This document shows, in pieces, positions 1-64,000 of a stretch of DNA of 64,000 nucleotides. Under the pieces are notes generated by a model that saw nothing but the letters and a program-made list of their open reading frames with translations, did not search any database and was not told the DNA's origin. The position numbers were made by a program, and so were the translations under genes. The stretch lies in assembly GCA_964188305.1 (NCBI GenBank), contig OZ076887.1. The stretch is one strand, 5' to 3'. Origin of the DNA: Podarcis bocagei. Taxonomy: Eukaryota. How positions within the stretch are numbered: the stretch's first letter is position 1; each line of letters opens with the position of its first letter.

Positions 1-475
1 CTCTTGCACTAAGTGGGGCTTACTTGAGAGTTGTACATAATTGAATAGACCAGGGTTTATCTTATTGATGTTTCTACTTGCAAAAGAAAAATAGAAGATC
101 TAGACAAACTTTTTAAATCCTGTTGATTTCAAAAATGAGAGGCAGAGAGGAACTGAAATATATCCCAAAGAAGTTGCTAAATAATATTTGAATAAATGGG
201 TGACATTTCTTGAGCTGTTGTCCTTGAGCCCCATGCAATCATTTGTTGGTTCAGTATTATATGATATAGCTTGCTTCACCCAGCTCCCCTGCCTTTGCTC
301 CTTCTACCCTTCTCACTATTGGATGTTCTTTGTTTATTGTTAATTATGTTGTGTATGTGTGCGAATGTTTGAGCTGGTTTTGCATCTCTGATAATGAGAA
401 CATTAGCTATTAATGATGGTGGAAGAGGAATACTGGTGTGTGTGAGGGAGTACTTATGAAGATAGGATCATCTGA

Positions 476-506
476 GACCTCCGGGTATAGGGCAGTATAT
501 AAATTC

Positions 507-553
<47 letters not shown>
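476..553 (+). mobile_element. LINE (L2-type) 3' tail with (ATT)n microsatellite
   Basis: gggtatagggcagtatataaat followed by (tta)n at 507-553, typical of a squamate L2 3' end. Confidence 0.55.
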
Positions 554-648
554 GCCACTGTTTGACTTTAGTGTGCAACAATGATTTAAGCCTGATTTAT
601 AACTACATAACTTGTCAATTTCATAACTTGCCCATAAAAATCACCTTG

Positions 649-847
649 GGTGGTATCCAACTACCTTGATCCATCAGTGAAAGGATTTCTCCATGCATAC
701 CGCACAAACCCTCTCCAGATTTGCTGCACAGGGTTGGTAGAACCCCCATAACAGATAGAGGGGACATGTAGGGGAGAAAAGGGAGGAAATTCAATTGCAT
801 CAATGGAAATCCCTGCACTGACAAAATGAGTTAGTGGGATCCCACCC
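649..847. mobile_element. Old ~200-bp palindromic MITE-like repeat
   Basis: Ends gggtggtatcc ... gggatcccaccc are inverted. Similar decayed cores lie near 5480-5640, 9170-9330, 15460-15640, 30480-30640, 38070-38260 and 47650-47880. Confidence 0.5.
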
Positions 848-903
848 TATGTTGCATGGTCTTCAGTGATAACCATACATCTTAGAATGGCTTCATTTAT
901 ATA

Positions 904-1129
904 CTGTGGTACCTTGGGTTAAGAACTTAATTCATTCTGAAGGTCCGTTCTTAGCCTGAAACTGTTCTAAACCTGAGGTACCACTTTAGCTAATGGGTCT
1001 TCCCACTGCCGCCACGCCGCCGGAGCACGTTTTATGTTCTCATCCTGAAGCAAAGTTCCTATCCCGAGGTACTATTTCTGGGTTAGCGGAGTCTGTAACC
1101 TGAAGTGTCTGTAACCTGAGGTACCACTG
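904..1129 (+). mobile_element. Tc1/mariner (Tigger/pogo-like) MITE
   Basis: TIR c(t/a)gtggtacct...aggtaccactg with TA on both sides (902-903, 1130-1131). Same family as 15039, 16957 and 24098. Confidence 0.9.
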
Positions 1130-1939
1130 TACTGTACTTGGGCACAGAGCCATCTGTTGATTGTGTTCTACATCTGAATTGCCACGGCTACATTTTGTTT
1201 TTCTGATGAGTGAGTGACGATGGTGATAATGAATATTTTCTTCGAAAAAGACCATTCACAATGAAATCAAACTTCCTGAGCTCCAAGTCAACCAAGTTCA
1301 AGATGCCAAACCGTCCTGCTAATTGATACTTTTCCAAACAGAATAGCACATGCTTGAAGGGAGAATCAGTGCCTTCCCACATACTTAATTCTGTACATAA
1401 CAGTGCATGGCTACAGAGTGGGAAGATGCCACCTTTCACTGTAACTGGAAAAAACCCCAGAATGCCAAGAACTAAAAACCGAAATGATGATGATTTATTT
1501 TGGGTTAAAAATAAAATTAAGAACTACATGGAATGCTGATAATACCGATGTAATGGTTATTTAAATTTCCTGCTCTTCCTTTTGTTCAAAAGTGCTGCAG
1601 TGTTTCTGGAAAATTATCAATCTTTGAAGTCTCTTCAAAGAAAGTAAACTGTAAGGAGGCAGCCACAAATAATACCTAGGTATTGAAGGTGCGCTGAGCT
1701 TTATAACTGAGAATATATATTTTTCCTTCTTGTTGTGGATCAGGCCTACGGGCCCATCATTTGTCAATGGGGGAATGAGAACTGCCAGTTTTATGAGGCA
1801 AGAGGTTGCACATAATGTTTCTGAAACTTACATGACAGTGATGTTGGTTTCAAGAGATAAACTGTCCCTGAAATTGAAATAATTGTGCTGCAGCTGATCT
1901 TGCGTCATTGATAAGTGTACCTTTCTGTGTCTATGTAAA

Positions 1940-2390
1940 TGTGCATTGGATGCATTCCAGCCTGGCTTCAGGCCTGGTCATGGCACTGAAACTGCTTTGG
2001 TTGCCCTGGTTGATGGCATTCATCAGGAGGGAGAAAAGGGAGTGCAATCCTGCTCATTCTCTTTGACCTCTGAGCAGCTTTTGAGACTGTTGACCATGGT
2101 ACGCTTCTGGAGCATCTCAGGGAGGTGGGGGTTCTGTACTTCACTGGTTCTGTTCCTACTTCCAGGGCATTTGCAGAAAGAAGTAATGGGAGGCTATTGT
2201 ACATCACCATGGGAGTTGTCCTATGGCTTCCCAAGGGTGCCATCTTCTCATCCTCCCAACACCATGCTGTATGAAGACTCCAGGAGTCCTCATCAGGAGA
2301 TCTGGAGTGAAGTGCCATTTAATATGCAGCTGTCACAATTATGCTACTCCAAAGTGAGAAAGTCCAGATGTACTGTGGCTGTACCATGAT
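1940..2390 (+). mobile_element. Decayed L2 LINE RT fragment
   Basis: Translates to LDAFQPGFRPGHGTETALVALVD, matching the L2/CR1-group RT motif (QSGFRxxHSTETAL). Frameshifts follow. Confidence 0.85.
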
Positions 2391-4731
2391 CAGTGATTAT
2401 GTTTCTGTCAGGATGTAACCCATCTTCGTATGTAGACTGTGACAATTCAGAAGATTGTTCATTAGATGTTACCCACACCTGCTGTGTCTAGGAGGGGGAC
2501 CTGACAACCTTAGTGAACAGTGTTTTACAGTGGCTGGCAGGGGAGATGTAGACATAATGTGGGCAATATGTGGCTGGTAGTGTATGACATTAGTCATAAC
2601 ACCAATAACTCATTCTTGGTCTTTCTAGCCACTCAACAGATGTGCACCTGAACAGCAACAGGTTAATAACTATCAAATCTCTTCCACTACCTTACAATAT
2701 TCCTTCATGCAGTAGCATTCAGAGATTCACACTGGGTAGCAATCTGGGAACTGCCTCACAACCCACCATTGCTTGCAGAGCTTCCACATAGTTGACAGGA
2801 TGATGCTTTCCTGAATTTCTGGATGAACACAGATTTCTGAGATATCCTATCACACAGATAACTCAGGGTAGCAGGTTAGAGCCTAGAAATCTGTTGATAC
2901 AACAGACTAATACACCAACTTTTGTAGTTTGCATGTAATTATAGAAGCCCATAGGTTTGCTTATCAGTTTTTCAAGACGGATTTTTAATTGCTTGTGGGA
3001 TTCTGTGTAAGATTAAGATATCTCAGTTTTTTAAAGGATTATTTTCAACCCATGCACACAGACATGGAACTCATTTGTTTTGTAAAATAATTACATTTTG
3101 CAACCCTGTGAGTATGAAGTACCCTGCTTCTAAAGTAAGGACATGTGATTTGACAGTGCACTACACCCAAGTACTGTTGATGAGCACCTTGCAGTCTATA
3201 TTCCATTACAAATAGAGATCACGTGAAAACAGTATCATTGTTTAATTAACCTAAATAAAACCAAATGGGCTTTTTATGGGAGCTGGTAACATTTACAAAT
3301 TATGGTACATTAATTAGAAAAGAATAGGTTCAGAAGTGCAAATTGTATAAAAATCTAAATACCTTATTAACTTCTCCATAATTAAAATTCTTTTGCCGCC
3401 TACCGCAGAGAATGTTAATTAAAAAGGCTTATAAACCCACACCTCTTTCTCTGTTTCAAAATGCTGCCTACGGTCTAATGTTGCTATGCTGATGAAGGAT
3501 TTGTTTTTTCTCGAAAAACAGCCTCAAATTCCTTATAAACTGACTTCATGGCTTCAAACAGGCCAGGATACAATGTCATGAAGAAATTGTTTTAAACAAG
3601 GCTTCTCTGCACATGGATTTGTTGTGCTGAAAGTCTATGCTTACTTGCATGCATGGTACAAATGTTTATGTTTATATTCAGTAACAAAATTAACAATACA
3701 CCACTTAAAAGCTTCACTTTAAAAAAACAACAAGCAGTTTTGATTGTCCTCAGAAAGGCATAGTATGATGGAGCCAGGTAGGTCTTCTATAGGAAGGAGT
3801 ACCATAATTGTGCAACCACAGAGAATGTCCTGTTATGTTCATATGCAAGTTGAGGAACACTTTATGGTTGGTATTTATAAGTTGGAAACATGTTTCCAGT
3901 TTTATAAATGATGGTTTTCAAAACTGGGAAAGAGCATTGAACCCAACCATTGCAAAGTGTAAGAGGCAATCCTCTCTCAAAGATTCATCAAACCCCATAG
4001 CACTTGTCAAATTTACAAGCTATTTGCAATTATAAAATACTATTTGATTTAAATATAGCCATTTGACTCAGGTAAATGTTTTGGCTTATGTTAAATCTGC
4101 CTTGTTACACTTTACCTCATAACAGCATGTGGGATATTTATTCATAAGGTGCAGGGAGAAATATTTCTCATGTTTTATGTTTCAAGAGGGAGTTTATACC
4201 TAACAGACCTATGACAAAGGCCCAGATGAAGAAACTCATTATACTGGGCAGCTGACGTGTTCCTCCTGCAAAATCATCTTCCTTTTTATTCCTTCTGTGT
4301 GGCATTGTGAGATCACAAATCTAAATTGTCACATTTTAAATTGCTTCCGAGAAGAAGACTTGTCTGAGAAAATTACTCACAGATCAAAAGATAATTTCTT
4401 GTCTTGAAAATAATTTAACAATAAGCATAGCTACTGAACCAGACTAGATATATTTATCCTCCAATCCTATTTGGGGAGACTGGTCTACGCTAAACCAGAA
4501 CAGCAAAGCAATGAACAGGAAATTAGAATTAGACCTAGGAAAGGGGATCTCTTTCCAAATTACAATGTAGCCACTGCATAATCCTGGAGCTCTTAAAATG
4601 GTTAGATTTTTTGGATAATCAGTAGGATTATGCAATTCTGGAGGAAAATGATTTCAGTTTAGCTAATTACCCACTCTGCAATCTGCAAAAGGGAATTTAA
4701 AATGCAAAATGCTCAGTAGATCATTAATAGG

Positions 4732-4957
4732 TAGGGATGGAAGAGATGTTAGATTCAGTACATATTTAAAGCCAAATCAAATCCACATCTTCCGAAACAT
4801 TATGCAAAGCAAAACAGCTAGCCTTCAAAATCCACATTTATCTAAATTTTGTGAAGCAGTTCTCTAACCAAATTGTTGTAAAGTATGGAAAACTGGAGTT
4901 GAGATTGTTAAAATTAGAAATTGAGAAAACCTAAATTGACAAATTTTTCCATTCCTA
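4732..4957. mobile_element. Old non-autonomous DNA transposon (hAT-like)
   Basis: Inverted ends tagggatgg ... ccattccta. No TSD visible. Confidence 0.45.
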
Positions 4958-5214
4958 CTCATCTCACTGGTCATACGTTAACTCAAGGAACATCAACAAA
5001 GGGAGGCTGAACTTGTGTTGGTTGGGGTTCTTGTACCAGCATTTCATACTGATCTTATGCTTGATGAGTTGATCACTATGGTTGATCACTAAACAAATTA
5101 GTGATAAACAGAAGGAGAAGATATGTTTCTTGAACATTTGTACTCTCTGAAAAAGTAGACTCCATATTTTAGTGATGTTTCTACACTGCTTTGCAAAATG
5201 TTGAGAATATCTGA

Positions 5215-5320
5215 AGGACTATTGTATTTTAATATTTTGTTGAAAGCTGCCCAGAGTGGCTGGGGAAACCCAGCCAGATGGGTGGGGTATAAATAATAAA
5301 TTGTTATTGTTGTTGTTGTT
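5215..5320 (+). mobile_element. L2-type LINE 3' end
   Basis: gctgcccagagtggctggggaaacccagccagatgggtggggtataaataataaa plus (ttg)n tail. An inverted relative lies at about 32065-32135. Confidence 0.6.
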
Positions 5321-5963
5321 AGTTTGCCTAATTTTCAGTTTTGTTGTTTTAAAAGGTGAAATACTTTCTGGCTGATTTTCATTTGTAATATTTTACTTTC
5401 CAGTGTTTATAGAGGATATGTTTTCCATAATTACTATGAAATTTCCTCATATTAATTCTGTTTTATAGAACGTTGGAATTCTCTGGTCCCCTCACCCACT
5501 GCATTTTCCTGTACCCCCTCCAAAAGCATCTCCAGAGGGTTGTGGGCTCCCAGAAAATGCCTGAGATGTGCTGTAATGGAGAGGAGGGATCAGGAAAGCC
5601 TCAATGCCTAGCTGGACATATGCTCACATTACTTGCCTTGCACTCTATTATTTTTCGCAGCATGCAGGCTAACCCCCCCCCCACATCAGAAAAGCAAATT
5701 AAAAACCCATCAGCATGTGTTTCATTCCTTTCCCCCACTGACAGAAAAAGAGACAATCTTTTTTCCTTCTCCTCTTCATTTAGTTGCTTAATTGTTTATC
5801 AAAGTGTCTTACGTACCAATTAGTTTTGTGCACTACTAGTGAAGAGACAAATTTCATTAGGCAAAGAAAACGGATTCAAATGGGTTCCCTGATACCTGCT
5901 GTTCAATATTGTTAAGCAGATTAGTTTGGACATTTTTAATGAACAAAGACATTCAAAATATAG

Positions 5964-6050
5964 AGTCCTGTGACACCTTAAAAGACTAGCTAGTTTATTG
6001 CGACATGGATGTTGTAGGCAAGAATGTATTTCATTAGATGCCTGAAGTGG
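5964..6050 (-). mobile_element. Decayed Penelope-like element terminus
   Basis: agtcctgtgacaccttaaaagacta...tttatt...cattagatgc resembles the Penelope-like ends at 19940-20050 and 21166-21316. The hammerhead core is degenerate (CUAAUGA, no GAAA). Confidence 0.6.
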
Positions 6051-6228
6051 ACAGGGAAAGTGGTGATTTTATCCAAGTCACGTGAAGTGCAATTGAAGTC
6101 GGGGGGGGGGGGAGAGATAGGTGAAAGTGAATGGTAATAGAAATGCACTCTGTATGGGATGTGAAATATGAATGCAGTACATAATCTAAAAATGAAGTAT
6201 GGGCAACAAGCAATATAAGAACACACGA

Positions 6229-6560
6229 AATTATACAATTGAATATAAATATAGATGGGAAATGGCTATGTATTGTGAGTACTTATCTACTTTTAAAATT
6301 TTTCACTTATGATCTTTTTCCTTTACTTCTTTATTCTTTCTTTGTTCTTTTCCCCCTGATATCTTATCTTTCATTTCACTGCTTTATTGTGAATAGCATT
6401 TTATAGAGGTATAAATAACTGTAAATATGAAAAGAGATAAAATATTCTCTAATTCATTTTCCTCGGTTAGTTATATTTTCTTTTTCTTTTGTATTTTCTT
6501 TTGTTGTGAATATGTATGTTTTCTAATTTGTATTTAATAAAAAAATATTTTTTTTAAAAA
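6229..6560 (+). mobile_element. 5'-truncated L1 3' UTR fragment
   Basis: T-rich 3' UTR, aataaa and A-tail, flanked by 12-bp TSD aagaacacacga (6217-6228 and 6561-6572). Confidence 0.75.
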
Positions 6561-8193
6561 AAGAACACACGAGGTTTGTAGGCATAGAGCCAAGCACAAT
6601 TGTAGGCTGTGGCAAATTGTAAAAAGGTCTAATGAATTACATTTTTTTCCATTCCAGCTTTCCCTGGAATCTTTTTACATGTTTAAGCATGTACCAAGAT
6701 CATAGATTCTGCTCTGATTCACCTATGGGCAATATGCCTGCAGAAGACGATTTGGCACTTTCCTTAGCTGGATGAGAAAGACATGTGCAGCTAGGTGCTA
6801 GATGCACACACTGCTTTCTCCAACCCAGCAGCCAAGACTGCATACATGAACGCTTTTTCTTAAATGAATAAGATCAAGGTCCTGTTTGGAAAGAGAAGGT
6901 GAATTCGGCCTGGATGCTTCCTGTATCTGATAAACAGCTGACCGACAGGGTTTTAGCTTTTTAAAAGGTCTCTGTGTGCACAGCCCCAGCTGCTCCCCTT
7001 GTGCCTCACTGGATCAGGGGAGCATGCCCACAGAAAGGGAAGCAGACCTCTTTTCATTGCAGTATACGTTGACTTTTTTTAGATTCAGAAAACACACGCC
7101 TACAAAACATACAAACTATAAGTAAATATGAATTATTAGATTATGTATATCACAGAAGGGAAAGCAAGCACCCTTCATTTTCTCCATGATTTAATTGTTA
7201 ATCAATATTTCTCTAAATTTAATCAGATATGATTGCTTAATTGTATTAGCTAGACCAATTTGTTTCAACTATGTATATTTAATATCAATATGAATATGAT
7301 TTAACTATGTATTGATGGATAGGAGGAAAATTAAATTATTTCCAATACTGGTAAGTTAGAAGTTTTGCTGTCACCAGTAAACAAAGCACAATTTTCTTCT
7401 GATCCTTTAATTGTGTTAAAATATGCTATGAGTATTTTGTTGTTGTTGTGCAAGTGGTAGGACTGTATCCACCATTATTTTTCAAACCAGAATTCTTTTC
7501 TATGAGTTAGCTATTTTAAAATATGTATTTTAGATCAATATTTTAAAAACTACATTAGCATATCCATATCTCCAGCATTTGCTTTAAATTAAAGAATATA
7601 TCACTGATTTCCAGTACTGATATTTAAAGTAGTCATTGAATATTGATACTAAGAACATACCAAACTTTCACCTTTCAGCTGTGGGGGAATTGGTCTAAGC
7701 CTGACACAGTTTTCTCCCCATTTATTATTAAAGCTTAGTTTACATTTACGTGAGCCACTTATTTTTCTTAAAGAAAAAGAAACTTAGCTGAAGAATGGTG
7801 GAATATCTTAAACTTGGGTGAATAAGGGGATATTCCCAGTTTATCAGGAGGAATGATTTTATTAATCACCCTCCTGCCAGCTCCACAACAGCTAAGCATC
7901 CAGTCCTGATGGGACAGAAATGCCTTTCTTCAGCTCTTGCTGTGTACGTGACTCAACTTCTATCCATGAGTAAAACTAAGGTGACGAAGACACCTCTATA
8001 AAAAAACCTTTAGACTATTGGAACGCATGTCTGTGGCTTCTCCAACATCCATCACTCTTTGCCAAATAAATGTGCACCAGCTATCCTACTGTGTTTTCCT
8101 GGGATGGCAAAAGTTTGCATAACACAGATTTAGTGCAAGAAGCATTCCTTGGTGGGCCAGGGCTAGTTTGAATCAAACTACTGGAATGTACAA

Positions 8194-8563
8194 GGGACGC
8201 AGGTGGCGCTGTGGGTTAAACCACAGAGCCTAGGACTTGCCGATCAGAAGGTCAGCGGTTCGAATCTCCGTGACGGGGTGAGCTCCCGTTGCTCTGTCTC
8301 TGCTCCTGCCAACCTAGCAGTTCGAAAGCACGTCAAAGTGCAAATAGATAAATAGGTACCGCTCCGGCGGGAAGGTAAACGGCATTTCCGTGCGCTGCTC
8401 TGGTTCACCAGAAGTGGATTAGTCATGCTGGCCACATGACCCAGAAGCTGTATGCCAGCTCCCTCGGCCAATAAAGCAAGATGAGCGCCGCAACCCCAGA
8501 GTCAGTCACGACTGGACCTAATGGTCAGGGGTCCCTTTACCTTCACTGGGTCCCTTTACCTTC
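8194..8563 (+). mobile_element. Sauria (Squam1-type) SINE, full length
   Basis: gggacgcaggtggcgctgtggg head, Pol III B-box ggttcgaatc, ccctttacc tail. 14-bp TSD actggaatgtacaa at 8180-8193 and 8564-8577. Confidence 0.95.
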
Positions 8564-9488
8564 ACTGGAATGTACAAATCCTAAGTTCACTTTGTCGCCT
8601 TTATTGTTTTCCCACCATATCTTGCTTGAGTGCATTTCCCCCCTTGTTATGGTTCCTTTTTCTTTTCTAGAGTTAAAAGGCTGCACTGAAAAATGTGTGT
8701 ATTTGGAGATATGCACTAATTGGCCTTGGGACTTCTCTTTTTTCCCTACTCCATACTGTTGGGAGTCCTTTTCTTGGAGTGGTGTTTTATTTAATTGGCA
8801 GGGAAGACAAGCTAAGATCTCATGGGGTAAATACCTGGGGGATATTCGGGTTAAGGGCACACTTTGTAATTCTGTGCCATTTTTGGCACTGGGTTCCTTG
8901 AGGTCACTTTTGGGCTTGGCAGGTGCACCAGTCCCTCTCAACATTTGGGCATGTTTACAGGCTCTATCTGTGGCCCCACAGCAAAGGATTGGAAGGAATT
9001 CTTCCTCCTTGCTACAAGAACTTTGGATATGTGAACCTGACAAGTGCACTGTGGCCTGCCAGGCTCGCATTCACCAGACAGGTATTAGGAAAGAATCCCT
9101 ACTCATGCCTTTCATTCTCAACCTTCACTTTTGTCCAGCATACTTGAGACTTACAGTTTGCATCTTAAGTGAAGGTAACTTAAGGAAGTTTCCCATACCC
9201 TCCTCCCCTCTGTCGTCACCTGCAATCCCCCAAAAAGCTTTGGAGGCACCTCCTATGCCATGTGGGAGGAGCAGAAATGCCAGGGGAAAAGAGAAGATGG
9301 GAAACTTTCATCCTATTCACTTCCTCAAATTCACTTATCTCAGGATCCAAGCCAATGTTTTGTAGCAAAAATAACAGATTTTATGAAACAAGATATGCCT
9401 TGTTCTAGCCCTTTTTTTGTCTCTACTCTCCTTCTCGTTTCTCTCATGGTTTTTCATTTTATCTTTATTAACATATATTGTTGTTTAC

Positions 9489-12270
9489 TTGGCAAATCTC
9501 CAGGCCCAGATGGTCTCACCTCCAAATATTATAAGACTCTGAAGGATTGTTTGATACAACCGTTGCTGGAGGTCTGCAACCAGATTATGGAGGGGAGAAG
9601 GGCACCGGAAACGTGGAAAGAAGCATTCATCACATTGATTCCTAAGTCTGAGAAGGAAAAGACTCAGCTTAAGAACTACCGTCCCATCTCACTCCTGAAT
9701 GTGGATTACAAAATATTTGCAGACATTTTAGCAAGTAGACTTAAAAATGTTTTAAACGAAGTAATTCACAAGGACCAAGCAGGCTTTCTCCCTGGTAGAC
9801 ACATGTCTGATAACACCAGGAACATTATTGATATATTGGAGTTGTTGAGAATTAGAAATACAAGGGCTGCTTTAATCTTTATTGATGCGGAGAAAGCATT
9901 TGACAACATTTCTTGGATGTTTATGAAGAAAAACTTGAAGGGGATGGGAGTGGGACGGGGGTTTGAAAATGGACTAGAAGCAATTTATTCAGAGCAAAAA
10001 GCCAAGTTGATAGTGAACAATGTGGTATCGGATGAACTTCTAATTGAAAAAGGGACACGACAGGGGTGCCCTTTATCCCCTCTGCTATTTATCTCTGTTC
10101 TGGAGGTATTGCTGAATATGATCAGGGAGGACCAGTTGGTGCAAGGTATAGAGGTCGGAGCGAAACAATACAAACTGAAAGCCTTTGCAGATGACCTAGT
10201 CTTGACAGTACAGGAGCCAGTATCTAGCACAAAAAGAGTTTTGGAACTTATCCTGGAGTTTGGTCGGGTGGCGGGATTCAAGTTAAACAAACAAAAAACT
10301 AAGGTTTTGGTCAAAAATTTGACACCTACAGAGATAGAGGGGTATCAGAAAGAGACAGAGCTAAGTGTGGTTAAAAAAGTGAAATACCTGGGGGTATATT
10401 TGTCCACCAAAAATTTAAATCTTTTTAAAGATAACTATGAAAAATGTTGGTTGGAAATTAAAAAAGATCTGGATATTTGGTCAAGATTGAAACTTACCTT
10501 GTCAGGCCGAATCGCAGCTATAAAGATGTGTGTTTTGCCAAAAATGTTATTTTTATTTCAAACCCTTCAGGTCGTGGACAGAATGGAATGTTTTGGAAAA
10601 TGGCAGAAGGATATTTCTAAGTTTGTCTGGCAGGGCAAAAAGCCCCGAATAAAATTTAAAATACTAACTGACTCAAAAGAGAGAGGGGGGTTTGCCCTGC
10701 CGGACTTAAGGTTGTACTATGAAGCTGCAGCCTTCTGCTGGTTGAAGGATTGGTTCCTGTTGGAAAACACCGATGTCCTAGATCTGGAGGGGTTTGATAA
10801 TGTGTATGGTTGGCATGCATACTTGTGGTATGACAAGGCGAAGGTTCATAAATTGTTTAAAAACCATATTGTCAGAAAATCAATTTTTGCCGTCTGGATG
10901 AAGTACAAGGACTTATTAGAAAGCAAGACCCCGAGGTGGCTATCACCTGTGGAAGCCAAGATTTCTAAAAAAAAGCCCAATATGGAGGCCTATTGGCCAA
11001 AATATTGGGAACTGATTGAAAGAGTTGGAGACAATTGGAAGCTCCAAAGCCAGGACAAATTAAAAGGTAAGGTGCGAGATTGGTTACATTATGCTCAAAT
11101 TCAAGAGGTATTCAAAATGGACAAAAAAGTGGGTTTCCAGTTGGAGAAATCGAAACTGGAGACGGAGTTACTAGAACCAAAGACTAAGGTACTTTCGAGG
11201 ATGTATGACTTGCTGCTTAAATGGAACACACAGGATGAGACAGTTAAATCTGCTATGATAAAATGGGCACAGGATGTAGGACACAACATTATGTCTGAGG
11301 ACTGGGAAAGGTTATGGAACACCGGTATGAAATTCACGGCATGCAGTGCCTTGAAAGAGAACATTATGAAAATGGTATACCGGTGGTACATGACCCCAGT
11401 CAAGTTGGCTAAAATATATCATCTTTCTGATAATAAATGTTGGAAATGCAAGGAGGCAGAAGGGACATTCTTTCACCTCTGGTGGACCTGCCCGAAAGTA
11501 AAGGCCTTTTGGGAAATGATACATAATGAGCTGAAAAAGGTATTCAGATATACCTTTGCTAAGAAACCAGAGGCCTTTCTTCTGGGCATGGTGGACCGGA
11601 AGGTGCCAAAGAAGGATAGAACTTTGTTTATGTATGCAACTACAGCAGCAAGGATCCTTATTGCAAAGTTCTGGAAGACACCAGATTTACCCACACTGGA
11701 GGACTGGCAGACGCAGCTGATGGACTACATGGAGTTGGCAGAAATGACTGGCAGAATTCGAGATCTGAGCGAAGAAACAATGGAGGAGGACTGGAAAAAA
11801 TTTAAGGACTATTTGCAAAAACATTATAAGTTGTTTGAATGTTAAGATAGCGCACGATTAAGAAACGTTATGCTTCTGCAATTTATTTTAAGCAAATGAT
11901 AAAGTAAGCATTGACGGAAAAAAACGAGACATATTTGAAACAAAATATTATGTTTATTAAGAGTCTTAAAACTAAAATACAAATTTTTTGAAATTGGTAA
12001 CATAATATATTTAAAGGTATAATAAGATGGGAAACAAGATAACAAATTGCTGAACTGGTTAGAACAATGAATGCAATGCCGAGAGGATGTGAGGAAGTCC
12101 GAAAGTGAATTGTTGAAGGACGTTAAGGAAAGTTGCTTAATATTTCTTTTTTTTCTTATTTTTCTTCATATATATATATATAAAAAATGTTTCTTGCATG
12201 TTGTCATGTAAACAAATTTGTTAACCTATGAAAAGAAACGCAATAAAAAATTATTTAAAAAAAAAAAAAA
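9489..12270 (+). mobile_element. Young 5'-truncated L1-clade LINE
   Basis: Perfect 19-bp TSD aacatatattgttgtttac (9470-9488 and 12271-12289), aataaa and poly(A) at 12242-12270, uninterrupted ORF2 part, 3' UTR about 11846-12240. Confidence 0.97.
9491..11845 (+). CDS. L1 ORF2, partial: RT and C-terminal Cys-rich domain, endonuclease missing
   Basis: Motifs GKSPGPDG, YRPISLLNVDYK, DAEKAFD, GTRQGCPLSP, FADD, KYLG and C-terminal CWKC...H....C. About 785 codons with no stop. The N-terminal ~76 aa of the tracked 9260 ORF come from flanking DNA. Confidence 0.93.
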   Translation, partial: GKSPGPDGLTSKYYKTLKDCLIQPLLEVCNQIMEGRRAPETWKEAFITLIPKSEKEKTQLKNYRPISLLNVDYKIFADILASRLKNVLNEVIHKDQAGFLPGRHMSDNTRNIIDILELLRIRNTRAALIFIDAEKAFDNISWMFMKKNLKGMGVGRGFENGLEAIYSEQKAKLIVNNVVSDELLIEKGTRQGCPLSPLLFISVLEVLLNMIREDQLVQGIEVGAKQYKLKAFADDLVLTVQEPVSSTKRVLELILEFGRVAGFKLNKQKTKVLVKNLTPTEIEGYQKETELSVVKKVKYLGVYLSTKNLNLFKDNYEKCWLEIKKDLDIWSRLKLTLSGRIAAIKMCVLPKMLFLFQTLQVVDRMECFGKWQKDISKFVWQGKKPRIKFKILTDSKERGGFALPDLRLYYEAAAFCWLKDWFLLENTDVLDLEGFDNVYGWHAYLWYDKAKVHKLFKNHIVRKSIFAVWMKYKDLLESKTPRWLSPVEAKISKKKPNMEAYWPKYWELIERVGDNWKLQSQDKLKGKVRDWLHYAQIQEVFKMDKKVGFQLEKSKLETELLEPKTKVLSRMYDLLLKWNTQDETVKSAMIKWAQDVGHNIMSEDWERLWNTGMKFTACSALKENIMKMVYRWYMTPVKLAKIYHLSDNKCWKCKEAEGTFFHLWWTCPKVKAFWEMIHNELKKVFRYTFAKKPEAFLLGMVDRKVPKKDRTLFMYATTAARILIAKFWKTPDLPTLEDWQTQLMDYMELAEMTGRIRDLSEETMEEDWKKFKDYLQKHYKLFEC

Positions 12271-12642
12271 AACATATATTGTTGTTTACAACTCTATAAA
12301 ATATTTCCCAGAAGCAACATTTTATTGGCTTTTTCCTGGGCATTGTTATGTTGGTATCGCAAAAGCCAATAAAAACTAAATCAAGAGAAATGATTTTTTG
12401 AATTGTCTTTGAACAAAGAATGTAAGTGCCTGGCTATAAGAAGAAATTTTCAAGTGCAGATTGCAAAGTAATAATTTGAGATGTTACCTAATCACTGTAG
12501 TGAATTACTAGGCAATCTGAATACAGAATAAAGAACACATTTTCAATGTCAGCCAAGAAAATTTATTGAGCATATGTGAATCCATCTCTGGTGATGTTGT
12601 TATTTTCCCTAGAAGGAGCTGCAGGTCCTTTATTTGTGTATG

Positions 12643-12677
12643 GCCCTCAGGGTCCTTCCAACTCTATGATTCTAAGA
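12643..12677 (+). mobile_element. CR1 LINE/SINE 3' tail fragment
   Basis: ggtccttccaactctatgattcta is the CR1 3' terminal motif. Confidence 0.55.
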
Positions 12678-13502
12678 AGTGGCAAGGAGAAATATCCTTT
12701 AATAGATTCAGTCTTGTTTCTTGGAACAACTAGTCTTTGGCAAGCTGTCCTAAGAGCCTCTTGCATATAAGTATTAAAAGCTTAAGTCTTATAAATGAAT
12801 TGGTGTGGGGTTTCATTAAAGGTAGAAAACAAAGAGACTAAGCACAGAACTTTGTTTCATTGTTAAGGTTCACCTCACTAGAATATTTTCTCTTTAACTG
12901 AAACTACCAAGCTTTATTTCTTCCTTTCACCCAACTGAAAAACTATTTATTTGAGCAGGGGTATGATAAAAAAAAAGTTCACGTCTTCCCCTTGGGCTAT
13001 AACAGTTTATGTGCTCTTTAAACACATGAATACCGCATATGCAGCAAATTACAGCTGTCTCCAGTCAAGCCTATAATGGAAGTGATTTCATGCCAAACAC
13101 ACAAGCCCTCAACGATGGCTAAGTGTACGGTATAAAAAGCAGGACTTTACCATTGACTGCATTGATGTGTTTGTCACTGGCAATTCTAACACATACAACA
13201 ATGGAGGGTGAAGCAGAAAATGTGGAGAGGCAAGGAGTGGCTAAGTGTTGTGTGGCTGAAACTTTGTCCCAGCCTTGTATTTGATTTGTGATGGTTTGGC
13301 AAGTCAGGTCACTTCATCTAGCCCAGCACCTTGGTTGCCCAAAAGCTTGTTTAACTTATGAAAGAATGGTTAATTCATTGTTAGTGGACCTGTTTATATG
13401 ATATTGTAGTTTTTGAATATTGTTGTTTTTTCTGTTTATTTTTAATACTTTGTTCCCCATTCTGGGCTTCAAAATATTCAGTGAAGAGCAGGTTATACAA
13501 TA

Positions 13503-13552
13503 TAAAATAAAATAAAATAAAATAAAATAAAATAAAATAAAATAAAATAAAT
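13503..13552. repeat. (TAAAA)n microsatellite
   Basis: About 10 tandem taaaa units. Confidence 0.95.
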
Positions 13553-13802
13553 AGCTAGCAGGGCATCTGGACAATAGCATTACTATTGTCTTCAGTATCT
13601 AGAGATACAATGGCACTGAAGATGGAGGTTTGGGGAGCTGGAGCTGACTGAAAATTTGATAGGAGTGGACTTGTAACATCCACACTTCTAGATGTACCCC
13701 TTTTTTGAAGTCTTTGACTTCCTTCTGTCATGGAAAAAATCCATGACTAGTTCTAAGAGAAATTTGATTTTAAAATGTACCAATAGTTAAGCCTAATGGT
13801 CT

Positions 13803-14400
13803 GGACACAGGTGGCGCTGTGGTCTAAACCACTGAGCCTCTTGGGCTTGTCGATCAGAAGGTTCCGAAAGAGTGAGCTCCTGTTGCTCTGTCCCAGCTTC
13901 TGCCAACCTTGCAGTTCGAAAGCACACTAGTGCGAGTAGATAAATAGGGACCACGTCGGCGGGAAGGTAAATGGTGTTTCCATGCACTCTGGCTTCTGTC
14001 AGTGTTCTGTTGTGCCAGAAGTGGTTTAGTCATGCTGATCACATGATCCAGAAAGCTAGTGAGAATTCCTAGGTAAGATCCTCCCTCTATTGTGTGGGCA
14101 GGTAATCCCTCCCCTACCTGGCCTGGTCTCCTTGGCAACGCTTCCCCCAGGTGGGATTGGACAGCTGACTGAGGTAGGCGGAGACCTCCAGGTATCCCAC
14201 CTGAGGGAAGGCAAAGCCAAGGCTATGCTGTAGGAGCCGCTCCAGATCTAGGGGCTGCACGCGTCCACGCAAAGGGCGCCCCCCGTTTAAGCGGGGAGCG
14301 GTCATTGTGGACATACGCTGGCTGCCTTGGCCAGAGGTGAGATGACCCATAGTCACCTTTGACTGGACTTAACCATCCAGGGGTCCTTTACCTTACCTTA
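13803..14400 (+). mobile_element. Sauria SINE (second subfamily) interrupted by a ~250-bp insert
   Basis: Head ggtggcgctgtggtctaaaccactgagcctcttggg, as in the 58926 copy, and tail ggggtcctttaccttacc. Segment 14058-14306 is absent from the 58926 copy. Confidence 0.9.
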
Positions 14401-14664
14401 CTGGCCTGGACTGATTTTCCATATTTACAGCATTATAATTTTAAAAAATGTGTAGAATGCCCTTTTTTATTTTGCTGCTTTAGCACGTCTGACATAGTTC
14501 TTCACATTCAAGAAAAATCCTAAACTTTAATGTTGCTCAACAAGACAGTCTTCTAAACATGTGAAAATCCTGAATGCACTCTTAAACTATATGAAAGTAA
14601 TATGTATTATATAGCCTTGTTTTTATATGAAAATATATGTTAATGTTAATGGTTCTCCTCCTCC

Positions 14665-14815
14665 TTTCAACCTCACAACCTTATAATAAGCCTGTGAATT
14701 AGGTTTGGCTGGGAGATGTTCACTGGCCCAAGGTCACCCAGTGTGGTTCATGGCTGAATGGAAATTTAAACGCTGGTGCCCTAGATCCAACCCAACTCTC
14801 TAACCACTATACTGT
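14665..14815 (-). mobile_element. Old MIR/Squam3-like tRNA SINE fragment
   Basis: ggcccaaggtcacccag core and taaccactata (reverse A-box region), similar to 53903-54147. Confidence 0.6.
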
Positions 14816-15038
14816 ACTGAATTCTTGTTGCAATGAGGCTTCTAAGTGTGTTGAACCAAATGAATGGAAAACACACACAACCCTTTAGACCTTCCCACTC
14901 AATGCAGCTAGGCCAGGAGTGGAACGAGTGGGGCCAGGACAAATGGGATGTTGTGAGCAAAGCTGCCATATATGTCCTCACAACTTCCTCTCAAGGATTC
15001 CTTGTTGAGGCACAAAGCCTGAACACAGCTTATAACTA

Positions 15039-15440
15039 CAGTGGTACCTCTGGTTAAGAGCTTAATTCGTTCTGGAGGTCCAGTGGCGTAGCGTGGGTTG
15101 TCAGCACCCGGGGCAAGGCAAGTAATTTGCGCCCCCTAACCCGTGGATTTGCGCCCCCTAACTCATGTATTTGCGCCCCCTAACCCTAACCCCCAGATGT
15201 TGCGCCCGGTGTGGTCGGCCCCCCCTGCACCCCCCACGCTACGCCACTGTGGAGGTCCGTTCTTAACCTGAGGTACCACTTTAGCGAATGGGGCCTCCCA
15301 TTGCTGCTGCGCTGCTGGCGCACGATTTCTGTTCTCATCCTGAGGTAAAGTTCTTAACTCAAAGTACTACTTCTGAGTTTGTGGAGTCTGTAACCTGAAG
15401 TGTATGTAACCCGAGGTGTCTGTAACCCGAGGTACCACTG
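15039..15440 (+). mobile_element. Tigger-like MITE carrying a nested hAT MITE
   Basis: ta|cagtggtacct...aggtaccactg|ta. Body matches the 904 and 16957 copies once 15081-15257 is removed. Confidence 0.92.
15081..15249. mobile_element. hAT-type MITE
   Basis: TIR cagtggcgtagcgtggg...cccacgctacgccactg and perfect 8-bp TSD tggaggtc (15073-15080, 15250-15257). Confidence 0.93.
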
Positions 15441-16956
15441 TAATGTGAATTAAGGCTGTTTTCAGCCAACTCATTGCACTAGCATAAGCCTGCATAAGGA
15501 TTCCCACCAGTGCAATAGGAATTCCCTGCTTCCTCCTCTGCATGAACCCTACACCATCCCCAAATCTGTTCTGGAGGAGTGGGGGAGCTCCCAGAACAGA
15601 TTGGGGTTTTTTTTGGGGGGGGGAATACATGATTTGGCTAACACTGAGTTAGGGGGTGGGATGTGTGGGTTTCCTTTCATGCCTCTTTACCTGTTTTTCA
15701 AGCAGTGTGTGCCTCCTTTGCTGTTTATAGGCAGGCCTTGCCCCACAATCTGTGTTTTAAGCATTTAGGCAGATCTGCCACTGTCAGGCTTAACAGAGAG
15801 CTTGCAATGAAAGAGTGGTAAAAAGAAAATCTCACCAATTAAGCATTTTTGCTTTTAGAAGGACAGGAGACTGCACGATGAATGTTAAGTATTCCTGGGT
15901 ATGCTCTCCTCAGTGGGCTTCTTTAGCTCTGGCAATCATCTATTATCTATCCACATGCCTATTTTCTCTATCACAGAAGGGAACCATCACAGAACTTTTC
16001 CTGCTGAACTACCTTAGTTGCTTGGGAAATCAGTTAGTGTCCTAATTAAGTTATTGCTTTACAAATCTTTTCACTTCCTCCAATACAGTGTCTCAACTAT
16101 TCAGTCTTCCCCTTCACGGAAATCTCCTTAGGGAAGTCTTCTCAGCACTTCTTTTGTTACCTGCAGATTTTGCATATTCAAATACCTGCCCAAACTGTTC
16201 ATCCCCTTGGTATCAACAAGGATGACTCACTGACTCTGTTTAGTTACAGTCCTCACACGTAAGGAAGGGGAAAGCTTCAAAAAACTAGGCTACAAGCCAG
16301 TTCTTGTAAGTCATCCATAGTCCCTGTATCCCCACATCTACGCAGTTTTGTCTTTTCTCTTCCTGATCACTGGTCTCTTTCTTGATGTTCAGGTTCAATA
16401 CACTGTCAGGTTAAGATCTAGGCTGAATGACCCCCTCCCCTCTCCCTACTCACAAAACAAAAACAAAACAACATTATAGGAAAAGGAAGCATTTGCCTGC
16501 CTCTGAAAGGGATTAAAATAGAGATTGTCTCTCAGGAAATTTTTTTTGTATATCTGTATCAAAGAAAAATCTTTGAAGATATATTTGTCAAATTAGTCAT
16601 TCAGTGATTCAAAATAAAATATCCCTTTCCTTTTATATATATATTGTTGAACTAGTCTGTAAGATTTTACAGGAAGATTACAGGAATGTTGCTTTTTATA
16701 TCTCCACTCTCATAATTGCAGTGCACACTAAACAAGATATTGTGGTGTTCATTATTGCTGGTTTCTCCCTTTCCTTGGAGTATCAAGTTCACATCCTGAA
16801 GCCTGCACTGTGTTTTTATACCGTTGAGCAAATTTCTCTATTCAGACTCTGTATAAAAAATGGCAGTTACATTGACCATCCTCATTTATTAATTTATTTT
16901 AAAATGTCTTATTTGTAGAGAAGAACTCAACATGGTAGATGTTACAACAAACATTA

Positions 16957-17198
16957 CAGTGGTACCTCTGGTTACGAATTTAATTAGTTCCGGAGGTCCA
17001 TTCTTAACCTGAAACTGTTCTTAACCTGAGGTATCACTTTAGCTAATGGGGCCTCCCGCTGCCGTTGTGCCGCCGCTGCGCGATTTCTGTTCTCATCCTG
17101 AGGTAAAGTTCTTAACCTGAGGTACTACTTCCAGGTTAGTGGAGTCTGTAATCCGAAGTGTTTTTAATCCGAGGTTTTTGTAACCCAAGGTACCACTG
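16957..17198 (+). mobile_element. Tigger-like MITE
   Basis: ta|cagtggtacct...aggtaccactg|ta, same family as 904. Confidence 0.92.
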
Positions 17199-17524
17199 TA
17201 CTTTGCATATTAAAAGTATCATATAAATAATAATGATAAATTGTACAACAGTGGAACATGTCAATCAACAATATGATGAACATCATGAAATATAATCAAC
17301 ATTCAAAGATGAATAAGTTGTTTGCTTCTACATGTTTAGAGCTTGACACAATGGACTTGCTTCTTACTTCTCTGTGGAACGCACTCTGTATTACTGGTAG
17401 TAAAATATGAAGAGGAGCTCCAGCTGTGGCAGGCACAGATGTAATAATATAAATAGCTTTTCTCTCTCATCACTAATCTGTGATGCCATTATCCCAACAA
17501 GACTGCTCCTGAATGCATGGGAGC

Positions 17525-18196
17525 TGTCCCAGGTGAGGGCTAACCAGGAGCGATGATAAAGCCTGTCCCTGACTCCCTCAGCAACACCATGCTTAGCCCT
17601 GGGATGGCAGACTCTAGTGAAGGAAGGGAAGGAAGGAAGGCGAAGGGGGCTGGAATAGATGTTACCCCTTCCCTCAGTCTGTCACCATCTGGTTCCAGTT
17701 TAAAGACAGGACTTCCAACTCCCTCCCTTCCTGAAGAGAAAGTTGCTAGAATCTAGGGAGGACTCTGAGCAGCAGCATGGCATGGCTGACCAGGATTCAG
17801 TGGGATGGGGAGGGAGAAGGCAGGTCTAACACTCTCCCAAGACCTGGTGCTGCCTCTGGAGGAGGGGGTGAATGCATCCACCTAGATGCAGTGCTCCCTT
17901 GCAGGTCAGCTACTCATCCAAGGACATGTGCCTTGGCTTTAAAACTTGGTGAGTGGGCATGGACAGCTTGTTGGAACAACTCCACACTTGGGCCATCTTG
18001 AACTTCTTGTTCTTGGACCTTGAACTTGTGAACCTTGGCCTTGCCCCTAGACTGGGCTCAACCACACCATTCCTTCACCTTGCTAGAGTGCTGGGACTGT
18101 GATAAATCTGTGCTGCTACTCTGCCCCAATAAAGATCTGGTTCATACTTGCACATTAGAGCATCTGCTGTTGTGCTTTGGGAGAGGAGGCAGGACA
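17525..18196 (+). mobile_element. Decayed solo LTR (Gypsy-like)
   Basis: tgtcc...ggaca inverted termini, TATA-like tttaaaa near 17940, aataaa at 18128. TSD not preserved. Confidence 0.65.
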
Positions 18197-19383
18197 AATC
18201 TGGTACTACTGTTTGGTGCAGTGCTGAAATTGAAGGAAAGAGGTTCGCCTTTGACAGAGAGCTAGGCAGATAAAATGTTAAACAGTCAGATCAGTCAGAA
18301 TTATGGATATGAAATCAAACTGTTAGCAGGAAAATTGTGAAATGCACTTTTTTGGGGGGAGAGCTGCTTGCCCATCCTCATGAAGGAAAGGGGGAGTGAT
18401 GCGCAAATCTGTGCATGTGAACTCTGAAATAAGTCCCACTATTGTCAACAGGGCTTACTCCCAAGTAAGTATGCAGAGGCTTGAAGCCTGAAAATGGCTT
18501 GAAGCCCCTACCCCATCCCCGGGCTTTATTTCCAGTTGTAGAGTCTAGCTGGGTTGAAAAACAACCTGGGAAATATTTACATTAGGAATTAGTGGGTAGG
18601 AAGAGGATTAGATTCCTCTCCCTATTTTCCGATTGTTCCTTGCCTGTCCTCTGTTCCCCCTTCTGAATCCAAGCTATTTTGACAAAGACAGGTTTGAGAA
18701 CACACATTTGCTGAGATAGTTCTATCCTGAGTGTGGATTTGCTGGGTTGTATTTCCTTTTCAACAACTGCAGTGTTCATACTCTTCAAACCACTTATTCC
18801 AAAATGGCAAAGCCCATGTGAACTGCGAATTTCAGACTTTGTAGGATAGCGCCTTACATAAAATCATGTTATTCATTGCTGGGTTTCTTCCAAAGTCTCC
18901 TCTCTGCTTCCTTAGCCACCGCCTGTCACTCTATGTGTGTATGTTTTCCAGCTTGAGCTATTGTTTCTGTTCTCTCACTGGATGAGTGATCAAACACTCA
19001 TTGCATAAACAGTCTTGCATGCAAATTTAAACTGCATTGTCAAAGAATACTTATTCATGTGATTTTGAAATTTTCTCCTCCAAGAGCTTGTAAAGTTCAA
19101 TCACATGAACATTTCACAGAAAACAAGCACAAAGAATTCCTGAGAATGACTGGAACAAACTCATTTGAAAATTAAAGTGACTATAAATTGATTTTATTTT
19201 GATCACCCAGTACTATTATATGCTACTCAGTGCTAAGATATATTTTCATGCAATTTAGAAGCTTACAAGTTAAGAGTATGTAAACATAAGAAAACCATAA
19301 AAGACTCAGCAGTAATTTTAGTTCCTAAGCTTTGGCTCACAGAACAAAGTTCAATCATATATTTATTGCGTGGTTCTCTTAAT

Positions 19384-19519
19384 CAGACATGATCAAACCT
19401 GGCCCTTCAGATGTTTTGGGACTACAATTCCCATCATCCCTGACCACTGGTCCTGTTAGCTACAGATGATGGGAGTTGTAGTCCCAAAACATCTGGAGGG
19501 CCAAGTTTGGCCATGCTTG
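19384..19519. mobile_element. Palindromic hAT MITE
   Basis: Near-full hairpin (cagatgttttgggactacaattcccatc / gatgggagttgtagtcccaaaacatctg) with imperfect TSD ctcttaat/tcttaaat. Same family as 21389. Confidence 0.88.
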
Positions 19520-19722
19520 TCTTAAATGATTGACTACGGCAATATCACACTGAAGAAGGTAAAACCCAGTGAAGTCAATGGGATTTAGTCCAATGGCTAC
19601 TAGCCACAATAGCTATGTTTTATCTCCTCTGTCAATCACCCATCTCCTATGACCCTTCTGAGAAAAACCCCATCTCACCCTCCCACTATATATAAGGGTC
19701 TGGTGACTTCTGTTTCAGTGTA

Positions 19723-19940
19723 CAGTGATACCTCGGTTGTGGACGGGATCCGTTCTGAAGCTCCGGTCGGATCCCAAGGTTTCTGCAACTGGAGGTGCCT
19801 GTTCTGCGTGCACGCGCAGCGTGATAAAACGCTACCGCACATGTGCTCGGGGTGAAACCCAGAAATATACTTTGGGGTTTGCTGCGTGCGTATCCCAAAG
19901 GCTATGTAACAAAAGGGGCACGTAAGTAGAGGTACCACTG
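19723..19940. mobile_element. Tigger-like MITE (different internal sequence)
   Basis: ta|cagtgatacctc...gaggtaccactg|ta, CpG-rich interior. Confidence 0.85.
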
Positions 19941-19977
19941 TATCTGAAGAAGTGTGCATGCACATGAAAGCTTATAT
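19940..19977 (+). ncRNA. Minimal type-I hammerhead ribozyme motif (Penelope-associated, partly decayed)
   Basis: CUGAAGA at 19944-19950, stem II gtgtgc-at-gcacat, GAAA at 19966-19969, then gc-UU, stem I gtat/atat. Confidence 0.65.
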
Positions 19978-21165
19978 CCAGAACAAACTTAGTTGGCCTC
20001 TAAGGTGCTACTGGACAATTTATTATTATTTCTTTATTAATTTTGACTCCTCTGTCACAGGCAGTCTACCTCTGAATAGCACCAATGTCTGGGACTCACA
20101 AATGGGGAGAGGGCTATTTCACTCAAATACTGTTGTGGTATAATTTCACCCCAGTACAGGGTTTGTCAGACTTGTTCCTGGTAAGAGATAGGTAAATGCC
20201 CTTCTCATTATTTCCACCCATGGGTGCCACAACCTGAGATGTGATTTAAAAAAAAAGTGCAAAGTGATGTGCGAATGTGGAAAACAGAACCTGAGAACCT
20301 GATAAAAACCAAAACTGACATATTCCCTTCCCCTCCCTTTTCATGTTTTATGATGGAGTAAATGAGCACAAATGTGTCTGTGGGGCAGCATGGTTCCTCC
20401 CTGTCCCACACACATTTATTTGGAACATGTGTAGAAAGCTCCAGCCCATAAAGCTGCATTAACACCTAGAAATCAGTGGAACAGCCTCTCTCTGCAATGA
20501 CACTCCCCCATGTGCATTAATTTAGTCCCCATGACATATGAAAAGGGCTCATGTCTCCGAAATTGATGCGGTAACTGATCAACCAAACACCTGATGCATC
20601 TCTGGGCTGTGCCAGCTTTGGCTTGATGGATAAAGGCTGCTGGAAGAGATTCTAAGAATTCTGCCTTGTATTGATTCACAGCAGCTATTAGCATTATAGC
20701 CATATGGAGAAGAACATGAAATGGGCATCAACTGAAAATGGAGTTTAGCCTTTAACTTTGAGATCTCAGAATGACCTGGATTGAATGATATTTGGGATTT
20801 GTTTCAGCTAGAAAAATCAGTTGCTTATGAAGTTAACTTTCAATTTCTGCTTTCCACACAGTCTGTGCCACATCATGTTAGCATAACTATTAGTCATTAC
20901 ACACACATAGACGTACATTTATTCAGTACCCAAGGATAATAAAATGTGATGTTGTCCTATCCTGTTAGGGTAGGTTTCTAAAGGGCAACAACCCAGTAGG
21001 GTTACTTGAAACAAGGTGAGTTATATAATATTTCAGTATAGTTCATGGAAATAGAACTGAAGAATGTTGATTCATCTTTCACAAAACAAAGCATTTATAT
21101 TGCTCATGTCTGGTATTCATGCCCTATAAATAATATCACTTTTTTTTAAACAATAACCCTGAAAA

Positions 21166-21316
21166 ATAGTCAAAATAAGAAAAATTCCTTCCAGTAGCAC
21201 CTTAAAGACCAACTAAGTGCACACGAAAGCTCATACCAAGAACTAACTTAGTTGGTCTTTAAGGTGCTACTGGAAGGAATTTTTCTTATTTTGACTATGG
21301 CAGACCAACACGGCTA
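21166..21316 (+). mobile_element. Penelope-like insertion with 5' inverted segment
   Basis: Perfect 53-bp inverted repeat (21166-21218, 21246-21298). Spacer holds cacgaaagctcatacc, the 3' half of the hammerhead. Direct repeat cctgaaaaatag at 21158-21169 and 21317-21328. Confidence 0.85.
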
Positions 21317-21388
21317 CCTGAAAAATAGGTAAGCATTATCCCTATATTACAGGAGCAGGAGCTGAGGGAAGAGTAGCTTGCCTTAGGC

Positions 21389-21524
21389 CAGGCATAGGCA
21401 AACTCCGGCCCTCTAGATGTTTGGGACTACAATTCCCATCATCCCCGACCACTGGTCCTGTTAGCTAGGGATGATGGGAATTGTAGTCCCAAACATCTGG
21501 AGGGCCGGAGTTTGCCTGTGCCTG
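21389..21524. mobile_element. Palindromic hAT MITE
   Basis: TIR caggca(t/c)aggcaaactccggccctc and perfect 8-bp TSD ccttaggc (21381-21388, 21525-21532). Confidence 0.93.
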
Positions 21525-21604
21525 CCTTAGGCTGTAGTTGTATATTACACTTATTGGGGATTTACCATGAAATTTAGTGGGATGTGCTCCTGAATATACA
21601 TGCA

Positions 21605-21965
21605 TTTTTGTTGTTTGCATCCATCTGTCTCGAGAGACAATGGAGTGTGCCTCCAGGGCTGAAGTCAAACCACTGCATTAGCAGCACCAAAGTGACCTCC
21701 CTGGGGTGCAAGCCTGGACAGTATGTATGGAGGTCGCTTGCTGCCCAGATGACCAGACTCACTGATGGAGTCCAAAGGAAAGCAGAGCAAGACATTTGCC
21801 ACCAATCTTGGCTGCAGGAGTTGCCAGAAAGAGGCGTACATGACACCATTCAACCGTTTTAGGGACTCCGTTCCAGACTTGTGTAGGGTTTACTCCTTAG
21901 CCTTTTCTTCTCCTGAAGATATCCCACAAAGCACCAGAGGTTTAGGATCAGAGGGTTCCTTCTCC
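21605..21965 (-). mobile_element. Non-autonomous RTE-related retroelement
   Basis: Minus strand starts ggagaaggaaccctctgatcctaaacc (RTE 5'UTR-like) and ends gagacagatggatgcaaacaacaa. A second partial copy lies at about 30696-30850. Confidence 0.6.
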
Positions 21966-22040
21966 AGATCCCAGAAGGTACCACCAAGGCAGCAGGTTCA
22001 GAGGAGACAGCAGACATGCATAGGATTGTACTATAAGGCT

Positions 22041-22672
22041 CAGGGCCATCTTTAGCATATGTGCCGCCGGGATGCAAAGATCTGCCCAGCACCCCCAAAT
22101 TTAGTTTAGCCCCCCAATTAACTTTTATTATGCTTATGGCAGACACCACACCTTTTTTAAATGATTTCTCTAAACGAATTAGAACTGTAAGTGATGAAAT
22201 TAAAACACAATTTGCAATGTTTCACTCGGGGTCAGCGGCAACTTTGACACGGCTGATCTCGTATGGCTTGCATGCAGGCGGCAGGCAGGCGGCGGAAAAT
22301 CAGTTGTGTCAAAGCTGCTGCTGACCTCTCTTGCTGCATAGCAGCTCAATACAATATGTAACATAATATTTTGTAAGAGTTAATTCCGTGTGCAAGGCGC
22401 CGTTGAGAATGACAAGTGCCGCCGCTAGCGTGGCGCGTCTTTGGTAAATGAGCGCACGAAGTCTAAAGTCCTCTAGTGTAACAGTAGGTATACATTTCGG
22501 TAATACCTAGGTATATATGTGTTTTGTTTTTCTAGCTTGATCAAAATTATTATTTGATAACAGGTAGATAGTTAAGAGCTTGGGTGGCTTCAGTGGTGGG
22601 TGCCTGGTGCCCCCCAGAATTTGGCACCCGGGTGCCCCACATCCCTTGCACCCCCAGGTATAGACGGCCCTG
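22041..22672. mobile_element. Non-autonomous hAT transposon, 632 bp
   Basis: TIR cagggcc(a/g)tct and perfect 8-bp TSD ataaggct (22033-22040, 22673-22680). Confidence 0.92.
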
Positions 22673-22699
22673 ATAAGGCTGCCTAGTGGGCTCTCACAA

Positions 22700-23307
22700 T
22701 GTGCTGGTCCCTGGGGTTAACAGAGAGGCGAGGTCCGAGTCCAGTCCGAGGTCGAGGGTGCGGTATGGAGGCTGTCTGTCAAAGCTGAAGCTGGGTCCAA
22801 GGCAGGGAGTCGGGTGAGGTCAGGAACTCTGGCAGAAGAGCAGGCCAGGGTGTAGGCAGGAACAGGCTACCAACAACATTGCTCCCGCAACCTGGGACTG
22901 GGGCTGGCTGGCTTTTATCTGCCCCAAGGCATAGGGTGGCCCCGGTCCACAGGTGACTCGCCTCTCCTGGCCTGAAGGCGAGCACTCCTCCTGCGGGAAC
23001 CTAGTTCCCTCCGTCTCTCTGCCCTGAGCCTCTGCAGCTCAGGAGAGGCTGGAGGGTTACCGGACCCAGAGGCAACCTCAGCTTCCCCTGACGGGGCTGA
23101 GGGTGGAGCAGCTGCAGGCAATGGGTCCTCCATCCCCTCAGGAGCCAGAGCAGACTCAGCTGGTGCCTGCACCTGAGGATCCAGCACAGGTGAGGACCCT
23201 TCAGGCTCAAGCCCCAGCCCCGGCTCAGCTGTTCTGGAGGCGGGGAATCCTGTGCAGGCTGGGATTCCTCAGGTTCAGCCTCTGAATCCGATTCTCAGGC
23301 CATCACA
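22700..23307 (-). mobile_element. Solo LTR (Gypsy-like), 608 bp
   Basis: Minus strand tgtgatgg...ccagcaca (TG..CA, imperfect IR), TATA-like gataaaag at about 22912-22919, TSD cacaa/cacac (4 of 5). Confidence 0.8.
22915..23303 (-). pseudogene. LTR U3 ORF (acidic/Pro-rich, RRRSARL near C-terminus), one stop plus one frameshift
   Basis: ATG at LTR nt 5 gives MA*ESDSEAEPEESQPAQDSPPPE, then after a 1-nt shift AEPGLGLEPEGSSPVLDPQ...SPELQRLRAERRRELGSRRRSARLQARRGESPVDRGHPMPWGR*. Confidence 0.5.
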
Positions 23308-24097
23308 CACACATTCAGTAATAGCTCCCACATGTATACTCAAGCATATATTCCACTGATTTAAATTACGATTATTCTTAAATTAATGAGCACAGGACTG
23401 CAGACTTTCATTCTATTCTACACCATACTAAATTCTGTTCTATTATTCTAAGGACTTCTAGTCTGTATATCCTTACTGTGCAGTGCGATATTATCAAATA
23501 AAAAACTCATAGTTACTGTGCTTTGTTAATAGGGTCTTTTGTACCCCCAAAACTGTGTAAAATAAGAATGTGTTGGAATTCTCAATAGACTAAACTTTCC
23601 ATAGCAGGTACTGGTACTGGTATAATAAATATTTTAATAATTGATAAAGTCTAGCACATAAATAATTTTTTATATTTATGTATATTTTTTAAAAACAACA
23701 ATTCCTTTTCTACTATGCAAATTTGATTTGTGACAGAAAATGACAGAAAGCAAAATTTTCCATTTTGACACTTCTGTAAATAATAATGATGATTTGATGC
23801 ATTCACAGGTATTTTCTACACAAGAAATAATTTTATTTAGACTCCCCCCCCCACTATCTTTAAGAACTCATTTAGAACATATTACAACACATGTATCTAA
23901 GACAACCACAAAACATTGCTTGTGGGCTTTCTAAATGAAGCAACCAAACTGCTCCAGTTTCTGGTCCTCCTGCATTTCAGTAGTTATTACAAATAAAACA
24001 ACATAAGAAAATAAAATTGAATGTGCTGTCAGGAAAATGGAAGAAGCTGAATTCTAGCAAAGTAAATAAGTGCATGCAATTGGTTCTTCTCTAATTA

Positions 24098-24345
24098 CAG
24101 TGGTACCTTGGGTTACATACGCTTCAGGTTACATACGCTTCAGGTTACAGACTCTGCTAACCCAGAGATATTACCTTGGGTTAAGAACTTTGCTTCAGGA
24201 TAAGAACAAAAATCGTGCTCTGGCGGTGCGGTGGCAGCGGGAGGCCCCATTAGCTAATGTGGTGCTTCAGGTTAAGAACAGTTTCAGGTTAAAAACGGAC
24301 CTCCGGAACGAATTACCGGTAAGTTCTTAACCAGAGGTACCACTG
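24098..24345 (-). mobile_element. Tigger-like MITE (opposite orientation)
   Basis: ta|cagtggtacct...aggtaccactg|ta, reverse complement of the 904/16957 body. Confidence 0.92.
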
Positions 24346-25128
24346 TACTTGTCTCTTTCTCTTTTTCACTCAGCATGGGCACACTCACACACCTATCTCT
24401 CTTTTCCACTAAAAATACTTGTTAGGCATATAGGAAGCTGTCGTATACTGCCATTCCTAAAATACATGGACACATTATTTCCATTCCAGTGGAAAAAGTG
24501 CTTATTCAGCCCTCAGATTAGCTGGCTTTAAGCTACTTCCCATCACAAACAAACACTGTGTCTGTGAATAGAGAGAATCCTCAATTTTTTGACTGACATA
24601 AGTGTTCCTGTAATTAGTAATATTTTTGTTCAATGGTCTTAAATATTACCCTATCTTCAAGAGTCAGTAAGTGATCATTTTCTATAAATGAAATCAACTA
24701 AACTGAAGATAAATATTATCTGCTCAAATATGCTGAAATTTACAGGGGAGTTTCATATCAATCAAGTGACAATAGTGGATTTACATTCCCGCATGACATA
24801 CTTATTTAACATTTCTTTTTTAATAACCAAAATCATTACTTTCTGAAAGCCTATCTATCAATCACTCATCTGATATACAATCAAGCTTGGATACATCTTT
24901 TATTTCTCTTTTGAGCGGGTCCTTGAACATCCAAGCTGAAAGGGATGAGGAACGAAGTTGCTCCTCAAATTGTATCCAGTGGTGAAGTTTGTGTTCTAAC
25001 TTCCAGTTCCCTGCAGTCCATCTCTAGGAGGGTTGCCATATTTCAAGCAGTAAACCCCACCCCCCAAGATTGTTGAGGTTTTTTTTACAAACACGGTTCA
25101 AAACCTATCTCTAGTGAAAGACTTTGGC

Positions 25129-26060
25129 AATAAAATAACTTTATTGCACTTACCAGCCATGACAAATCAGAATAAATATTAAATACAGGCAAAAGGGGTG
25201 TCATGCCACAAATAATGGTCTCTATTTAGATCTCTGTGTCTCCCTTACAATTCGCTGCTATATTGTCCAAGGTTTTCTTTCTGATCTTTTGGGCCACCAA
25301 AAGTAAAAAGGGTGACTTTATCACTGAAGTGTTTTCATTGCTAAGAAGCCATAGGATCTTCTCTGCTGGGGAGAGGCATCTTTCTTGTAAGGTGAGAAAT
25401 CACCTCCTGGATCCAATGTATAGTAGGCAATCTAGTGTAAGATGTATTCCACCTGTGGTTGATATACAGAGCCTGTCTTTGTATGGTACCCCTTTGTATG
25501 GTCTTTGTATGGTACCCGTCTAGGACGGCGAAGGGCATAGCTTGAAAATGCAACTCAGTAAAAGCAAATCAAAGTGAGGCTGGCCGGAGATTCAACAGGT
25601 AACTGGCTCTAAAATGGACCGTTTTTAGAAGGGGGAACCAAGGATAGCATTTAGAGGAGTTGATCGCTTGCAGATCACGTAGTGATTCTGTCCAGTGGCA
25701 CCAATCCCTTAATTGGCGTCTGTCTGTGGATATAATCTCCAACTTGGAGAAATACGGTAATAAGAATTCAAATAATGTTGTATGTTAGATTTCCACCATT
25801 GGCTATTCTCCAATTCCACATAGCACAGGGCTGGCAAGTACTCGCAAGGCATGGAGGACAGTCTTTTCAGGTAATTAAATCTGGTGCAAACAGCTCTTGC
25901 AGCTAACGTTGGCCATGCAGCTTCCGTGCTTACGAGTGTGGCTGCTGTTCCCTTGGGCAGGGAAAACAGTCTCTTGAGAAATTGGTTTTGTACCATTTCT
26001 AACCTTTTAATGGCACTCTCATCCTCATCCCAGATTTCAACTTATTTACTAACCAGAGCA
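25129..26060 (-). mobile_element. Decayed LINE ORF2 3' part (RTE-X-like)
   Basis: Minus frames give VQNQFLKRLFSLPKGTAATLV and AFTELHFQAMPFAVLDG...RLC. aataaa near 25140. Upstream boundary uncertain and may extend to about 26500. Confidence 0.65.
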
Positions 26061-29000
26061 GATTCAGCTGAATTGCAAGGCCAAGGTTCCTACTGTAGTT
26101 TCTTAATTTCCCTCCCCTCCAATGAGGTGGCAAGATGGTGGCATCTATCGCTGGGGAGGGCCAAATTTGATTCAGCAGGGGTTGCAGTTTGGCCCACAAG
26201 GCCATGTTCCCCAAACTACACTCATGTGTGGGGCAGATAGCAAAGCAAATGGCTTATCTGTGTGTCCAAGTTCCCTGGGGACAACTTGTTCATACAGACA
26301 ATCCCCGAAGAGAGCAGGTTCGAATCTACCCCCCACCCATTGCCCAAGTTCAACCCATTGTTGTAATGACTTTGCAACTGAGTTGTCCACAGAGAACTTG
26401 ATTGTGTAGCCAATCCCTGCAGCAAGCAAGGTTGAAGACATTTAATAATGTCATAATAGCATCTGGTAATTGACAGTTGAATTGTCTCACCCACCTGTCA
26501 ACGTTGTTGTTGTTGTGATGAAAGGTGGTATATAAATTAAATAAACAAGTTTTCAGGGCAGTTCATAAGATAAAAATACAAGGTAAAAACACAAGGAAAC
26601 AGTTGAAACAAAAACAACAGAACAGTAACCCTCCCCTCTCACAAACACATATAAAAGGCTGTAGAATATTAATCAGCCTTATCAAACCAAAAATTACAAA
26701 TACAAAATACAAATTAAAATATAACACTTAAGAACAGTTTAAAACAACCCCACCCCCAATAAACAAAACCCAACCAAATTAAATCCCCACCCCATTGAAA
26801 CCATAATTTTAGTGCAAGGGAGCTGCCCCATGCCCACGTTCCACTCCCAAAGGGACAACTCCCTTTGATATTGTCCCTTCAGTGGCAGCCCCATCTCCAG
26901 GGCAGGCAGGCTTTATAGAGCTGCCCCAGCAACTGCAAACCTGGCTGGGGAAGCAGGTGTTTCCAGTGCTGCCTGCCTGGGGTCCTGGTATGGGTGGGAA
27001 GGGATAATGATCTGCCCCCTCCAGCCAAAAATGTCACCCACCCCTGATCTAGAGTAACAATTCCTGAGGCTCATAACCAAGGTGTCTCAGTAAGATACTA
27101 GCTGGCTTCCTGACTTTACAAAAAGAACAAAAATGTGCAAACTAAAAATACAATTGACGACATGAAGATCAAAGAATGGACCTCAGTTAGCCTTGGTATG
27201 GCCTGATGATTATCAGCTTGTGGTAACAAAGAAGGGGTGCAATCCCACTGCTGTAGAGCTAGCTTTGTGATTTTTCTCTCCTTCTCGGTGAAATTCAGCG
27301 TAGAAACAGTGGCAAAAAGAACTGCATAACTAAAATCCCAGTTAACAAAGAGTTAAAGCTATTTAAAAATAAAATAAAATCCCAGGCCTTTGAAAATTGG
27401 TATATTCACAGTTGAAATATTCAATCACATGCTATTTCAAGATCAACCACTAAATCTCTTTTTCAATCTTGACCAGGTTACAGTGGTTACATTCAAAGGT
27501 TTGTTACGAATTTAGAAATGAAATGGGGAAATAGCTGTATTCCTTGAGGGAACATGGGGGAAGGAACAGCTGTCTTTCATCCAAATAAGGAACAATGCTG
27601 AGACTCTAAAAGAAAATTTCTTTCAGCTGTATTGTCGGTGGGAAGTGAAATGTCTGCATGTGCTTTAAGATAACCTAAAGAGAATGGTACACTAGGATAC
27701 AAGCAGGAACCCACTTACTTGGGAGTAACCACCATTGAATTCAATAGGGTTTATTTCTGAGTAGAGATACTTAAGCTTGTGCTGTAACTTACCCATCAGT
27801 TGAGTTGAAGACATTGATTTTTCATCTTACTGTACTTAGTTACAGTTACCTCAGTGTAACCAGATATGACCAAACTCACTTGCATTGTCTTAACTGACTT
27901 CTGGTAATAGAACATTCTAGTTGGTCAACTATTTTGATTGATTTTTCATTCAGTTCATTAAAAATATATTTAAGCAGTGTACAGAAAACTGAAGCAACAA
28001 CAGACAACTTAAACAAAATATTATTAAATACACAGTTACATATAAAATGTTATATTCTGGTGTGCTGCTATTAGCAGGGATTATTCTGAGATCTGATGAA
28101 AATTAGAAAATAAAATTGCAATTGCAAAGAAAAATTAAGTCAACTTTTAGGCTTTGTATACTGAATATAAGGAAAGTAAACATGATAAATTAGCTCGATC
28201 TCTAGGGCATCAGATTTTTTTCAATCTAAACTGGAAATTACTGGAAATTTCCCGATTCACAATTTTTCAGAAACCCCAGTATCCCTTTCCTAGATGCCAA
28301 CCCAGAGATGTATGAAGAGAGCAAAACCCAATAAAATAGTACATTTGCCTTTATATCAAGATAAAGATGCTAATAATGAGCAGATTATTAACAACACCAG
28401 TAACTTCTTACAGAATGAGAATCTTGAGAAATATACTACCAGCAAGATTCTCTGATAAATGCTTCAAGTTTTATGTTGCAGATCCATCATTTGATTATTT
28501 GAAGGTGAAACAAACTTGTAAACACACAGGGTTTGTAAACACACATGCATGGTTATATAGCCCTTGGTATTAAGTCCACTACATTTGTGTCTCCCCTTCA
28601 TGGTGCTAACTGGGTGGACCCTCTGATGTGCCTGCTACACAGATTATACTGAGCACAGGTACAAATTGTACATGTTTGATCTTATCCAAAAAGAAAGAAT
28701 GATAGAAAAGAAACTACAGGTCTAGATTTTCAAATTTTCTTTGTTTCCTGGAGAAACAGGCATACCTGATAATGGAAGCTGCTTGAGGGACATAGAAGAT
28801 CTGTAAAAAAAATATGTTGGTTGGGCTGCTTGATTTTTGTATTTGCTTTTTAGACTGAAGAGAAGCTAAAAACAGATCATATTTTGACAACCCTGTGTCT
28901 TGAGTTCCTTCCTTTCTTCAGTGTTTTGGGCTAGTTTTAGCATTTCCTTTTATGTTTGAACGCACACACCTTTCAACACTGCTTATTTCTATTTACAAAT

Positions 29001-29479
29001 GGAGATGTTTTTGTTGCTCTTCCTTTTTCAAATGCCTGTCTCTCGAGGCACACCAAATAACGTTAAAATGTAAAAAGAGACATAACAGTTCACGAAAGCA
29101 TTATGCAACTGGCTTGGTATGGAATAGCAATCAGATAAATTACTGGCAATCTGATTTTGTTTTTGTCTCTTGCAGAAGCCCAAACGGAAGCAAAGCATAT
29201 TATAACCTTGATGCTTACACAAACACCCTGACACAAGAACCCAATAATGAAAAATAATGTTTTCCTATTTCAGAAATTAGTGGCAGCAGGAACCTGCTTA
29301 GCATCAAGCCATTTTTAATCTCCCTCTCTTCTGAAGTATAACCACTCAACAGCAGCAGCACAACTCTTCAGGGCAGCAGGCGCCTTAATAAGCAACAGCT
29401 TAATTTTCAAAGAGCCCTTTAGTCCACATCACCTTCCTGTCTTCCGGGAGAACGTCATGACTGGAGTACGCACATGCAT

Positions 29480-29510
<31 letters not shown>

Positions 29511-29521
29511 CACACACACAC
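29480..29521. repeat. (GCAC)n-(CA)n microsatellite
   Basis: Direct reading. Confidence 0.9.
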
Positions 29522-29525
29522 TAAT

Positions 29526-29860
29526 AGGGTAAAGGGACCCCTGACAGTTAGGTGCAGTCGCGGACGACTCTGGAGTCACTTTATTGGCCGAGGGAGCCGG
29601 CGTACAGTTTCCAGGTCATGTGGCCAGCATGACTAAGCCGCTTCTGGCGAAACCAGAGCAGCGCACGGAAATGCTGTTTACCTTCCCGCCGGAGCGGTAC
29701 CTATTTATCTACTTGCACTTTGACGTGCTTTTGAACTGCTAGGTTGGCAGGAGCAGGGACCCAGCAACGGGAGCTCACCCCGTCGCGGGGATTCGAACCA
29801 CCAGCCTTCTGATTGGCAAGCCCTAGGCTCTGTGGTTTAACCCACAGCACCACCCCTCCC
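29526..29860 (-). mobile_element. Sauria SINE
   Basis: Reverse complement of the 8194 copy with a small internal deletion near 29575. Confidence 0.93.
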
Positions 29861-32527
29861 AATTTTGTCATAGTCTCATCCCTGATGTCCTCTTCAAATG
29901 AGTACTATAGCAAGGTAACCCATGGTGCTATATATCCTATGATTTTAGCCCACAAGCTATAATTTGCCACTAAAAGCCTTACACTTACAGTAAGACTTGT
30001 GTGTGGTACAAGATGGGCTAGCTAGCACTGCACAATTAACTTCAGTGCAACTAGTGCCTATGTTGTCATTAAGAACTGCATACCTTCTCTGCACCTTCCT
30101 CTGAACTTTGACTGTGAATAGTTGACCTGTGATAATTGAAAGTGTATTGACAGTTGACACTTGATGTTTGACAATAGAATGGCATGAGATTTAAACTTTT
30201 GAAAATATTTGAAGTCTGCCAGTTCATAGATTTTGATATAAGCCAATGATATTTAATGGCCCAGTCAAAAAGTATTTAATATTTTAGATATACAATTCAT
30301 TATTCTCATTGATATGTGCTATTTCATATACCAGTAGTCTTTAAAATAATTGACATCCAGATCCATATACATTGCAACACACAGAATTAATAACAAAAAC
30401 AAACTTGGAGAAGAGAGCATGTAACAAATCTCAGCGATGTCATAACACAACAGACATATAAGGAGTAACCCAAAGTTATGTTAATGTGGTCGTTCTGTCT
30501 GGGCAAGCATTTTGGCATTTTCTGAGGTCTTCCCAACCCATCTCCAAGCCAATTTTAGAAGGGGAAGGAAGGGCACAGGCGGAGGAGAAAAGAGAGAAGC
30601 TCCATCATGCAAACAGAAGTCCTTATGCAACGTTCCCACTGATTGGACTAATGAATTGAATCCCACTTACAAAGGTAGATTATGACATTATAATTGGGAT
30701 CTGCCTGTCTTAAGAGTGCACATCTGGGGGTGAAGTAAAACCACAGCATCAGCAGCATCCAAGTGACCTCCCTGGGATGCAAGCCTGGGCAGTATGTATG
30801 GAGGTCCTGGGCTGCCCAGACGACTGGTGTGGTCCAAAGGAAACCAGAGCTGTCCTTCATGTGGGACAGCTTTCCTAACTCCTTACAACTCCCACCGACC
30901 CTGACTATGTGGGCTGCAGCTGCAGCCTAGACATCTGGAGGGCACCAGCTTGGGGAAGGCTGACATAGAGGATGACATGAATCCACATTTCAAAGAAGTC
31001 TTGTTAAGCTGTGCCATTTGCTAGATGTATTAACTTTTTGGACAATGCCAAAACCGAAATCTTTTTGAACCTTTTCTGGATTGAAAATCCAGAGGAGCAT
31101 TTCCAGTGTTTAGCTACCTCCAGTCTGTTAAGGAGGAATAGGATCAGGTCTTTGTGAAGAAGCTTTCCCTTGGTTCCCTTCTTCTATTGAAAGAAACACC
31201 CAAGTCCATAGATTCATTATTTGACAATTACTGTCTTTGGTTAGTATTCTGCTCTTTAAGGTCTCAGGCAGGATTTTGCTTTTTTTTTTTTGCAGTGTTA
31301 TTCCCCGATCTCTTTCTAATTTAATGTGGGACATTCTGCATGCAAAGCATGTGCTATGGCCCTTCCCCTAAAATACTACTTACTGACAATAAGATTTGGG
31401 CTGTGGGCTGTTAGTAGAAAAGGAGAGAGCAGAAAACAGGTCTTGGGTGGCTGGTGGAAGCCACAGAAGGTGGTGGCTAGCAGGCTTGAGCAATGGTTGT
31501 TTTGCACTGGGCCCTGTATCTCCTGCCCCTTCCTTTCTCTCTTTAACCATGTTTTGCTTACAAGATGGCTGGTTGTGCCGCAAAGCACAGTTCCAGTAAG
31601 ACCTCAGCCAGCCACCCTTCATCATAACTTGCCCAGAGGAAAATTTGTGTCATGCTCCTACAACTCCCCTGAACCACAAAAGGCAGAGAGGCCATGGAAA
31701 CAGCACATCTGCCTGCAGGTCTGTACTCTGAAATGCTTTATATTGGCCTACTTCAAAAATAGCTGCATATGAAGAAACTGCAGTTCTAGAAAGCAAGGAT
31801 AAAAATAATATTACAATTATTGCTTTCCCAGAAGATGTAGAGGAGGTAATCCAATTGCTTTCTTCAATAAGGCACTCAGGGAACTACTGTAATTTGCCTG
31901 TTGAAGTTCTGTAGGGAAATCACAAGCTGATCACAGAGAAATAGCCAGAAGAGGAAGAGCCTGCAGAAACACCACTATCCCAGCAAGAAAGAACAATCCA
32001 CTATGTGCTATAACCTGCCTTACATCAATCTCAGAAAACATGAAACTAGCAGGGTGGTGGTGGTGGTGATGATGATGATATATTTCTTATACACCACCCA
32101 TCCAACTGGGTGAGTCCCAGCCACTCTGGACAGCTGGATGGATCTTGGGAAGTAATATATAGTCCCCCGTATGCAAATCCCATTTCTCCCCATCTTGATT
32201 CTGCCCTACATTCTTGATCTTCGCTGAGGAGAAGGGGACTAGGAAACGGTTTCCCCTCCACCTCCCCATTCCTACTCCCACCACTTGGACACCCTTTTTC
32301 ACAAAAAGACTTACCTGACGGTAGAAACCATCACCCCATGCTCCATAATGTCTACAAGCTAAAGAGCTTACCCAATGGCAGCCTATTCTAGCAATGGCAG
32401 GTAAGCCCACTTGTAAGCAAGCTCTCTTGCAAGAGAAGGCAGTCCCCAGCCTCCTTAGAGCATCACCCCCAGCTGAGTGTATTAATATGTTGGAAAGGGT
32501 TCTGGTTGCAGAAGCACTACTGCTGGG

Positions 32528-32824
32528 CAGGGCTGCTAGGGATGTGGGGCAGCTGGGCACTGGGCTCTCAGGGGTGCCAGGCTAAGAGTCCAGGGCCCGA
32601 GAGTTGGGTCTGGGGAAGAGCCCACCCGTCGATCGGAGTGCCACAGTGGGCTCTTCTGCTGCAAGCAGCTCTGCGCCATGAGTTCAAGGGTGACCTAGGC
32701 AGCAAGATGCTGAGGTGGCTGGCCAGCTCCGCCCTCCTGCGCATCCGGGACTAGGCAACCTGGGGGGGGGGCGCACCAGGTGGATCTTTGCACCCCGGCA
32801 CCACATGTGCTTATGACAGCCCTG
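32528..32824. mobile_element. hAT-type MITE
   Basis: TIR cagggctg...cagccctg and perfect 8-bp TSD ctgctggg (32520-32527, 32825-32832). Confidence 0.88.
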
Positions 32825-32864
32825 CTGCTGGGTTCCCCAAGTGGTTGTGGGCACTGAAGTATCT

Positions 32865-33262
32865 GAACCGAGGCAGTCCTATGTACAACACATTGCAGTA
32901 TTCTAACTTAGAGGTTACCAGAGCATAGACAACAGTAATTAGGCTTTCCGTGTTCAGATAGGAATGCAGCTGTGCCAACAGTCACAGCTGATGGGAAGCA
33001 CTCTGCACCACTGAGGCCAACTGAGACTCAAGCCACAGCAAAGGATTCAGAAGTACCCCCAAGCTATGTACCCGCTCCTTCAGAGAGAGTGCTACCCCAT
33101 CAAGAGCAGGGAAACACCCCCCCCCCCCACAATCTATCCAGTCCGGGGAACCACCCAGTAACAGTGCCTCAGTCTTATCTGGCTTCAGCTTCAGTTTGTG
33201 GGCTCTCATCCAGCCCGTTACTGAGGCAAGATGACGGTCTAGCACATCCGCTGCCAATCTGA
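32865..33262 (-). mobile_element. Decayed L2 LINE ORF2 fragment
   Basis: LASVTGWMRAHKLKLKPDKTEALL...VHSLGVLL, then tctaagttagaatactgcaatgtg (SRLDYCN-like). Confidence 0.85.
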
Positions 33263-35578
33263 TGAACTTCAGCCTTTGTGCAGCATAGGAATTGGCTTTT
33301 AGAAATTTCTGTGTAATTACAAGTAAATAGATCAAGAATGTTTTTTGCAAAAAGCTTTATATATAATTATGCACAAGCTTTTGCAAAACATAAGCACCAA
33401 GGGATTAATTACTGTATAATTAGCGGAATTCAGAGATCTGTGTATTGGATCCCTATTTTGCAAAGGCTAACAAAGCATTAAGTCAATGTTCAGAAGAGCC
33501 ACCATGGGAGAGCCGTGTGGAATTAAAGTAATGTTAAGTATGGATGTGAAGGGCTTGATGCTCAGTTGGTTGCCATTTTAGCCTGCTAATTGTTTGTTCT
33601 CTGTTTGTGGATCATCACTGTTTCCCCGTGGAGTTACTAAAAGTGAAGAACTGCAAAAGTCTGAGGACCACAGAGATGGAGTTGTTCATTCAGTCTAGCC
33701 AGCATGGTTGAGCATAGGGATGAATTCTGGAATATGATTTCCCTAGGTGTTGAGAAGCATTTGCAAACGTCATTTGCAATTACCTTTCCCATTACACCCA
33801 GTAAGCTGGGATTGTATGCCAATTTTTACAGATGGGTCATATTATCATACACCAAAACAGAAGCAGCTGTAATATCTCAAATAATCATTTCAGATAATTT
33901 CCCTGTGAATAGAAGCACAAGAGAACGAAGCTCAGGATTTCCCCTCAGGGTTTATCTTACATTTTTATTGCCACATTAGAAGCTGCAATAAAATAACATG
34001 GCCGTCACCAAAGTGATAAAGAAGGAATACTCAAAAGAGCTGGGAGCACACGCTGATATCTTAAACTTCAGTTGCAAGTATTTCACCAGTAATTCAGGGG
34101 TGTCCATTTTGCCCAGAATGATGTGCTCCTCACCCTTTGTCCTCTTCCAGCCCATGGATCACATATGCAGTAGTATGTGTGTGCTGTGTGCTGTTTGTAT
34201 GGGTTATGCATGATGGACTTGGTGATGGGCCCTCATGAAAATTTTGGAAGGCCTGATCTGAGGCAGAACAATCATCTCTTATAGGTAGTGAGAAGTGATT
34301 TGTTCCTCAAATAAAATACAGTGGGTAATATCCATTTAAGTCAAATTCAGAGTAGATCCATTGAATTAAATGGACTTAATGGACCTAATGTAAATCAAAA
34401 GCCTGAATTAAGGCTTTTGATTTTCTCCTCCCTCACCAAAAGGGGTCTTTCCTTTCGGGTAACACAATGAGGCCCATCATGTCAAGACCTGCATGTCTTC
34501 AGGAATAAGACTATTTATTTATTTAAAAGGGTCAAAGTAAGATAAAATATATACATATTTAAGAAAAAATAATGGGAAAATCCCCCATCTGCATGGAACA
34601 ATGTCTCTTCTAATGTATGAAATAAATAATACCCTCCTTATATTCTCATAAGGTTGATTTATGCTCCAGGTGTTTCTGTATGGCCTTTTCACATAGCTGC
34701 TTTAGAGACTTCCTCAGTTCAGTGAAATATATAATTGAATTTGCGAAATAACAGCCGTTAGGAATGCTTGATTTAGTTTGCGCTTTTTTAGGGGGGATGT
34801 GTGTGTGTGTGTGTGTGTCATCAATTATGGGAGAAGTTCTTGTAATTATTGCAAGCCTTTTTTATAAATTAAAAAAAAGCTATAGTAATTTTTGTCCAAA
34901 TCCTTTCTGACATTTCTCTGTAGTATGATGACATTATAAACTGCACCCTGGTATTTATAATGACCTTTACTCTTGGAAGTTTTGTAATAACTGCATTGTT
35001 CTGTAAGAGATGATATTAAATTCAGGCAGATGCAACAAGCACAGGTTTGGGAACATAAAAAAATGAGAGAGAATAAAAAGTAGCAGATAGCACTAGCCAA
35101 GTGTGGCTGGGGCTGAGGGTTCAAAGCATCTGAAGGGCACCAGGTTGTGGAAAGCTCCTACGAAGACACCCTGACACACACACAGTAATTGTACTAGTTG
35201 GCTGGGTACAGCGCATAACCAACTTTGCACTTCAGGGAATCATTTAAGTATTATCGATGTGTTAGTTTCCAGTTTTCCCATTATTAGAAAACAGCTATTA
35301 GCTAAAGCAGGATCCAGGATGAGAAGAAATGCATGCTGCTTAATCTTATAGCATCTGGTCATAGTGCTTTTCTCCCGGTTTCCTGCAGCAATGTAGAATT
35401 TTTGCAATATTAACACAACAGTCATCTCTCTCTCAAAAGGACCTACAAATGCATGGGGGGGGTAATTTAGTAATAAGCAGCAGCTCGACAACTGTAACTG
35501 AAGCTCTCTCTCTTTCTCTCGTTTATTCATTTATTACACTTATATCCCACTTTTCTTCCAAGGAGGATACATGGTTCT

Positions 35579-35825
35579 TGTTAAGTTGTGGGTGAACATA
35601 TCAGATGACACAGCGATTCTTCAAACAGCTCTTGTTTATTCACAGGCCAAAACACAACTGAACTGAAGGGTTCAGTCAGCCTGCTTATATAGAGCTCCAG
35701 TACAACGTTACTGTAACAACTTTCTAAAACTACCCAATCACTGAACGTCACTTTCGATCCCTTATTTGCATAACTATCTACAGTATCCCCCTGCTGGCCC
35801 AGGGTGAGAACTTCAGTACATAATA
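35579..35825 (-). mobile_element. Short solo LTR (copy 1), inside an old SINE fragment (about 35520-35912)
   Basis: Minus strand t(a)ttatgtactgaag...tatataag...aataaa...cttaaca with perfect 5-bp TSD gttct (35574-35578, 35826-35830). Confidence 0.88.
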
Positions 35826-38800
35826 GTTCTCCCTCTCCCCATTTTATCCTTATAGCAACCCTGTGAAGTAGGTCAAGCTGAGAGACAATGACTGCTCCAA
35901 GGTCACCCAGGGGAAACCCCTTGAAGCATCTGTTGTGTTGTTTTAATTGCTTTTGTTTGATCTGCTCAACGCAAACAGCTGAAAGTCTGTAAATTTTGAT
36001 AATGAACCTGATTTGCAATGGGTGTGTGTGTGTTTTAGTGATTTCGATTTCAACTGTATGCATGCAGTGTGCTTTTCAGTGTACTTTAAAAATGAACACA
36101 TGCCTGTGCCCAAAAGTAATGGTTGAAAGATTGCCTCTTCAACTCCTTGTTCCTGGGTCCCTTACAGCAACGGCCATTTCTGATGGATGTGTGGCTAGCA
36201 GGGATCTTATTTGTCTTTCATACCACTGAGGTGTTAAGCATCACCAGCCTGCTACCTAAGAGGAACTGCTGTGCTCTGGAGATACAATGATGGATGCACA
36301 CTAAGTCCTCCACCCTGAAGAGTCATACAGACAAAAGTGGCATACAGCCTATAGTTCATAAAAGAGCAGTGTACTGAAAGAGCAGTGAGTCCTGAGTTAA
36401 ATACAAGCAGATTTCTCAAAATGAAATTGCCAAAAGTCAATTTTGGGCTGAAAATTAAAAGGACTATATAAAATAGTATTAACATGTTGGCATGACATCT
36501 TCTGCTTGCAGCTTTAGTCCCTGCCAATAATGTGAAGCGTTAGGTGTGCCCACTTTGATTTCTAGAGCAATAGCAGTTCTCCAAATAATCTCCCCCCCCT
36601 TCAATTGTGCTCTTATATTGATCTCCTGTCCACAAGTGTCGTTTGCTGCGTCTCTTGCTGTCTTTCAGGATGATGCTAATTGAAAGCAGTGTGTTAATTT
36701 AAAGCAGGGCACTCCCATTAACCTTGCCAATATACCAAGGAGGGAGAAGAAAAGGGTGGCACAACAGTGACACTGATGCAAGGAATCGTGAGAATTGGTG
36801 GGCTTGGTACGCCAAGCACTGAACATATGAATCTACAAATGATTGGCCCATCCAGCCCGGGTGCATTGGCTGTGGTTGTCAAAGCTCTCTGCTACCTGTG
36901 ACCCTTTTAAGTAGCAAGCATAGGGACAGACTATCATCTTGTATATGCAAAGCATCTGCTCTGCATAGTATCTCTCTCTGCAGTCAGCTCAATGGGGGTT
37001 TGTGATGGATGCCATCAATGTGTGCAGCATATTATTGAGAAAAATATACAAAAGACCTGTCTCTAGTCCAGGGAACTTGTAAGCTCAAGGAGGAAGCTAG
37101 AAGGAAAGTCAAAGGAAGAAGAGGTGAATACAAGCAAAGGGAGCAACATGTTTTTTGGATTTGTTTTATTGGGGGGTAAAGATGGACATGTTAGCACTGC
37201 ACCCATATAGTTTTTCCACAAGCAAAGACACATGGTTGTGCTAAAGGTTAAGACAGTGATGGTTGATGACAACTACTTATAATTTAAGGTATGATTCATG
37301 GATCCCTGTGTGTTTACATAGCAGGCTTTCTTCTATGCCATTTGGTTGGCCAGTGGCTACCTGTTTGCTTACTGAGGCAAACAGGATCCCCTGCCGCAGT
37401 TGCTGGTGCTCTGTGCCCCCATTGTGGGAGAAATGGCATACTTTGCGGCTTCTAGCTGGACACTGTTGTGATTGGTCACTGCAGGTTCAGTAAATGCTGG
37501 ACAGCCGCTGGGCATGTAGTATCCTGGATCTGCAGAATGCCTGGGAGTGTGGCGGCTGCCAGCACTGTTGCAGCACCACCATATCAATTCTGATTGTATT
37601 GAGGAATACAGTGGCAATGTCATCTGTGTGTCAGGTGCTGGAATTCAGGAGACAAAACATTCAGTGTAGAGATATACTCCCCTCAGGAATTTAGAATCTG
37701 AGTAAAGAAACCACACTGGTTCCCTCCCACCCGCCTTGCTGTTTCTATCCTGCAGGAATTGGAAAATGATTGCCTGAAGCAGGGATATTACATGAACAGC
37801 CTCCCCTTCAGAAAGTTGTCCTCCAACTCAATGAGGGCAACAAAAACTGAGGGGGTAGTGCTAGCACACTCATCTCTACAGTTTGCCCACTTCATGTGAT
37901 GCCTTTTCTTGGCTTCTCAATGTCTGAAGAGGGCAGTGGGGAAGCAGAATTTCAGGGGGAGAAACCACATTCCTGTCTTAAAGTAAGCCTTTTCAGCAGA
38001 AAGTCAAGACATACCTAAATGCATACTAACTACACATGCTTAGTGAGATCAGGGATTATGTTGGCACAGTGCATGCAACCAAATAGTTGCATGCACGCAA
38101 GGATTACTTGCACAATGGGACTTCCATCCCCCTCTCTCCAAGCCCCAATACACACTCTGTGCCATCATCAGACCTACTCTGGAAGTTTGAGGGAAATCCC
38201 CCCAAAAATGTAGGCGGGGTGCAGGGGGAAAAGGGATGGAGAATGTTACGAATGTTAAGAAGATATCCTTGTGCTGAGGGAACCAGTAACTTGACGCTAC
38301 ATTGAATGCAACCCACAGCCTATTTGTGTACAAATTGTTGTCGCCACAATCCTGCTCCTCTTGTGCCAATGCATTCAGTGTACCACCAATGAATGTGTGA
38401 AGGGGGTTCCACTCCCTTCACATTGGGTCTAACCATTTGAGTAATGCAGTCAAGGACAAAACCCCTGCTAATGCCTCAGCTATTTTAATCTTTAAATTTG
38501 GAGGCTGCCCCCCCCCCAGTATTTCAACTTTTGTCTCTCACAGGTATTAGTCTGAATTCATTTTAATTTAATGTGCAATATAATTTAGTTTCTTAATTAA
38601 TGTGACATTAAAATCAAAAACTTAATTAAAAGGTATTTTGTTATATACCACCAATAAAGCTTTTACTCAACTGAGATTACCTAAAAGATACAAATGCCGA
38701 CATATTATCAAAAATAAATGTGCTTTGTCCCTCCCTGAAGGGGTGGGCGGGCGTGGAGGATGGCTTTAAAGACTTGTAAGCTACGAGTTTTATTCCTTTG

Positions 38801-39174
38801 TTGTTGTCTTTTGGAAGGGGAAGAAAAACTTTGTTGTTGTTTGTGGTGGCCATGCGGCTTCCAGCAGCCCAGAAGTAGTATTCCTTTTTAATTTCGAAAA
38901 TAATGTCTCATAAGAATGGCAGAACATTCCTGCAGGGGTCATGGTGGCTGCCACCATTGGAAATTGTCTCAACCCAATACAATACACCAAACATTCCACC
39001 AAAAGCAAGAACAATAATTCCCAGAAATGCAGTCAGTCTGAATGGCTACATCCCCAATAGCCCTGTCCAGGTGTTCTGCTGAAGAGGTGAGGGCACAATT
39101 TCACATAGTGAGGACACAGGCGTATGCACCACCCAGGTCCCTAACATGCACAAACATCTGAATGGAGATTCTAA

Positions 39175-39835
39175 TTTTGGGCATTGCTCTCGAGAGCCTT
39201 GAAGCATGTGACAAAAGTTACATATTCCAATTAATCAAGCAGCGGCTCTATGACCACAAAAGACAGCGCTTGCTACCTCATACTCCGAGATCTTGTTCTC
39301 CGGAGGCCTTAAGTATTAAAACACCCTACAGAACCTGTGCCAAATATCTAAAGGATCTACTACTCCCTACTACATCGAAGAGCCTTTATGCTCACAAGAT
39401 TAAATGCTTTCCCTTCTGCAGTGACCAATGGCAGATTTTCACACACTCCATATCAAGCCTGTTTGTATGCCTGCAACCAAGCAGTACCTGATTCAATGGA
39501 CCACATTCTCTTAGACTGCTCTTAGATTGATCTCGGCAACTAATGCTGAGCAAAATGTTGAACCTCAGGCCCATAACTCCGAGAAGACGTCAAATGAGGT
39601 TTCTCCTGGCAGATCGGGACAAAGATATCAAGTAGCTTCCTTTTTAGCCACAGTTTTACCCAAAAGGGTTCTCAACGAACCATCCTTTCAGGAAATAGAC
39701 AGGGCAAAGCAGAATATCTAAGTGCACACGATCACAGTGTGACCTTATAACCCTCAACAGCTTCGCCCTTGTCCTTTTAATTATCCCAGTGACTTGAAAC
39801 GTTTTATACTGTGATGCCAATAAAGGTATTTGATT
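39175..39835 (+). mobile_element. 5'-truncated RTE-X-like LINE 3' part
   Basis: RRAFMLTRLNAFPSAVTNGRF...DSMDHILLDC, aataaa at 39819, 12-bp TSD tggagattctaa (39163-39174, 39836-39847). Confidence 0.75.
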
Positions 39836-40920
39836 TGGAGATTCTAACCATGTTCATCTGAATGCACCTTGGTGTGCCTGGAGTAGAGGGGGAAGCACAC
39901 ACAGGAAGATTAAGAGCAGGGCCCTGCACCCACTACATAGTTTGAACCCCTTGGCATTTGACTAAACAGGTGTATAGAGGTAATGGGGTCAAGTGATGAG
40001 CCTATGAAAAGACAACCATCAAAAGCTAAATCAGAATTTTCTACAAGTTCAGTAGTGGAACATTTACTAATCTTAAGTGCAATATATGCTTGCTAGTTTT
40101 CTAGGAAATGGTAATGTGAAAAGATTTTGACATTACAGCTAAAATTTGCACTTCCACTTCCTTGATAATTCCATAGCAAAAGCAAACTGCATTCAAGTGG
40201 CACTTACCCTATTCATAGCCACTTAGAATGAAACCCTCAGAACACTTCAGTTCCATTGACTGCAGTCTTTACAGAGAATGATATCTAAATTGCAGGCTTT
40301 TTTTTTTTTACTTTACCCAGCATGAATCTTTGTTAAGAGTACCTTGGTTAATATCTCATATTGAATGTTCAGGCACCAAGTAAACATACAAGAAAAATCT
40401 CCGACACAGTAAACTCCCTGAAACAGAAAAGTACAATTTTTGAACAGCTCCCTTTTCTTTCACTAGGGCATCTGTGTGTGACATTTTCCATACACTGTAC
40501 TCCTACTCTATATGATCGTTCATTAGATCTCTCACTATTTAGATAAATTGCACCACAATCCTATACACAGTTACTTGAAAACAAAGCTCCCCCCCCCCCC
40601 CCCGGAATTTATTTTCCAAGCATACTTGGTGTGGGATGGGTTTTAATGGATAGGAGATGATATATTAATTGCTATTTATCCTTCTAGGTGCCCATGTGTG
40701 GGGGCTGAACAGAGTTTTAAAATCCCACCCTTGGGTGCAAAAGTAAAAGCATAGGAATTACGCTTTAAAGCCTCATTTTGAGCAAGTACATTTACCTTTG
40801 AGCAAGTGCTCAATAAAGAATCAGGAAACAACTTAGGAAGTAAGTTTAAAAATGTAATAGTTTTGCACTGATTTACAACAACAGCCGCAGTAGAAACTAT
40901 GCAGGCAAAATACTCATATT

Positions 40921-41169
40921 CACTGATGGAGGAATGGGGGTGTGGAGGGAGCGGACTGCCCCCAGCACCACTATTCCATCACAGCGCCCCCCCACCCCCC
41001 GTGTGCCGGACACCACACCCACACAGGCGGTGTGTCATGCCCCCAGAAAGCATGCCATGCCCTCATGTGTGGCGTACTACACCCCCCGGGATGCATGCCA
41101 TGCCGCCCCGTGGCACATGTTACGCCCCCAGGTGGCGCCAGCCATGCCCCCGCCTTTTGTCCGTCCCTG
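40921..41169. mobile_element. GC-rich non-autonomous DNA element with decayed internal repeats (hAT-like)
   Basis: Imperfect ends cactgatgga / tccgtccctg and repeated (g/c)catgcccc units. No TSD seen. Confidence 0.45.
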
Positions 41170-41517
41170 GTAGCAGAGCATGCAGCTTCGCCACTGCTCA
41201 TATTTACAGCATAACCAGCTTCAGGCATGTGCCTAAAGCTGGAGCAAGCAGAGGCATATCTGCATCCTACGCCTGGTCAAAGGAAGAGAGAGATTAACGA
41301 AGTACTATATGTCCCTTCATCTACAGGAGAAGAGGGGAAATGACATCCCACAGAGCCCTCTCTACTAGTTGTATTTCTATGGTCTGAGTATTCTATGGTG
41401 TGAGGTTAGCCCCTTCTCATGCTAACTAGAAAGACTCAGGGCCAATCTACACATTCATGTTTACCACCATGGCACTCCTATGACTGAGCTAGTCAGGACC
41501 AGGCTAGGGTCATTGGT

Positions 41518-41775
41518 AGTTAAGTTGTGGGTGAACATATCAGACGACACAGCGATTCTTCAAACAGCTCTTGTTTATTCACAGGCCAGAACAGAACTGA
41601 ACTGAAGGGTTCAACCAGCCTGCTTATATAGAACTCCACTAGAATGCAACAGTAACCATTTTCTGTAACTATCCAATCACTGAACGTCACTTTTGATCCC
41701 TTATTTGCATATGTGGACCTGAACTATCTACAGTATCCCCCTGCTGGCCCAGGGTGAGAACTTCAGTACATAACA
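41518..41775 (-). mobile_element. Short solo LTR (copy 2)
   Basis: Same family as 35579 and 47388. Left terminus reads agttaag rather than tgttaag. Confidence 0.88.
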
Positions 41776-41778
41776 CTG

Positions 41779-41922
41779 GTTGTTGTTGTTGTTCAGTCGT
41801 TTAGTCGAGTCCGACTCTTCGTGACCCCATGGACCAGAGCATGCTAGGCACATGCCTGTTGTCTTTGTCCATGGAGTTTTCTTGGCAGGGATACTGGAGT
41901 GGCTTGCTGGTTCCTACTCCAG
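41779..41922 (-). mobile_element. Bov-A-like BovB deletion derivative
   Basis: Minus strand ggagtaggaaccagcaagccactccagtatccctgcc (BovB 5'-like) joined to gtccatggggtcacgaagagtcggactcgact...(aac)n (BovB 3' end). Confidence 0.75.
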
Positions 41923-44863
41923 GGGTCATTGGTAGTCATACCCAAATCTAGAGTTGAAGGATTGCCCACTCAGGGTCTAAAGTCAGTGGAAACAGCTGGA
42001 ACTGCTTTGTTTACCAGTTGCAGAAGCTCCTAGTATTTGTTCTAGGCAGAGGTCAACACCAGGCTTTGGCGGGCCCTCAACACAGTATCCTGATACCTTG
42101 GCTGCCACTTGTCCCTCCACAGGGGCTATTATTGTCCCCAGTGGTGCCAATGCCAGTGCTTTGCAGCTCCAACTAGACCTTTCCCTACTGCAGCATTACC
42201 TGGTGGTACATACATGCTTCCTATTGAAGCCACGTAGTTGTTTGCTTGGCTCTGATCACTGCCAGGTGGATGCTGTCTTTCTTTTTTCACAGTGCAATGA
42301 CATGGAGTATAGGTAGGTAAGTAGCTCATTCACCACTGTGTCCACTATGGGTTGGGGTAGGTGGCAGCCTCAGTGATCCCTGCCAGGTCTCATGGTTGCT
42401 GGTTAGGAGGGCCTGGCAACTCGGCTTGGCTAAACCATTGCACTTAAAGTGGCTCTGGGCCTTGAGCACAAACTATCCACAGAAGCTCACTAGACCACTC
42501 CAGCCTCAAACCATGAAGTCCCTGACAGCTATCACAAATAAAACTAGTGCCTCAGATACAATAATGGGTGTTTTATGGTGCCCTAATGTTTGATATCCAG
42601 TGATAAAAGTTGCCCCCATATACTCTCATAGAGGTTTTTAGTAACAGATACTGTACACACTTGGAAAACGCAGCAAGCAAAAAGATGAAAAACAACAACA
42701 GTCAGTCCCTTTTCAGCTCTGAAAAACCAGTGCATCCATTAGTTCCTTAAATAATAATTTTGGATTCTTTCTACTTACCATCTGTTATTTCCCCCCAGTT
42801 TCCCCCGTTATGCTTTTATAAATGATGTATGGGATTATTTGTGTTGTGCGGAATTCTCTAAGTGAAAAGGATGGCAGATCATTAGTTCCTTTAGTACTAT
42901 GCCCTACTGTGAAATTATTATGGGAAGATTATATACGTCATTATAACAATATTAGCTTTACTGGCTGGAGAAGCTGTGTTTTTTCATCAATAACCTGACA
43001 ATCGCACACACAGTTTCATCAAAACCAACAAAAACTTGTATATCATCTGAAAAACTAAACCTACATTTTTTATGTATTAAGGAGTCTTCCATTAACAAAG
43101 CTTCTCCTTCAACAGAAAAATGAGGAACTGTGTGGTATAATTTCCCAGTTCGTGGTATATCAGCATTAATAAATGTGGTTTAATTTGACAAACGTTGCCC
43201 ATTAGCCAGTTAAAGTCTTCTTTTAGTTCTGTGCTCACATGCCACACTCATGGCTCTCACTGTGGCCAAGTCCCCACCTCATTGAATGGGAAGCTACACT
43301 TTTTATGTCATAAGCACACAAGGAAGTTTACATCTGAATTTTGATTAGCAAACAGAGAGGATGAGAACTACGAAAGCAAATACCAGTGATACTTTAATGT
43401 GCAGGATTCAGTTATGCATGTTTAGCCCCATATCCACCTGTACTGGGTTGAAATCGTCTGCCCCCCGCCCCCATGTCTTGAAAATCCTCATCCTGTGCAA
43501 AAGCAAAGACTTTTGTTGCTGTTGTTTATTTGCTTTTGCTGCTTTTCGTAAGGAGGGAAGAGAAATTTATCTGACATTCTCATGTGGGGGCTGTCATATA
43601 TCTCCCTGCATTTCCCCAGGAAGTGCAGCCAGCAGGAAGCTGTGGATAGAACCTCATGCTGCTTGCTACTGGCCACACATCCAGGAGAACTTTGAAAATA
43701 ACAATGCAATGCAGCATGGGGTTATTGTTTCGACATTGCACTGAGACATGCAGAGTTCTATTGAAATCAGTAGTGCATAATCACAGGGTTTGTTGCAGCT
43801 GCAGTGGTGGGGAACCTACCTCCCAGAAGTGGTTTTAGGGGAATGCAACTACCGTAGTTTGGTCGCATTGGGCACGGAGCCTCAGGGGCACAGCAACTAT
43901 TGTGCAGTATGGAAGGTGAGAGGTGGGGGGTGCTGAATTCTGGCATCATACCGGGCACCGCTGAAATTTAAGACCCCAAGATCTGCCATTGCACCTCCCC
44001 TATACCCCATGGGCCAAATTTGACAAGTGGGTCCCCACCTGGCTGTCAATCATCTGATGCCACAATGAGGTCAGGTGATACAACACTTTGGCGCCTCTGA
44101 TAAAGAGCCCTGCACAGCACTCTTAAGAGCTGATAATCAGTAAAGAGTGGGACTTCAAAGCACATCACAGGCCTCTATTCCTGGACTCTCCTAACAAAGA
44201 CAGGCCAGCCCTATCTGTCCTGTGGGAAACTGTAACAGGCAAATCACAATTCACTGCCTCGATTCCAACAAATAAATTACACAACAGATTAAAAAAATAA
44301 TAATGTTGGAAAGGAACACTTTGCAAAACACAAACTATACTATGATTTTGCTTTTACAAAGGCTCAAGGGAAGTTGTAGAGAGAAGTGACGGCTATGAGT
44401 CAGGCTCCTGTTTACTGGTAAGACAATGACTCATCTCTGTACATATTTAGACTTCTGAATAAGATTCTTGTTCCTAATAAAGCATAACATTGGATTTTGA
44501 CATCCCATCCAGTTTTCCCTCACCTTTAAGGAAAAAAGAAGAGGGCTGGTGGAAACTGATCAAGCTGAAGGTTTTCAAAGTCATATTAATTAGCCATTTC
44601 CTTTTGTCATCAGTTCTAACAAACTTTGTTCTAGGAGAAAAATTAGGGGGGAGGGAATCTAATACATATTTTCCCTTAACACCTTGTCTTTTGGGCCTTT
44701 GTGGGTTCTCCAGCGTTAGGGATCCCCTGTTAATCAGAAAACACTATTGGTTCAATCACCATACCTTTACTGCATAATGATGTGCATGTCTGCTTAGAAA
44801 AATGAATAGTTCAATGCAGTTGACTGCCAGGTATTTGAAAGCAGTGGGACTTAAACATGCATA

Positions 44864-45221
44864 AAAAGGTAAAGGTAAAGGGACCCATGACCATTAGGTC
44901 CAGTCGTGACCGACTCTGGGGTTGAGGTGCTCATCTCGCTTTATTGGCCGCGGGAGCCGGCGTACAGCTTCCGGGTCACGTGGCCAGCATGACTAAGCCG
45001 CTTCTGGCGAACCAGAGCAGCGTACGGAAACGCCGTTTACCTTCCCGCCGGAGCGGTACCTATTTATCTACTTGCACTTTGATGTGCTTTCAAACTGCTA
45101 GGTTGGCAGGAGCAGGGACCGAGCAACTGGAGCTCACCCCGTTGCGGGGATTCGAACCGCCGACCTTCTGATCGGCAAGTCCTAGGCTCTGTGGTTTAAC
45201 CCACAGTGCCACCCGCGTCCC
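44864..45221 (-). mobile_element. Sauria SINE, full length
   Basis: Reverse complement of 8194 type, 13-bp TSD ttaaacatgcata (44851-44863, 45223-45235), CpGs largely intact. Confidence 0.95.
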
Positions 45222-47387
45222 TTTAAACATGCATAGGACAGTGTTATACGTATCTTTCTTCAATAAATTGTTATGACTTTGTGAGGGTATGCTGAGATCT
45301 GACTAATCCCTGGATCCTGCAAATGTTAAAATACAAGCCAGGCTGGCTTATTGGTGAGGTGATCGCCTAGGGTTGGGAAGAAATGAAGATCTGTGCAAGA
45401 CGGCAAATGAGTGGGCCCCTCTCTCAACTGGCTGATAGTTAGAAAGACAAAGGGAATCATGTAAGAGGGGAGTCATGTGAACTAAAAGCTGGAAGAAAAG
45501 CAGCAGGCTGGGAAGCCAAAGAGAGAGCACTATATTTGATATATTTGTGAAGGGAGCCTCCACATCCTTTCCTATCACTGAAAGGATGATGAAGGGAGAA
45601 GCAAAAGGGCTCTTCCGTGAATTTTTAAGATTCCCTGCTTGTTTACGTTTCCAGGTAAAATACTCTTGTGTAGGCACAGAAGATACATGCAGGCCTGGTG
45701 AGTGGAGCAGAAGATAACTGCCTTCAATGAGGCCAGAGTCAGAGAAGTTTAACTGATTTTTTAATGGAATGACCTTGTAGCAAAGTCCAGAGCATTGTCT
45801 TAACAAGCTTCTTGTATAAGGAGACATGATGCCGGAGAAACGAAACAGCAATTTTCTGCAGCTCAGAGTTGGTCTCACACAACTGTGTCTAGTCACGAAA
45901 AGGTGTAAATGAAAAATGGCCTGTTTTCTTTCTGGGCTCTCAAGATTGGTGCCTGGAGGAGGTTTTTGAATGTGCTATGGGTGACTTGCTCAGTTTAATA
46001 CCCATTTGTTGAGTTCTTGGTTCCGTCCCCCCACTCCCAGCATAAGTGCACTGGGAATAAACCAGAAACTATATTGGCATTAATATGTGTATTCATTGTA
46101 AGAGTTTAAACAAGTTAAGATGCTTGAAATAGGGGGAAACAAACAAGAAAGAGACAGGGAGGCAAACTAAGCATGAATTTTAATGTCCTAGTGTACAGGT
46201 TGTGATCTGTAGGGCAGCGGTGTTGATTCAGAGATGGCAAATTTTAGTCAGCCCAGCTCAGAAATGGATCACTACTAATGAGTATTTTTAGAGGACAATC
46301 AGGATGGATCCAAACACCAGCTTCAGGTGTGCCCTCACACTAAGAAGTGTATGCCCACCTTGTGAACTGAGCTGTCAGGACTTCTGCGCTGCCTACAGCC
46401 ACAATTTTACCTGTCTCAAAGTGTGATATCAGAGGATTTCAACAAAAATGGAAATGTAAGCAGAAATTGCTGATGTGTGCTTCTTCACCCCATATCCAGG
46501 ATGGAGATCCATCCAGTGAATACAAACAATATTCACTGTTGTTGTTGTTTTCAGTTTGCAAATGATATATAATTTCCATTGTCTTTCCTTTGTATTGAAA
46601 TGAATGAGGTGGAATAAGCTAAGGACCTGTGGTTTTGCTTGATTTTATAATCAAGTGGCATATGTTAAACAAAATAAAATCAGTAGAATGAAGAAATTTA
46701 TGAAATAAGTAAATTGAATAAGCAAATTATGTAAGTTATGTAATTTTGCCACAGTGGACAACAAGACAAATAATATAGTTTTTTGACAGAAGACAAACTG
46801 CTATGGAACAGAAACAGCGCTGCAAGTAAAGAATACAGGGCAAGGCAGAAAACAATTCTTTCTTATATCTCTAGTCTCCAGTGGAATTAAGGCACAGCAA
46901 GGCAGGAGTGTCTTATTATTAGTTTAGTTAATTAAAATGTATGCAGTTCAGTGAATCAGTTCACCTGCACAACATCACTATCTGTGTTCTTTTGATGGGG
47001 TTTCTGCAGCAGCTGCAAGATTCAGTGACAAAAGACATCCCTGAGCCCATGTGTTCACTTTCTCTTCCCCAAGCAACCTTTCAAGCCCTGTGCATTTCTT
47101 TTATTTTCTTTGTTCTCTTCATTCCTTATATTTATCATCTGTTTTGTATGTTCTTCCACACTGGCTGTTGCAGAGGGGCTCATCTCATGTTCAGGACTCT
47201 AAAAGTATAATTGTTGTTGCATTTAATTTCAAACAGAGATATGAATGGAGCTTTCAGGGCCCTGGAAATTTGGCTGCAATTCTGTACCTTGGAAGTAAGT
47301 CCTGTTGAACTCAATGGGACTTACCTCTGAGTAGACCTGTGTAGACCTGTGCTATTCTCATTTCAGATCTGTTGTCCATATCCAAAG

Positions 47388-47648
47388 TGTTAAGTTGTGG
47401 ATGAACACATCAGACGACATCGATTCTTCAAACAGCTCTTGTTTATTCACAGGCCAGAACAGAACTGAACTGAAGGGTTCAGCCACCCTACTTATATGGA
47501 ACTCCACTACAATGCAACTGTAACACTTTCTGTAACTATCCAATCACTGAACGTCACTTTCAATCCCTTATTTGCATATGTGGACCTGAGTGAAAACTAT
47601 CTACAGTATCCCCCTGCTGGCCCAGGGTGAGAACTTCAGTACATAACA
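47388..47648 (-). mobile_element. Short solo LTR (copy 3)
   Basis: tgttaag...cataaca termini, TSD caaag/caaaa. Confidence 0.88.
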
Positions 47649-48403
47649 CAAAACTACAGCTCTACTGGAGCAATGGGCTTCTGTGCATGCAGCAGAACTT
47701 CTTCTCCTTCTTCTGTCCCCTCCAACTCCCTTCCCCATTCCTCAAAACCAGCTCCAGAGGGTGGGGGGGGGGAATGACCCCTCTGGAGCTGATATTAGGG
47801 CCATGCATGGGGAAGAGAGGAAACAGAAGTCCAATTGTTCCAGCTGAACTAGGCATGAAGAGCATTAGATGCAACCCTGTATTCAAACACTGATGTTCAA
47901 ATAGATTTCTAGAACACAAACCCTCCCTTCCACACATGAAGTGTCCAGCTTTTATGCCTATCAAAGTTTGCATTCTCTGGTGTTGATTTTACCACCGAAT
48001 AATAACTGTCAAGTGAGATTTCTGTCTCTTGCCTTCTACCTTCCAAATACTGAGCAGTGCAATGCAAAAACAGAGGAGCACGTCAAACCAAATGTCAAAA
48101 CCTGTCAGCTTTCAGGGAGGCTTCATCTGTGTTCCATGCACCACTTTGGGACGGATAATATTCCCTGGCATTTGGGATGACTATCATTTGACTTTGTCAC
48201 TATTGTTTGGGCTTAAGAAGTAAAAATGAAAATGAAAATGAAAAGGACCAGCATGCACTCCCATTATCTCAGGATGAGTTAGCTGTGTTTATAGAAAACA
48301 CAGTATCATCATGTGGATTTAGTTCCTGCATTACAAATTATTACAGCTGTCACCCTTTGTGGTCAAATCAGTTCAGCCTTAACTCACTGCTGGCAAACTT
48401 ACT

Positions 48404-48406
<3 letters not shown>

Positions 48407-48472
<66 letters not shown>
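48407..48472. repeat. (CT)n(CA)n compound microsatellite
   Basis: Direct reading. Confidence 0.95.
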
Positions 48473-48474
<2 letters not shown>

Positions 48475-48952
48475 CTATGAGCCTTCAGCTCTAACTTTTA
48501 AAGTTACTCGTATTGTGGGGAATTTTGCTCTTGTTAAGGAGAGTCTACTTATCCTTAGGAAAACTAGAATAAACTATGGGTAATAAGTATGGAACCACTG
48601 TTATGTCATAAATGCCAGGGAGTCCGTGACTACACCAGAGGAGAAGGTTAACCTGACTCCATCCATCTGGAAAATATTCCCACAGCTGATATGAGTCTAC
48701 CAAGTGTGTTACCGCCGCTCCTGAAAATAGTCATCAAAACTGCCAGGTTACATATTGGGAATGGGCAACGTATGATGAGCATGGCAGAGCACTCCATGCC
48801 ATCTATTTGTTGTAGGCTTTTCAAGAGTTTGATGCCTGTGTGTGAGAACAACATTATTATCCATCATTAGAGTTAGGTGCATGCAGCGTCCAAGCTTGAT
48901 CCAGGTAGGAGTCACCCTGCTCACCATCACTTTGCTCTGGTCTGACTAAAGC

Positions 48953-49089
48953 AGAAGTAGGGAACCTGTTGCCCACCATATATTGTTAAGACTCCAGCTC
49001 TCATCATCCCTGACCACTGGCTATGGTGACCAAGGCTGATGGAAGTTGAAGTCCGTGGACATCTGGAAGGCCAAAGGTCCCCACCTCTG
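48953..49089. mobile_element. Older palindromic hAT MITE
   Basis: catcatccctgaccactgg core shared with 19384 and 21389, decayed TIRs. Confidence 0.65.
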
Positions 49090-50289
49090 AACTGAAGGAA
49101 GGTACTAATTGGAGACCATCCAAGACCATGGACTCCTCTTTAAAATAGGCAGTGGACAAAAATCCTTGATGATGAAAAGCTTCCTAGTCAGTCTTCCTCA
49201 CTGCTTTGAGCAACAAGAAATTTCTGCACCTACATTCCCAATTATAGACTGCTTTTGCCTTTCTGACTCATAGACAGCAGTTGTCCTTGTTGCTGATTCA
49301 ATTTCTATCCTGCCCTTCCTCCTGAAGGAGCTCAGAGCAGTAAACATCAAAAAGAAAAATAATAACAAAGCTAAAATGAAAAGTAATTGCAGAGTTCCCT
49401 ACAAAGAAGGATTGATTGTTAAACCACTCTGCGAATTGCAGCTCTGGGAGGGGAATAGGAGCTTCCTAACAACCCTTAACAAACTACAGCTCCCAGAATT
49501 CTTTGGGGGAAGTCATGCCTGTTTAAAGTGTTAATGTATGGCGAGTGTGGCCTTGGTGTGTGAGCAAAGCCACTGAGGTAGAGACTGGAAAAGAAATGAA
49601 TGTACATATCCAATCTGAATGTTGTGGTTTGGAAGGGACGGGGGGAAGACATTCTTTCTGATTATACAATTTCAAAATAGCAAACATGTGACATTCTTGT
49701 GTATTTCAGCTTTACCTTAAGCCCTGGGAACATTGATTTCTTGTACCTTTAGTTCAGTCAAGGTGTCAGTTTGATTTCAAAAGAATGGAGGGTTGAGAGG
49801 GATTTATAGCTAGTAGTTTAATTATTGGTGGAAGGGCTGATATCAACACTTGAGATGAAAGCTGAATCCCCCCCTCCCCCAAACTGAAAGCCATCAACCC
49901 ATTTCTGCTGAAATCTACCGGCTTGCTGTTTCACCTTAATGAGAAAAGGCTCAAGTTCCAAATCTCCCCTTCTGCTCCTTGAAAGAGGAAATCGAAGTTC
50001 ATTCTGCTGGTTTCATTTCCTCTGACTTGTTCCTCCTCTCTTGTTCCTGCTTCTCAAGGGGTCATTACAGGCACATTACTGAGTTGGCTGCACAAAAGCA
50101 CCAATGACTTTCTGCATCTGAGGGGCTTTGTGTCACCCTACAGCTCATCTACATTGAGCTTGCGTTGCATCTGTGCATTTACAGTAAATTTTAAGACAGA
50201 CTGGCATCTCTCAGGCAGACGGGCAATTTATGCCATCAGCAGACAAAACAGCCTTCAGGCTGGCTTTCTAGCATTTCATCTTTCTCACA

Positions 50290-50375
50290 TATAGAATAAT
50301 AGTGTTGGAAGGCACCTTGAGGGTTATCTAGTCAAACCCCCTGCAATACAGGAATCTCAACTAAAGCATCCATGT
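50290..50375 (-). mobile_element. CR1-type 3' tail fragment
   Basis: gttggaaggcaccttgagggttatctagtcaaaccccctgcaa matches the tail of the 58575 SINE. Confidence 0.6.
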
Positions 50376-53300
50376 TTTGCATTTCCCTGTGAAATGATCC
50401 ACCCAGCATTTATAAGCCACTGCTGTTACTATGCTTGCTCAGGAGATCTCCAAACATGTCTGTAAATTTCTTCTCTGTGTTCAGGGACTAAGCGCCCTTG
50501 GAACACAAACGGATGCAGGAATTCGGTTCAAATTGTGTCCTAAGGGGACATCTTCCCAATGCAACCCTGGCTGCATTTCATACTGTCAGTTTGGTGAGTT
50601 TGTCAAGTATTAAAGCCCTCGCCAACATGCATGTGAGGCAAGCATGGTTCACGTCATTTAGTTTGGGGAGAGGAGTGCCCTCACATGGTACTCAGGGAAA
50701 CAACATAGACAGGTCAGAGCTTTTCCAAGTAAGGAGAGGTTTGAAAGAATCTAAGAAACAGGAGGTAAATTAATAATGAGGTCTCCTAGGGAAAGAGAAA
50801 GAGAAAAGTGGACCTGCACAGTGCAACTTTTGCCTTTGGAGGAGGAAGGGGGGAGAAAACAGAATACAACAGAATTTACTAAAACAGGCAGGAAAAAGTT
50901 GATAGAGGTACAAAGACATTATCACCAATCCTTCTTAATCATTCTGTCTGGGATCTGAAGAAGTGGACAATGATTCAAGGGGAGCAACCTGGAACCCCTA
51001 AACTTAAGACAGGTGGCAAAAATTATATGGGACTTAGGAAAACTTTGGAGACTGAGAAGGGGAGGAGGCAATGAAGGATGGGATGAAGAGCTTGGGGAAA
51101 TCTGGCGTAACAAAGCGGTTATAGGGTCTGGTGAACCAAAGCTTACAAAAGAATTGAATGGCCCTGGGCAGGTAAGTCTCAGGTGTACAAGGGAACAGCT
51201 ATTGTGTGTTGATTGGTTATCAAAAAGAGAGGAATCTTACAGTGGATGTAGTACTTTATATACAGTACTTTTGTTTTTCGGGCTCAAGGAAGACCACAGT
51301 GAAGCGTTGCTTAGATCAGAGCTGGGTAGTGGCAGGGAATTTACACTCTCAGGAGGTCCCATGCTAATGAATAGTGGACAGGACTATTTTCTTGTCCATG
51401 TCAGTATAGACATTTGGTGGGGAACTGGCTTTGTTTACCTTATGCACCTAAGCTATTGCTCAGTTTTCTTTTACCAGGCAGAGTGGAACCTTTTGGAGCC
51501 AAGTGCTAGGAGATGCACACAAAATTACAATGAATATTTATTTGGTCTCCTGGCAACACCAAACAACAAAATATCTCAAGGTTTTTTTTTAGGCTCATGT
51601 TTCGCTCATTACCTAAATTGGATAATTATGAGACACAACAAGTAGAAATTTCAGCAGTCTGTTGAACAACTCAGTCTGGATGACTCAAACAAGATATCAA
51701 AACCACCTATTATAGAAAAAGGAATACTTCCATCCCAGGACTTTTAGTTAAATCGATCTGGGAAGAAAACATGGCAGTCTTGAACATTAACAAAAACCAC
51801 CCATTTGGTCTTGCAATGTATAAAATAAAATAAAATAAAATGAGAATGAGCTGCTCAGTACCAGCAGTGTCCTTCTCTGATGTATCAGAATGTAAGTGGG
51901 AAGAATGCTGATTCTGAAGTCATGTTCACCACCGATTTAGAGGAGGTTGCATTGACTTTTATATGCTGAACTTGCTAGATTTTCACTGCAATGAGCATCT
52001 TCTAAGCATCATCAGCACTTAAATCACCAGGGACCTTAAGTCCAGAATTGTATGTATCCAGACAATCCGGAGTCTGCACCAATAAAAGCTGCATTCTGCA
52101 ATCCATAAAAGTTGTGCAAATAGGGAAATATGCATGGTTGATCCTATTTTGTGTAAACTGATCTTTTTGCTAATTTGGGAAAATGGCAAGGAGCTGTACA
52201 GAAGACTGAGGCCCTTTCAACAACCACTGGAAATCTAGTTACTCGCTTCTCTAGATTCTGATTTCATGAATATGTTAACGACCATAATGGATAGAAACTT
52301 CCCTTTCATTTTCAAAAACCATCCTCCTGATACTCATAGTAAGGTTCCACCATCTGAGTGTAACACCATATGTGTTTTCTCAGAATTAAGTCTCACTGAA
52401 GTCAGTGGGATGTCTCCAAGGTTAGTATGAATAAATGTGTTTGCCTTAACTTTTGTGAAGGCAAGGAACTAAACTACTTCCTCTCACCACCATTTCAACT
52501 TAAAACTAAATAGCACCACTTTAATCTCTGGAGTGGCAATGATCAAATACTGGGGAGGTGTTCACGAGGGAAATATACACATTATTGAAACTACATTTAC
52601 ACCACATTTTTTCCAGTCATTTCCACTGGTGTTCCAAGATCATTACAGAAGAGTTAGCAGAGTAATTAGAGAAAATATTATTAAAAACATAGCTACACGC
52701 TCAGATTGAGTAAAATAAAGAACAACCCCCAAATCCAAAGTATCAGTTGAAACAAGGGCAGATTTCCAGAATGCATGGATTGAAGTGCAGAGAGAATAAG
52801 TACTCTGGTTCATAACATACATGGATTATTAGGATCACCGTCCATAAATATCTTAATTCAGAATAATTACTCTTAATCTGATTTAGGCTGTGATCTGAAG
52901 CATATTTACTTTGAAATAACTCCTTATTTAACACAAAGATTAGGACAGTGTTATTATCCCTACGGATATCAGTGAATAAGCAGTCTGGGAATAATGTTAT
53001 GCGGCTCTTAACATGTCTGGAGGAAAATATATCTCTAAAAGGGTATTATTATTGATTCTACAATTCTACAATTAAGCTTAGACCTGTGTCTAGCTTAAAA
53101 TAATGGTGATTATTTTGCTTTCTGTTAAAGGCTACTGTAATTTGTTATTTGGAATGCTTAGTCAGAGTCAGATCATACACTGCATTAAGAGTGTGCCTCA
53201 TCGCATATTCCAAGTGCTTCAATACTTCTTACAGCAACATTTTAAAGGGAGGGGAATGCTTTATATCTCTGCACTGCAGATTTGTATTAATTAAACTTCT

Positions 53301-53902
53301 TTCCCACCCTTCCTCACAAAGGATCTCAGGTTGGCAATGGGGCAATATATGTGGGCTGAAGGGTAGAGAACATTACTACTAAGGCCCCCTGATATTATTT
53401 ATTAAAAACTATTTAAGAGTTCAAACTGTCCCATGATTTCAGTTTGTTACTTACATGATATGTTTCATTGGAAGGGTGGTTTGAATACAATATCTAGCAC
53501 ATATAATGATGACATCAGGATGATAAAACATGACACTAAAGTAACCACATAGGGAATCAGCCACCAAGTTCACAAGTCAGCTGAGTAAAATACTAACCTC
53601 CAATGAATAATTACAGTTAAAACAGCCCAAAAATCTATTTAAGCAAACTCAAGATGTCTTCCAAACTCTTCTAAAAACTTGCAGTAATGGGGATGGACAA
53701 CATCTTCCACAAATGTGGGACCACTGCCCACCCCCCCGCAAGTCTCTCCCTTATGCCTGCCAGCCAGCCTTGTTGCTCTTCATGATTATAGCCAATCACA
53801 AAGTCCCATGGGAATACAATGAAATTAGTAAAAAAATCACAAAAATGATACCTCCTCAACCAATCAGATGCATGCAGTTGTGAACTATAACTGTTCTCTG
53901 AA

Positions 53903-54147
53903 GAGGAAGAGTTTGGATTTGATATCCCGCTTTATCACTACCCGAAGGAGTCTCAAAGCAGCTAACAATCTCCTTTTCCCTTCCTCCCCCACAACAAACA
54001 CTCTGTGAGGTAAGTGAGGCTGAGAGACTTCAGATAAGTGTGACTAGCCCAAGGTCACCCAGCAGCTGCATGTGGAGGAGCGGAGACGCGAACCCGGTTC
54101 ACCAGATTATGAATCTGCCGCTCTTAACCACTACACCACACTGGCTC
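53903..54147 (-). mobile_element. Squam3-like tRNA-derived SINE
   Basis: Reverse of gagccagtgtggtgtagtggttaagagcgg (A-box) ... ccgggttcg (B-box), with (ctt/cct)n tail. Confidence 0.9.
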
Positions 54148-55430
54148 TTTCTTCAGTCAACCAGCAATATCAGCATGTCTGTGGGTTTCTGGTGTGTATC
54201 ACTCCTATACTTTTTATTTTTCCAATGCTTCCCCCCTTCCTATTTTGTGATGTAGGGTGTTTGTATCTGGGTTTTTTCAAAACTAGTTTTAGCAAAGTGA
54301 AACAACCTTTCCCCTAGCAGCATAATAACATTGGATGGTGTTCAACAGTTTTACTCAGTTTACAGCCATTGAAATTAATGCACCTAAGTGAAACTGAGTT
54401 GAATGCCCACTCAATATAATTAATTAAGGAAGAACATTGGCTTATATACTAGGTTTGGAGAAAGCAGTATAGCACACAAAGTAAATTAAGGAATTGCAGA
54501 ACCGGCAATACTGAGATGGAAAAGGGTACAATAATTAGCAATTGTTCTATGGGAAAAAAAATAGGAAGAGCTCTTGGACAATGCAAACATTTTCTTTTCA
54601 AGCTGAAAAAATAGTATCGAGTAAAACAATGGCATTGGTGTATTATCTTACAAGTATCAGCACTGATGTAATTTCATAATTCTTATCTGTCTGAGCAAGT
54701 TGCCAAGCAGTTGTGAGTTCTTCCCAGATACTTTTCAAGAAATTTTTGTGTGTACCCAAATATACCCTCTAACTATGCACTTATGTGATTGGGTATGCTT
54801 TTGATAATGCACACGAAAGCCCAGTGTCAGTACACTATTTAATTTAATTTTTAAAAACCCAAAAGAGTCCAAGATGCAACAAGATGTGAGACACCTTGAT
54901 CCCATCTCCAGTGGCCCTCTTGGCCCTGCCACCACTTAGATGCCTGGCTGCCTGAGAGATCTTGTGCTCAGCAGCCTCCATATGACTTCTCCCAGCAGAG
55001 GAGCACATGGAAAAGAGTTCCAGATGATCAACATAAGTTTTAATGACCAATAACTAAAGACCTCAACATTCTGTATACTTTGCATCAAATTATGGGTTGT
55101 GTTCAAAGAAATGATGACTACCGAAGTTTTGTCATTTCCCTTTTTTTCTAAAATATTTTTTCTTAGCCAATTTGGATGTTACAGCAGATATTTTCCCTCA
55201 GGTCTCAAGGCATACAGATGAATATGCATTACAAAAGCTTTCCAATTACTAAAAAAAATTAATCAAAATCAAAAGTGAGATTCATTTACCTCTCAGGTTA
55301 TAGCATACTACCCATCTCTTGCCACAGCATGTAGTCTTCAATGGTTCCTTTGCCCTCTCTTCAAATGTAAATGTAATAGATGACTAGGGTGGTCCATTGA
55401 GGCATCTTTTCAGCAGCCAAGTTTTTTCTT

Positions 55431-55680
55431 GGGAGCCAGCATGGTGTAGTGGTTAAGAGCGGTGGACTCGTAATCTGGTGAACCGGGTTCGCTTCCCCGC
55501 TCCTCTACATGCAGCTGCTGGGTGACCTTGGGCTAGTCACACTTCTCTGAAGTCTCTCCGCCTCACTCACCTCACAGAGTATTTGTTGTGCGGGAGGAAG
55601 GGAAAGGAGCCGCTTTGAGACTCCTTAAGGGGAGTGAGAGGTGGGATATTAAGTCCAAACTCCTCCTCCTCCTCCTCTTC
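55431..55680 (+). mobile_element. Squam3-like tRNA-derived SINE
   Basis: gggagccagcatggtgtagtggttaagagcgg...ccgggttcg...aagtccaaac(tcc)n. Confidence 0.9.
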
Positions 55681-58574
55681 ACATACCAGAAAAGAGATGC
55701 TGAAATGAGTAGGCCACATAAATTTGTGGTATGAATTCTGACACCTTCAGGCAGATAAAATCTTGAACTGTACACACCCTGGACCATATTCAGCCTGCAG
55801 AATAAAACAGATGGGTTAGTGAGAGCTGGGATAAACAGTGGTTTAGTTCATAGGTACAGCACATTTTAGTCTAAATTAAACATTAATTAAATGACCTCAT
55901 AGTCTTGATTATATTCAATGTAATATACCTAGCCAGGGGGGGGGGGGGAGTGCAACAAGTCCTAATTAAATGTGATCCCTTGCTCTTATTATTCCACATT
56001 AATTAAGTCAAGTAGTGCTTCAGGTCTGGAGAACATAAGCCATGAATAAAGTATAGGGCAGAAAGTTTAAAAGCAAAAATACACTGATGAGGCAAATCTG
56101 CAGGGCACTTAGTTACCTTCTTTGTCAGAATAAATTCCTTTGGTTCTTCACCATGTTGAGTCATGACACTGATCCGTGGTTTGCATTTCAGGCATGAACA
56201 AAAGGGCACTACTAGGGATGACTTGATTTAAGTATTATCAAGACGAGTCACAAAATCCTTCTCAGTTGCAAGGCAGGAGCAGCCCCCACATCCACACTGT
56301 GTCATAAGAGAGCAGAAGGTAGGGCAAACTGCTCCAGGTGGTTTAGGTGAGCAAATCAAGTGATGCATCACAGCACAGGCAAACAGCTCAAAGGGTGGTT
56401 GGGGCTTAACCAGATAATATGAGAGAAATGAAGCTGCTTCTCATTGTCTCTCTCATAATCTCATTGCATTTAGCTAGATGTTACATTCTTTGCAAAGCAC
56501 AGTGTGATGTCATTGTGCAGTTACTCATCCTTTCCCTGCTTTTAGCTGTTGGTATGAATCCATGCATAGCGTGACAATGTTAGGGCATGCATTATGCTTC
56601 CCTAGACCCCTAGAAGAAGAGCGAGCCTCACTTCTTCCCTTTCTAGGGAGATGATTCATTACCCTGGGGGCCTGTGACAACACAGAAAATACAATCCATA
56701 CCATAATTATAACATCTATACATAAATCTGTAAACCCAAAACATTTGAGTTCACGCCCAAAGGTGCTATCCTCCAGTTTCTCCCGAAACAGATGGGTGCC
56801 AACAACAACAAATCCAAAAAAGATACACAAACAATACATCTGTGTCTCAAAAGCCCAGGTGAGTGGGTATGTCATCATTATGCATCCACCACCTAGATAG
56901 CAATGGCAGAATTTGGCTCATCTTGTCATAAAGTAGCAAAGGGAGCAACACTCAATTCATCACCCAACCTGTGTCCCGTGAAGATGACTGGGAAAAGAGT
57001 TTTCTTATGCCCCAGTGATGGAGACTAGCAGTCTAAATTTGTGAAATTTATTATTGATGCACAATTGATGCCAAGAGTTTCAGTTTGAAGGGCATCCACA
57101 GCATCAATAAGATTGCATGGCTCAAAGCTGCTTAGAGCAAGAACTACCAGTGCTATGCCTGTGGGTGCCAAGGAGCCCTTGATGTCTCCCCCTGGGGCCC
57201 ACAAAACTCCTGAGGTCTCCCACCACTACCACTACCACTGCTCTTTTGGTCATGAGGTTGTGAGAGTAGTTACCTTTTGTGCCCTTAAAAAGTAGGTGGA
57301 ATTAAATAAGGAAGTTAGAAGAGTGATGATCTTTCCGACTTCCTCTTTCAGTTCCATGTATTTTTTAGGATTCAGACTAATTCTCGTGGATCTGACATAG
57401 ATCTGCTGGCAAAAACGAAATTTGTGTGCAAGCACATCTCCTTCTGCTTTGGGGGCGGGGTTTAAAAGTTTAGTGGTACCCACACTTGCTCATAAATCCA
57501 AATGTGCCCAAATGCCTATAACTTGGCAATTCCTAGTTAGAGATTCCGATGGGACATAATTGGGCCAACTACTTTACAGTTTAAAGCCAGTGCTTTGATT
57601 TGTGGAGTGAACTGCTTCATTTCAGTTAGCTTTCTTGATATAATTGAGCCAAATATTACTTACAAAAAAAGATGTATAGGCGATGCTGCCAAAATTGGCC
57701 TTGAACAGGTGTTCTGATTTGTTTAAAACATTTTAAAGGTATGTGTATGTTAAACTTTCACAACAATAAGTACAGTAGAGTGACAACTGATGGGGAACAG
57801 CAATCTATGAGTAACTGGCATTTAAACAAGAGCCAAAAAATATTTGATTAGGCAATTTAGGCTTTAAGATGAGCTACAATGAGATAACCTTCAATTACTT
57901 AATATATCATCATTAATTTTAATCAGTCACATTTGTTGGGTATTTCCCCCCCACCCCCCGTGCTGCAAAAGTCTCAGCTAAAGTCTAATGCAACATTTGC
58001 ATCTATGTCTTCATGCACAAGGCTGTCTTAATGAAAATATGTGTCACTTTCTCTTGACACCTCATCAATGAAATGACCCCAGTTGACTTTACTATCAGTA
58101 TAGCTGCAGCTGAAACAGGCAGCATTCTGATAATCATATGCTGAATTTCACATTTCAAACTTATACTGACAAGGACGATGTTATCAGATAGCTGCTTTGC
58201 ATGCTGAAACATTGGAATGGGCTTTTTTTTAACCTTTCGGAAGAGCTAATGATTTTCATTCCCTCCTATCATTTCATTCACTATATTACATTTTAAAATT
58301 TGCTGCTAATTATAGTACTATTGATAAAACATTCTTCTTGACTGCGAATTTTATTATAATTGGACCAACTGGATGTTGATCAACTATGGCGGATACTGAT
58401 TTGAGACTCCCAAGTTAGCAATTCTATAGCTGAACAAAAATGGTCATATAATCCAGACTTTCCCATCTAGAAAGAAGGGGATTTGAGCCAAAGCAGAAGT
58501 GAAATTAATTGAGTTAATGCATGAGTGCATGTTTTTAAAATGTAACTAAAAGCGGGGGGGGGGGCATGCTGAGC

Positions 58575-58713
58575 ATCATAGAATTGTAGAGTTGGAAGGG
58601 ACCACGAGGGTCATCTAGTCCAGCCCCCTGCAATGCAGGAATCTTTTCGCCCAATGCGGGGCTCAAACCCACAACCCAGGGATGAAGAATCTCATGCTCT
58701 ACCAACTGAGCTA
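58575..58713 (-). mobile_element. tRNA-Lys-derived SINE with CR1 tail
   Basis: Minus strand tagctcagttggtagagcatgaga..ctt...gggtttgagcccc..ttgggcg head followed by ggactagatgacc...ggtcccttccaactct..attctatgat. Confidence 0.85.
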
Positions 58714-58925
58714 TAATACAACAACTTCCACCCTAAATCTACAATTCTTTATTGTCCTACTCAGAAGTTTTACTCACTTGGTTTGCTAATGTGAGAGGAG
58801 GTCATGGCTGCCCTGAGTGACTGGACCCCTGCCACCTTGCATGTTGACTAGCCCCCCCCAACCCCCCTTATTTGATAAGCTGTGCTGTTCCAATATATTC
58901 AGATAGTACTACACATTGTGTAAAA

Positions 58926-59290
58926 GCGGGTGGCGCTGTGGTCTAAACCACTGAGCCTCTTGGGCTTGCCTATCGGAAGGTTGGCAGTTCTAATCCCCAC
59001 AATGGAGTGAGCTCCCATTGCTCTGTCCCAGCTCCTGCCAACCTAGCAGTTTAAAAGCATGTCAGTGTAAGTAGATAAATAGGTACCACTGCAGCAGGAA
59101 GGTAAACGACATTTCTGTGCGCTCTGGTTTCCATCACGGTGTTCCATTATGCCAGAAGCGGTTTAGTCCTGCTGGCCACATGACCTGGAAAACTGTCTGT
59201 GGACAAACGCCAGCTCCCTTGGCCTGAAACTGAGATGAGTGCCACAACCCCATAGTCGCCTTTGACTGGACTTAACCATCCAGGGGTCCT
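58926..59290 (+). mobile_element. Sauria SINE (second subfamily)
   Basis: 12-bp TSD tacacattgtgt (58910-58921, 59291-59302). Confidence 0.92.
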
Positions 59291-59376
59291 TACACATTGT
59301 GTGCTGATGTGAATACACTTTTTAAATAAAAAGCTTCCATTTTAATGTAAAGTAGATCCTCAAAGTTTAATTATAT

Positions 59377-59831
59377 TGTTGTGAGTTTGGGGGATTCCAT
59401 TATTGAAGGGGACAAGCAAGTTTCTTGGTAAGTTTATGGCCCCTAAGTATGGGATGTTAGTATAAGGAAATAAGTTGCTCTGTGCCAGAGGGCAAACAGG
59501 TGGACTCCCCTCCCTCACCTGGCTAGTTGTGAGAAGAACAATAGCCAGAGCATGTGAGAGAACTGGGCAGGCTGCTGGCAAAAGCAAGAGAGTGAGAGCC
59601 ATGCTTGATTTCTGCTTGAATCCAAAGTTATGGGAGAAGCAAGACCTTCTGGGGTGTTAATGCTGTGAGCCCCTCCATCATAGGCTCAGGTTGTATATAT
59701 GTGTCAATAAACCATATATCATAAAGACACTGCAGTCTTTGCTATCCCTTATTCCAACGAAACTGAACCCTGATAAGTACCTGTAATCCCTGGAACTTTG
59801 CACTGCTCAGAGACTGGGGCGGCGTGCAACA
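59377..59831 (+). mobile_element. Solo LTR (Gypsy-like), 455 bp
   Basis: tgttg...caaca termini, aataaa at 59707, 4-bp TSD atat (59373-59376, 59832-59835). Confidence 0.85.
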
Positions 59832-60512
59832 ATATATCTGATATGTTTGTTAGAAAATACATGTTGGAGCAAATTCCCAACCCTAACAATCCAACCGAAG
59901 ACATGTTTCATTTTCTGTGACCGTAAATGTAGTCAATACAATAACTAGCAGCAATAGATGCTTAACAAGAGTTAAACTCCTAAAGTTGCCTTTCTTCTAA
60001 TGGAAATACATGGCATTGCATTTATTCCCCTTCTGAAATGGGAGGAGATGGTTATGTAAGCAAGTGTTTCTGAAATGCCAGCAGATACTAACTGGCTTGA
60101 CTGAGAAATGTTTAATGCGGAGTGGGAATGAAACAATTGGATTATTATGTTGTGTGAGCCTAATGGACCCCCCCCCCCAACTGGGAGCTTTTAATCCCAG
60201 GAACAGAGGAATAAGGTGTTACCTGTGAAATTGATGTTATGTTTGTTATAGCATATTCCCAGGAAAGAGAAGAGGGAAACAAAAAGACATGTTTACATTT
60301 CTGCAATAGATTATATAATGGATTGTACTTGCATTGTCTTACATTGTCCTACTGGAGCTGTTTTTATTGGAGGATTATCCTTAATCACGTCGTTGAGAAA
60401 CACATACTTTATACATTTCAAAGTGTATTGGGAAGCACCATGCAACAAGTGTATAATAAATATACACCCAAGATATGTGTTTCTCATCAACATGATGAAA
60501 GATAGCTATCTA

Positions 60513-60681
60513 CCGTATTTTTTGCTCTATAACACGCACCCGACCATAACACGCACGTAGTTTTTAGAGGAGGAAAATCCGTAGGCATGCCACCCATAGG
60601 CATTCCCTCCATAACACGCACAGACATTTCCCCTTACTTTCTAGGAGGAAAAAAGTGAGTGTTATGGTGCAAAAAATACGG
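60513..60681. mobile_element. Tc1/mariner-superfamily MITE (pogo/Tc2-like ends)
   Basis: ta|ccgtattttttgc...gcaaaaaatacgg|ta, with three internal ataacacgcac repeats. Confidence 0.9.
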
Positions 60682-62199
60682 TAATTAGTAGGATACTGCA
60701 ATTCACTGTTTAAAATGATTTCCCTTTTTCTATCAACCATAACAAATGCAATATAAATTCCACCAGTGATAAATGTATTATGGGTGGGCATCCACTGGAG
60801 ACAGGGAAAGGAGAACTCTGCTGCAGAAACATGCTGGTAGCAGAGCACATGAACTGCACGCTTGACCTAACAAAACAGAAGGTAGATTCAGGTTTTCAAA
60901 AAAGAAAGTGTTGTTAATACTTCAAAAGCAGGGACCAGGCTTCTCTGGAGTTCTTCTCATTTATCACTGAATATTCAGTAGAAGTCTGTCAAGCCGCTTG
61001 AGCTCTGGTGTACTCAGTGGGTACTGTGCATGCACACGGAAGCACGTATTTTATAAAATATATCAAAAATACAAATGTTAGGCACTATGCACAGATTTAC
61101 TCTTCATTTGACATATTGGTGTTGTAAGCAGCTTTGGGGGGGAATGGTTTTAAAAGCACGTAGAAATTAATCCAACTAAATAATCAAAGCAACTACACCT
61201 AGTTAAAAGTTGTTTGTTTGTTTATGTTAGAGTAAAAAGGAAAAGGAAATTTAGCCTGATTTAAATAAGAGATACTCTAAGCATGTGTAATTCTGCATTT
61301 TAAATACTCATTTAAATCATAGTGGCATCATGACAACATCAATAAACAGGGTTTGATTCTGCTACCTGATGCTACTTGGAAATAAGTGCCACTTTGTTGT
61401 AGAAAAATATAATTAAAAGTAAAAATAAGAGAATGGGCCTGTAGCCATGGATGTGACTTCTCTATGCTCAGAATGGTTTGCTGCCTTTTTAAAATGGCAT
61501 GTGAGAAATTCTCAGACACTACCGGCACCCTTCATCATTGTGTGGAGTATAGTTGTAATTAGTTATTGATTCACATAGCATTGTTCTACATTTGCTGCTA
61601 CAAAACAAAACTATCGATTGAATCCACTCAGGTTTTTCCTCATGGCGGTTATAAAAACCTATGGGCACATGCCGAAGGAAATGCATATATCCAGATTTTT
61701 TTATCTTATGAGATACTACATGCCCTTCACAGCTTCCCTCACTGATATGATAGTAAAAAGCTTTGGAACATTTATCCTTCCTCTGCAGAAAAAAGACAGG
61801 AGGCATCTGGTCCTTATTAGAAAAGGATGAATAATTGCTAAGAAGTTATGAAGTCATGGTCACTATCTCCTGCCTTAAATGAAGTTTTGCTTTTGTTTTA
61901 GTATAGTATATTGAAAGGCTCTATCATTCTCAGTGCCCAGCTTCCAACTTCTAATCTTCTGACCTACACTTGCAATTAAAGTAATGTGTATAACAGGGAT
62001 GGGAAAGTCCATGCCCAGGGGCCAAGTGTGGCCCTCTAAGACCTTTAAGATTTTTCCTAGGCCATATTTCTCCCCAGGCCTCATCCCTTATCAGTCCTGC
62101 CCTAGTACTTTTGTCTGGCTGAAATGTGATAATGCCTCTTGTTATTTGGATGGAATGAATGTGTCTCTCTGTGTGTAAGTTCTTCAGCACTTCAGGGTC

Positions 62200-62990
62200 C
62201 GGAGCAGTCCTGTTAAGATGAGCATGTACCACCATCTCTTTAAGAGGCAGTAGCACCTCTGCCTCATGAAAGAAGGTACTGACCACTTCCTGGACTCTCC
62301 CAGTCTATCTACCTTGATCAGTTTTAATAAGCCATGATAGGGAAGGGTCAACAAAGCAGATGGTCCACATCCTCAGGCCATAGCAATTGGACCAGATGGT
62401 GCTGTAGACACTTCCTCAGGGTTTCCTATAACACGGGTATTTTCTTTTGTATGAATCTGGACACTTATTATCTTCAAAGTGCTTCTTAAAAATATCACTG
62501 CAGGTTTCTGATGACTCACTTAACCCTTCCTGTTGGTCAGGTGTAATGAGCCTACTTGAAATTTGGAACAGCTGTATTGGAGGAGTAAAAGTAGTGTTTA
62601 TTCGCCACCATATGATAGGCACTCTCACTCATGTATGGTCAGGTTCATTTCAGGATTTTCCCTGCTTGCACTCTTGTCATCCTCACTCTTGCTTCATCAC
62701 ATGCAGTTCCCCAGAATACAAAGGAGCCAAATAGTGATTGGCAGAATCAGCAAGGGCACTTGGGAGTGATCACACTGATCGCCCAGATACATCTCAGCAT
62801 TCTGCAGAGCCTCAACAAGTCATGTCAACCAAGAAATTCCCCAGCGCATTGAGGAATCCACCCAATTCCATAAGTCTCTGAGAGACTATTTCAGTAGGTG
62901 CCACACCCTTACAGAGGGTTATATCACAGCCATTATATCACAGTTATATTAAACCGCACCAGGAATGATCTGTCCGTGACAACTGGATAA
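62200..62990 (-). mobile_element. Decayed L2 LINE ORF2 fragment
   Basis: Minus strand TICFVDPSLSWLIK (L2 TTCxLDPxPSWLxK) followed by VVSTFFHEAEVLLPLKEMVVHAHL (IVNxSLxxGxVPxxLKxAVVxPLL-like). Confidence 0.7.
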
Positions 62991-63584
62991 TGACCATGCC
63001 ACTGGATAATAAACATGCAACTTTTTGACAATGCGATACTACCAAGCAAAATAATTGGGAAGGTTTCCCACATCCATTTTATAATCAGAGAGAGACATTT
63101 GAGTTTCACTGAACACTGCAACTAAGCTGTTATACAATTCTACCTTTGCCATTACTACTGCTTCTAACTATATGCTATTACTGTTTTGTGATTATTTCTA
63201 CTGCTTCTTGTGCATAAAACTACATATTGCAATGAATACTTTCATCTGTTTTTAGCTTAGTATGTATTCTGGTTATTATTGTACTCAAGAAGCAAACACA
63301 AACCTGGATAGAGTTACAGCATTTCTGAAGCAGCTGCATATGTGTTTGAGCTTCATACCCTTTTTGGTCACATTCAGAACTGTCACGAACAGGTGCAAGC
63401 TCCTGGATTTAGAAAAGTTACTGCTTCAAATGCCAGAGGTATTGTCTGCCCTATTTCTAGTCAGCTCCAGATGAGTCCAATATCTGCTTCAGGTCCTTTG
63501 ACCACTCCAGCTTAGTGCAAACATTTTAAAAAAGAACCCCTCTGTGTTATGAATGAACCATTTTGCCATTCCAGCTTGCTGGAT

Positions 63585-63910
63585 AGCCTAGGGCTTGCCG
63601 ATCAGAAGGTCAGCAGTTTGAATCCCTGCGATGGGGTGAGCTCCCATTGCTCGGTCTCTGCTCCTGCCAACCTAGCAGTTTGAAAGCACGTCAAAGTGCA
63701 AGTAGATAAATAGGTACCACTCCGGCGGGAAGGTAAACGGCGTTTCCATGCACTGCTCTGGTTCTCCAGAAGTGGCTTAGTCATGCTGGCCACATGACCC
63801 AGAAGCTGTATGCTGGATCCCTCGGTGTAGTAAAGCGAGATGAGCGCCGCAACCCCAGAGTCAGTCATGACTGGACCTAATGGTCAGGGGTCCCTTTACC
63901 TTTACCTTTT
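63585..63910 (+). mobile_element. Sauria SINE, slightly 5'-truncated
   Basis: agcctagggcttgccgatcagaagg...ggggtccctttacctttacc, near-identical to the 8194 copy. Confidence 0.93.
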
Positions 63911-64000
63911 TAAGTATCTTTCCTGCTTTTCCTCCCAAAGGAGCTCAGGGAAGTAAATAACCAAAATAAAAAAATAAACAAAACAACAAAAAATAAGAAT

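Follow-up and report, generated by a model that had tools for sequence, protein, structure and literature searches.

The choice of landing site is well understood for only a few retroelement systems. A long terminal repeat (LTR) in a 64,000-nucleotide stretch of Podarcis bocagei DNA (contig OZ076887.1, hereafter the window) raises the question of what its U3 region encodes, since an acidic reading frame there ends close to the HMGN-like motif RRSARL. The first-pass annotation, made from the letters of the window, had left two options, an accessory peptide of the Sag/Nef kind or an integrase tail that enters the 3' LTR. The locus comprises the following features.

22700-23307, minus strand: solo LTR of a lacertid Ty3/gypsy chromovirus, 608 bp, TG...CA ends, 63% GC.
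22695-22699, no strand: left copy of the target-site duplication, CACAA, 5 bp.
23308-23312, no strand: right copy of the target-site duplication, CACAC, with one mismatch to the left copy.
22912-22919, minus strand: TATA-like GATAAAAG with the TAA stop of the window copy (22917-22915), putative U3/R boundary.

The GC content of 63% between 22700 and 23307 compares with roughly 40% in the surrounding DNA. Besides its TG...CA ends and target-site duplication, the LTR shows the two other marks of a solo LTR, an empty site and a missing interior. One contig of run X6, from another species, omits 613 nt (608+5) at the LTR. When two Podarcis Pols and one Anolis Pol were compared with the window by tblastn, matches fell solely inside the LTR and involved the Podarcis tails only, and DNA-run depth was confined to 22700-23307 with mixed flanks at both ends; internal element sequence was found by neither approach near the LTR. 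Matching contigs numbered 6427 and 6564 in two public DNA runs of two species. The family is a high-copy one, and the window copy is one of its solo LTRs, now dead. Its U3/R boundary was placed provisionally from the TATA-like box. The window LTR copy has no AATAAA, no tandem repeat was found in 22700-23307, no Rfam family matched in 21000-25000 and the exact LTR DNA had 0 matches in metagenomes. A bacterial promoter scan returned 0 predictions, its bacterial model being irrelevant to lizard DNA.

Within U3 the frame can be divided as follows.

23232-23303, minus strand: opening 24 codons of the acidic integrase tail encoded by the LTR; here codon 3 is a stop.
23059-23229, minus strand: acidic Pro/Ala-rich variable linker, with a frameshift near 23230 at its start.
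23002-23058, minus strand: conserved block NPPASPELQRLRAERRREL, 14 of 19 columns invariant and 86% identity in five tails.
22975-22992, minus strand: HMGN-like motif RRSARL, unchanged in all 6 columns across five tails.

The feature had been proposed with no strand given, and we found it present with all its parts on the minus strand; a plus-strand reading of the interval was rejected because it meets stops in 3 of 3 frames. As described in the first-pass annotation, an ATG lies near the LTR edge (it starts at 23303, the fifth LTR base, the edge being 23307), codon 3 is a stop (23297) and a one-base break interrupts the frame, near 23230 where 23231 had been given. The second frame is stop-free down to the TAA at 22917-22915, inside GATAAAAG, and the broken frame spans 389 nt, or 129 positions with X at both breaks. 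The peptide is indeed acidic and Pro-rich (18% D/E, 17% P, 14% A, 12% S), with a net charge of -18 ahead of a basic block and +9 within that block (25 residues), and RRRSARL lies at 22995-22975 on the minus strand. Stop-free runs of at least 104 codons arose in 54% of dinucleotide shuffles of the interval, so that ORF length alone is uninformative. In contrast, RRSARL occurred in 0.05% and RRSxR[LI] in 0.5% of 20,000 dinucleotide shuffles read in six frames; the motif, rather than the length of the ORF, is the unusual part. The stop at codon 3 is peculiar to the window copy, since more than 99% of the depth in both DNA runs differs within this codon, and the indel at 23230 was seen in 34 (X1) and 25 (X6) contigs. 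The frame is broken in the window copy only and is intact in the family. With X at the breaks, the window peptide equals model P0001 at 56 of the first 66 positions.

The unbroken 104-aa piece of the peptide matched 3 proteins among 2825 longer candidates, and when 1.84 billion representatives were searched without a profile, 6 matches emerged, 4 from Podarcis and 2, P0032 and P0035, that were rejected as unrelated repeat proteins. Every genuine match was thus a Podarcis protein, and no match of P0016 in viral contigs was confirmed. P0003 (1240 aa) is a full Pol with protease, RVT_1, RNaseH, rve, SH3_Tf2-1 and, at 1054-1101, Chromo domains. This PR-RT-RH-IN order with a C-terminal chromodomain identifies the parent element as a Ty3/gypsy chromovirus, and the aromatic cage Y1054/W1075/Y1078 of P0003 identifies the chromodomain as type I, a type defined by three cage residues Y, W and Y in the available part of PMC3605345. 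The LTR peptide forms the last 116 residues of P0003, with a 52% match to the window peptide over residues 1150-1225. Base 23306 is aligned with residue 1124; this puts the edge of the LTR inside a G-V-M junction, where the LTR ATG is an internal in-frame codon of pol. In a cluster of 15 proteins, 6 extend as far as the chromodomain, and 5 of the 6 carry on through RRSARL; the sixth model stops at the chromodomain, and the remaining 9 consist of fragments and shifted models.

In five Podarcis Ty3/gypsy chromovirus Pols the frame thus goes beyond the chromodomain, enters the 3' LTR and finishes with the peptide. The full-length frame reads protease-RT-RNaseH-integrase-SH3-chromodomain, then a Gly-rich stretch, presumably encoded by the purine-rich tract, then the 3' LTR, where it ends 110-116 residues later, just after RRSARL. 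The tail after the chromodomain is 122-128 aa long and mostly LTR-encoded. The claim that the frame ends on the TAA of the TATA-like box holds for the window copy (22917-22915) but not across the family: P0003 and P0017 end three codons earlier, which unlinks the end of the frame from the box. Of the two options originally raised, the integrase tail entering the 3' LTR stands, as pol of full-length elements does read into U3 (P0003 and relatives), while the Sag/Nef-like accessory peptide is not supported, because a frame continuous with pol is unlike a stand-alone U3 gene. As to architecture, the window interval is almost certainly a broken solo-LTR copy of the C-terminal tail of an integrase.

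The same peptide also heads the gag models P0001, P0002 and P0018. Whole or in part it precedes gag in P0001, P0002, P0018, P0034 and P0037, joined at differing points, and the sequence is therefore present at both element ends; these peptide-gag models look like gene-prediction splicing from the 5' LTR. Separately, the Podarcis models P0031/P0036 (XP_077791897.1, LOC114604991) and P0033 (CEP63/Deup1-like) carry the LTR tail as a first or internal exon, which may reflect exonisation or a prediction artefact.

To follow the motif across subfamilies we compared five tails: the window copy (X at breaks), P0003, P0017, P0002 and P0031. The linker has a mean pairwise identity of 44% and changes length by whole codons, whereas RRSARL is invariant, and the distance from the Met to the motif is 88, 94, 94, 104 or 116. 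Both of the checks suggested beforehand, conservation of the motif at the protein level and preservation of the frame by indels, thus came out positive in these diverged tails. This in-frame conservation is partly ascertained, because the tails, all of Podarcis type, were found by protein similarity. The three residues between the NPPASPELQRLRAERRREL block and RRSARL are free (30%). All five tails carry RRSxR[LI], with both arginines and the serine, and shuffling the residues of the tail produced RRSARL at a rate of 6.5e-5. Synonymous variants made up 2 of 3 in the block and 4 of 23 elsewhere (p=0.12; 26 in-frame variants classed among the 40 of 283 listed, stop site excluded), which falls short of demonstrating purifying selection on the block. 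The block NPPASPELQRLRAERRREL is likely a charged helix, and disorder in the tail is likewise suggested by the sequence. Two unbroken pieces of the peptide matched no Pfam family at E up to 10, and a PDB sequence search with the 45-aa block gave 0 matches. The Podarcis and Anolis tails had no usable match in the ESM Atlas, a result that carries no weight.

Outside Podarcis, RRSxR[LI] was found in 0 of 82 other chromodomain-bearing chromovirus Pol tails and in 0 of 80 metagenome loci, which indicates that the motif is no general need of chromoviruses; in what could be sampled it appears lineage-specific, squamate sampling being poor. Among the 82 tails, P0027 has RSARL directly at the end of the chromodomain. 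We did not accept RxSxR as a general motif of the integrase ends of chromoviruses: it occurred in 9 of 68 against 4.5 expected (p=0.03), but the control RxPxR was also found in 9 of 68. The tails of P0055, P0071, P0082, P0090 and P0096 end in PRRSS[AV]R before a Gly-rich junction, with a Dsup-like RxSxR spacing.

What might such a tail do? Counted from its start, the HMGN core RRSARLSA agrees with RRSARL over six letters, among them the two arginines that bind the patch (available parts of PMC12487698, PMC13347269 and PMC12480509). The likeness asserted in the first-pass annotation is thus exact over six letters but ends there, positions 7-8 being QA or KA instead of SA, and the protein does not belong to the HMGN family. 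In the available part of PMC12487698, cryo-EM shows residues 22-26 of HMGN2 (RRSAR) contacting the acidic patch via R23 and R26, and AlphaFold 3 is reported to fail on the HMGN2-nucleosome complex. The unrelated proteins Dsup (RRSSRLTS) and Dot5 (RRSARIAT) bind with looser matches, according to the accessible text of PMC13347269 and PMC12480509. An acidic-patch function is accordingly something we predict for RRSARL with rather more belief than doubt. With modest confidence we propose that RRSARL is an HMGN-type arginine anchor which, together with the chromodomain, would tether the integrase to nucleosomes. The U3 of the 3' LTR would be part of the element RNA, so the tail would presumably be translated, and the protease would leave it attached to the integrase. 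The acidic linker of roughly 100 residues could then serve as a flexible tether, with the chromodomain reading a methylated H3 tail and RRSARL docking on the H2A-H2B acidic patch. Such a two-point nucleosome grip would aid chromatin capture, as foamy virus achieves via Gag, whose R540 anchors on the acidic patch and steers integration (accessible part of bioRxiv 2025.01.10.632130).

The basic block of the same integrase tail could instead be a nuclear localization signal (NLS) or a non-specific DNA-binding patch that matches HMGN incidentally. Its net charge of +9 over 25 residues would suit this role, Arg-rich ends are common among chromovirus tails, and a C-terminal NLS of Ty1 integrase is cited in the references of PMC3605345, as far as that text was available. 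We nevertheless regard this explanation as unlikely: an NLS should keep charge and not specific letters, yet within the motif S, A and L never change, while the basic residues that follow are variable (Q/K, R/K/Q) and the three residues ahead of it are free.

A less likely explanation again is that the block is kept as DNA, through promoter-proximal sites in U3, and that the tail is a tolerated read-through of pol with no function as a protein. The NPPASPELQRLRAERRREL and motif block lies directly upstream of the TATA-like box, at 55-140 nt, and for this reason promoter constraint on it is possible. Depth in run X1 peaks at 22972-22995, the most shared DNA, GC-rich DNA easily yields long stop-free frames (the 54% of shuffles given above), and 8 of 10 linker variants are non-synonymous among the variants listed. 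On the other hand, a polymorphism at the third base of the RRSARL Leu codon (56-58% of depth) leaves the amino acid unchanged, subfamilies differ in length by whole codons, and the chance of a six-residue HMGN match is about 5e-4, all of which counts against this explanation.

Two RNA runs gave 304 and 340 reads on the LTR. These were mostly less than 95% alike and hence come from other copies; they formed no start or end pile-ups, and 65-70% continued into unlike sequence. U3 reads of run X23 were mostly first-mate-on-minus, which would be antisense to the frame if the library is of the usual stranded type. The RNA side gives no support for a solo-LTR peptide and is, alone, inconclusive on whether the LTR has a transcript of its own. 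Production of the peptide from solo LTRs is not supported, as the ATG sits upstream of the TATA-like box of the LTR itself, and the RNA has neither a start site nor a clear sense signal. A separate accessory protein made from the LTR ATG by spliced or read-through RNA or by solo LTRs, in the manner of MMTV Sag, which is an accessory protein of U3 type, is very improbable: although P0001, P0002, P0018 and the RefSeq model XP_077791897.1 (P0031) begin at this ATG and U3 is covered by RNA reads from related copies, at the LTR end the ATG shares the frame of pol, a Met occupies the same junction in Anolis and frog elements with unrelated tails, the reads behave as just described, and the models join gag at varying points, as prediction artefacts would.

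An integrase tree of 33 rows, from which P0087 was dropped as too short, groups the parent element with vertebrate elements and unites those of Podarcis, Anolis and Rhineura in a single clade (100/98). The Anolis sister family comprises clusters of 75 and 46 members, of which 30 were listed (P0104, P0105 and P0112-P0139, Anolis carolinensis Gypsy Pol). Among the members listed, the Anolis Pols are without a chromodomain, and they cross a similar junction into an acidic tail of roughly 137 aa. This tail lies in the LTR, as model P0133 carries it at both ends. In all 23 listed rows that reach the tail, a charged stretch ends in LRDIF or something close to it and is followed by an acidic linker of 8 residues and FxGF. 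For the count we used the stricter pattern [DE]x[DE]xFxGF, which we take to be the LEDGF-type motif and whose shuffle rate in the Anolis tail is 3.7e-4. The succession of helix, acidic linker and FxGF fits a TND-interacting motif of the LEDGF/HRP2-binding type (available part of PMC9987994). The Anolis family has, from these Pols, lost the chromodomain, and its LTR-encoded tail has a predicted LEDGF-binding-type FxGF instead. Homology between the Podarcis and Anolis tails was rejected (hhalign probability 0.14%). The Anolis FxGF tail is possibly more striking than the Podarcis RRSARL tail.

Relatives thus carry other chromatin motifs at the same position, the TIM-like FxGF in the Anolis sister family and the AT-hook RGRP, the latter following the chromodomain in 5 of 68 other tails against 0.46 expected. 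Chromatin-tethering motifs thus seem to gather at the integrase end. RGRP comes directly after the chromodomain in P0030, P0057, P0060, P0074 and P0106, integrases of fish and other chromoviruses, and lies at the chromodomain end in P0078. We suggest tentatively, and with more doubt than for the anchor itself, that U3 of squamate chromoviruses is a swappable cassette for integrase targeting, holding an HMGN mimic in lacertids and a LEDGF/HRP2-motif mimic in Anolis. If so, a retrotransposon would reach HIV's tethering factor by mimicking a host motif, and sister elements would target different chromatin. Podarcis and Anolis offer related elements with different predicted tethers and many insertions each, so a predicted difference in insertion pattern is testable in existing genomes.

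The parent element shares with chromoviruses of the Sushi-like vertebrate branch the PR-RT-RH-IN-SH3-Chromo order and the type I cage. Its 122-128 aa tail sets it apart from the 82 chromovirus relatives, whose median post-chromodomain tail is 17.5 aa. The extension of Pol into the LTR is of a known kind, because Pol of plant CRM group A continues into the 3' LTR, bearing a targeting motif (PMC3059260 and PMC3605345, as far as available). In CRM group A, however, the CR motif replaces the chromodomain, whereas the Podarcis element keeps its chromodomain upstream of the LTR, adds an HMGN-like linear motif within it and belongs to a different lineage; it is set apart from CR motifs by description. 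With HMGN, tardigrade Dsup and yeast Dot5 there is no homology outside the motif, which in Podarcis sits on a transposon integrase and whose binding is predicted. Prototype foamy virus likewise has a retroelement arginine anchor on the acidic patch, but in Gag, while the putative Podarcis anchor is on the integrase. MLV integrase bears a short BET-binding motif in a flexible C-terminal tail that tethers it to chromatin (PMC5053271), a motif that, in the part of that paper available, binds a reader protein and not histones, unlike the proposed Podarcis anchor. Neither the foamy virus anchor nor the MLV motif is described as LTR-encoded in the accessible portions of bioRxiv 2025.01.10.632130 and PMC5053271.

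We found no report of an HMGN-like motif on a retrotransposon integrase in a literature search that left most subscription literature, Repbase notes and supplements outside. Papers on HMGN-like motifs and the acidic patch concerned Dsup, Dot5 or HMGN only, none on the acidic patch and gypsy integrase dealt with such a tail judging by titles and the beginnings of abstracts, FxGF on a retrotransposon integrase matched solely a JIL-1 paper, and nothing was found on squamate LTR-encoded tails. An LTR-encoded integrase tail with an HMGN-like motif is a real variant that has apparently gone undescribed, its function being predicted. If the motif binds, the integrase would dock straight on the acidic patch through a copy of a host HMGN motif, in addition to its reader of histone marks, and a transposon would join the short HMGN-like list of Dsup and Dot5.

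Some minor observations were made along the way. Many bacterial and archaeal MAG records (L002-L065) match an H2A motif; the two inspected, L013 and L033, proved to be histone gene clusters of animal type and hence contamination from a host. Elsewhere in the window, an 888-codon open LINE reverse-transcriptase frame, apparently 5'-truncated, occupies 9179-11845 on the plus strand, and a MITE-like perfect inverted repeat of 53 bp, its arms separated by 27 bp, lies at 21166-21298. Three related segments about 5.9 kb apart (35580-35826, 41519-41776 and 47387-47649) perhaps reflect local tandem duplication.
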